64,000 bases of DNA from Magallana gigas (GCF_963853765.1 NC_088854.1:43710001-43774000); one strand, 5' to 3'. Counted from the first letter of the stretch, positions 1 to 64,000 are shown. Translations and numbers: made by a program. Notes: generated from the letters alone by a model not told the origin.

Positions 1-13800: not shown

Positions 13801-16800
13801 TGAGAAATATTATTACATGAAGATATTAGCCTTCGAAAGTCCTTTACGTAGATGTTGCAGGGCTCTGGAATACCCACACAGTCCGATGGGAGAGAACCCA
13901 CGTCAATGCCAAACATCAATTCTACGTTTTTATGAATAATTTGTCTTTTTTTCCCTGGGAAATAACAGTACAAAAAATCACTTTCACTGAAAGCATAAAT
14001 CGAATCCGATTACTCCATTTTAATAGTGCTCATTTATAATTCTAAATTTGTTGGCACTTTTGATTGAAGAATATAAACATTTTGTGAAGAATGACCGATT
14101 CATGTTCTGTTTAACTAATCTACGCGTCTTTTCAGAGAGACATAAACATAATTTAAAAGACAATGATATGAACATATTTGTTCATAATATTTCACACTTT
14201 GGTATATAGAAATTCTCTATAAAATTCATTCAGAGATAACACGAGGGAGAGAAAATAAAGAGAAAAAGTACAAACGTGAGGATACATTTACTATTGCAAT
14301 CCCTTAGGACATTGCAGAAAAAATTATACAAACAGAAAATTGCATTTTTTATGAATAAAGATATTAGAATTTAATGATACAGAATAATAATTCAAATCGA
14401 TCAGGAAAAATGTCGCTTTCTTACAAAATTTTATAAAAATCAACCATTTTTTGGTTGCATATAATAAATCTAATTTAGAAATCCGTCCATTATCATTTCA
14501 TACAGAGCATACTTAGTATCTAGTATAATGGCACACGTCGTCAACATAAAAATCGAAGTACTGAAAGCACTGAGAGATGGGGGTCTTTATATTTTGTTGG
14601 AATTACACAAAAAAAACACGTTTAATAATTGATGGACGTGGAGGGCACTGGCCTGTTCGGTCGATGAAAGAGATTAAGAAGAATTGACTTTTTTCATGTT
14701 GAAATTACATTTATACATAGTTTCAACTGAACATTATTGTAAACATAAATGTATAGCACCAATTAGCAACATCGTTGATAATTGTTAACAATTCTTTAAA
14801 ACTGTTTTCTTAGATTTGTTTAGAATTACAGCCCTGTCAGAACTAGCATACAGATTTTCCTTCCTTCCCTCCCCTCTAAACACTTTTAGGCCTACCATTT
14901 TATCAATTCCGGCAGAAGTATTTTAGTCGTGCCTGTTTTCCGAAATAGAAAATATTGAACACCAAAACATGCTAACAAAATATTACTCACTTTATCTTTT
15001 TATCTTGTTTTAAAAATTATTTCTTGGATACGTGGACTTGTTTTAGACCTGTTCGAATAAAAATATCTTGGAGTAACGGTGTAGCAATTGTTTTTTTTTT
15101 TTCATGCAAAATTAAAACCAAGTACACAATGAAATTACGCTAGTTCAGGAAAACAAATGTTCTTTTTTTGAATGAACTAATGGTATGGAAATGTTACCGA
15201 TATCGAAGCTTCAGACAATTCTTTGTTCTGTACATGGGAATATTGAATGTATATCCGACGTCAAAATGTCTGCTGTAAAATAAAATCTGGTGACTTCTGC
15301 CCTTATCCGGAAAACTATAGGTCTCAACGTATTGTAACAAATGTCTAAGGATATGTTCTAACCCATGCATGTCATGCACGTCATCTGCTTATATACAACT
15401 TGGTTATTTATAATTGATAAAACATTTTCTTTCTTTTTAGGTGATAAAACAATGGGCCTCCGGAAGATGGCGCTCGCGCACACTTCCGGCGCGGCCGGAT
15501 TCGTTTCTAGAGAGGGTAGCTATGGGAGGAACAGACGTCAAAATTGCTCAATCAGACAGAAAAGTCAGAAAACCGTCCGATATCAGGTGAGAATACATAC
15601 AATACATTCGTACCTATCACACATAATAGCACGAACTTCATAAAATACACGCACGATATATTACTGTTATAAAGAATTATCGACATCGTTTTTTGTATGC
15701 AAAATTCAATGAGAATATTTTTATCATCTGAAGACCTATGATATCAGATGAAAGGGATAAATTTATAGTCTGTCCCAAGTTATTGCTTCCATCACTTTTT
15801 GATGATTTTTAATAAAAATACACATACCTGTGAAAGAAATACAACTGAAATCGATGAAAGGGAAGTTATCAAAGATATCTTCATTGAACAATTATCATTT
15901 TTCACTCATACAAGTTCACAGGAACGAAAACAAATTTCTTACGGAGATTTATAATGGGAAATGCTTACATCTTTGTCCATTCGGAAGTACTCGGGGTAAC
16001 TCGCGCAATTTTTCAACGTTATCATCTGGGCTTATTAATGGCTGATGCATTGAAAAATCCCCGTAGATTTCTCTTTTTTTTTGGATGTGTATTGAAACCT
16101 GAAGTGGTAGAGGGGGCGTTTCAAAACAGATAATCTGGACATTTTTCATATTAGTGGATCAACGTAGTTTGAGCACAAAGGTATATATGATTACCAAAAT
16201 ATCAAGCAAAAACTAGGGACAGAGTATAAATGATATATCGAAATGTTTAGTAATTACATATAGTTTTTCTGTCAACTTTGAGGCATGCATTAGCAACGGC
16301 AACAATGGTGGTTTCATCAATTATGATGACAGTGAACATATTATCCGAACTCTGTTTATTCCAAATTTAATATCAACGAAAGTATCAAAGGAATCCATCT
16401 TGCAAGTATTTATTGCCCCTCTCTGGTATTAAAGACAAATTGAGCACACATAGTGGAGAAGGGTTATGTTCTGATTGCAAATGACACAGATTCAGTTGCG
16501 CAAGAGTAAATCATAACAAATTCCATTAAAGTTTGAAGTATGCTTGGCATGTATCTTCGGTAAATCAGTCCGATACGCTTTTACAATTAATTATAAGTAG
16601 AAGATATAAATCTCCGTGCATTAGATCCATTAGGGGCTTTCTAAGAACTGGCATAGTTTTACGATAGTAAATCTAGATAGAGGGAAGAAGCAACTCTTCT
16701 GCCTGTTTCTGTCAACCTCACTAGCAATAAAAATACCCACGACTAGGGCACTTTCACGGCACTCCAGAATTTAATTAATCAAGCGTTTTAATGCAAGCGC

Positions 16801-19800
16801 AATGGTTTGGTGTCAATGTCGCCTTCGCAGAGCTAAGAAGGAGGCGGTAACTCTGGCGTTTTGTCACCGTATCGATCGGGCCCGGGGTTAATCCATCATA
16901 CCTTACAGTCAACAATATTACTAAGCAAGCAAGGAAATAAGGAAGAGACAGGAAATTAAAGCTCCCGAAGCCGAGTCAATCGCGGCAATTATCATATGAA
17001 ATATACTTTCACTGTTCATCATTTTCATCAGACCGGGAGATTATCGAAACGAATGGTCTGTTCTAGGAAATACAGTTTGGTAACAAAGAACGGCGCCGCT
17101 TCCGCTTCCCTTTAGCATGAATGTGTGAAAAATTGCAATCGAAAAAAAAAATCAACAGCAACGGAGAGAGTACATAACCTTAATATTATCGATTCGATCA
17201 AGTTTTATGTTAAGGTAGCCACAGTTCAGATAGGTCAAAATTTTCCTTAAATTCGAACTTAGATATTTCTCTTTGATGTAATATTGAGGAATATGTTTTC
17301 TGTTCACATAGTTTGAATGTAGCCTTTAGACTTTCTTTAGGAAGATCAGATATTTGGTATTAAAATGTAAATTAATTGAAAAAATTTTTTACATTTTGAA
17401 ATACAGCTTTGTTTATGTTACTCGTTATAACGAGAAAAGACCTATATAAAATGTCGCGTTTCATTGTACAACATGTACTCAATGAGTATCTTTATGTAAA
17501 ATGGATGAACATATATTAAAAAGTTTATTTAATTAGTGAAAGAAATTTCAGAATAAGGAGCAGAGCAAATTAATAAATTAAGTGACTAATGTATTAAGGT
17601 ACCTCACTACACCTACACTTATACTTTTTAAGACACTACGTCACAAGATGGCGATTTAAATTAATGTTTTATTAAACTGTTAATATCGTTCGATTGGGTT
17701 GTACATCGTCGTAACTCAGTGGTTAAAGTATTTGACTTCTGAAGCGCAGATCATGAGTTAGAAACCTGTGGAGCTTTTTTTCATGTTAACCCAATTGAAC
17801 TTTAAAAAATGTATTTTTTCATCCAAAATTGCACAATTTTTTGCCTTTTAGACTTAAATACTTCTTATCCATTATGATATCTATCATAATCAAGTAATTT
17901 TCTGCTGATTTTAGAAAAAATTTCACGGTTTAGTGAGTCACCTTAAATAGATATGAAAGATAATTTGTTTTCAGACTTCAAAATGTTACATGTAATATAC
18001 AAAAACAATTTTTTCAATATAGGTTATATATATAAAACACATTATGGGACAAATCTCGTATATCCTTTGAAGCTAAATAGTAATCCGTAACTAATAGAAT
18101 TGTGTTTTTATGACTAGGACTACCTGATATTTACTTCGGAGAGGGATTGTAATGTACGTTGAAAAGCAATTATTCATATAAGTTAACATGTCAAATCCGA
18201 TCATCTTAATGTAGAAGTTAATAAATAGGCCTAATGATCGCTGTTATTTAAAAATAATCAAAATTGGACTAACATTTCTGGAATAAAAAAAAAGACTGAA
18301 AGGGTGAACCAATCGACTTAGAGGTCTAGGTATGAACAAGGAACACTTATTAATTATATATTTTTTCACAATAATAAATCGAATTATGTATTTTTATTAT
18401 AACGAGATATTTTCTCGTAATTATGAGATAATCAACTCGTAATAACGAGATCTCTTCTCGTTATTACGAGATCTTTTCTCATCATTACGACATCTTTTCT
18501 CGGAATAACGAGATAATTAACTCGTAATAACGAGATTTTTTTCTCGTAATTACGAGATATTTTCTCGAAATAATGATATCTTGTCTCTATGAATATTTAT
18601 ATGAAAAAATTATTTCCTATGAAATTCACAACAAAACTCTAAAAAAAAAATTTTTTTTTACGAAAAAAAAGGGAATTCGTGTCCCCATCCGTTGACCTTT
18701 TTATGATACAATTTCATTTAGAAGATCTTCAAATATATTAAATTGTGTATTTATAATTTTATGAACTTGTAGACTGCACGTTTTCATGATAAATGGAATT
18801 TTTGTAAAATGGTGCCCATACAGTACAATTCTGCCATTTGATTTATCTTTTTAAAAAATCCTTGTTGTATAACAACATATTACAGTGTAGATAGAATATA
18901 TCGAATGCTAATATACATATTTTAACTTATAAAATTGCTTTCAATCAATGAAAAAAAAAATGTTCAAATAAATCTTTGTAATAGAGTACAATACATATAT
19001 ATATGTTCCGAAAATAAATATCTATATGTAAACAATAACAAGACCCGCGCTTTGTTTACAGAAAAAAAATTAAATTCTGTATCTTGCTTTAAACTCAATA
19101 ACCGACTTTAAAATTTTGACGAAGCATTGAAAACACCCATATTAACCATTCTAGACATTAAAAAAAACTTTAAAAGTTTGAGCTCTAGGTCCCTTTATAG
19201 TAGCAGCCATTGTTTTGACAACTCTGTGTTTTGTGTATGTGACAGATACTGGAAGACGTTCGTGGTGGACCCCTCCCAGAGCTACTACTACCGATGGCTG
19301 TTCGTCATCTCCTTCGCCGTTCTCTACAACATCGTCATCGTGATCGCACGGTCCGTGTTCGCCGAGCTACAGACGGAGTACCTGGCCCTGTGGATGGTCC
19401 TGGATTACTTCAGTGACTTCCTCTATATCATGGATATGCTTATATCCATGCGAACAGGTACAGCAGATACATCAGAAGCGTATTTGATTTTGTTTTGAAT
19501 ACATATCGGCATTTCATTGAATAAAGCAAAAGGATTAAAACCAGGGTCTTGCTACAACCGACGAAATTTAAATGAAACTCAAGACTTCTATTGACAAAAC
19601 TATCAATATCTACACCATTCTTATTGGGTTAATCAGTATTTAAATTTGCAAAAGTAAATCCATTTACATGCGTAAGTTTAAAATAGGCTGTGTCATTTTA
19701 TATTGTTTGGAAAGCAACGTCAAAAGGTCAAATCTCTGAATTTTAAGAAAAGTAAGAATCAAAACTTGCCTTCCTTACAATCGCCTGATCCTGAAAAATG

Positions 19801-21294
19801 ACATATCTTATTTAGCTTCAATGCACCTTAATTCATATTCGCATTAAACCGCTATATAAGAGGAAATGTTAATAAACATGAATTAAGTTTGAATTCAAAT
19901 TCATAATTTCAGGGTACCTGGAGGAAGGTCTCTTGGTTCGGGATGCCCAGAAGCTCCGTAAGAACTACACGTCATCCTCAATGTTTATAGCTGATGTGAT
20001 AAGTATCCTTCCTACCGATATCTTCTACCTTGTCACCGGCATCAACTACCCCGAGTTCAGGTTCAACCGCATTGTGCGGTTCAACCGGTTATTCGAGTTT
20101 TTCAATCGAACAGCCACAAGGACTAGCTTTACAAACATGGTCCGTATCTTTAACCTCTTGTTGTACATACTCATCATCATCCACTGGAATGCGTGTATAT
20201 ATTTCGCCATTAGTAATGCAATAGGATTTGGCAGTGACAAATGGGTGTACCCGAATGTGAGCATCCCAAAATACCAACCTTTGACCCGGAAGTATATTTA
20301 TAGTTTCTATTGGTCCACTTTGACCTTGACCACCATTGGCGAGACTCCGTTACCTGACAGGGACGAGGAGTATTTGTTTGTGGTCGTGGACTTTCTAATA
20401 GGTGTACTCATTTTCGCCACCATTGTTGGAAATGTTGGCAGCATGATCACGAACATGAACGCAACACGTGCAGAGTTCCAGCAGAAAATGGACGGCGTGA
20501 AGCAATACATGGAATTCAGGAAAGTGTCAAAGGAACTAGAGCAAAGAGTTATAAAATGGTTTGATTATCTATGGACAAATAAGCAATCCCTGAACGAAGA
20601 GGAAGTTTTAGGTACGCTTCCGGACAAATTAAAAGCAGAAATAGCAATACATGTGCATTTAGACACGTTGAAGCGCGTGGCTCTCTTTCAAGATTGTGAA
20701 CCAGGCATGTTGGTGGACCTTGTGCTTAAATTGAAACTACAAGTGTTTAGTCCAGGTGATTACATATGTAGGAAAGGTGACATAGGTAAAGAAATGTACA
20801 TTGTTAAGCGGGGACAGCTAGGTGTGGTTTCGGACGACGGCAAACAAATATTTGCGACGTTGCGTGAAGGAAGTGTCTTTGGTGAAATAAGCATATTGAA
20901 CATCGCAGGAAATAAAAATGGTAACCGGCGAACGGCCAACATTAGGAGTATAGGATACAGTGATTTGTTCTGTTTATCAAAAGATGACTTATGGGAGGTG
21001 CTCACGCAATATCCGGATGCAAAGAAAATACTCATGGACCGTGGTAAACTCATTCTGCGAAAAGACAACTTACTGGATGAGGACTTGATGAAAAAGTTGG
21101 AGGCTCAACAAGAGACGACGGAACAGAAACTGGAACGGATAGATTCAAACCTGGACACTTTACAGACGAGGTTCGCCAGACTCCTAGGTGATTACAACTC
21201 CACTCAACAGAAACTGAAGCAACGAATCACAAAGCTAGAAAAACTCTTGGCACGTGACCACGATGACGTGTCCAATATATCTGCGTTAGAATGA
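10886..21294 (+). CDS. CNGA: Cyclic nucleotide-gated cation channel alpha subunit (CNGA-type), >=651 aa; 5' end may extend upstream
   Basis: Exons 10886-11101 (acceptor at 10868/10869), 15441-15586, 19246-19457 and 19913-21294; GT-AG, phases 0/2/1, total 1956 nt. Motifs: [25 protein letters not shown] (S1), pore [37 protein letters not shown], and C-terminal leucine zipper [24 protein letters not shown]. Confidence 0.95.
11094..11195 (+). repeat. Short tandem duplication of a CNG exon donor region (GGTCAGTGACCAATTTGA x3)
   Basis: Copies start at 11101, 11155 and 11178; the first two include the upstream CTTTACA. Confidence 0.9.
15768..16224. mobile_element. TA-flanked MITE (Tc1/mariner-like), copy 1
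   Basis: TIR-like ends GTCTGTCCCAAGTTATTGC ... GCAAAAACTAGGGACAGAG, flanked by TA. Internally homologous to 32071-32546. Confidence 0.75.
17598..17942 (+). mobile_element. TTAA-flanked TIR element with internal tRNA-like A/B boxes
   Basis: TTAA|GGTACCTCACTACACC ... GGTTTAGTGAGTCACC|TTAA (13/16 TIR match). A-box-like TAACTCAGTGG at 17712-17722; degenerate B box GTTAGAAACC at 17757-17766. Confidence 0.7.
18397..18587. repeat. Palindromic ~21-bp-unit minisatellite (ACGAGAT...TCTCGTAAT)
   Basis: About 9 degenerate units such as TAACGAGATATTTTCTCGTAA, each self-complementary (CGAGA/TCTCG). Confidence 0.9.
19913..21294 (+). CDS. CNGA: Large terminal exon of the CNG channel (S3 to pore, C-linker, CNBD, leucine zipper)
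   Basis: Covers the 453-aa ORF 19933-21294. Acceptor ttcag at 19912. G|GG TAC CTG GAG GAA GGT completes [11 protein letters not shown]. Confidence 0.97.
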
Positions 21295-24200
21295 AGGACA
21301 GGGGATTGTTTTTGATATTTATTGTGAATGGTGCCGATGGGAGATGTTTGGTTTTGCCAAGATGTCGATTTAACAATCAGCAGAGGACTGTGGAGTCCTG
21401 TGATCTGTTTATTGTAAGAAACATCCGCATTACCAAAGCAATACAACCGAGTGACGTCATACGATACTACCCTTATGTTGTGATTCCATACCATAGAAGA
21501 ACGGTTATGTTCACATCAACTGAACATTTACTAATGGACGGTCAGCGAAAATGGACAGCACGAAGTAATGGTTCAGAAATACAACACTATCTTTAAGTGC
21601 TCCGTAAAAAATGTAGGGAGAAAGAGTGCGCGAAAAATTCATGGTTTCTAATGTATAAAGAGTGGCTGGCTCGCTCTTTCCGTGAAATCATCTAGAATTG
21701 TGATATGCTTCTTCTACCAGTTCAATAAAGTAGAATCAATGTTTATAGACTATATATATAAAAAAGAAAGAAAATCTTTTACTACTAATTTTTTTTGCAA
21801 AATGCAAAAATGTTAAGGCACCAAAGAGCAATGAAAATAGTCTCTTTCAAAAGTTCCTCCGTAAATTTGTTTATATTTAGCGCGTATCATATTTGGCAGT
21901 AATATTCTCGATTTAGTGCAAGATATGTTCTGCCATGCGGGCTAAACACAATACACAATCAATTGCAATATGCCCAGATGTACATATAAACTGGGAAATT
22001 TTATCATGATATCTATTTAATTTCAACTTACTATCTTTAAACTTTCACTTATATGGCCAACAAACTTTAAAAATACATAGATGTAAATATTTATAAGAAA
22101 ACCTGATAATAGAGCATGTAAGAATAAATATATTTTTAATACAAGCCTTTTATTCGGGAAAGAGTAAGATTATTTTCTATTTAAGAAGCATGGGAAATCC
22201 TGAATGAATACACAAGTAAAAAAAACAAGTATTTTAAAACTACGATTTTGGACGAAATCCTATCAAATAATTTTCATAAAAAATCTTTTGCACTGAATGA
22301 ACAGCGTTAATTAATTTTCGAGTTTTCCCGGGAGAAATTAATGATATCTCCCATGCGAACAGAATTAGAAGATTTCTATCTTGTTGCCATTAATTTCATT
22401 AGGTACAAGAAAAAAAAATATTTAGATTCCTTTTTACTAGCTTTTGCTGAGAAAGACAAGAGACAATGTTATAAATTCCGACAACGTAAAACGAGCGAAA
22501 TACGGTTGCATTCTTTCTGAGTTGATACAGACATCCTATTCTAAGCAAGTTCATCTCCTCTCTAGAACTTATTCCCAATTGCTTTTCCTTTATTCATACA
22601 CTGTCTTGTCCAAGGAACATGCAATTAAACCCAGGTCTGTTGAATATCGTAGGAACAAACAATTCTTCCTTAGACAGTCTCCTTCATACAGTAGTGTCCG
22701 CCCTCTATAACCCCAATCAATACCAAAATGTGGTCGTTTTTAAGAAGACGCGTGCTATTGCTTATTAAAGCGATGCTATCAAGTTGCCGCCACCGGTCTA
22801 AATAAATTGTTTTCTGGCGTTGCCTAATCACTGTGCTCCTTCAGTCTTCATTACAGATCAAAGTGCATCTTGTTGAAAAATAATGACATCTAAACATGCT
22901 TGAAAGAAAATAATTAATTACAACAGTCAATATAATATTATTAGTTTTAATAGTGTATTTTTTATCATTTCACTGAGTTCTGTGTTTAACTTTTCATATA
23001 ATGGACCGAGTGCTTTATTCTGGGGTTAATAAGTTGATTAGAGTGTCTCTTCTGTGGAGAGAAGACAGCATGTACACAATGACAACAACCAGGTAACCAA
23101 ATGCTGTGTTATAATAAGATCTTGTCGCATTAATTTCTCAGGTTGTGGCGTTTTATCGGTGTACAAGACTGCAGAGTTCTCTAAATCCATGTTATCCATT
23201 CCGTTGCCGTGGCAACATGCGTGTTGGGTTTATTTTACCTGTGCGCTACTTTTCATTTTTTTTATTCTGTCAGACCATCCTCTTCTTCGCTTCATGTTAT
23301 TCCATTTTATGTAATTACGGTGTAGGAAATTCCCCACATCTGAATCAATATTGCAATTCTCCATTTTTCTATATAATTTCCTTCAAATACGTCTTTTAAG
23401 ACAAAAATTCCCCAGTGTGATTCTATTCTATTAATTCGTCCTAAATCGAAATTTTCTCATATTTACACGTTATAACTCGTTAGCCACTGAGGATTTTTCA
23501 GTTTCTCGTTATTTTTTAGTTATAAGTAACGTTTTGTGGCAACCCACTTTAAAAAATCAACGCACTTTGAAATTATTTTTTCAAAGTGCGTTATGAGTGT
23601 ACATCAACATTTTTCTCAATAAAGACACTTAACCAACTTTGAATAGAAAACATATATATCACAATGATTTAATTCTGTTTGTAACGCGACATTTGATTGG
23701 ATAGAAAAAATTAGTGAAATAACTAAACCTTTTCTTAAAAATATCCTGTATTAAGACAATTCAAAGTGCGTTGCAACAAACGTTCTTTGACCTTTCCTAC
23801 ATCAAAATTTATGATAAAATATTTCATAATCAAACCGTTATTAGATGAAACTACAATTATACATACGGTTAAATCGACTATTTGCGCTAACAATTCCATT
23901 GCCATCGAACACAATTCAGTACATAACAATTGTAACTAACCTTCTTTTTATTTATTTTTTTCTCATCAAATTGAGCAACGTAACAACATGAATACAACAG
24001 CTTAAATAATATCACAGCTTGTTATGTCTTAAAAGCCAGGTATAAAATAACGAAGCAATGTTTACAGATGTGAGATGTACATAACATAATATGTACCCTG
24101 CAAGCATTACCCAAAAATTTGCAATTTCTCGAAAATCACAAAGCTTTAAACAGATGTTCATTAAAATAATTTCTAAAGAGGCATCAATAAATCAAACTAA

Positions 24201-24364
24201 TTTTGAGGGTGATTTTTTTTTCATCTGAACTAAAACATTCTTGAATTGAATCCTGCCAATTTCAGTTTATTTTTCATTTCGATAAAAAAAAATTCTTCTA
24301 TTTTAAAGTTCATTTTTTTTTTATCAAATTTGACATGTTCGGTGGGATTAAGGTGGTGTCTTGT

Positions 24365-27300
24365 TTAGAAGAGTGTCCCTGAGCAGTAGCGGTCAGCGGT
24401 GGAGGAGTTCTGTGGCCCCTCCTCGGCCTTGACCTGGGGTGGTCCTGAACTGGCATACAAATACGTGTAGAGGATGAACACAATGAACAGAACGAGTGTC
24501 AGCACTTGTAACAGTATCAGGAGTCTGATGGATTTCTGTAGAGCGAGGTGGCCTTCCATTAGTGAGTCTACCTGTAAAATTAAATAATCTCAAATCTGAA
24601 GCTTAAATTATTACAATCCAATTGTGAAAAGCAATAAGAGTTGTATTTTTTTTTTATTTCATTAATTCAGTTCGCTGCAAAAATGTCCTATTATGAGAAT
24701 TCTGCATGTATAAATAGGATTAAACAAATTGTTACATTTTATCACCATTTTATTTGTAGAGAGAGAGAGTTACGTACTATGGAGTATATATAGCAAATCA
24801 ATTTTTGTACAGGATGACAAGAAAGTAATTTTGCTTCAATATGAGCCTATGAATAGCATTTACCACAAAAATAAGACTAATCGACGTTTTTAATCCATAA
24901 CTATTTTTGACACTGCAAAGAAAAATTGCAATTTGCTGTAGAATTTCAGACATGAAAAATGCAGCTCATATTGCTTTAAACTCCTGTTAATTTGCTATAA
25001 AAAATGCCATCTTTTTTAAGATAAGAATAAATCAATCATTGAATGACTCTGATAGATAAGAAAATCATTAACCGTAATGCTTCATTAAATAAAAAAAAAA
25101 TTCCACAGTATGCCAGAGGCAAACCAGATTCTGTTCGATGCATTGTGATTTCTTGTAACTAAATTAAGCAAAAACCTGCAACACGTATCAAAAGAATACT
25201 TATTACTTATTCACAGAGGGTGCTAAAATAACATAAACTCTAATATAATGTCATTTCTGGAGCATACAGAGTACAGATAAGGATCATCTTCCATTACATT
25301 AACTCCTAATAGATGTTCCCCCAGAGGGAGTCAGCACATTTACTGGGAAATAACAAAGTGGGGCATCCAGGAAAAGATAACCATTACGTAGCACTAAATC
25401 CAATGATTATTGCCCCTTTTGTTAAAAAGAAGTGGAAATGAATTCCTGAGAGAAAAAAAAAGTTCTCAAGCAGTGCAATTGGAGTAGTTTCAAACCTGGG
25501 AGTCTTTTTGTTTCTACTGAGTTTGCACTAATTACTCTTTGCTGAAATGACAAGATGCAGGATGAAAAAGGTTAATGACCAGAAATGTCATTGTAATCTC
25601 CTCTCTCACTAATGCTTCATGTTCATTTTACTCACTACAAGTAAATATGTTTGTTTGGTTGCCTAGGGAACGATGACATGCCTGCAGGACATTTCGTGGG
25701 AAAATCAAACAATCCTTAACAAATGATGGCTATAATTATTGGAGCCTCCAACACAATGATATGGGCTATGTGTTCAGTCATATCTATTTACATTTCGACA
25801 AAGACAGACATTTATCAATATCAAACATTTTAAATTGGCTGCTCCAACTTGTTGTATTAGGTAAAAATATTTCCGGTTATTTGAAAATCTGATAATTGAA
25901 ATCAAAATTACACAAATCATTGTACTGTAATTAGAAATATCAAACAACAAAATATCATGCTCAGGTATTCTGAGAATCGAGATCAATAAGTGATTTTTGA
26001 CCTTCGTGGAATTGACCTAGAGTCATAACAAGGTCACAGGCTTCAGATAATCCTCTGTACAGCTCTGAAGGCAAACTGTTACCGCTACCTACAGTTCTAT
26101 GATGGTTATATTGATTTTAAAGTCTTTAAATAAAAAATCTAAAAAAAAAAAAAACAATTAAAAGCTCTTTCCTCTTTGACATGAAAAAGCTTGCTGATCA
26201 ATATCCACCATCATGCCTCTCCTAACACAGAATGCATGCACACATTATTACAGGCACAATTCAGAAATTTTCCCTGGAGGGAAGGGGGTGTCTATGACCT
26301 TCTTTAGGTAACTCTAATATACAAATTTAACAAATCTGAATCGTGTATTCCTTTCCCATTGGGGACTGAAGTTGCCCCCCCCCCCCTTCTTATTTCCTCC
26401 ACTGGATCTATACATATATTATCTGCTGTCACTGTTACAAGAATGGTACATACCTTGGAGTTGAGGGCTGTAATCTGGTCATCAGCAGAGAGAACGGATA
26501 CCGTGTCACTGGAGTATCTGCTGTCCGAACGCTTCACTTGCACACAGCGTAACCTACAACAGAATTCACTGTTAAGTGTTTTTTTGTGAAACTACCAAAA
26601 TATAAAGAAGACTTTAAAAAATACAGTAACTCCTTGCTATAATGCCCATATTTCCCCTTTACTTTCATAGACCCAATTTCCTTCCTTTATATAGAACACA
26701 ACTATAAGGCTTTTCCTCTGTATCTGCTAATATGTTGCTGACCCAGTTTTTTTTTTTTTGGGGGGGGGGGGCTATTTTTTTTTCTTTTCCCCTCTTCTTT
26801 CATGATAAATTTTTAAGGTTCCAGTGATCAGAAATATCAAATTGACATAAATGAATAAATGTATGTACATGTTTAATAACTATAATTGTAGCACAGGTTC
26901 CACTTAATCTGATAGCAGTTAAACTGATATTTCAGTTGTTCTGTTATAATAACAAAACACAAAACCATTTCTTATGCATCTCTTTTTTCTGATGATCTGA
27001 TTAAAAAAATTTCATTTTTGGTAAATGTGATAGGATTGTGACCGTGTGATAATGCTATAGGGTCCAGATATAAAATTTCATTGGAACATTGTATCTTTTT
27101 GTACCTATGATCCATGATGTTTTCCCTGGGAACAGTTTTCCAGTACTCAGACATATTATCCGGGGGATCACCATTAAGTTCTACAGCCATGATCAAGAAT
27201 TTGTCTTTGTCCACTCCAAGATGATGTTCTGAAACATGGAAGATATGGGCTATTAATTATCTCATTACATACTTTACAGAATAAGATGTTGCAATACTAC

Positions 27301-28509
27301 TGTATATTCCATTATGTGAGTACTTAATTCCGCAATCCTGCTGGTTTGTATCAAATCGCGAGAATATAAAACCATGATGTGGAATTTTTCTCCTTATTTC
27401 TTATAGTTATCAACTCTCAGAAAATTTGGCGAGATTTTAAAATCCACAAAGAATGCTTCTTCAAATTTTACATGGATATTAATTCCTCGCGTTTAATTAG
27501 GAATCTACAGTATGTTTATATTTATATTGCAAACTGTTTATCTTATGGCAAATTGTTTATCTTATTGCACAATGTTTTCATATACTGTAAATCTTTGTTA
27601 TGGTATATTCATCTGTGTACCTTTCTGACATGTACATGTGTATCAAAATATATTGGTATGAGGTTATTCCTTTTCTTTTTCAATTGAAGTAAAATGTATA
27701 AATAAGAATTAAATATATTGTAAAGGATTACATACGAAGGGAGACAATTCAACTCAGGACTTTTACACTGTACCTTGATAAAGATAAACATAGACTTTTT
27801 CTATAGACCCTGGTTTCACAATGCCAGAACTTGGTCGAACTTTGTATTTCTCTGGTGATGTTGTCTTTACCTAGAAATAAAAAGGTATGGTATATGCACT
27901 TAAATAGCAGCACAAAGACAAATTTTGTCCTATTCAAAGAAAAAATTGCATCCATACATGTATGTATTCAAAACTAGTTAGACATGTGTACTTTGTATGC
28001 AATGGGATATGGCAGCGTGTTCTTAAGGGAAATGACATCATGAGCGTCTTTGCCATCTTCATCTGTGACAAACCTTAGTTCCTCTGCAGGACTACAAAAC
28101 CAAAATATTTCAGTATAATGATTATTTGTACATGTACTTATTTGTATAGTTTGTAAGTTAATCTCTATTAAATTCAAACTGTAACTTCATGTGAACATTG
28201 AAATAAACAAAAACAAACACATGCAACATTCAACATCTCTCCACAAAATATCTGAGTAACAGGGGCACTGACCTAATGGTAAGAAGTCTGCCGATGAACG
28301 AGTTTCCCTCTTGATTTCCCCCTCCAGGACCTGCGTTCCTGTTTATGTTACTCAGGGAACTCTTATTCTGAAATTGAACTTGCTCATTGTAATACGAGTT
28401 ATCAATATCGTAACACACAGCTTGTCTTCCTAATTATACTGTCTGTTTTTCCAATTCCAGGTCAAAGGACCTAAATTGTTTCGCTCATTTTAATCCAAAT
28501 GAAATTTAA

Positions 28510-28560
<51 letters not shown>

Positions 28561-31500
28561 GTACTCACCACTCTGACATAACTGTTCTCTATGGAATCTG
28601 CATTGAAGCTTTGATACAAAGGTGAATCCTGGTCAGCAAATGTTACCTAAACAGACAAAAACTTAAAAATGAACTACTCTTCTAGGTATTCTCTGTGAAT
28701 GTATAGTTTAAACAATAAAAAGTTCAATCCTTCTCCAAGCCATGAAGGTGCATAGGGCTGGTGCTTATACACGGTTTCCGTGGTGCTAAGCAGATGAGAG
28801 CCTTTGATTCCCCCTGGATGGGACACAAATGCACTGCAGGTTAACTCCAAGCATAAGCCTAACCTAATGTCAGCTATGTGGACTGAGACAATGTAGATAA
28901 AAGGCACGACACACAACATCAATTCACTACAGCAGGGCTTGAACCAGCTTCCTTAGGGTTCCTGGCCAAACACCTACATGACCACTCCTAACACCTCTGA
29001 CCACTGAACCATGTGCTCCACAAAATGTATGGTTTACAAATTCTGAAATTCCTTTGCATTTTATGTGGTTTCAATCATATAGAATCCATCAAATATAAAA
29101 CATATGAGTGTATACAGGTAGAAGCATGCCTACTTACCCTTTTCTTTGATGCATCACTATTTTGATTGTCCTCATTTTCTCTCTCTTCTGAAGGTACATA
29201 TTTGTATTCATATGTATCCTGAAAAAGAAATGTTTCAAGTTACAATCACAATTACATGGACCTGAAAGCTACTGTGAAGTCTTATGAATAGTACACACTT
29301 TTTCGGCCAAAGAAATTAGATCAAAGGGGGGGAGGGTGCCTATACATAATTATACATAAAACAAAATTTTATCCCATTTTTTCATTGCATGTTTCTGGAA
29401 ACTGCTGGAGTAAAATTTCTATTCAAAAGGACTATATATGATATGGACCTAAAATGGCCCCCTAAAATGAATATCATCATTTTACTGTGATTCTTTGTTT
29501 TTCTTTGTACAGATATTATATACATGTATGTGATGTTTTTACTTAATGTGCATTTTGATTCAAGTGCCCACAATTTATAAATATTACATTGTAAAGACAA
29601 CCTTTTCCCGCCTTTTTAGCATAAAACAGCTTGTTTTAAAGCAGTTTTTCTTTCAGAAAACATACAGCGCATGCTTGAACTGACAAAAAAATTTAATCAG
29701 AGATATATCTAGCCAAGACTAATAAGTGACAAAAATTTTTTCCTTGTTCAAGCATGCGCTCTCTGTTTCGCATTCGTAAAGAGATGAGAAAAATTATTGA
29801 CTGATTTTGATTGAATTATAGTAATAGCGTCCCTTCTGACGTCATAAACTGCAAGTAAATCAAATAAATAGGTGAAAAATATATTTTATATCAACTCTTC
29901 TAAAAAATAACATAACATTTTATTGTACCCAAAACACTTTAAAAAATGGCGAATTATATATGTGAATTATATAGTTCTTTCAAAGACTTTACGATAATTG
30001 TTATTAATTTAAAAAAAAATAACTATTGTTTATATGTCTATATTGCTTGAATGCAAGCTTTGTGTGACTTACAGTGCCCCCCATATGCTCTGGTAGGTTC
30101 TCCTTGGCTATGTACAGCTGTATATCACTCTTATTCACAAATTTCAGCTTCTTCTGGGCCTCGGGACTTAACCAGGTTTTCACAACTTTCCATGCAGCTA
30201 TCATATTGAGAAAAAAAATCAATTATATCATTCTGATCTTTCATAAAGAGTGCAAAACAAATTAAGAAAAGAAGATGTCAGTTATTTAATTTGAAATATA
30301 GGATTAATTATCACATGAAAACAAAATTACATGTAACAAAAATTAACATATACAAATATGTTTTTGGTTGATAAATTGATTTCTTTTAATCTACTGTGGA
30401 ATCATTTTTATCAGTGGGGGTCAATGTTTGTGGGTATAGCCAAAATTTCCTGGTTCGTAGTGATGTAATTTTGTTGGTAGTGTAATCAGGAATTTTAATA
30501 AATATTGGACAAATCATTGTATATAGGTTGGTGGGAACATTGGTTCCCCACAAGTATGATGATTCCACAGTGAATATTTTTTAAAATATTTTCGCAACAT
30601 CAAATAAAATAAAATATCTACCGTTAAACAACCATGGCATTTCATAGATCAGAAGGTATCCTAAAACAGAGTGAATATAAAATATCAAATTCAGATTTCT
30701 TCACCAAAAGTTTTTTCAATGGATCGTGAGAATTCCTTTGAGCCTTAAATATATTTACAAATATCAATAATTCTACGAAAATTCACTTCAATATTCTGTG
30801 ATTATGCCTGCAAATAATCCAGATTTTTGTATCATAAATGTAAATTGATGATCTAGAGATGATCTAAAAATTTCCAATGGAAAGAAATGAAGAAATATGC
30901 TTCTAAATCTTGAGATTTTATCTCAAAATCAAAATTGATTGAATAGTTACATCAATTGTTTGTTTTGATTATGCATGTACATACATTTGATAAGGTAATT
31001 TTAAAAGAAGTACAACATTTAAAAGAATTGGAACACTTTTTAAGACATAGCAATAAGTTAAGGAAGGACAATTAAGACACATAGTGATGACACATTTCTC
31101 TGGAATTTGAAACGCTGATTTACTTACCAAGTAAAGCAGGATAATAAATTTTGAAGGAAGTAATGACAAATTTGATCATTTCCATGTCCTACAACAGGAA
31201 GAAAATCAATGATTGTATGATATCATTGATATGATTGCCATTGATTTATTCAATTAAAAAGCAGAAACCCTGCACTCTTCAGACATTAGTCTGTTTGGAG
31301 TTACAATTTCACATCCTAGTGATTATAAGAATTAATGGATAATTAGTACTTCCTGTTCCTCATATAAACAAAGATAATGCAAACCAGGAACACAAAAATT
31401 GTATAAATAAGGAAAATGCATTTGATTTGTTCAACATTATACAAATTAACATGGATCTGTAGAGGTCATACTAATTACCAGATTTGAAATTCCTGTGTTT

Positions 31501-33845
31501 GTCATATCAAACAGCAGCACTAGTTCATCCTCTGGACTTTCATTGTATGCAGTCTCAAAACAAAAGCCGAAGAACTTCTTTATCAATGGAAGTGTATTAG
31601 GGTCTTTTTTGTGTTTTGCTATTTTTAGCCATACTGTAAACATACATGCATTGTGTCATGCAGAGTATCAAAAGACAAAAAAGATAATTAAGAAAAATGT
31701 GCTTTTGTCAAGAATCCATAAATCATAATAAATATAAAATAATCATATGCAAATATTGAATAACGATTTTGGAGTCTTACTAATTTTCCGCCCTTCTTTA
31801 TCTGTTTTATGAAAATACATGGCACCTATATCCCAGAACTCTTGTGGAAATGATGCCTCTGTCAAGTCTATATGTAAGAATTCAAGAATTTGTTGACTTA
31901 ATTGAACCATGAATTAAAAAGAACATTTGTCGATCAGTACATACAACACAAGAAGATAAAAACTATCATACAAATATGGACAATTCCAATAACTTGGGCA
32001 GATAATTTATCTCTGAAGAGTTTTATAAACCATGGTCTATAATACTCTCCTTGGACTATAATGGACAAAAGTCTGTACCAAGTTATTGTTTCAGTCACTT
32101 TTTGGGAATTTTTAATGAAAATTAACATACGTACATGTCAATTAAGTACAATTAAAATCAATAAAAGGGGAAGAATTCAAGATTTGTTCATTGATACTTC
32201 TTCTGCTTTTACCCAGATAAACACACAGGAATGCATGAAAAACCAATTTCTTTCGGAGATTCATAAAGGGAAATGTTTACATCTTTTCTCTATTCAAAAG
32301 TACTCGAGAAAACTCACACAAATTTTTAACATTAGCATCCTATTAATTTTCATCTCCATTGCAATGCAAAATTCCCATAGCCTTTTTATATTTGGATATT
32401 ATTAAAATCTAATCGAGGCAATGGAGAGGGTGTTTCAAACCAGTAAATCTGGACTTTTTGCGTTTTACTGAATGCAGTTAGGGCACAAAGGTAATTTTTC
32501 ATTATTGAAATATAGTCCAAAAAGTGCGCAGAAACTTAGGACAGAGTATAGTATTTGAGAGGTTGATATATATACGTATTATTTCGTTTTGCAGAAATCA
32601 TTGGCTATATAATCAAATATTCCAATGAGTTTGAGAGAAAATTTTTGGTAGAATCCTGACTTTGTAAAAGGCAAAGAACGGTACTCACCCCTGACACCTA
32701 TTTCTTTTCTCCATTTCAAAGCTTCATGCAGCCTGTCAGCTGCATCCTGAATTGTTTCTGTTTTCCGTATGAATTGACTGACATATAAATCATTTGAATT
32801 AATGTTGTCCACATCTCTCTGGTCATAAACACCTTTCTTCACAAATTCATCAGCTGCAAGGGGATAAAGCATATATCAGTATTATGTTCATATTATTTAA
32901 AGCTGCTTGGTCCAATTTTATATCAAATTTAATGTAAGCTTTAAAACAATGTTTAGCTTAGTATATGTGTATAATAGGCACTGCAGTAATTTTCCTGGTC
33001 AAATTACACAATACATGTACTTCAATGGGAAAATGATAAACAAAATTTGTTTACAAAACAAACTTTACATTAGAGGGTACTGTGTTATTTTGCCCCTTAA
33101 AAGATTTGCTACTGACGTCCAGGCAGGATAAAATAAAGAAAGCATTTGAAGTTTTAAAAAAATGATTGTCAAATCAAAAATAAACATGTGGCTGTGAACA
33201 TTTTTTCCACTAATATCTTTCCAAGGGTTGTTTTGTTTAAAATTGATGCATAGTATGCAGGTTGAATAAACCCTATCAATCAGGGGATGAATTTATTACA
33301 GAAATCAAACAAATATTCCCTTTTCTAAACACTCCCCTGAATTGTCATGATGCATTTTATTGTGTTCTCATACTGAAATTATTTTCATTTATTTTGAATA
33401 TTTCCATCTTTGAAAGGAGACGGATATTGCTGGTGTAAATGCCAGTTGGCGAAAGCCAGAACTTTCTAAGATAAATCAAACAGTTTTTTAAAAATTGATG
33501 GCATAAAAAATTAGTACATTTTCAATTTTTTCCTCTTAGCTTTAAAACTAGAGAGTTTGACAAAGTACCCTTTGCATTCATTCAAATCATACTTTAATTG
33601 TTCAAGAAACAATGGTCATTTGTTTGCACGTGTGACTGTTGTGTCAACGATACCTTTGTACTTTTGATTGTAAACATTCCTCAATTTATCTGCTCGTGTT
33701 CTGGGACTCTGTCAAAATACAATACAACATTAAGTACATCGTTTCTTTATAGACACGATTATCTCACAATAGTTTACTTAAACAATAACAATGGGTTTTA
33801 AAAGAAAATAACGGTTCATACATCATCACCGTCCCCTTCCGCCAT
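24365..33845 (-). CDS. MOSPD2: Motile sperm domain-containing protein 2 (CRAL-TRIO + MSP + C-terminal TM), ~530 aa
   Basis: 16 exons: 33845-33822, 33708-33654, 32853-32689, 31867-31781, 31633-31479, 31188-31128, 30660-30622, 30197-30073, 29218-29138, 28646-28569, 28367-28273, 28091-27992, 27870-27774, 27228-27105, 26553-26454, 24571-24365. Total 1593 nt, all GT-AG and in phase. CRAL-TRIO motifs: ALKWRKE, LLFDMTNTGISNLDM, YEMPWLFNAAWKVVKTWL. MSP motifs: ISPAEEL, AYKVKTTSPEKYKVRPSSG, DKFLIMA, FW/YWK-like EYWKTVP. Hydrophobic tail: LLILLQVLTLVLFIVFILYTYL. Confidence 0.93.
28512..28558. repeat. (TC)n microsatellite in a MOSPD2 intron, about 10 nt from a donor site
   Basis: Pure CT run. Confidence 0.98.
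28710..29021 (-). mobile_element. tRNA-derived SINE in MOSPD2 intron 9
   Basis: On the minus strand: A box TGGTTCAGTGG (29011-29001), B box GGTTCAAGCC (28945-28936), then a SINE-like body (TTGTCTCAGTCCAC...CCCATCCAGGGGG...GGAAACCG...ATAAGCACCAGCCC) and a T-rich tail. Confidence 0.7.
29426..29980. mobile_element. Non-autonomous TIR element (~555 bp) with internal 15-bp inverted repeat
   Basis: Ends AAAGGACTATATA / TATATAGTTCTTT (12/13 match). Perfect internal IR AGCGCATGCTTGAAC (29666-29680) / GTTCAAGCATGCGCT (29746-29760). Confidence 0.6.
30394..30570. mobile_element. 177-bp MITE with perfect 12-bp TIR (Tc1/mariner/pogo-like)
   Basis: TA|CTGTGGAATCAT ... ATGATTCCACAG|TG. Confidence 0.75.
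32071..32546. mobile_element. TA-flanked MITE, copy 2 (same family as 15768-16224)
   Basis: Shared blocks GTCTGT(A/C)CCAAGTTATTG, CAATTTCTT(T/A)CGGAGATT, GGGAAATG(T/C)TTACATCTTT, GCACAAAGGTA and GGACAGAG|TA. Confidence 0.75.
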
Positions 33846-33930
33846 CGTATCGTCGTCTGTTGACCGTTGTGTTCCGTTCTCTGCACCCAAACAATGTGCG
33901 AATGTCGATCCCGATGTAAAATAAAAGTTA

Positions 33931-34091
33931 AAGAGGGTGGATCTAGTGGGGGGGGGGGGATCAGGTGAGGAAGGGGATCTGGAGCCCTGCTACCGGGAAA
34001 TTTAGGTAGTTATACCAAAATAGGCTCCTGGCAATCATAAAATTTGGTTATCATTCGGACCCCCTGCAAATTTTTTCTTGATCCGCACATG
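33931..34091. mobile_element. Degenerate GCGGATC-type MITE remnant
   Basis: Ends AGAGGGTGGATCTAG ... CTTGATCCGCACATG are imperfect inverted repeats with a poly-G tract inside. No TSD recognised. Confidence 0.4.
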
Positions 34092-34278
34092 TCCAAAAAA
34101 TGATGTTATAATATTCTTATTGAAAAAAAAATGCCTAAGATATGCATGTTTAAATGAACTTTTAGCTTTAATGAAGAAGTGGTTATTTCACCAAAGTGTG
34201 TATAAAAAAGGTAATGTTATCATATGTAAACTACATCGATTAAATAATCTTGATTTTATATATGTATATCTATCAAAA

Positions 34279-34307
34279 TCTCTCTCTCTCCCTATCTCTC
34301 TCTCTCC

Positions 34308-34358
<51 letters not shown>
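34279..34358. repeat. Imperfect (TC)n microsatellite
   Basis: TC run with two CCTA interruptions. Confidence 0.97.
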
Positions 34359-34361
<3 letters not shown>

Positions 34362-34831
34362 CAAAAATATCATGAAGTATGAATGGACCGTTCTGTTGAA
34401 TGATCAATTAATTATTAAAGACAGAATTAGTTTTAATTGTCTTTGGTTTTAACATGAAAGTGAAACTGCTGGTTTTTATAACAGCAACGCATCAGTTCGA
34501 AGGTTAAAATTGTCAAGCGATCATTGGTTTCTTTCATGCATGCATGTCTGCCTATCCTGCTACATATGACCAAGTCGGTCTTCCGCCGGTCTTATCGGCG
34601 GTACTCGATTTCGTGTGGGTGGGTAGACGTAGACCTCCAAGAGAAAAAAAAACTGCCTTTAAAATCTTAAGCAAACAAATAAAACGTGTGGACTATCATA
34701 AATCCGGCGCAGAATGAACAAATTGACATAATTTATCATAGACCGACCACACCCCCACCGCCGAAGGTCAGTCAATACACCGCTCACTCTCACTAGTACA
34801 ACAGTGTTGGAGCGAGAGGAGGGGAGGAAGG

Positions 34832-37800
34832 ATGGGTGACTCTGAAGGTAAGTGACCATGGGGGAGGTATGCTTCGATTAATATGTAAATATTCCCTCAA
34901 AGATCAAGTGGAGTCAGATCATATCGATTTTTTTAGAACCCAAATAATACTTCGTTGGCCTCAACGTAAAAGCCGAGACAGAACTTAGTGTTGATAAGTG
35001 ATGGCATGGGGAGAATGGATGAATGGATGGTTCAGACTTTCCCACGGGCGACCGATGACAGTTATTAACGAACAAATTATCACTGCTACTAAACGAGATG
35101 GACAATGAAAGCGTTAACTTCTAACTTGCAGTTAAATCCATTTTTATGTGTTTACAATGAAATGACTTGGTTTTATTCTCAATGTTTTTATTTCAGTTCA
35201 TAAATAATGAGGACACATTTTACTACATGTAACGTCCACCAGTATTACACCCCTTAGGTTATGAGGTGTCATTTGTTTCTTGATTAAATGTGCGGTATAG
35301 TAAGATACACTCATTGCCTACATTCGTTAGAATTCCCAACCCTGTACATATTTTCATTACACAGCCCTATGTATAACTTATTGTTTTCAAAGTGCACAGC
35401 CACTGATGTTTGGTCACTTTAAGAACTTCTTTACTTCACTTTACAATTATCTGTAATTTTTTTCCAACAAGTTGAAATGTTTGGGCATAAAAAATAATAC
35501 TATTTATTCACCTGTTCGTCTAAAATAACTAAACACACAGTTTGTTAGGCTTGTACATTATGTTAGCTGGTTCAATTGACAGATCGTTGGTGTTTCTTTA
35601 TTAGACATCCATGTATGCAAGGTCCATGCTAGCGGCGTACCTCTGAAGATTTTTCTACTCTTGCATGTCGCTGCATTTGCCATCTGTCGAGTGCAACAGC
35701 TACAATTACACTGTTAACATCTGCGAAACTCTAAGAGATCAAAGACACAACAAAATTAGGCAAATAAAAATAAAAATTAAATAAAAAACTAACTTTTAAT
35801 AGCTAATTTTCCTCTTCTTGTCGGTGTCCCCATAGAACGAACTGAAGTTGAAACCAAAATACAGATTTTCAACTTTCTAGAATCACTCACTTCTAATAAG
35901 AATGTTCAATTAAAAGTCATCATGCCATTTGATGCAATATTTTCAACTTTGATTCACTTTTGTGAATTCTCCTGTAGAGGTTGTGATGATGGCGGCGAAG
36001 CGTGACGGGCGTTCGGTGATGCGGCTGGAGAGGATGTTCCGAAGTGAAATAGACGACAAATTACTACTTCACGTGGCCGGGGGCCCCCACAAAGGAATAC
36101 TTATCGCCAAAGCAGTGGACAGTAAGTTTGACACACCAACGAAACAAATAGTACTGTAGATAGTTATACTAATTGACGAATAAGTGTACTGTCCATTGCA
36201 AGAAGATAACAGGGATTTTAAGAGATGTGAACGAGTTAGAATGACATGTAGGGATTATCGAAATTGACTCATGTCAAAAGTTTTGATTGATATATAACTT
36301 TTGACACCAATACATGTGATTATATGAAATCTCCTTTGTTGATTGTTGTGACTATATATGAAAGAAAATGGTGACCTATAATTTTGTTACCATGAACGTA
36401 AATAAAAAAAATATTTTTGACCCCAGTCTTAATTTGTAGTTTATGATTTGTGAATATGTTCTGTGTTTATGGTAAATATGACAGAATACATGTACAATTA
36501 TCGAAAGTTACAATCAATCAGTTACACGTAATTGCACCAAATTCAGCCTACATTTGAACTCAAATATACAAGGCAAATCTATTTTTATATTTGAAATTAC
36601 TTTCCCTATTAAGATAAAAACAAAATTTATCAATGCGTTTGTAGTTTATGCTGCAACATTTGATTTTTTTGGCAGTCTCGTATTAAAGTTCTGGAAAGTC
36701 GTTGAAATAGCTGAAAGTGATATTCTCGATCAAGACTATAATGATTGTTCTTTATATCAAATGCACTGATTATAGTATTAGTTTCATTTCATTTTACATC
36801 AACTGTTTTTGACAGTCTCGTATTTCCAGATCTGAAAGACGTGGAACCGGCCGAGGGACGCCTAGAATTTCTTGCCTACCTTGTCAACGAAGAACAACAC
36901 AATCAATCTGTGCAGGTAAAATATCTCCGCAAACAAGTTCCCCAAACTACTTCAAACACACTGACTCAATTTTTTATCGTGTCACGCCTACCCAAAATGC
37001 CTACCCGCATTCAGTGCGCTTTTTCATTTTTTCTTTCGATATCTGTTGATATGCTTTCAATTTATTTTACCTGCATTTACCTTCTGAGTGACACGTGAAT
37101 GGTTCCGTTGACAGGATTACTGGACCCTGCGGTTTTGGTTTCGGGGACAGGCTGAGGGGGTGGTGAAAAAGAAGACGTTCACGGATTACTTCCAGGAACT
37201 CATGAACCCATCGAGTTTTCCAAAGAGTATGCAAATCTAATATGTGATCCCCCGACATTTGGAGTCAGAAAGAAAAACAAAGCCCTTTGAATTAAAGTAC
37301 ATGTATTGCCTCCTTGATATATAAAAATTTTAATATAGCTTTCACGTGCTGTGTGTGCATTGGTTTGAAAAAATAATATACATGCATATGAGTACCACAC
37401 TCGGTATAGTCATAGGAAAGGAACATGTAAAATGCAAAATCGTTACACTTATTGTTACAAACTCATCATACAGATATTACAAATAACGGTTGAAGTGGTT
37501 GATATAACCCAACCCCAACAACTCCCCCTTAAGTCCGCTCATCTTTGCAATAAGCAAGTTTTACTCTAGTGTTTAACGCAATAAAATACAATCATAATGT
37601 GTGTGCTATATTTCTGATAATTCACATGAATGCAATATGAAGTACAAACGTAGTTCGGTAATAAAGTGCTTTCTATATAAACGTTATGTTTAATTTGCTT
37701 TCAGATTACATTGGATTCATCAAGAAAGCCCTGGTGCTCCTCAAGGTGTACCACGTCATCAAGAGGGTCGAGCTCGAGGTTCAAGAGACAGAAGACCCGT

Positions 37801-40800
37801 CACCCGAGGAGTCAATCCCTCCAATCAGTGGGTCCATTATCGTACATGTATATCGTNNNNNNNNNNNNNNNNNNNNNNNNNNNNNNNNNNNNNNNNNNNN
37901 NNNNNNNNNNNNNNNNNNNNNNNNNNNNNNNNNNNNNNNNNNNNNNNNNNNNNNNNNNNNNNNNNNNNNNNNNNNNNNNNNNNNNNNNNNNNNNNNNNNN
38001 NNNNNNNNNNNNNNNNNNNNNNNNNNNNNNNNNNNNNNNNNNNNNNNNNNNNNNNNNNNNNNNNNNNNNNNNNNNNNNNNNNNNNNNNNNNNNNNNNNNN
38101 NNNNNNNNNNNNNNNNNNNNNNNNNNNNNNNNNNNNNNNNNNNNNNNNNNNNNNNNNNNNNNNNNNNNNNNNNNNNNNNNNNNNNNNNNNNNNNNNNNNN
38201 NNNNNNNNTTTCCCAATCTATATTAGTCTATGCGAATACATTATATACTGCACACCACTACTGGTACTGTACCAGTTATCGGCTAAGACCAGTTATCGGC
38301 TAGACCGAGAGCTTGGGTTTATAGCACGAGACTATCCAAGATTATTTAATGCAGTCCTTTGTTTTGAAAAAAGAAAAGTAAATTTGCTTGTAAACTTTCT
38401 TAAGACTGTTTTAAACATGAGCTTAAACGATCATTTTTTACCGCTGATTTACATTTTTGCACTTTCAGCAATGGGAGAAGTGACATAATAAGTTAAAAAC
38501 AGATTATAACCTCCTTGTGATACATTATCATATCCCTTATTTGATTAGATATATAATATCACTACAAATAACATGTAGAAACAAAAGGAATTCACTAAAT
38601 TCTGAGAAATTCATAGCGCAGTTGAACGCCTGGTTGCACAATATTATGCATAAAATAGTCTACGATTTTGACTGAGTATTACCAAATGATAACAAACGAA
38701 TAATTTTATGAGTTTTGTTTTATATCATAACCCCTACGACCTTTAGTCTGATCCAAAAAGGGACATAATTCAAAGTACATTTTGCAGACTATCAATATGT
38801 ACATGGATTTTACAATGTTATTATCGCGAAGCTGATAACTGGTACAGCAATTCGTTAAATCTCGGCAAATTCAGGGCTTACTAAAAAGCACACAAACAGA
38901 ATAAATAATGATTTAACCTAATAGCTGCATAAATAAGGAGTTCACCATTTAAAGTATGTCAAGTTTTATTAAAAAATATCAAGAAATAGGGAAATATGAA
39001 AAGAAAATGTTAAATTTTAGCCGATAACTGGCACAGTGGTAGTATGTAGCACCGGAAGGCAACAAAGTACATATAACTTGGTCTTTTCAATCCGAACTTC
39101 AACATTCCCACAATAAGCAACTTCTTAGGCTTAACACATTTGATAGAAATACTAGTATAAATTTACATTTTCTAGTGTTTTAGTCTGTGGTAACAACACG
39201 AATCAAATTTGTAATTATATTCCAATAAATTTCACCAATGACGCAAATGATCGACGTATTGTGGATGCAAGCGGGGTTTGCATAATTACACGGAATGCCA
39301 AAAAAAAACAAAACAAAAAAACCCCGTGAAAATGTCAATAAATTAACATTCAATCGTACAGCTTCTGATATTCATATAAATATAAGTAATAAGAAAAGAT
39401 TCTTTGAATATCATCACAGTCGGAGGGTGATTAAATCTAATTAACATTATAAAGGCCCTTGTAGCTTTTTTTATTCGATCACGCTCCGACCATAATGATC
39501 CTTTAATGATAATCAAAAAATGATTCCTTAGTACTGAAATATGACATGTACTCCTTCATTAGTAGTATATAATCATAAACATTCTGGTCGAGAAATCAGT
39601 CATCCAATCTGAGCTCAAACATCAAACGGTTTAATCTTTACCAAAGACGTACATTAACATATGCGATATCAATCAATCAATCAATGATGATAAATCCACG
39701 TTTCACCTTTCAAATGTATTCATTTTATAACAATATGACAAATCAAATAATGCTTTGTTTTGAATGTATATATAGTCCTGATCTATTGTGGCATTGGAAA
39801 TTAAAGAGATATATGATGATTTCAGAAAGTTTCACATCAGTGTTCACCCCAGCGTCTTACACATATCAACTTGTGCCAGAAGTACAAATTAACAACAAAA
39901 CCTTCATCACATTCATGGTTAAGGCGGCTGCTGACGCTCACGTCGCACTAAGCGCAGTTTATGGTGACGTAGACCGCAAAACCTATGAAATCGTTATCGG
40001 AACTGACGGAAACACAAAATCAATCATCCGCTACGGAGCCGGCGGACCGATCATGGTCGAATCAATGACCATGAATGTACTATCCGAGGAGGAATTCCGA
40101 TATTTTTGGGTCAACTGGGCGAACAATAAGATCGAAGTGGGACGTGGTGCTAATTACGGAGTGGGTGCTTTCCTCCAATGGACGATTCCACCCAGTAAGC
40201 AGTTCAACATAAACTGTCTGGCAGTCTCAACTGGAACCCCGTCACGTGGGCAATGGGAGTTTGCAGAACTTTTGGGTTTGTATTAATTCATTTTAACTGA
40301 ATAAGTTGCATAATCTAATATAATGGAATTTTTGGTTTTCATGACCTTTTTTTAATAGATGCAGAAAAGGATTTTGGAAAGGAAGCAAAAAAGAAACGAA
40401 TCAAACACTCTTTATTATGGATTGCGAAGAAACAAAAAATGTTGCAATGTCTAGAAGACGCATATCCCAATATGGTGAAAACTGCAGAAATGTTTAAGTA
40501 AGTATTGAATTGAATGGAATTTGGTCTACTGGTTTCATTTTTAAAAATCTTTTAACATTTACTTTTTATTTTAGATACTGTAAAATCAAGCAGTCAGATA
40601 CGATGGCAGCTCTGGTGTTTTTATCAGATATGCAGAAAAAGAATTTGATTAAGGAGGTGGAGGGTGGCTATTGGATGAGACTGCAAAAGAGCCAAGAATC
40701 GGAAATTATCAAACATGGTTTGACATTTATTTTTTTTATATTAAATAGTCAAATAACCCTTAAGAATATCCAGAATGTGCAATTGCATAGTTTAGTGTTT

Positions 40801-42041
40801 GTCAGTATGCATTTTGATGAATATTTTAGAGGTAAAAATCGTCAAGCACATGCCAGAACTAAAGGCTTCTGAACAACCAACCATCGCCATTGTGACGTCA
40901 CTTTTCTGCGAGAAAGTAGCTGTGGATGCCATGATTGAAGAAAAAACAACATATGTGAAATATAAAACAGAAGGTTGCTATAAAATTAATCTAGACATAT
41001 TCCATTTCATCATACTCTTTATATGCGCCCTTATCTGTTCACCTTTTGTATGAGCAATTATAATATGTCAAATTTAACCTAAGATGACATCTTTATTTGT
41101 TGATATAGGCGAGTCTCAAGTATATACATTGGGGAGAATAGGAAAGTTCAAAGTTGTTTCAACGAAAGTATCTCGTAAATCTTCGTCAGAGCAGGAGGCA
41201 AGGATATGTGCAGAAAACACTATTACAAGACTTCTAGGTATGAGTTATTTTTGAATTCTTTAAATCTTTTAACTTGAAAAAAATATTGATTAAGAGTTGT
41301 CGTGCGATTTTTTTTTAAAATAAAGGTTCATTCAGCAAAATCCACCACGTGTTAATCGTGGGTGTCGGAAGCGGGGTACCCCATTACTCCGACGGCAATC
41401 AACACGTGCGTCTGGGGGATGTGGTCGTGTCTGTGCCTTCCAGAAAGAACGGTGCTATTTACATGTACTGTGATAAGATAGAGAAGATGACCGACGCAAA
41501 CGGTTACAATTATTCTACGCGGGAATGGGACTGCAGTGACAACTCGCTACAGGATGTCGCCGTCAGTCTAAAACAAATCATGGAGAGGGACACCAACCCA
41601 CAGAGGCCGTGGGACCGCTACATGAACGACGCCAAAGATATCCTCCAAACCGAGGAATCTAACTTCCACCGACCTCCAATGAAGACGGATCGACTGTTCT
41701 ACACAGACGACAACGGAACTGACTTAGAACTGGAGCATCCGGCCGCTGGTAAAGGTTACCGGGTAGGACAGAGCAACTGCCGCCTGGGGGTGATCGCTAG
41801 CGGTAAACTTGTCTCCAGGAGCCCCCGTCTACGACAGTCATTCGCGGAAATAAACGGCATCCGAGCATACGACAGTGACGTCACTGCGGTTTTGGAATCG
41901 TTGGAAGGGAACCGAAATAACAGCTTTATCATCATTCGAGGGATCTCCGATTATTCCAGCGGCTCCAGAAAGGAATGGCAACCGTACGCATCCCTGGCTG
42001 CCGCCGCTTACATGAAGTCGCTCATTTATGCTTTGAAATAA
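34832..42041 (+). CDS. Uncharacterised ~733-aa protein: novel N-terminus + Methyltransf_FA-like domain + probable winged helix + PNP_UDP_1 (Pfs/nucleoside phosphorylase) domain
   Basis: Exons 34832-34847, 35978-36121, 36830-36915, 37115-37226, 37705-37827, 39826-40275, 40359-40497, 40575-40717, 40830-40973, 41109-41237, 41326-42041. Total 2202 nt, GT-AG, in phase. Least certain: the 16-nt first exon (MGDSE; alternative start ATG 35986) and the exon 5 donor next to the N gap. PNP motifs: TIAIVTSLFCEKVAV, VGVGSGVP, VRLGDVVVS, GVIASG, IRGISDY. Confidence 0.85.
37857..38208. other. Assembly gap (352 N) in intron 5 of the PNP-domain gene
   Basis: N run. Confidence 1.
38267..39036. mobile_element. 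770-bp non-autonomous TIR element (TA-type)
   Basis: TA|CTGTACCAGTTATCGGCTAA ... TTAGCCGATAACTGGCACAG|TG (19/20 TIR match). Extra subterminal copies at about 38288 and 38830. Confidence 0.75.
39826..40275 (+). CDS. Exon encoding a complete farnesoic acid O-methyltransferase-like (Methyltransf_FA) beta-rich domain
   Basis: Sequence FMVKAAADAHVALS...YEIVIGTDGNTKSIIR...NVLSEEEFRYFWVNW.NNKIEVGRG...FLQW...LAVSTG....GQWEF matches the family pattern. 450 nt, phase 1 at both ends. Confidence 0.85.
41326..42041 (+). CDS. Terminal exon carrying most of the PNP/MTA-SAH nucleosidase-like domain
   Basis: Covers the 230-aa ORF 41349-42041, with GVGSGVP, RLGDVVVS, GVIASG, IRGISDY and WQPYASLAAAAYMK. Acceptor aag at 41325. 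Confidence 0.88.
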
Positions 42042-42615
42042 TGAACTAGCTTTCAGGATGGGGATTTAATTTTCCCTACGCTTATTAAGTTTTTTTATAT
42101 GAATATTTTTGGAGGGGGGGGGGGTCCATGTTATGTGCATAATATGACAGTGCTGTAAGATTAAAATGCATTTATTTTGCTTTAGTTCAGGTTTGTTACT
42201 AACTTTTTTGTCATCTTTGTATTTATATGAGAGTAACTCAAGGTAAAAACATAACATTTATAAACTTAAGACAGAAGTGGATCAGATAGGCTGAAGTAGT
42301 ACACAGACAAAATCAACAACTGTTGACGAGTCGGCTGTTTATAATGCTATAGCAATCACGTGCAATTTGATCTTTTCTCTGAAAGATTTATTAATAATTT
42401 GCGTGTTTTAACCTTGTAATACATAAATTAAAAAATGCTCCATGTAGATTTTAAAATTCAAGTGCACTCCAAACTTACAACTGTTATCTTTAAATTTGCA
42501 TTCTTTTAAAAACATACATGTACTTTAATGGTCGCATAGAGAGACTATTGTAAAAGTAATGGCAAATAAGTATTATGCATAGGCACCTGACGTTATATTT
42601 TTCTCAGAATAAATG

Positions 42616-42829
42616 CCGTATATCCGGGTTTTTTAGCGTGTCACAAAATTTGCGAAACTTTGGAAAATCTGTAACAATTTTAATTTGCGGCAAGCATTTT
42701 TGCGATATAAGTTTCTTATAGAAAATGATACAGTATATATTTTCTGCGTAATCCAATATTTGCGAGTTAAAAGGGGTCGCGAAAAAAACCCCAAAAATTA
42801 GATAATCGCGAAAATGACCGGATATACGA
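42616..42829. mobile_element. ~214-bp MITE
   Basis: Ends CCGTATATCCGG ... CCGGATATACGA (11/12 match), with repeated TTTGCG/CGCAAA-type internal motifs. Confidence 0.7.
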
Positions 42830-43967
42830 TATATTTACCATATATCTAACAATAAACAAGGTCTATTATTAGAAATAGAGTATATATATTTTTATGAGAA
42901 AAATACATGTTTATAACGTAATTAACGTCAGGCGTATTATTAGACATAGGGTATATATTTTCATGGTGTCTGTGGTATTGTGCTGGTACAGTTTAAAAGT
43001 TGCTGAAACCAATATAAGTAATATCTAGTTTCACATAACTTATTTCCAATATTTTAACTACTTTTCCTTACGGAGGTCAACTTAGAGTATTTTGCGTCAA
43101 TACTACAATAGAAAAACTCATTGTGTTTTAACCTTGTGTACTATATACCCACTCCATGAGTTCCATGAAAATCTAGTAAATGTTTCTTTTTTGTACGTAA
43201 TGGCCATTTAAAAATACAAGTACATTTACTAGAAATATATAGAAAATTGCAATTTTTGCACTTCGAATTGAATCATAGTATGAAAGTGTTACGATATACA
43301 TTTTCCTTAAATTGATATATTTGACGAATAAGATCTTTTGGGCGTCGTAAAAAACACAAAATTCTACCATCTTGCATTTAAAAAGGGGCCATGAAGCACT
43401 TATACACGTAGATTGGTACAATGGATTCATTCAAATATTAAGAAAAAACAACCGATACCAATGATAGATTAAGTTTCCAAGGCATACACTTTTTTATATC
43501 TTTTATTTTATATCAATTTTCATAACGTACTCCTACAAAGCTTCATTTTATTATAACGTCATAAATGCACAATGGCTACGTTCAACCATTCAATGACGTA
43601 AAAATCGGGTAAAGAATATTTCTTAAAAATCCCACAAACTGTATCTTTGTTTTGTTTATCGTCTTCAAATTTCATAAACGGTATCAATACAATTTTAAAA
43701 AAAAAAAAAAAAAATTAAGTACAAGGTAATTTAAAGACATGCGCAAAAGATTGAAAGAATGAAAACTTACGTTGGCCGCCTAAAATTATAACCAACGGCT
43801 GAATATAAAAAAAAAGACTCTGTGTCGATCTTCAAAAAACTATATTTCATATACATACTTTAAAATACTCAGTAGTATTAGAATGAAAAATTCACAATAT
43901 CATCGAAAAACATGTATACCTTGGTTTATTTTGTGGTTTAAATTGTCCTATTCCATGCTTAATGAAT

Positions 43968-46900
43968 TCAAACCTTTTCTATATCCTTTTTACATCGAAA
44001 AAAGGTAAAACATGCACAGAAAGAGGTCCCAAAGACAAACGCAAGAGTAATCAAGACATAACAGATAACAATCTGCCAGAACGTAAAACTGAACACAACG
44101 CTGTCACACCAGTTCTTAGGTTCATGTAATGGCGCCTTAAACTTAGGAATTCCAACCCCAAAGAACCAGACATTCCCGAATCCAAACCAAACACACAAAA
44201 ATAAGGTGAGAAAGACGTGAGCCACTTTAGTCATGGTCAGAAGCTCCGAATCATCGTGAATTGTTTCGTCATCATCGTCACGTAACTTCCGGGCCTGTTC
44301 GCACATGAGCATTAAAAGTTTTAAACCTCCAAAACATCCGCCGACCAAAAGATATATCGGAAGCTTTGGTTCTCTTGGACATTCCTCTAAATACTTAACC
44401 CCTAAAATTAAAGAAATAAAACTTTTTTAACTTTTTATGGAATATCCATATATTTTAATTTCTAAAAGATGATTTTATAGTGATAATAATTACAACGAGT
44501 CAAAATTTACGTGAATTGAAGTGCTTATCCTGACTGATTTATTTGCATGTCTTTAATGTTCAATTACCCACAGCAACTCATTTGTTCTAATTTCGTAAAA
44601 CTCTAATTTTTTTGATGATGTATATTTTTCTTAAATTACTATTAACCTTTTGTTCAAATTATATTAGTAATTTCTAAAAGTCTTGCATATATCTTTCAAC
44701 TACAAAATCATTGTCAGTCATGTCATGTGGAAATAAAAGAAATTCCTTGTGGTTATGAATCTCCTTAGATAATCTACCTTTATGTTAATCCAGTCATGGG
44801 TGATGCTTAATGTTATTCTTTGATATCGAGGAATAAAAGTTCACAAGAATAGATATTGTACAAGAAGAAAAACTGTATAGTATAAGTTGGGTATGTATAT
44901 ATCATCTTAAGCTGATTAAGCGGTTATATTCATATACACGAAAAGAGAAAATAAAATCGATGAAAGAAAAGTCAACTTACCGATGATTATCATTGTGACG
45001 GGCAGCGCCAGGAGCAGCCCTATAAATACCGTAGCTGGAACTGCAAAAAAGTTACAACTTTTGCATTTATATAATAAACAAAAATGTTCCCTAAAGTTAA
45101 AAGAGGGGTAATTTCCTTGCATATTAAATTTATTTAATTTCATGACTTAGCCATTTTTCTTTTATTGTAGGATAAAGTTTTTTGTTTTTGTTTTTGGTGA
45201 AATTTAGTTTTATATTCAAGAAATATACAACTCATTAACAAAAAACAAATACTAGTATAGTACATCCATGTCTATTACAAATTTTGATTTCTGACCCGGT
45301 GATATTCTTATACAAGGAGGGTGTTGCAAAAAGCGGGATAATTATAGATAAATAAATATTACATTGAAAAGCGTTTAAATATCTTTATTCTGACATGCGT
45401 TTAAAAAATCCAACTGTTCTGGGATTCGAACCCAATCATTAAATGTTGAACTCGGTTACAACCTATTGTAACTGCCTAATCACCCGACAAACAAGACATG
45501 ACACATACAAGGGAAATTCAACTCAGCATTCTAAGGTATTAATGATTTTTCCCCCAAAAGTTTGATTTTTTTTCCAAAAATGCTACATGTAGTATATGTC
45601 TCTTTGGAACAAAAATCTGAAATGCCAGTTTTCAACAGATTACCTGACTCTAAACGTTAATATTAATTTAATTTTGTTTCAAGGTGGCAGTTTATTCCAA
45701 AACAAAATAGATTCCTCTTTTATAAAGCGTGAAATCTGCCACATTAGTCTATGTAATCAATTTCAAATTTAGAACCATTTTAAAAAGACCTTGGACTTTC
45801 GGTTGGACGCAGCTATCTATTTCTTGCGTCAAAACAAATTAAAAATGACGCAGTTTCAAGAGAAATATACACCGATTGCGTTATCTAAGAAAAAGCCCAA
45901 AAGCCAGACAAATCTTGTTGATTTCAAAGAGCCATGGCTGAGTGGCCAGCAATGAAATAGACATGCCTACTTCACACTGCCGTTTGACACATCTATCCAA
46001 AGCCCAAGGTCTTGTTAAAATGGCTATTCCTTGGCCTTATAAAAGCTAGTATAAACTTTCCAGAGAAAATTCTACACTGCTTTATGTACAATGTTGCATG
46101 CACACCAAAAAAAAAAAAAGATTTACATAGCATTCTTTAGCTTTAATTTTTTTTTACATTTTATCTGCGACACCTTTATAGAAAATATAGCATAGGAACT
46201 GCAACACCCTCTTTATGTAAAATATCGCATATAACATATCTACACGTTGAAGTAGCAGTGTTGTATTACGGTGTTTCTTAGATATAATATTTCATATTTA
46301 TCAAAAATATCAAATATTATTTTAAGGTGGTTTGGGACATCTGTTGATATTAATGTGGATAAAGTACATTACAATTAAAATACTTTCACCGGTTTATAAT
46401 TTTCATATTTTACAATATTCAACAAAAAAAATCACGTTTTAAAAATTTTTGGAAAGGTAAAACTTAAAAAAAAATAACCCTGCTGGATTCGAACGAATGA
46501 CTTACAAATTCGTAGTGATCCCTCTGACCCACTGCGCTACGTTGTTAAACAATTTTGGAAAAGAAACTATTTATAAAATAAAATTATTGATACTTGATTG
46601 TATTGTTTATTTTGATAAATGATGCGTCACAATGTGGAGGTATCCCATACCACCTTAAAATTGCTTACGAGTTCTTCCGAAAATAATAAATGCCCTATGG
46701 ACGAAGTCGCAAGGATTTCCGGCCTCATCACACGCCTCCACAAGTCCAACATACACAGACAATGAATTGTCTCCTTCCGCAGGATCCGTCCATAGAACGA
46801 AACTTCCGTAGTACTGAGGTTTTTCAGAGGGACTATTTACAATGCTTGACTACAAAATAATAAGTTTCATTACATTAAAAACAGAAATTTTAAAGAAAGT

Positions 46901-49900
46901 GATTAAGTGAGATACTTAGCTATTACAATTGTCAGAGTCAATCAAAGCATAATTTCATATCAACTTATTCATGATATCTACTTTCTCCCAACCTCTCGTG
47001 ACCTACTTTACCCAAAAAGCGCTTACCGTTATTTTTTTCAGTTTCGTTTTTTATGATATCTAAATATATACAAGTATATTTCTTTTTTCGGAGTTATAAC
47101 ACGACAAAAATGCGGGGATGATTCCACTTGGAATATCAGTTTAAACTAGAAATTGTCCTCAGATGACCCAATTTCAGAAAAGCAATCACTATACCGATTT
47201 GTGGCAGGGGCCTTTGTCTAAAATAGAATGAAAGGCGACAAAATCGATGGATACCATTTGTATGAATAACGATGATTGAACGAAATTTAAGTGAAATAGA
47301 CTAACTTTTTATATGATTCTTTTGACCATAATTGACCAGTAAATTTAATTAAGGGTAAGCATCTTATATTGCATGAAGCTTCCAACAATTTTTTTACAGT
47401 CATAAAGACGTCAAGAGAGTTTTGTGCCGTTTTAAATTGCCAAATGAATTTTTGACAGCGATTTTATCTTCTATTTAAAGAAAACAACCTGTAACGCATA
47501 ACTTGGATACTGTAGAACCAATCTCAAGGGGGCTGTAATATTTCTCCTCTTGAGTGCACGATGCAACCATTACTGGAGTATCATGATTTTGCTTAGATTA
47601 CAGTCATTATGACACGGCTAGATAATGTATTAAAAAGGTTCTTTTGACACCTCTAAAGGCATGCCATGATCTTGACTAATGGGACGTAATATTTGTGTGC
47701 ATAATACACTTGATGTGGAATTAATCTTAAAAGGTTTCTAGAACGAGCTAATACATCTTAAGAATGGAGAAAGGAAAATATACAAACACCAAAACGATGG
47801 AAATATGTGTAAATTTTAACACCATAGCAACGAAATATTACTTCTTCCTGGTATAGTACTGTAGCGATGTCAACAGTTAGTAGGCCGTTTGGCGATGACG
47901 TCACCATCGTAGTCTTTTACAAAAAGCACCGGGCATTGTGCTATTATTAACATTAGATAGTAAGTCAGATATAGTCGGTTTGCAATATGGCAATTGATTA
48001 AAAGCCCTGTGGATCACAAGAACTTCACTTCTAAGTGATATTATTTCTAGAGCGACATCTTGTCTGCGGAAATAAGCGACAGTTCTTAATTAATCACATT
48101 TTCTTTGTCAGATTTGGGGTTTTTTTAAACAGTAAAAGGTTACGATATGTTTTTGTGAAATCAAACGCCTTTGTTCAGTCTACCGATCTCTTGATCGAAT
48201 TTTTCAAACTGAAATAGTCTTCTGAAACTTCAGTCCAGTTTTTGATTCAAGTAATGAGTACAATCAAATGATTACAAAGAGTCTGTTCCAATTAGCTTCT
48301 GCTTTTTGGGTCATCCATGACATTACAAATATTGGTTCTACTTACCTTCGCAAAAAAGCAAATGAGTGCAATTGTAAAGACACAATACTACTACATTTTC
48401 AATGTTTTCACGCACCACTTAATACTAGTAGTACGCAAAAAGCAATCGCAGAATGATAAGGAAAAATCTATTGCCATCTTTCAAGTCCCATTCAAATTCC
48501 AACTTACGCCTGCCAAGCTTCAATCATATATCATATGATAGTATATTATATAATACATGTAGTGATAATTATTAAATGGATACGAGAATCATCATTCATT
48601 AGAGTTATAATGATAATTTTTCGTATAGGTATGATATATAACTATGCATTCCTTCATGTTAACCGAGAAAATTATCAAATTTGTAAATGCATTTGAAATT
48701 TTAACATTAATCACACGTGTACATGTATGGTTTGTACATTACAATGTGTATTGCTCATCGACAGATTGCCTCCTCTTATTCTGGAGTTTAAATCATAAAT
48801 GTTTCTCCGATACTTGTTCTGGATATCGAAATTGTAGAAATTCAAATCTAAATGGAAAACATCCTAATTAACTGTTTCTGGCTTGTTCTTAGGATTGAGT
48901 TAACTCGGAACATTTTGCACCGTGTTAACTTAAAGAAGATGTAATCAATCGGATTTTTCGGATGCAGATCGTCAGTCCTCCAATGCAATACTTTTGTCAA
49001 GATCTGACGATAGCGATCTGATAATTAACAAAACTAGTTAGTTAAAATGGAATCTTCAACTGAAGAGTCTTGAAAATCTTTTCCTTCATCAATTTTTACT
49101 GAAGTTGACAAGAATACTGCTTAATTAACACAAATGTCCTCGATGACGTTGTAGACATGCAGGCTATAAACGTAAACTTCTTTAAATATATTCATGATTA
49201 CTGTTCTCATAGCTCTCTTTCAATACACAATATTAATTAATATTGTAGTTAACTGCGAGTGCTACTAGTAATTGCGGACAATATCTTTTAATGAAAATGC
49301 ACTTGTATGCATAGTTATTTTCGCCTAGTGTTTTTCGCCCTTCTATACATGCATACAGTTTCGTACGCCTTAAATAAGCCCAGAGACAGTTTTTTCAGTC
49401 TAAAAGCCCGCAAACGAGGGACGAAAATAAAAGGGTAGCGAATATTTCCTTGAAACAGTATTATATAGTGGTGAAGAACTCTAAACGTGGACTGAAAGCA
49501 GAGCAGAGCAATGCAATTTCAGTTCAATAACCCAATATGTTCAGTATATATTGTTTAACCTTAAATTGTAGAATATCAAAATTTCCTAATGTATATTTGC
49601 TAAAATACATTTTTTGGCGCTTAATAGACAGGTGATGTAAACTGAACCTTACATAATAGATTGACATTTTTGCTTTTAAATACAAATTTGAGATATGACT
49701 TGATTGCTTTTCAACAACCATAACGGCAAACTGATGAGACAACTCAATCAATCGCCATTACATTACGTCCACATTCTGTCAAATACCACGAATCAAATGA
49801 CAGAAGCTGAAATCTATTTCCAACCGATTGGTTTTTAACCATTCCAAACACATGGGTTCGCTGTTAATTTTGCATGGAAATGTCCATCACATCGCCTGCG

Positions 49901-52900
49901 CTCCGGAAATAATCCAACAACATACAAAGTAAATTCAAAGCCAAGTCCGGGGACTTCCGGACAGACTAATGCGCCAGTCATCGACAATTAGGCTGCCTTT
50001 AATCTCCCCTTTCAAGAGATTCTAACGTTATGTTTGTTTTTAGTACGTCTTAATAACATTCTTAGATGTAATGATAAATAGTAAACTCGTTAAACATGCC
50101 TCTGTATACAATATACTTTATTGAATGCTGTTCTGATGTCTAAACCTTCAACAACAAATCAATAGATACAGTGCAGTAAAATCGAAACTTGATAACCTTG
50201 ACGTCTGGGTTTTCTGCTATAAAAAAGGATTAAAAATGATAAAAAAAAAAAACATGCTTGCGATAAATCCAATCAAGTAGACATCGGGTGTTGGTTTCAC
50301 TTCACAAATATGGTGAATTGGCAAATAGATTGAAGACCTTTAAAATTATGTAAACTCTGACCATGAATCCAAGGGATTTCCTTTATGGTAGTTGTATAAT
50401 TAAATGTTATGTACAAGTTTCAAATCAGGGGAGAAATTGCTTAGTCTTTTTAAATCCAATTTTCTCTATGTTATACATGATGATGAAGCACATTTTCATG
50501 AATTTTATTTTGAAATTTATCAAATACACGTTCTACACAAAAAGGAAGAGTCTAGCTTAAAGTGTTTTATCTGTTCTATCTCCACAAAATCTAAATCTGA
50601 AATTGATTTTTAAGCGCGAAAGATTTGTACAAAAAACAACTTAAATGAGCATTCTTTCTGCATTTTATTCGTTTTTAGCATGCTGTGAAATGTCTTTGAA
50701 GAGCGTTGTCCACAAACCAATTAACATTGAAAAGCAACATCTGATTCAAAAGAAACGAGTTACTGTACTTAAATTTGTTCCATGGACAGCTCTTGATAAA
50801 ACTGTGTAACATCACATTTTAGACATTACAACAAATACCAAAACAAGGTTAATATAGAAAATCCACAATTGTTTTTTTTTATGTGATTGGGAATGAATTA
50901 GAATCATAAACTCTGCCAATCATCGTTTTTAATTTTGAAGTCCGATCTTAAAAGCATTTTTACAGATTCCCGTGGTTGAAAAAAAAATGATAAAATGTTA
51001 ATCTAGAAAGTCCACCGGCAATAGTTATCGGTTTAGTAACTGTGCATGGCACGGAATTAGAAGATTTCGTGAGCTATAAATGATTAGTTGCCGATCCGTG
51101 GTTTTCCTTAATTAGCGTCCCCGCGTTCCTCCAAGCAAGCGTGGTCAGCAGATGCGATCTAGCCTCAAAGACACTGCGTATAAATTAATTCCTGAAGGTT
51201 ATTGCATTCATTAAAAATTGGGATTGATTTCATTTCCATTTGTAGGATATTGTGGCATCGCATGCATTTTGTGATGATAATTGTTATCATGCCCATGCCT
51301 TTACGTGTAGTAACAAAGCTATTGCATGATTCTTGCGTGCGCAATTCAAACCAATATTTAATTAATGCCTAAGATAAATAGAAAATTTTGGGTTTAAACG
51401 TCAACTATGATTTCTTCATTTCCTCCTGCGAATTAATAGAATCGCCAAATATATCTGCAAGGCCTAGTAATCACACAATATAAATTCATATCGCAGTATC
51501 CGCAATGGAACCTCACAGATCAGGAAAAAAAACGTGACGTGATTTCCACCTTACGGCGTTCTTTACATTCCTGCCTTATCTTGGATACACGATACACATT
51601 CTGTATCAAATGATGATTGGTCTGTTGGTAAAAATGCTTCCTTATTAAAGAACATATATCATATCGCTGATTCCCGGTACACTGTCTGTATTTGACGCGT
51701 GAAATCGGACTATTTTTGGTGACGTCACGCCCCAAGGTGCGTGTAGCGTCTATACTCTTGCTAACTTTTTAGTTTTGATCTTCATTTCTTTCTTGCGAGA
51801 ATTATCTCATAACAAATTGACAAATTTTTGCACTGATTTGCGCCAATTTTAAAAGAACATTATATCTTGTTATAAAACTGTTTTAAGACGCAATTCTATA
51901 TATGTCTTTTGAAAAACGGTAATTTCAAAGTAACAAACGTCACATTTATCGAACTGAAAAGTTTAATATTTGACATACAGGTACCTGAGGTTAATAATGT
52001 TTCTTTTGTTAGTAAGACAATATTCTTTTCTATAATGGCATGGCTTTGTTATTATAACTATGGGAATTATCTTTCTATAAAAAGAAATATTGTTAACGTC
52101 ACGTGTCTGTGTTTTGATAATATTTGAATCTTGTTTTTACTTTGAATTTGGAGAGTATTCAATGAGAAACAAATAAATAAAGGACATGAATTATACATAA
52201 TTTTATTATTCCTCAGAAAATTCCACGTCCTTGGAACAAGATTCGCTAAAGGAAAGTACCCAGTAAGTTTCAATTTCAACAATTTGAAGGCAATATTCAG
52301 ATGAAGATCGATTAATAAATGTTTGCAGAACTTAGAATAATTGTGAAAAATTATGCATGGATGACTTAATTATTTATAGCTGAATTTCACCACTACCATA
52401 CTTTAGTAGCTTAGAAAATAGAATATTGTAGTTTGAAGTCTTACATTGTATAATACTGGGCCTACTATTAGTAACACATGCATGCAACAAAAATCTGTAG
52501 GTACACTTATTTGGTGTAGCCCTCCCCACCTTAAAGAATTAAAAAAAAATAAAGTGAATCAGTATTCAGTTTACCAGAGCATTGTGATTGTCTATCCCTT
52601 GTCAGAGATCTCAATCAAAATTATTTATGGTACAATATACATGTACTTAAAAATACAGCAATACTGCATTAATTAAACAGGCTAACCTTAGGTCTGAAGG
52701 ATGCCCAGAAAAATGTTTTAATCTCTTCAAAATGCAACATCGTGAAGCCATATATGTATTGGACATGAGCAACTAAAGCATATTTTTGGGACAGGAACTA
52801 AGTAAGAAGATTGTAACTAATCAAGAGATTTTACATTTTTCAACGCCTGCTAAAGCTTTCCGAGACGTAAGTGCATTATTGATGTCAGGATCATAAATCG

Positions 52901-53625
52901 CACATTGATATAAAAAAGATATTTTCCTAAAAAGCAATTACGCAGTTTCGCAAGGGATGTAAAATTATAATTAAACCCTGTCACGTTTATCGTATTTCTA
53001 CTATATGTACAATAAGCCATTATACTTACATATGATCAAGACATGAAAACGTAATTAAATCCTTAATACTAAGTGCATGCATCAAGGACATTACCTTAAG
53101 AGCTCCCTGGTCGTGAATTGTGGTACATGTATATTGTTTAAGGAGTCTGGTTGGTCAACTAATGAAACATCAGATCTGCCTTAAACTTTGACGTATGATA
53201 TTTTTGGTCATAAACTAATATTTAGTAAAGAAAAAATCCAAATACTTCAGCTCTAAATTTTAGTATGTTACCATACATGTATTTATAGAGAGCTCTTCAT
53301 CTCAAGGAGGTAAATACAGCCTAAAAATGACCACGACCATCAAGCCCAATTAAGAAGAAAACTAATATCTTACCGGTCTACGCATGGACAACACATCCGG
53401 AGAATAACACGATTTTCTCTCGCCCTCGAAGCTGAAAGTGACGCTTTTCGACGGCGATGGCTGAGGGGTGAGATAGGTGCGTGTGGTAGACAGGGTCCTC
53501 CGGGGAGAGGACGGAGGGACACACCCAGCCTGTAGCACGGTGGGCGCTGATCCTCGTCTACACGATCCTCTCCCGCTAGACCGGCGCCGGTTTTTCCGGA
53601 CGACAGTTCCGGTCCGCGTTAACAT
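43968..53625 (-). CDS. TMEM272: TMEM272-like four-TM membrane protein, ~308 aa, with Ser/Pro/Arg-rich N-terminus
   Basis: Exons 53625-53374, 46849-46669, 45040-44981 and 44401-43968; total 927 nt, in phase. Motifs: GVKYLEECPREPKLPIYLLVGG, WFGFGNVW, WCDSVVFSFTFW. An in-frame TGA lies upstream of ATG 53625, and an acceptor at 53650 implies a non-coding first exon. Confidence 0.82.
45784..46014. mobile_element. 231-bp TTAA-flanked TIR element (uninterrupted copy)
   Basis: TTAA|AAAGACCTTGG ... CCAAGGTCTTG|TTAA. Homologous to the interrupted copy at 55351-~56155. Confidence 0.75.
46326..46654 (-). mobile_element. TTAA-flanked TIR element (Kolobok-like) with internal tRNA-like A/B boxes
   Basis: TTAA|GGTGGTTTGGGACATC ... 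GGTATCCCATACCACC|TTAA. Minus-strand A box TAGCGCAGTGG (46539-46529) and B box GTTCGAATCC (46494-46485). Confidence 0.78.
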
Positions 53626-54436
53626 GTCGTCAGCTCTATCTCCTCAAGTCTGCATAAAAAAGGGTCTTCGTGAGAAAATTTGTTTAGGATGAAAAAAGAG
53701 TAAACTGAAAATGTTATTTCTCCAATTGGGACATTAAATATTAAACATACTAATTGCAGCAGACCTTGCTCACCGCATAGCTTAAACATGCAACATAAAA
53801 AATAGAGATATATCTACATTAAAGGCGATGCTGCGGAATTTAAACTAACCTTTACGTAGCTGAGGCGTTTGCGGGAACGTTTGATTGGCGCTTTCCCTAG
53901 TCTTCAAAAGGTGACTGGCTGCAGCAATGGCTATTGATTGCTAAAACCTAGCGATAAAGCGAAGCTTTGTTATCAAGTCTAAAAAGAAATGTCGTTGGAT
54001 GTATACGTAGCATTTCATTATCTGGGGGTAATTAGACCGAACTTTGATTTCAAACGTGGCAAAACCATTTAAACAATGCCATTCCTTACGCGATGAAAGC
54101 GTGCGTTAATACAAGAAAACCGAGGGATAATCCGGTCCCCCCTAAAACAGACTTTCATCAATAGAAAGATTTTACGGACGATTTACCAGAGGAAGGAATT
54201 GTCAATTTCAAGACGCCTGTGTTTTCTCCACATCTCACTAGAATGGGAGATTTCAATTCTTTAATTAAATTTCCTTTCAGTGCAGGAAATCTATAATTAA
54301 TAATTATAGACCGCTTTGAATCTTTTCTTCGGAAATATAGTGTATCTTGTAAACCTATGCATGGAAATGAAAAATGTTGAGTGATATCTTACTAAATAAA
54401 CAATTATATCGAATTGAAACGTTTGGGTATCTTTTA

Positions 54437-54441
<5 letters not shown>

Positions 54442-54511
<70 letters not shown>
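54442..54511. repeat. (GA)n microsatellite
   Basis: Pure AG run of about 70 nt. Confidence 0.99.
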
Positions 54512-54514
<3 letters not shown>

Positions 54515-55350
54515 TGCCTATAATGCAAAGGACTTTATGCCGTAAAAAATGATACAGTTTCGTGTGCGTTGTTACGTGCCTAGAGGTGGATGTAGATTGC
54601 TAAAATTTCATGTTTCGAATTGTCAAATAATCAAACCTCGATTGACTTTATTATTTTGGTAGAATGATTTGACCATTCATCAATCCGCTCTGCTTTGGTT
54701 GTCGAACAATCGACATTCCTGATAGGATTGTCCTCTATTCGTAAGTACCTATAAAGTCCCTGACCAACACCGAACGGGGAATTTCCCCGTAAGAAAGGTC
54801 TTACCATGATTGATCGCAGAATAAGAGCAGTGGGGGGGGGGGGTGATGTTTATATCTTCAGGCCGTCGTAAACCCCGACCACTAACACGTATTTATAGCG
54901 TTGGTTCATGGGCCACACTTCATGCAACATTCCTCTTTATACTCAATTTATGGTGCTTTAGTGATAATAATTCCCCCATACCCCACTCCAAAAAGTAGTA
55001 TTTTAGGATGTATATGTATAGTGGTGTAGTGAGAGTTACCTTTCTTAGGGACATCATTTCTTACCCTAACCTTGCACCATATAATACTGTCGTTAGACTG
55101 TTAGATGACTTGAACAGTTTTCCCTTTCATCATCTTCATGATACGTAATATGTATAAATTCAACTTCTTTTCAAACCAAGCACTCTAGCCGATATAAGAC
55201 AGATGTGCATTACTTTCTTCATGGGTTCGAATTTAGTACATGTATTTTGAAATACATGTACTATTGCTGGACTAATCTTTAACAAAGAAATTCGCATTTC
55301 ACTTTGCAAAAAAAGTTCTGTGGTATTTGTTATATATAGAACAATTTTAA

Positions 55351-56155
55351 CAAGACCTTGGACTTTCGGAAGGTCGTAGCTATCTATTTCTTGGTTCAAA
55401 ACAAGTAAGAAACAAAATGGAGCTGGATTCAAGTGAAATATTGGCCTACACTGATTTCGTAGTCTTCGCTTAAAAGCCAGACAAATACACCCCTGCGAAT
55501 GTTATTGTCATTTAAATTTTAGACCACGTGATTTTATTTGACATTTTCAGTTTCGCAGTAAAAATCATGCTTCGTGCTTATAGTCTATTTCATAAAATCT
55601 AGGTACTTGAAGTCAAATATAAAATCTAGAGGTTTATTGATTTTAATCTTTATCTTCATTTATTGATGATTAAATGTGTTCTAGAAATAAATGCGACAAT
55701 ACAAAAAAAAGTTTTTGACTGCTGTTGCAACAATTAACATGCTTGTAGAGATCCCTCGAAGTTTAATTTTCGATCCGCGCCTGACCTAGTAATAGCATCA
55801 ATAGTGAAACAGACTATACTATTTTATGCAGAATGTTCCTTGAAAATGACTCGATATAATAAGTTTTTATGCAAAACAGACACTCATTATTTTTCTAAAA
55901 ACCTTATATTGCACACCGCAAGCATCAAACATGGCTACATGTATGATTTTATTAAGCAACCCAATGTCTCGAGAACTTTCATTCGAGCACCTCTGGATTT
56001 ATTACATACTTAACAACGATAAAGAAAACATTCCGAACACATTCGCAGGGGTGAAATAGTGATGATTTCAACGAGCCATGGCTGAGTGGGCAACAATGAA
56101 ATAGACAGGCCTTCGTCACATTGCTGTTTGACTCAACTACCCAAGTCTAGAATGG
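55351..56155. mobile_element. Second copy of the 45784-46014 TTAA element, split by a nested MITE
   Basis: 55351-55487 and 56054-~56150 align in order with 45784-46014 (GACCTTGGACTTTCGG, AAAAGCCAGACAAAT | GATTTCAA.GAGCCATGGCTGAGTGG). Confidence 0.8.
55488..56053. mobile_element. 566-bp MITE with perfect 15-bp TIR, CAC termini and 5-bp TSD (Transib-like signature)
   Basis: AAATA|CACCCCTGCGAATGT ... ACATTCGCAGGGGTG|AAATA. Confidence 0.88.
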
Positions 56156-56339
56156 TTCTAAACCGTTATATCTGAGATTGGGCACTGCTAAGATAAGCAT
56201 GCAGTTGCACAGACAATGTGGCATTCTAACGTCCTTAAAGACACTTGTATGTCAAAAGATGACATTTCTTCAACATAGTAGACTCAAAATCAACATCCCG
56301 ACACCTAAAAGCTGCTAGTGTCAAGTTGCTTAATATGCA

Positions 56340-56472
56340 NNNNNNNNNNNNNNNNNNNNNNNNNNNNNNNNNNNNNNNNNNNNNNNNNNNNNNNNNNNNN
56401 NNNNNNNNNNNNNNNNNNNNNNNNNNNNNNNNNNNNNNNNNNNNNNNNNNNNNNNNNNNNNNNNNNNNNNNN
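56340..56472. other. Assembly gap (133 N)
   Basis: N run. Confidence 1.
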
Positions 56473-57380
56473 TAAAAAACCCGCCGAGTGTAACTGGACA
56501 CCTATCATTATAACAGTGTGTGGGAATGCGATTTAATTTGTTGTACGTCGACGCGTCATTTTTTGGTTAAATCTAACACTACGTGCATTGTGCATTTTTT
56601 ATGCCGCTTTTGAAATCCAAAGAATTATGACCAATCCACTATGTAAATTTTAAAAAAAAATGTTACATGTACCTGTGCCTCTCTACCTTCGGGATAGATT
56701 TCTGCATATCAAATGATCATACATGTACAAAAAAGATATGTTTGTAAAAAAAAAACCTGCCGCAAATGTTATAAAACTTTTGTCACACCTTCCAATGGAG
56801 GGGACGCGATCTGTCATTTTACGACTTATTCCAAGGTGGCTTTTAATAGTGCTTAATTTTGGGAGGAAGTGAAACGCTACTAAAATCCAATAAAAGTGTC
56901 AATTCAACTTTCGAAGTTTACACTTGAAATTCACGCTTTTTGTCGCTAAAGCTTGTTCAACATGTATAATTTGTAACTCAATCTAATTCTGTAAAACCAA
57001 TGTAATTTTCCAATTTGGAATAATTCTTCTGTTACAAAAAGCTCCTTTATATTTTTACAAAAATGTCTGTAGTTAGAACTTTTTTACTATAAACATTAGA
57101 TATCATATATATTTCAAATTTTGTCAAAAAAAAAACATAATGAAACGTCGTATTTAAAATACGTTGAAATTCTCACTCTGTTGATTTCCAATCTCCAAGA
57201 TGATTTTTTTATATGAAATTTAATGAACAAAAATTATTTCCATTCATAACAAAAATACATGATTTGAACAATACAACTGAAAGCATCGCGTTGTTACAGT
57301 ACTGCGTACATGGTATAATGTCCAAATACACGAATTATTTTTCTGTTTTCCAGAATGGTCTTTATGGAAGCCAAATCTAT

Positions 57381-60300
57381 TTACTCTGGCTGTGGGGTGA
57401 ACCTCAAGTAAGCCTTGCCCGAGGGTACGGGCTGGACGGTGACACCCTTAGGGAACACCTTTTCTATGCCCTCTTGGGGGATGGAGGGTAAGACCATACA
57501 CTTGCCTCCTTGCTGAAATTTAGAGACGATTTTCATTAAATAAACTATAAACTTCAATTACATTTACCAAGACAAGTTAAAAATGTATGCAGCACACAAA
57601 CCTGCCATCCCTCGGGTGTTGCGACTTTTTTGTTCATTGTCAGCTGGAGGGAATCGATGACTCTCAAAATTTCACTGAAAGCATTTGACATTGTGTACTT
57701 AATTAAAGCATGACCTTACAAATTCCTGAATAGAAAAAAAAAACTTTGGACTACTAGAAATAAAGTTTAAAATGTTCCTTGTAATATAAATACATTTTAA
57801 TTCATGGATTTTCAACTCTAAATGTCTTCACAACTCACGCGAAATTTCGGCCAGTGGTTGCTGGGTAAAGCATTGACAGTTTCAGTTTCTTGTCGGGGCC
57901 AATGATGAATACCTGCAATTCAAATTCAGTTTACAATTCATATGTGTGGGGGGTATTTTTTTTTTAATTCATATGATTTAATCATTATATTTACAAACAT
58001 TTCTATGCACAACACGTGATTTTATTTTCGATTTTTTTGGGACAAGTGCTAGAAACTAAAATGCTAAGGAGACTACAAAGTAATAGTAAGATTATCAGAT
58101 ATTTCTATCGAAAATTTTTGGGCTTTTCCGAGAAATTGCTACTGCAATTACACGCCATCCAATTGCAAGATTTTGTTTCAAATAGGGTCATACGACATTT
58201 TAATATAGGAAAAATTAAATTCAAATATCTTATATAAAGGACTGAACGGCATACACAGTGTACTTAGTACTTATAATGGTATTTTGAATGACACACGTAC
58301 ATGGTACTATACGTTTACATGATAACATGTTTATGATAAAGACATTGTTCTTCATATCGAGCCATTCACCTTACGATGTATGTGACATTATAGGTAAAAA
58401 GTTCAGAGGCGGATTCAAAGAACCCTATTCATCAGATGTCCGTAATCATATACATGTAGACTAATATATATCAAGGTACTGAAGAACTGACGGGAGTTGA
58501 TTTTGTCGATGTTTATTTATTTTAAAATCAATGATACATGTATGTTATTTTGCTTGACAAGTACGCGTAGTTTCTTATTTGAATTACGCACATTTTTATA
58601 ATATGGATTTCTCGACTTTTTCGACAAGAATGCCGAGAAACCCCCATATGAGTCATGTTAAATAATATTTAAAGATAAAATTAATTCAATCAAACTATGT
58701 ATCAGTAATAGAAATATTTCTCGAAAATTGTATGCATCCAAGCAATATTGAACTTTATTCTCGTTCAACCAAACGCTCGGCTGACACCGTAAATCTCCGA
58801 CAAGGATTCACGGGGACAACCGAGCGTGCAACGACGATGAACGAGACTATGTTGAACTCTGGCGTAGGAATACATACGACTACAAAAAATATTTAAATTG
58901 TTCGTACCATTTAAAATCTGACTATTTTCAAGGTATTTATAAATAAGTTTCCTTGAAAAACAATGCTTTAGCATACATTACATCGAATTCATCAAATATT
59001 TTCAGAACTACGTCTTGTCAGCAGCAATGATTTGTGCTGAGGTCCAAACACTGTTTCACTTTCGGTTTGTCTGAGTAACTGCATAGGAGAGTTGATTAAA
59101 ATCAACTCCCAAAAAGTAATTTCCGGAGTATCCAACACATGTGAACTTAATACTGTAGATAATATTCACTTACTGCACGATATATTAAGTTATTACACGA
59201 CATATGCACTTATTGCACAGGGGCGTAGCTTCCATTGTGGCAATGAGGCAACTGCCTCACTAGAATTTTTTTGACCATCAATGGGATTTTCCCTCCCACG
59301 TAGTAGAAATTCTTCCTTTTGTAAATTTAAGAATTAAACAAATCTAACAAATAAAAATGTTCATTCATCGAAAATATGTTAGAAGTTTTATTTTATTGTC
59401 GTATACTAGTACACATTTATGAATTATAAAGAATTCAAAAATTGAGTACACGACAATCGTGTGAATAGATGCTGGTCTGAAATGTAAAATAACAAAACTT
59501 CGTTCAGGACAATGGGTTTTTTAACTTCTAAATCCCAAATTCATTTTTCGTAGGAGGCTTTGCCCCCCTGAACCTCCCACCAGGGCCATGCCCTGGAACC
59601 GCTGGGGGCCTCAGGCGGCCCCGAGACCCCCAGCCGCAATAAATTTGCCTCACTAGAATATTATCTCAAGCTACGCCCCTGTTGCACGACTCAAATGCGC
59701 TTGTAGCACGACATATATACTTACTGCACGACATGTAAGTGGAAGGCCTGCATTGTCCTTTTCGGCTGGATCAACCATGCCCAGTTTCACGGCCAAATCT
59801 CGGCTTTTGTCGGAAATGATGGGGTATGGGAGTTTGTCTGACGAGCACTTGACGTAGTCTATGATGTCCTTCAAAAAAAAAAACCCAATGAGCAGACATT
59901 TTATCATTTTGATTCTGTACATCTTGTATACTAGTAACCGTTTGGCAGAAAACATGTATAAGTTGATATGGGACACTTTGCAGGCACGTAGCATCGTTTT
60001 TGAAATCCTAATCAGTGGGGTGGGGCAGGTATACTTTTCACTTCAATTTCACTGTTTATTTCCTTATTTTAAATTCAATTTTTACATGGTCACAGAAAAG
60101 GGGGGGGGGGCAACTCCATGTTATTTGAATTTTTTGTATGTAAATTAAAGAAATAAGTTTGCTGCTCAAAAAGTTGGGGGGGGGGGGGGGGGGGGCAGGC
60201 CTCCCCCTCCCCGATGCTACGTGCTTGCTTTGAGATATATATCAATGTGGACGGAATTCGATATTTCAAATACATTAATAGTTTTAAAGTATTGATTTGT

Positions 60301-62330
60301 ATGTATTTGACTATTTGACAGTGAAATGCATTTTGAAAATTGCTATGACGGTGAAAAAAAAGATATGTAAAAGCCACAATAAGTATCGAATTCATCGGTT
60401 GCATATCAGTAGCTGACACGTTTTTTTTTTTACTATTTCAGCTTAGATTTAACGTATTACATCACGCTGTTAGACAGCAAAACTGATGCAAATAATGTAT
60501 AAAGTTATGTTTATTTCGACAGAAAGTAGTCACAACAAGGAGGTGTCCTATACCTCCTTAAGCAATCCGATAAAACGCGGTACTTGTCAAGCACCCATAG
60601 TTGTTGGTGCGACTGATACATTATAGTACTCGTCATTGGATCAAGCCATCAACATGATAGTGGTTTTCCACCATATTCAAGGTCATTTGTGTGGACTTGA
60701 GGTCCGTATCTAGAGGTCTTACTTAAGATCGGTGACCTAAAAACAGGGTAATGGGTCTACGAATTGTGGTAAATACGCCTATCAATTTCACTGGAAAAAA
60801 AGGCATCGGGATAGTATAAGTCGGGAATTTCCTAACAATCAATATAAATTATTCACTCTAGAATTGTCAAAACTAAATAGTTCTTTTATCAGTTACTTTA
60901 TCTGAGTATTACAGTGTACATGAGTATTGTGACTAAAAATTATTTACCACAAACAAACAAATCAAAAGAAAGGAAAAAAAAAACAATTCAGTGTCACTGT
61001 TCCAGTTGATGTTTTCTGCAATTTAAAGTTTTGCAATCTGAAATTGTGCTTTAATTGTACGTAACATTTTCACTTTATTCTCGTATATTGTACTTTTTTA
61101 AAAATAGAAATAAAATGTTTTCGCTTCGCATTCCTTTCTCGTGAGTTTAAATTTGCTTTCGGTTGTAAATGTTGTGAACGCACACTTTTGCCATCCTTAG
61201 TTTCAGGCAATTTTAATCTAGATGGCCGGAGACATTTCGTTTCATTTTAAATTTAAGAGCCGGAGATGGGTCTATACATGCGTATATACGGTACTTTCAA
61301 AGTAGGTCAAAATGAATGATCTTAGTCCTAGCTTTACCTTTGACCACCCCTCATGACTGGGGACGTCATCACAGGACAGGGCGATCATCTTCACCCCCCT
61401 CTTCTTGAACTCTGGCTCCAGCTCCACGCATTTCCCCAGCTCGGTCGTGCACACAGGTGTGTAATCCGCGGGGTGGGAAAACAGGATGCACCAACTGAAA
61501 CGACAAATACAAAGAAATATACGTTGACCTACTTTCTGTAATATGAAGGAATCATTATTGCGTGACGGTTGTGATTTTGTCCATTCTGGTCATTTTGAAA
61601 AGAATTGCTATATGGATAGGTGGGGTGGAGGCTTTATATTTAATAAAATATAGATAGATTCATATAGATTACGGCCGCCGTCGATCAATATTAAATGTTA
61701 TCAGTTACAAACTTATTTGGAATGCATGGTTGAGTTAACTTGAAGTTTGTTTAGTCTATCTCTTGATTGAAAAAAAAAAAACAACACGATACATGGCTGC
61801 CATTTCTATTATTGCACTCAAGTCCAAATTAATTGTTTACCTTTCCTAAGGTATACGCGTGTCGTACAGTGTTATTAATTAATTACAACGAGACAAGATA
61901 AAGCTTTTTAAAACACAAAAATCAATACTGCAGTAACATTTTTTCATTCATTACATAATCTCCCAGCTAGTCGCAGCAATAATCCGTGCAAAACCTGTGG
62001 TCCGTTTATGCAGTAGAGATAAATCTCATGTTTAAAGTATCGCATTTAAATTCGCGTGTCGCAATGTAGGACGTTTAGTAGGGATTACATAATTACCCGG
62101 TCAATATTACATGCACTGCTTACTTAAAAAATAATAGTTATTCTTACTTTACACTAGTGTGCACAAGTTGAGCTCATCATTGTTACGACCGATAGTGGCA
62201 ATTGCGTAATACGTGTACATCCTCCCCGCCATTGCATAACTTACCTGTCCCCAATAAAGTCATGGAATTTAATCTTTCCAATTGTTGTGTCAGCCTCAAA
62301 GTTTGGGAAAGTATCTCCAAGATTCACCAT
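57381..62330 (-). CDS. PRDX6: Peroxiredoxin-6 (1-Cys peroxiredoxin), 221 aa
   Basis: Exons 62330-62245, 61494-61338, 59868-59725, 57912-57839, 57674-57602 and 57512-57381; total 666 nt. Sequence MVNLGDTFPNF..., FSHPADYTPVCTTELG (peroxidatic Cys motif PVCTTE), LYPATTGRNF, KVATPEGW, YLRFTPQP. Confidence 0.98.
59218..59681. mobile_element. 464-bp MITE with 13-bp TIR and 5-bp TSD in PRDX6 intron 3
   Basis: TTGCA|CAGGGGCGTAGCT ... AGCTACGCCCCTG|TTGCA. Subterminal TGCCTCACTAGAAT direct repeats and a GC-rich GCCCCCCTGAACC..GGGGGCC block. Confidence 0.88.
59981..60227. mobile_element. 247-bp MITE with 16-bp TIR and 5-bp TSD in PRDX6 intron 2
   Basis: CTTTG|CAGGCACGTAGCATCG ... CGATGCTACGTGCTTG|CTTTG (15/16 match), with internal poly-G runs. 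Confidence 0.88.
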
Positions 62331-62721
62331 TATGAACTGAGTCTTGTCGCTAGTTATGGAATATTCTACCCCGTATGAACGTGCCTCGCTGATAAGTAAA
62401 CCCAATAAATGTATGGTGGCCCACTAAATCTATAATTACAACAAATTTGTGTCAAATCCCGTAAAAGCTATGTATTTAGATGGGAGATGATCGTGAATAC
62501 ACTGATCGTGGTTTACGACGGCATGAAGTGTACTGTACCGAACTTTTATTCGGATATTTTCTTCTCTACAAGGTTCTCCACACACCTAAGTTAAGTTCTG
62601 TATACATACCCATTCTTCTAAATTACTTAATGATAGTCTAGCATGTGTTCGACTCGACAATGACAGAAAAAAATCCAATTTGGGGAAAAAATAAACTTTT
62701 TAAATTTTACAGCTACTCTTA

Positions 62722-63595
62722 CACCCCTGCCTGCGAATATTATTGTCATTTAAAATTTAGACCACGTGGTTTTATTTGACCCTTTCAGTTTCGCAGTAAA
62801 AATTATGCCTCGTGTTTATAATCTATTTCATAGAATCTTGGTATTTGTAATCAAAAATAAAATCTATAGGTTTACATCTCCGCTAGTTAAGGGTTTCCGA
62901 TACATTACGCTACTCATAAACATGGAGGTTTATTGATTGTAAACTTTATCTTCATTAATTGGTGGATAAAATGTTTTCTGGAAACAAATGTGACAATACA
63001 AAAAATTAGTTTTTTTCTGCTGTTGCATTAGTTAATATGACTTAATAGAGATCCCCCGAAGGTTAATTTTCGATCCGCGCCTGACCTAGTAATAGCATCA
63101 ATAGTGAAACAGACTATACTTTTTTATGCAGAGTGTTCCTTGAAAATGGCTCGATATACTAGGTTTTTATGCAAAACAGACACCCATTATTTTTTTAAAA
63201 AAAAACATGGTATTGCACACTACAAGCTTCAAACATGGCTATGATTTTATTAAGCAAGTCAATGTTTATATTTTCAACCACGCTACACGTGGTTGAACAC
63301 GAACAATAACTCTGTTCTGAACATCATCGTTTAATGTTAATAATCGCCAGATGGTGATATAAGACATAGATCTTAAAAGATTTTCATGTTTTAACATAAA
63401 TCAAAGTAGGATATGATATGTAAACGACCAGTACTTACGTATTTTGAGAATATTATCCGAACACTTATACTTCCGCTCGAAATTTCACAGGAACTGAACG
63501 AATCTCGATGAAGTCTCGTGAACTTTCATTCGAGCACCTCTGGATTTATTACATACTTAGCAACGATAAAGAAAACATTCCGAACACATTCGCAG
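62722..63595. mobile_element. Longer, right-truncated copy of the 55488-56053 MITE family
   Basis: Colinear, same-orientation homology (e.g. CGATCCGCGCCTGACCTAGTAATAGCATCAATAGTGAAACAGACTATACT is identical). Two extra internal segments; the right TIR stops at CATTCGCAG. Confidence 0.88.
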
Positions 63596-64000
63596 TTCGT
63601 GCGGTATCCTAATTCGAGACCTGCGGGTCGGTAGATCGAAACTACACACATTGTACCACGGAAGTAGACACAAAAACTGTTTCACAATGCGTTAAAATCG
63701 CCATGTTGTGACGTACTACCATAAAAAGTAGAAGGCACAGGGTGTCGAGGATCTTTAAGAAGTTCAAATGCGTTCACATAGCTACTGACAAAGCCGAATC
63801 ACGCGGCAAGTTTCAATCATTCAAATTGTACGCATATGAATATATACATGTATGCATTCCTTAACATTTTTAAAACTGTGTGATAAGGTTCATTCAAATA
63901 TATGTACATGTACCTACATTAATATGTTTTCTTAATATCTACATTGATAAATGGGTCATAATCTGTACAATTCTAGATTTCTATGCTTATTTTTTTTTCC

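Follow-up and report, generated by a model that had tools for sequence, protein, structure and literature searches.

A mollusc and nemertean subfamily of animal winged-helix/PNP proteins carrying an exon-encoded Methyltransf_FA domain, represented by a gene of the oyster Magallana gigas

Main finding

The window analysed here, a stretch of 64,000 nucleotides from Magallana gigas (GCF_963853765.1 NC_088854.1:43710001-43774000), contains a real, intact, spliced and expressed oyster gene. Judged by alignments and phylogeny, its product is an orthologue in a mollusc/nemertean subfamily of an animal protein family in which an N-terminal domain (N-domain), an HTH_69 winged helix and a long-form PNP domain are joined, and the Methyltransf_FA (FA) domain that sets the subfamily apart was, from the tree and the exon structure, acquired by a fusion that arose once. 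We hold this structural and evolutionary part of the reading with high confidence. The reading as a whole, which adds a predicted nucleosidase activity on adenine nucleotides in this mollusc/nemertean FA subfamily protein, we judge to be probable, though modestly so.

Gene structure and transcripts

The gene lies on the plus strand. Rebuilt from GT/AG sites, it has 11 exons and a coding sequence from 34832 to 42041 (2202 nt, 733 aa), in agreement with the 11-exon, roughly 733-aa reading frame proposed in an earlier note made from the DNA alone. Three independent transcript contigs and stranded poly(A) RNA reads confirm this model base for base. The contigs (L001-L003) come from three separate runs, each maps exon by exon onto the window, and the uninterrupted 2202-nt open reading frame is present in all of them. 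A Logan transcript contig of 2482 nt yields the 733-aa protein P0269, which aligns with the model without a gap from residue 1 to residue 733 at 99.6% identity. Contigs and reads place the FA and PNP exons on a single transcript rather than on separate ones, and on the 733-aa product we recovered both the domain order given in the earlier note and every motif quoted there (GVGSGVP, VRLGDVVVS, GVIASG, RGISDY, LQCLEDAYPN, LSDMQKKNLIKEV and GYW).

Exon 1 (34589..34847) carries the 5' UTR, at least from 34589, and the start codon at 34832, with 16 coding nt for MGDSE; L001, L002 and L003 reach back to 34651, 34606 and 34589, respectively, and the exon ends at 34847 before GTAAGT. The conserved N-terminal domain is encoded by exons 2 (35978..36121, residues 6-53), 3 (36830..36915, residues 54-82) and 4 (37115..37226, residues 83-119), and its end, together with a linker, by exon 5 (37705..37827, residues 120-160), which ends in phase 1. 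Exon 2 is supported by the model and the transcript contigs, and exons 3, 4 and 5 by RNA reads as well. RNA reads that stop at the 36830 acceptor carry overhanging exon-2 sequence, and the joint 36915->37115 was seen in the reads. An alternative acceptor of exon 3 at 36816 was ruled out by the frame and the transcripts. Exon 6 (39826..40275) encodes residues 161-310, including the entire Methyltransf_FA domain (Pfam PF12248, E 2.5e-28), and is a symmetric phase 1-1 exon. Exons 7 (40359-40497) and 8 (40575-40717) together encode residues 311-404, a linker and the HTH_69 winged helix (residues 336-393; PF22979, 28.4 bits), and their joints are confirmed by RNA. The long-form PNP/MTAN-fold nucleosidase domain, residues 405-733, is encoded by exons 9 (40830-40973), 10 (41109-41237) and 11 (41326-42041, including the stop codon). 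The 3' UTR runs from 42042 at least to 42120, where the alignment of L001 ends, and RNA depth continues to about 42150.

The assembly gap, a run of N at 37857-38208 whose length is an estimate only, lies within intron 5 (37828..39825); we left it unfilled and inserted no letters. The GT..AG joint 37827->39826 is found in the three transcript contigs without added letters (L001 663|664), with the frame kept from phase 1 to phase 1, and also in stranded poly(A) data, with three reads in run X22, two reads in X23 and one contig in X5. Because the mRNA links 37827 directly to 39826 in frame, the gap conceals no exon. Raw reads span all junctions between exons 3 and 11, including the one across the gap, and a hidden exon was ruled out by P0269, the transcript contigs and these reads. 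Part of intron 5 (38156-39065) is repeat-like, and RNA maps there to either strand. The poly(A) RNA signal of the gene is low and steady in unrelated runs, with 297 cluster members from many runs, and codon differences within the species are mostly synonymous (6-8 synonymous vs 2-3 non-synonymous).

Orthologues and the origin of the FA exon

Orthologues of about 730 aa with FA and HTH_69 (and PNP) domains were found in a chiton, gastropods, bivalves, cephalopods and two nemerteans, and the same length and domain order recur in more than 30 species. Across Mollusca and Nemertea the orthologues are largely single and of similar length, as is the case for the non-FA family across arthropods, and extra copies occur in some lineages, namely three on one contig in Mya arenaria and two in Biomphalaria. 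Orthology that is nearly one-to-one between phyla, and expression that is low and steady, would sooner suggest a conserved cellular role than an immune effector under rapid evolution. Public protein sets already hold the orthologues under the names 'uncharacterized' or 'CPMD8-like', the latter assigned automatically to several of them because of the FA domain. The domain combination, which had seemed unfamiliar when the DNA was first read, is thus not an oddity of the oyster. Our literature search found nothing on the combination of FA and PNP domains.

The Methyltransf_FA domain occupies residues 171-306 and is unambiguous (E 7e-30 on P0269; 104 bits against a gathering cut-off of 24.2; model positions 4-136 of 140), as the suggestion of an FA-MeT-like beta domain had anticipated. 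A search of PDB by sequence returned no relative of this domain, and the literature search returned no structure for it. Exon 6 is precisely the segment absent from the non-FA paralogues. The FA form was found only in molluscs and nemerteans, and molluscs also retain the non-FA paralogue. Homology to the non-FA scallop protein P0321 flanks the FA exon on both sides, over residues 3-146 (BLASTP E 2e-18, 30% identity) and residues 311-729 (E 1e-99, 40% identity), and in the non-FA gene of Argopecten the corresponding linker is interrupted by a phase-1 intron. In the PNP tree the oyster protein falls within the animal N-domain/winged-helix/PNP family. These findings point to a single origin, in which Methyltransf_FA, carried on one phase 1-1 exon, was inserted into an older animal protein, at a phase-1 intron of the linker that connects its N-terminal domain to its winged helix.

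The parent family is very probably that of Drosophila CG12065 and C. elegans H14E04.2; the literature search found nothing on the function of CG12065. The winged-helix and PNP core of the oyster protein very probably belongs to the animal family noted by Rousset et al. 2023 (10.1101/2023.01.24.525353).

N-terminal domain and winged helix

What had been described as an unknown N-terminal region proved to be a conserved domain (residues ~1-150) common to the animal HTH_69/PNP family. Besides aligning with P0321, it is common to 137 retrieved proteins, and its model superposes on the N-terminus of an arthropod HTH_69+PNP cluster with a TM of 0.83. No match was found for it among PDB sequences, or by Foldseek at E<=0.001. 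Its best VIA-align Z was 5.1, under the tool's noise level of 7-8, with ribosomal eS1 and T-fold enzymes (urate oxidase, dihydroneopterin aldolase and PTPS) as matches, and an atlas search returned T-fold rows at a TM of 0.45-0.47. A T-fold-like architecture of the N-domain is, on these models, a weak lead.

The helical segment proposed to be wHTH-like corresponds to the HTH_69 winged helix. The score of 28.4 bits was obtained on residues 305-410; the call in the oyster is borderline because the whole protein scores 24.2 bits against a cut-off of 27. Orthologues and non-FA family members have the domain clearly, with scores of up to 57.6 bits among those scanned. When a profile of 60 family winged helices was run against all PDB sequences, no Z-alpha chain was retrieved at E<=10, nor was there any other clear match, and an ESM Atlas feature search with the winged helix gave no usable match. 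By eye, the oyster helix does not contain the Asn/Tyr pair of ADAR1 Z-alpha.

The PNP domain and its affinity

The AlphaFold model of residues 405-733 has a pLDDT of 93.2 and a pTM of 0.93. The top 49 Foldseek matches were all MTAN-type nucleosidases (MTAN/futalosine hydrolase; E 6e-12 to 6e-10), and the TM by target of MTAN structures was about 0.7. Pfam PNP_UDP_1 was not called at E<=1 in single PNP exons or in P0269:400-733, and phmmer with the last exon against PDB gave chance matches only. The orthologues P0123 and P0124, and likewise the paralogue family, do receive a Pfam PNP call.

Several results bear on the affinity of this domain. A profile of the family scored 105-138 bits on PNPs of bacterial conflict systems and 105-175 bits on NB-ARC/NACHT-linked (NLR-type) PNPs, against 10.4 bits on E. 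coli Mtn, 2.2 on DeoD, 0 on Udp and no match on Amn. In the PNP tree, where the FA clade has an SH-aLRT of 98 and the whole winged-helix/PNP family, on a long stem, one of 100, the family adjoins tandem-PNP/NB-ARC proteins and actinobacterial PNPs, with Mtn and DeoD far outside. The nearest matches beyond the family carry NB-ARC, NACHT, TPR or EAD8 domains, and a single-sequence search with the last exon retrieved PNP + NB-ARC/TPR, PNP + NACHT and EAD8 + PNP proteins at 75-100 bits. The nearest bacterial relatives are fused to VMAP or to patatin+Kelch modules, and they match the PADLOC CBASS model 'Effector, PN-superfamily' (PDLC00759) at 1e-13 to 1e-22; the oyster protein itself matches the PADLOC PN-effector model weakly (E 2.7e-5). 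From sequence comparison, then, the PNP domain groups away from the housekeeping enzymes and near the effector or NLR-associated type. The earlier preference for such a type over a housekeeping MTAN or PNP agrees with the profile scores, the tree and the matches beyond the family, and clustering with Mtn or DeoD was not observed.

Proposed function and alternatives

The product, a predicted cytosolic protein of 733 aa, has a C-terminal MTAN/PNP-fold domain that keeps the catalytic Glu, Arg and Asp. This domain would most likely act as an N-glycosidase on adenine nucleotides, as do Cap17, DtcC and two eukaryotic domains of their clade, and the three modules N-terminal to it (N-domain, FA beta domain, winged helix) may restrain it or switch it on. 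The substrate, the gating and any immune or ATP-depleting role are thus putative and proposed by analogy: two domains of the Cap17 clade, one fungal and one from a sponge, were shown to have ATP/dATP nucleosidase activity, and the tested members of the clade are all toxic ATP nucleosidases (Rousset et al. 2023, bioRxiv 10.1101/2023.01.24.525353). Searches of the literature found no enzymatic, binding or challenge-expression data on the protein or any family member, and nothing on immune regulation of the oyster gene.

A less probable reading is that the protein is a conserved housekeeping or regulatory enzyme of nucleotide or nucleoside metabolism (e.g. a regulated AMP/ATP or other purine nucleosidase), which would serve purine homeostasis or signalling without a dedicated immune role, its FA domain and winged helix serving for allostery or localisation. 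Such a role fits the largely single orthologues of similar length in Mollusca and Nemertea and, for the non-FA family, across arthropods, the purifying pattern of polymorphism, and the steady low poly(A) RNA in unrelated runs with its 297 cluster members, and the protein has no NLR, Death or TIR module. However, the distance of its PNP domain from Mtn, DeoD, Udp or Amn exceeds that from conflict-system and NLR-type PNPs by more than 100 bits, the sole tested members of the clade are toxic ATP nucleosidases, and extra copies exist in Mya and Biomphalaria.

A more specific proposal, that the FA domain, perhaps with the weakly T-fold-like N-domain, senses a small molecule, lipid or glycan and, with the winged helix, gates a Cap17-type ATP nucleosidase, appears unlikely to us in this full form.

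We also think it unlikely that the PNP domain of the FA subfamily is a pseudo-enzyme, with catalysis lost or changed and a role in ligand binding or scaffolding. The oyster protein keeps E432, R524, D527, R700 and D704, and its R-G-I-S-D motif, with D704, aligns to R193-A-I-S-D197 of E. coli Mtn. Within the FA clade E432 and D527 are each kept in 41/41 members and the catalytic Asp (D704) in 40/41; the latter is also present in all 102 non-FA members and all 13 bacterial relatives, and it is probably equivalent to D472 of Cap17, whose counterpart as catalytic Asp in DtcC is D353. Other positions are less constant and would be in line with loss of catalysis: the equivalent of MTAN R193 (R700) is Leu in 9/41 members, that of E172 (D678) is H, Q or S in 10/41, and that of E174 is G or N in 3/41, while in the oyster S707 replaces an Asp that is near-universal in the family, the bacterial relatives and Mtn. 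Against such a loss, R700 is kept in the oyster, residues 678 and 680 are both acidic (D680 standing at the E174 equivalent), and an intact fold is modelled at a pLDDT of 93. A chimera of annotation or assembly, in which a neighbouring FA-domain gene and a PNP gene were fused across the gap of estimated length that separates the FA exon from the exons for the N-terminus, was ruled out for practical purposes by P0269, the unbroken frame in three contigs of separate runs, the raw reads over all joints from exon 3 to 11, gap included, and the recurrence of this length and domain order in over 30 species.

Significance

Destruction of ATP as an antiviral strategy is known from the bacterial Cap17 and Detocs nucleosidases. 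Animal relatives of these enzymes have been noticed and, to our knowledge, none has been studied. The oyster gene belongs to a clean and conserved animal family of what is probably this enzyme type, and it offers a datable natural experiment, in which one exon gave a putative sensor domain to the mollusc/nemertean lineage and an unmodified paralogue was retained. The pair of FA and non-FA proteins would therefore give a direct route to what the N-terminal modules sense and to whether ATP is depleted in animal cells, and the long-unexplained Methyltransf_FA domain could gain a testable role. Were the sensor-gated proposal true, the protein would be a mollusc/nemertean-specific switch of cell-autonomous defence, triggered by a metabolite or pathogen and depleting ATP, and Methyltransf_FA would receive its first role as a sensor module. 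For oyster health (OsHV-1, Vibrio), the gene is a candidate for challenge-expression analyses, its immune involvement being putative.

Comparison with known systems

The housekeeping MtnN and the purine and uridine phosphorylases share the fold of the oyster domain, and the R-x-I-S-D catalytic motif aligns, but identity is about 14-17%. These MTAN/PNP/UDP enzymes have about 230-250 residues, whereas the oyster domain is longer by ~100 residues, an extension that it has in common with bacterial conflict-system and NLR-associated PNPs. Where MTAN has the ribose-binding motif E-M-E, the oyster equivalent is D-S-D. The PNPs of fungal and coral NLRs (Pfs-like) group with the oyster family, away from the housekeeping enzymes. 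In contrast to fungal and coral NLRs and to the Death-domain PNP of a sponge (DDAN), the oyster protein has no NACHT/NB-ARC NTPase, repeats or Death domain; no NTPase family (NACHT, NB-ARC) was detected in P0269 at E<=1, and no TIR module either. The earlier label 'NLR-type' thus holds for the PNP domain, which resembles those of NLRs, but the whole protein is not an NLR because the NTPase domain is absent.

Crustacean FAMeT and CPAMD8-type proteins have a clear PF12248 match in common with the oyster protein. In the latter, however, a single FA copy is embedded in a predicted intracellular nucleosidase protein, and there is no thioester/A2M, DM9 or second FA domain.

Cap17 of CBASS and DtcC of Detocs share with the oyster protein the PNP/MTAN fold in its long form of ~300 residues and the catalytic Asp. 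The sensor modules differ, with TPALS/SLOG or receiver domains in the bacterial systems and the N-domain, FA domain and winged helix as the counterparts in the oyster, and the oyster gene has no operon partners. Placement of the oyster PNP in a Cap17-like clade is suggested by the weak PADLOC match and by the published tree, in which arthropod and nematode winged-helix + PNP proteins fall in the Cap17 clade (Rousset et al. 2023, bioRxiv 10.1101/2023.01.24.525353), and it is indirect because the sequences of Cap17 and DtcC were absent from our own tree.

The closest likeness in architecture is to the animal proteins described as 'Z-alpha-like' winged helix + PNP, namely CG12065 (Q8MRM6), H14E04.2 (H2L0A5) and A0A7M7MVF0 of A. 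mellifera (10.1101/2023.01.24.525353). CG12065-like proteins and the oyster protein have three modules in the same order, an N-terminal domain, HTH_69 and a long-form C-terminal PNP, and the oyster protein differs in that an additional Methyltransf_FA domain of 150 residues separates its N-domain from its winged helix.

Gene structure and transcripts

A gene model built from GT/AG sites read by frame comprised 11 exons on the + strand, with a coding sequence of 2202 nt encoding 733 amino acids: the coding part of exon 1 at 34832-34847, followed by exons 2 to 11 at 35978-36121, 36830-36915, 37115-37226, 37705-37827, 39826-40275, 40359-40497, 40575-40717, 40830-40973, 41109-41237 and 41326-42041. 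An earlier note had proposed an 11-exon, 733-aa model and quoted motifs that are all present in ours, and this structure was borne out by an oyster protein, by transcript exon borders and by RNA read joints. The protein, P0269 (733 aa, encoded by a 2482-nt Logan contig), was reached by a word search and an exhaustive search using the last exon, and showed 99.6% identity to the model over residues 1-733 without gaps. Alignment to the window of its contig and two others from separate runs (L001-L003) reproduced the predicted exon borders and placed the outer limits of the 5' and 3' UTRs at or beyond 34589 and 42120, respectively. Raw reads of stranded poly(A) RNA, taken from three runs, and one RNA contig gave GT..AG at every joint from 36915 to 41326, and the stranded reads placed the RNA on the + strand. 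Thus the Methyltransf_FA (FA) and PNP exons lie on one mRNA, as had been supposed: L001-L003 carry all exons, and reads cross the joints.

The window differs from the three transcripts synonymously at 6-8 codons and non-synonymously at 2-3, a pattern consistent with constraint. Exon 4 ends in GA in the window (37225) but in AA in the reads and the RNA contig, a synonymous (Lys) polymorphism directly at the exon-4 donor. A (TC)40 microsatellite occupies 34279-34358, approximately 230 nt before the outermost 5' end reached by any transcript, in what is presumed to be the promoter. The upstream same-strand neighbour is a cyclic-nucleotide-gated channel gene, whose large exons at 19127-21294 (+) matched Ion_trans (E 1.4e-26), cNMP_binding (E 1.8e-18) and the CNG C-terminal leucine zipper (E 4.8e-24).

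Intron 5 contains a run of N at 37857-38208, located 30 nt past the donor of exon 5, which was left unfilled in the model. Exon 5 (end 37827) joined exon 6 (start 39826) directly in all three transcript contigs, and the same joint was found in raw reads of runs X22 and X23 and in the X5 contig. The exon-5 end and the exon-6 start share phase 1, so the reading frame is kept across this intron, and orthologues of other species align across this point without insertion. Therefore, hidden coding sequence in the gap is ruled out. Just past the gap, at 38156-39065, RNA reads came from both strands and often had loose ends, and the depth of the X5 contig was very high (213); this stretch resembles a dispersed repeat or a piece of a transposon whose RNA would stem from other sites. 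The same intron carries a 17-nt tandem duplication at 38271-38306.

Domain composition of the protein

The single mRNA encodes three non-catalytic modules and an effector-type nucleosidase domain, and inspection by eye revealed no signal-like sequence at the N-terminus, indicating a cytosolic-type protein. Pfam placed Methyltransf_FA (PF12248) at residues 171-306 (E 7e-30), an identity that is unambiguous; the domain lies wholly within exon 6 (residues 161-310), a symmetric exon with phase 1 at both ends. A segment previously described as wHTH-like matched the winged helix HTH_69 at residues 336-393 with a borderline score: relative to a cut-off of 27 bits, the excised segment reached 28.4 and the full protein 24.2. 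This match was stronger in orthologues and paralogues. Pfam made no call on the C-terminal 329 residues; their AlphaFold model, resting on 71 relatives, had a pLDDT of 93.2 and matched MTA/SAH nucleosidase structures in Foldseek (E 6e-12, TM by target ~0.7), and the family profile gave a weak match to MTANs of the PDB (E 3.6e-4). The N-terminal region had been called unknown; sequence and structure searches indeed matched no solved structure above noise, but the first 150 residues form a conserved domain. Its model (61 sequences, pLDDT 80.5) matched the N-terminus of arthropod HTH_69 + PNP proteins with a TM of 0.83, and a T-fold-like arrangement of about residues 58-152 in it is a weak lead.

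Family and origin of the FA form

With the chiton orthologue P0121 as the query, the matches listed included proteins of ~730 aa with FA and HTH_69 from chitons, gastropods (Haliotis, Aplysia, Biomphalaria, Lottia, Patella, Elysia and others), bivalves (Mytilus, Pinctada, Potamilus, Mercenaria, Mya, scallops, Dreissena), cephalopods (Octopus, Argonauta) and two nemerteans (Tubulanus, Lineus); none from annelids or brachiopods was seen among them. Three scanned orthologues (P0123, P0124, P0145) also showed a weak PNP match. Ranked below the FA proteins in these matches were several hundred HTH_69 + PNP proteins of ~580 aa without FA, from arthropods but also from molluscs and one bryozoan.

Oyster residues 3-146 correspond to residues 4-150 of a scallop non-FA member (E 2e-18) and residues 311-729 to its residues 164-570 (40% identity, E 1e-99); the middle without a counterpart is exon 6 and a short linker. 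Comparison of the paralogous sequences thus shows the FA exon as an insertion. At the equivalent linker of the Argopecten non-FA gene, a phase-1 exon end precedes a 9-kb intron. A tblastn search for RNAEDIF, approximately seven linker residues, found none in the flanking exons (locus L022, 13050-22159), which suggests a micro-exon inside that intron; therefore, the exon structure of the linker is not identical between the paralogues, the small Argopecten exon not having been located. In the PNP-domain tree, 14 FA proteins formed one clade (SH-aLRT 98) within the winged-helix/PNP family (support 100, stem length 1.16). The simplest reading is that a duplicated family member would have gained the FA exon once, into a phase-1 intron, before the mollusc/nemertean split, an order of events that we infer.

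Kinship and active site of the PNP domain

Clustering with housekeeping enzymes, the test set for the proposal that this PNP domain is not a housekeeping one, came out negative by profile scores. The animal-family profile gave 105-138 bits for bacterial relatives and 105-175 bits for NLR-type domains, versus 10.4 for E. coli Mtn, 2.2 for DeoD and 0 for Udp; E. coli Amn was not found with it. The last exon alone retrieved 3152 representatives at E<=1e-3, and its best matches outside the family were PNP + NB-ARC + TPR, PNP + NACHT or EAD8 + PNP proteins. A scan of prokaryotic genomes yielded 14 loci at 23-29% identity, all but one covering nearly the full domain length, and the bacterial relatives matched PADLOC's model for CBASS effectors ('Effector, PN-superfamily') with E-values of 1e-13 to 1e-22. 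Among bacterial and NLR-type relatives, 81-86% likewise have residues in the stretch of ~100 positions by which the domain is longer than MTAN (oyster 532-640).

In the bacterial relatives, PNP is fused to VMAP (VMAP-M0/VMAP-C in the Actinocrinis long form, L006) or to patatin + Kelch (with PG_binding in Acidobacteriota, L016), or is terminal in ~1280-aa proteins (the C-terminus of otherwise unannotated proteins in Clostridia, L011, L013 and L017). These long-form fusions look like conflict-system architectures, not all of which may be catalogued. In the PNP-domain tree, proteins with two tandem PNP domains (P0172, P0198, P0210, P0224, P0232), one of which also has NB-ARC, are sister to the animal winged-helix/PNP family. 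Rousset et al. (2023, bioRxiv 10.1101/2023.01.24.525353) defined a 'defensive' PNP clade, demonstrated that Cap17, DtcC, a domain of a fungal NLR and a Death-domain protein of a sponge (DDAN) act as N-glycosidases on ATP/dATP, and reported CG12065, H14E04.2 and a protein of Apis as members from arthropods and nematodes that carry a Z-alpha-like domain. Membership of the oyster family in this clade is well supported but indirect, because our tree leaves out Cap17 and DtcC themselves and the oyster protein's own PADLOC match is weak.

Oyster R700-G-I-S-D704 aligned with E. coli Mtn R193-A-I-S-D197, and D704 is conserved in all but one of 41 FA members, in all 102 non-FA members and in all 13 bacterial relatives. 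E432, a conserved Glu that follows strand 1 and is the probable equivalent of MTAN E12, is invariant, as is D527, and R524 is nearly so. The MTAN motif E172-M173-E174 reads E-M-E in bacterial relatives, D-x-E/D in the animal family and D678-S-D680 in the oyster; S707 is Asp in nearly all relatives, and Leu occupies the R700 position in 9 of 41 FA-clade members. Retention of D704, E432, R524 and D527 makes catalysis plausible, but the variants at D678-S-D680, S707 and R700 suggest that substrate preference may not be the same, and alterations are possible in some FA members.

Novelty and possible role

The winged-helix + PNP core is an already known, uncharacterised kind. The earlier note did not know the domain combination as described, and we found no description of the FA-bearing form in the searchable literature, but its members are present in public protein sets under generic names, and it is no new category of protein.

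An immune role of the oyster protein is conceivable; the conserved, mostly single-copy pattern agrees about equally well with a regulatory or housekeeping one. In the proposed mechanism, the N-terminal modules would keep the PNP domain inactive until a signal arrives, a gating that we infer from analogy; this signal could reach the winged helix as a nucleic acid, or the FA domain or N-domain as a small molecule or glycan. Sequence-profile comparison gives no support to the winged helix as a Z-alpha. The PNP domain itself would, by the same analogy, cut the N-glycosidic bond of adenine nucleotides, as in Cap17, DtcC and DDAN.
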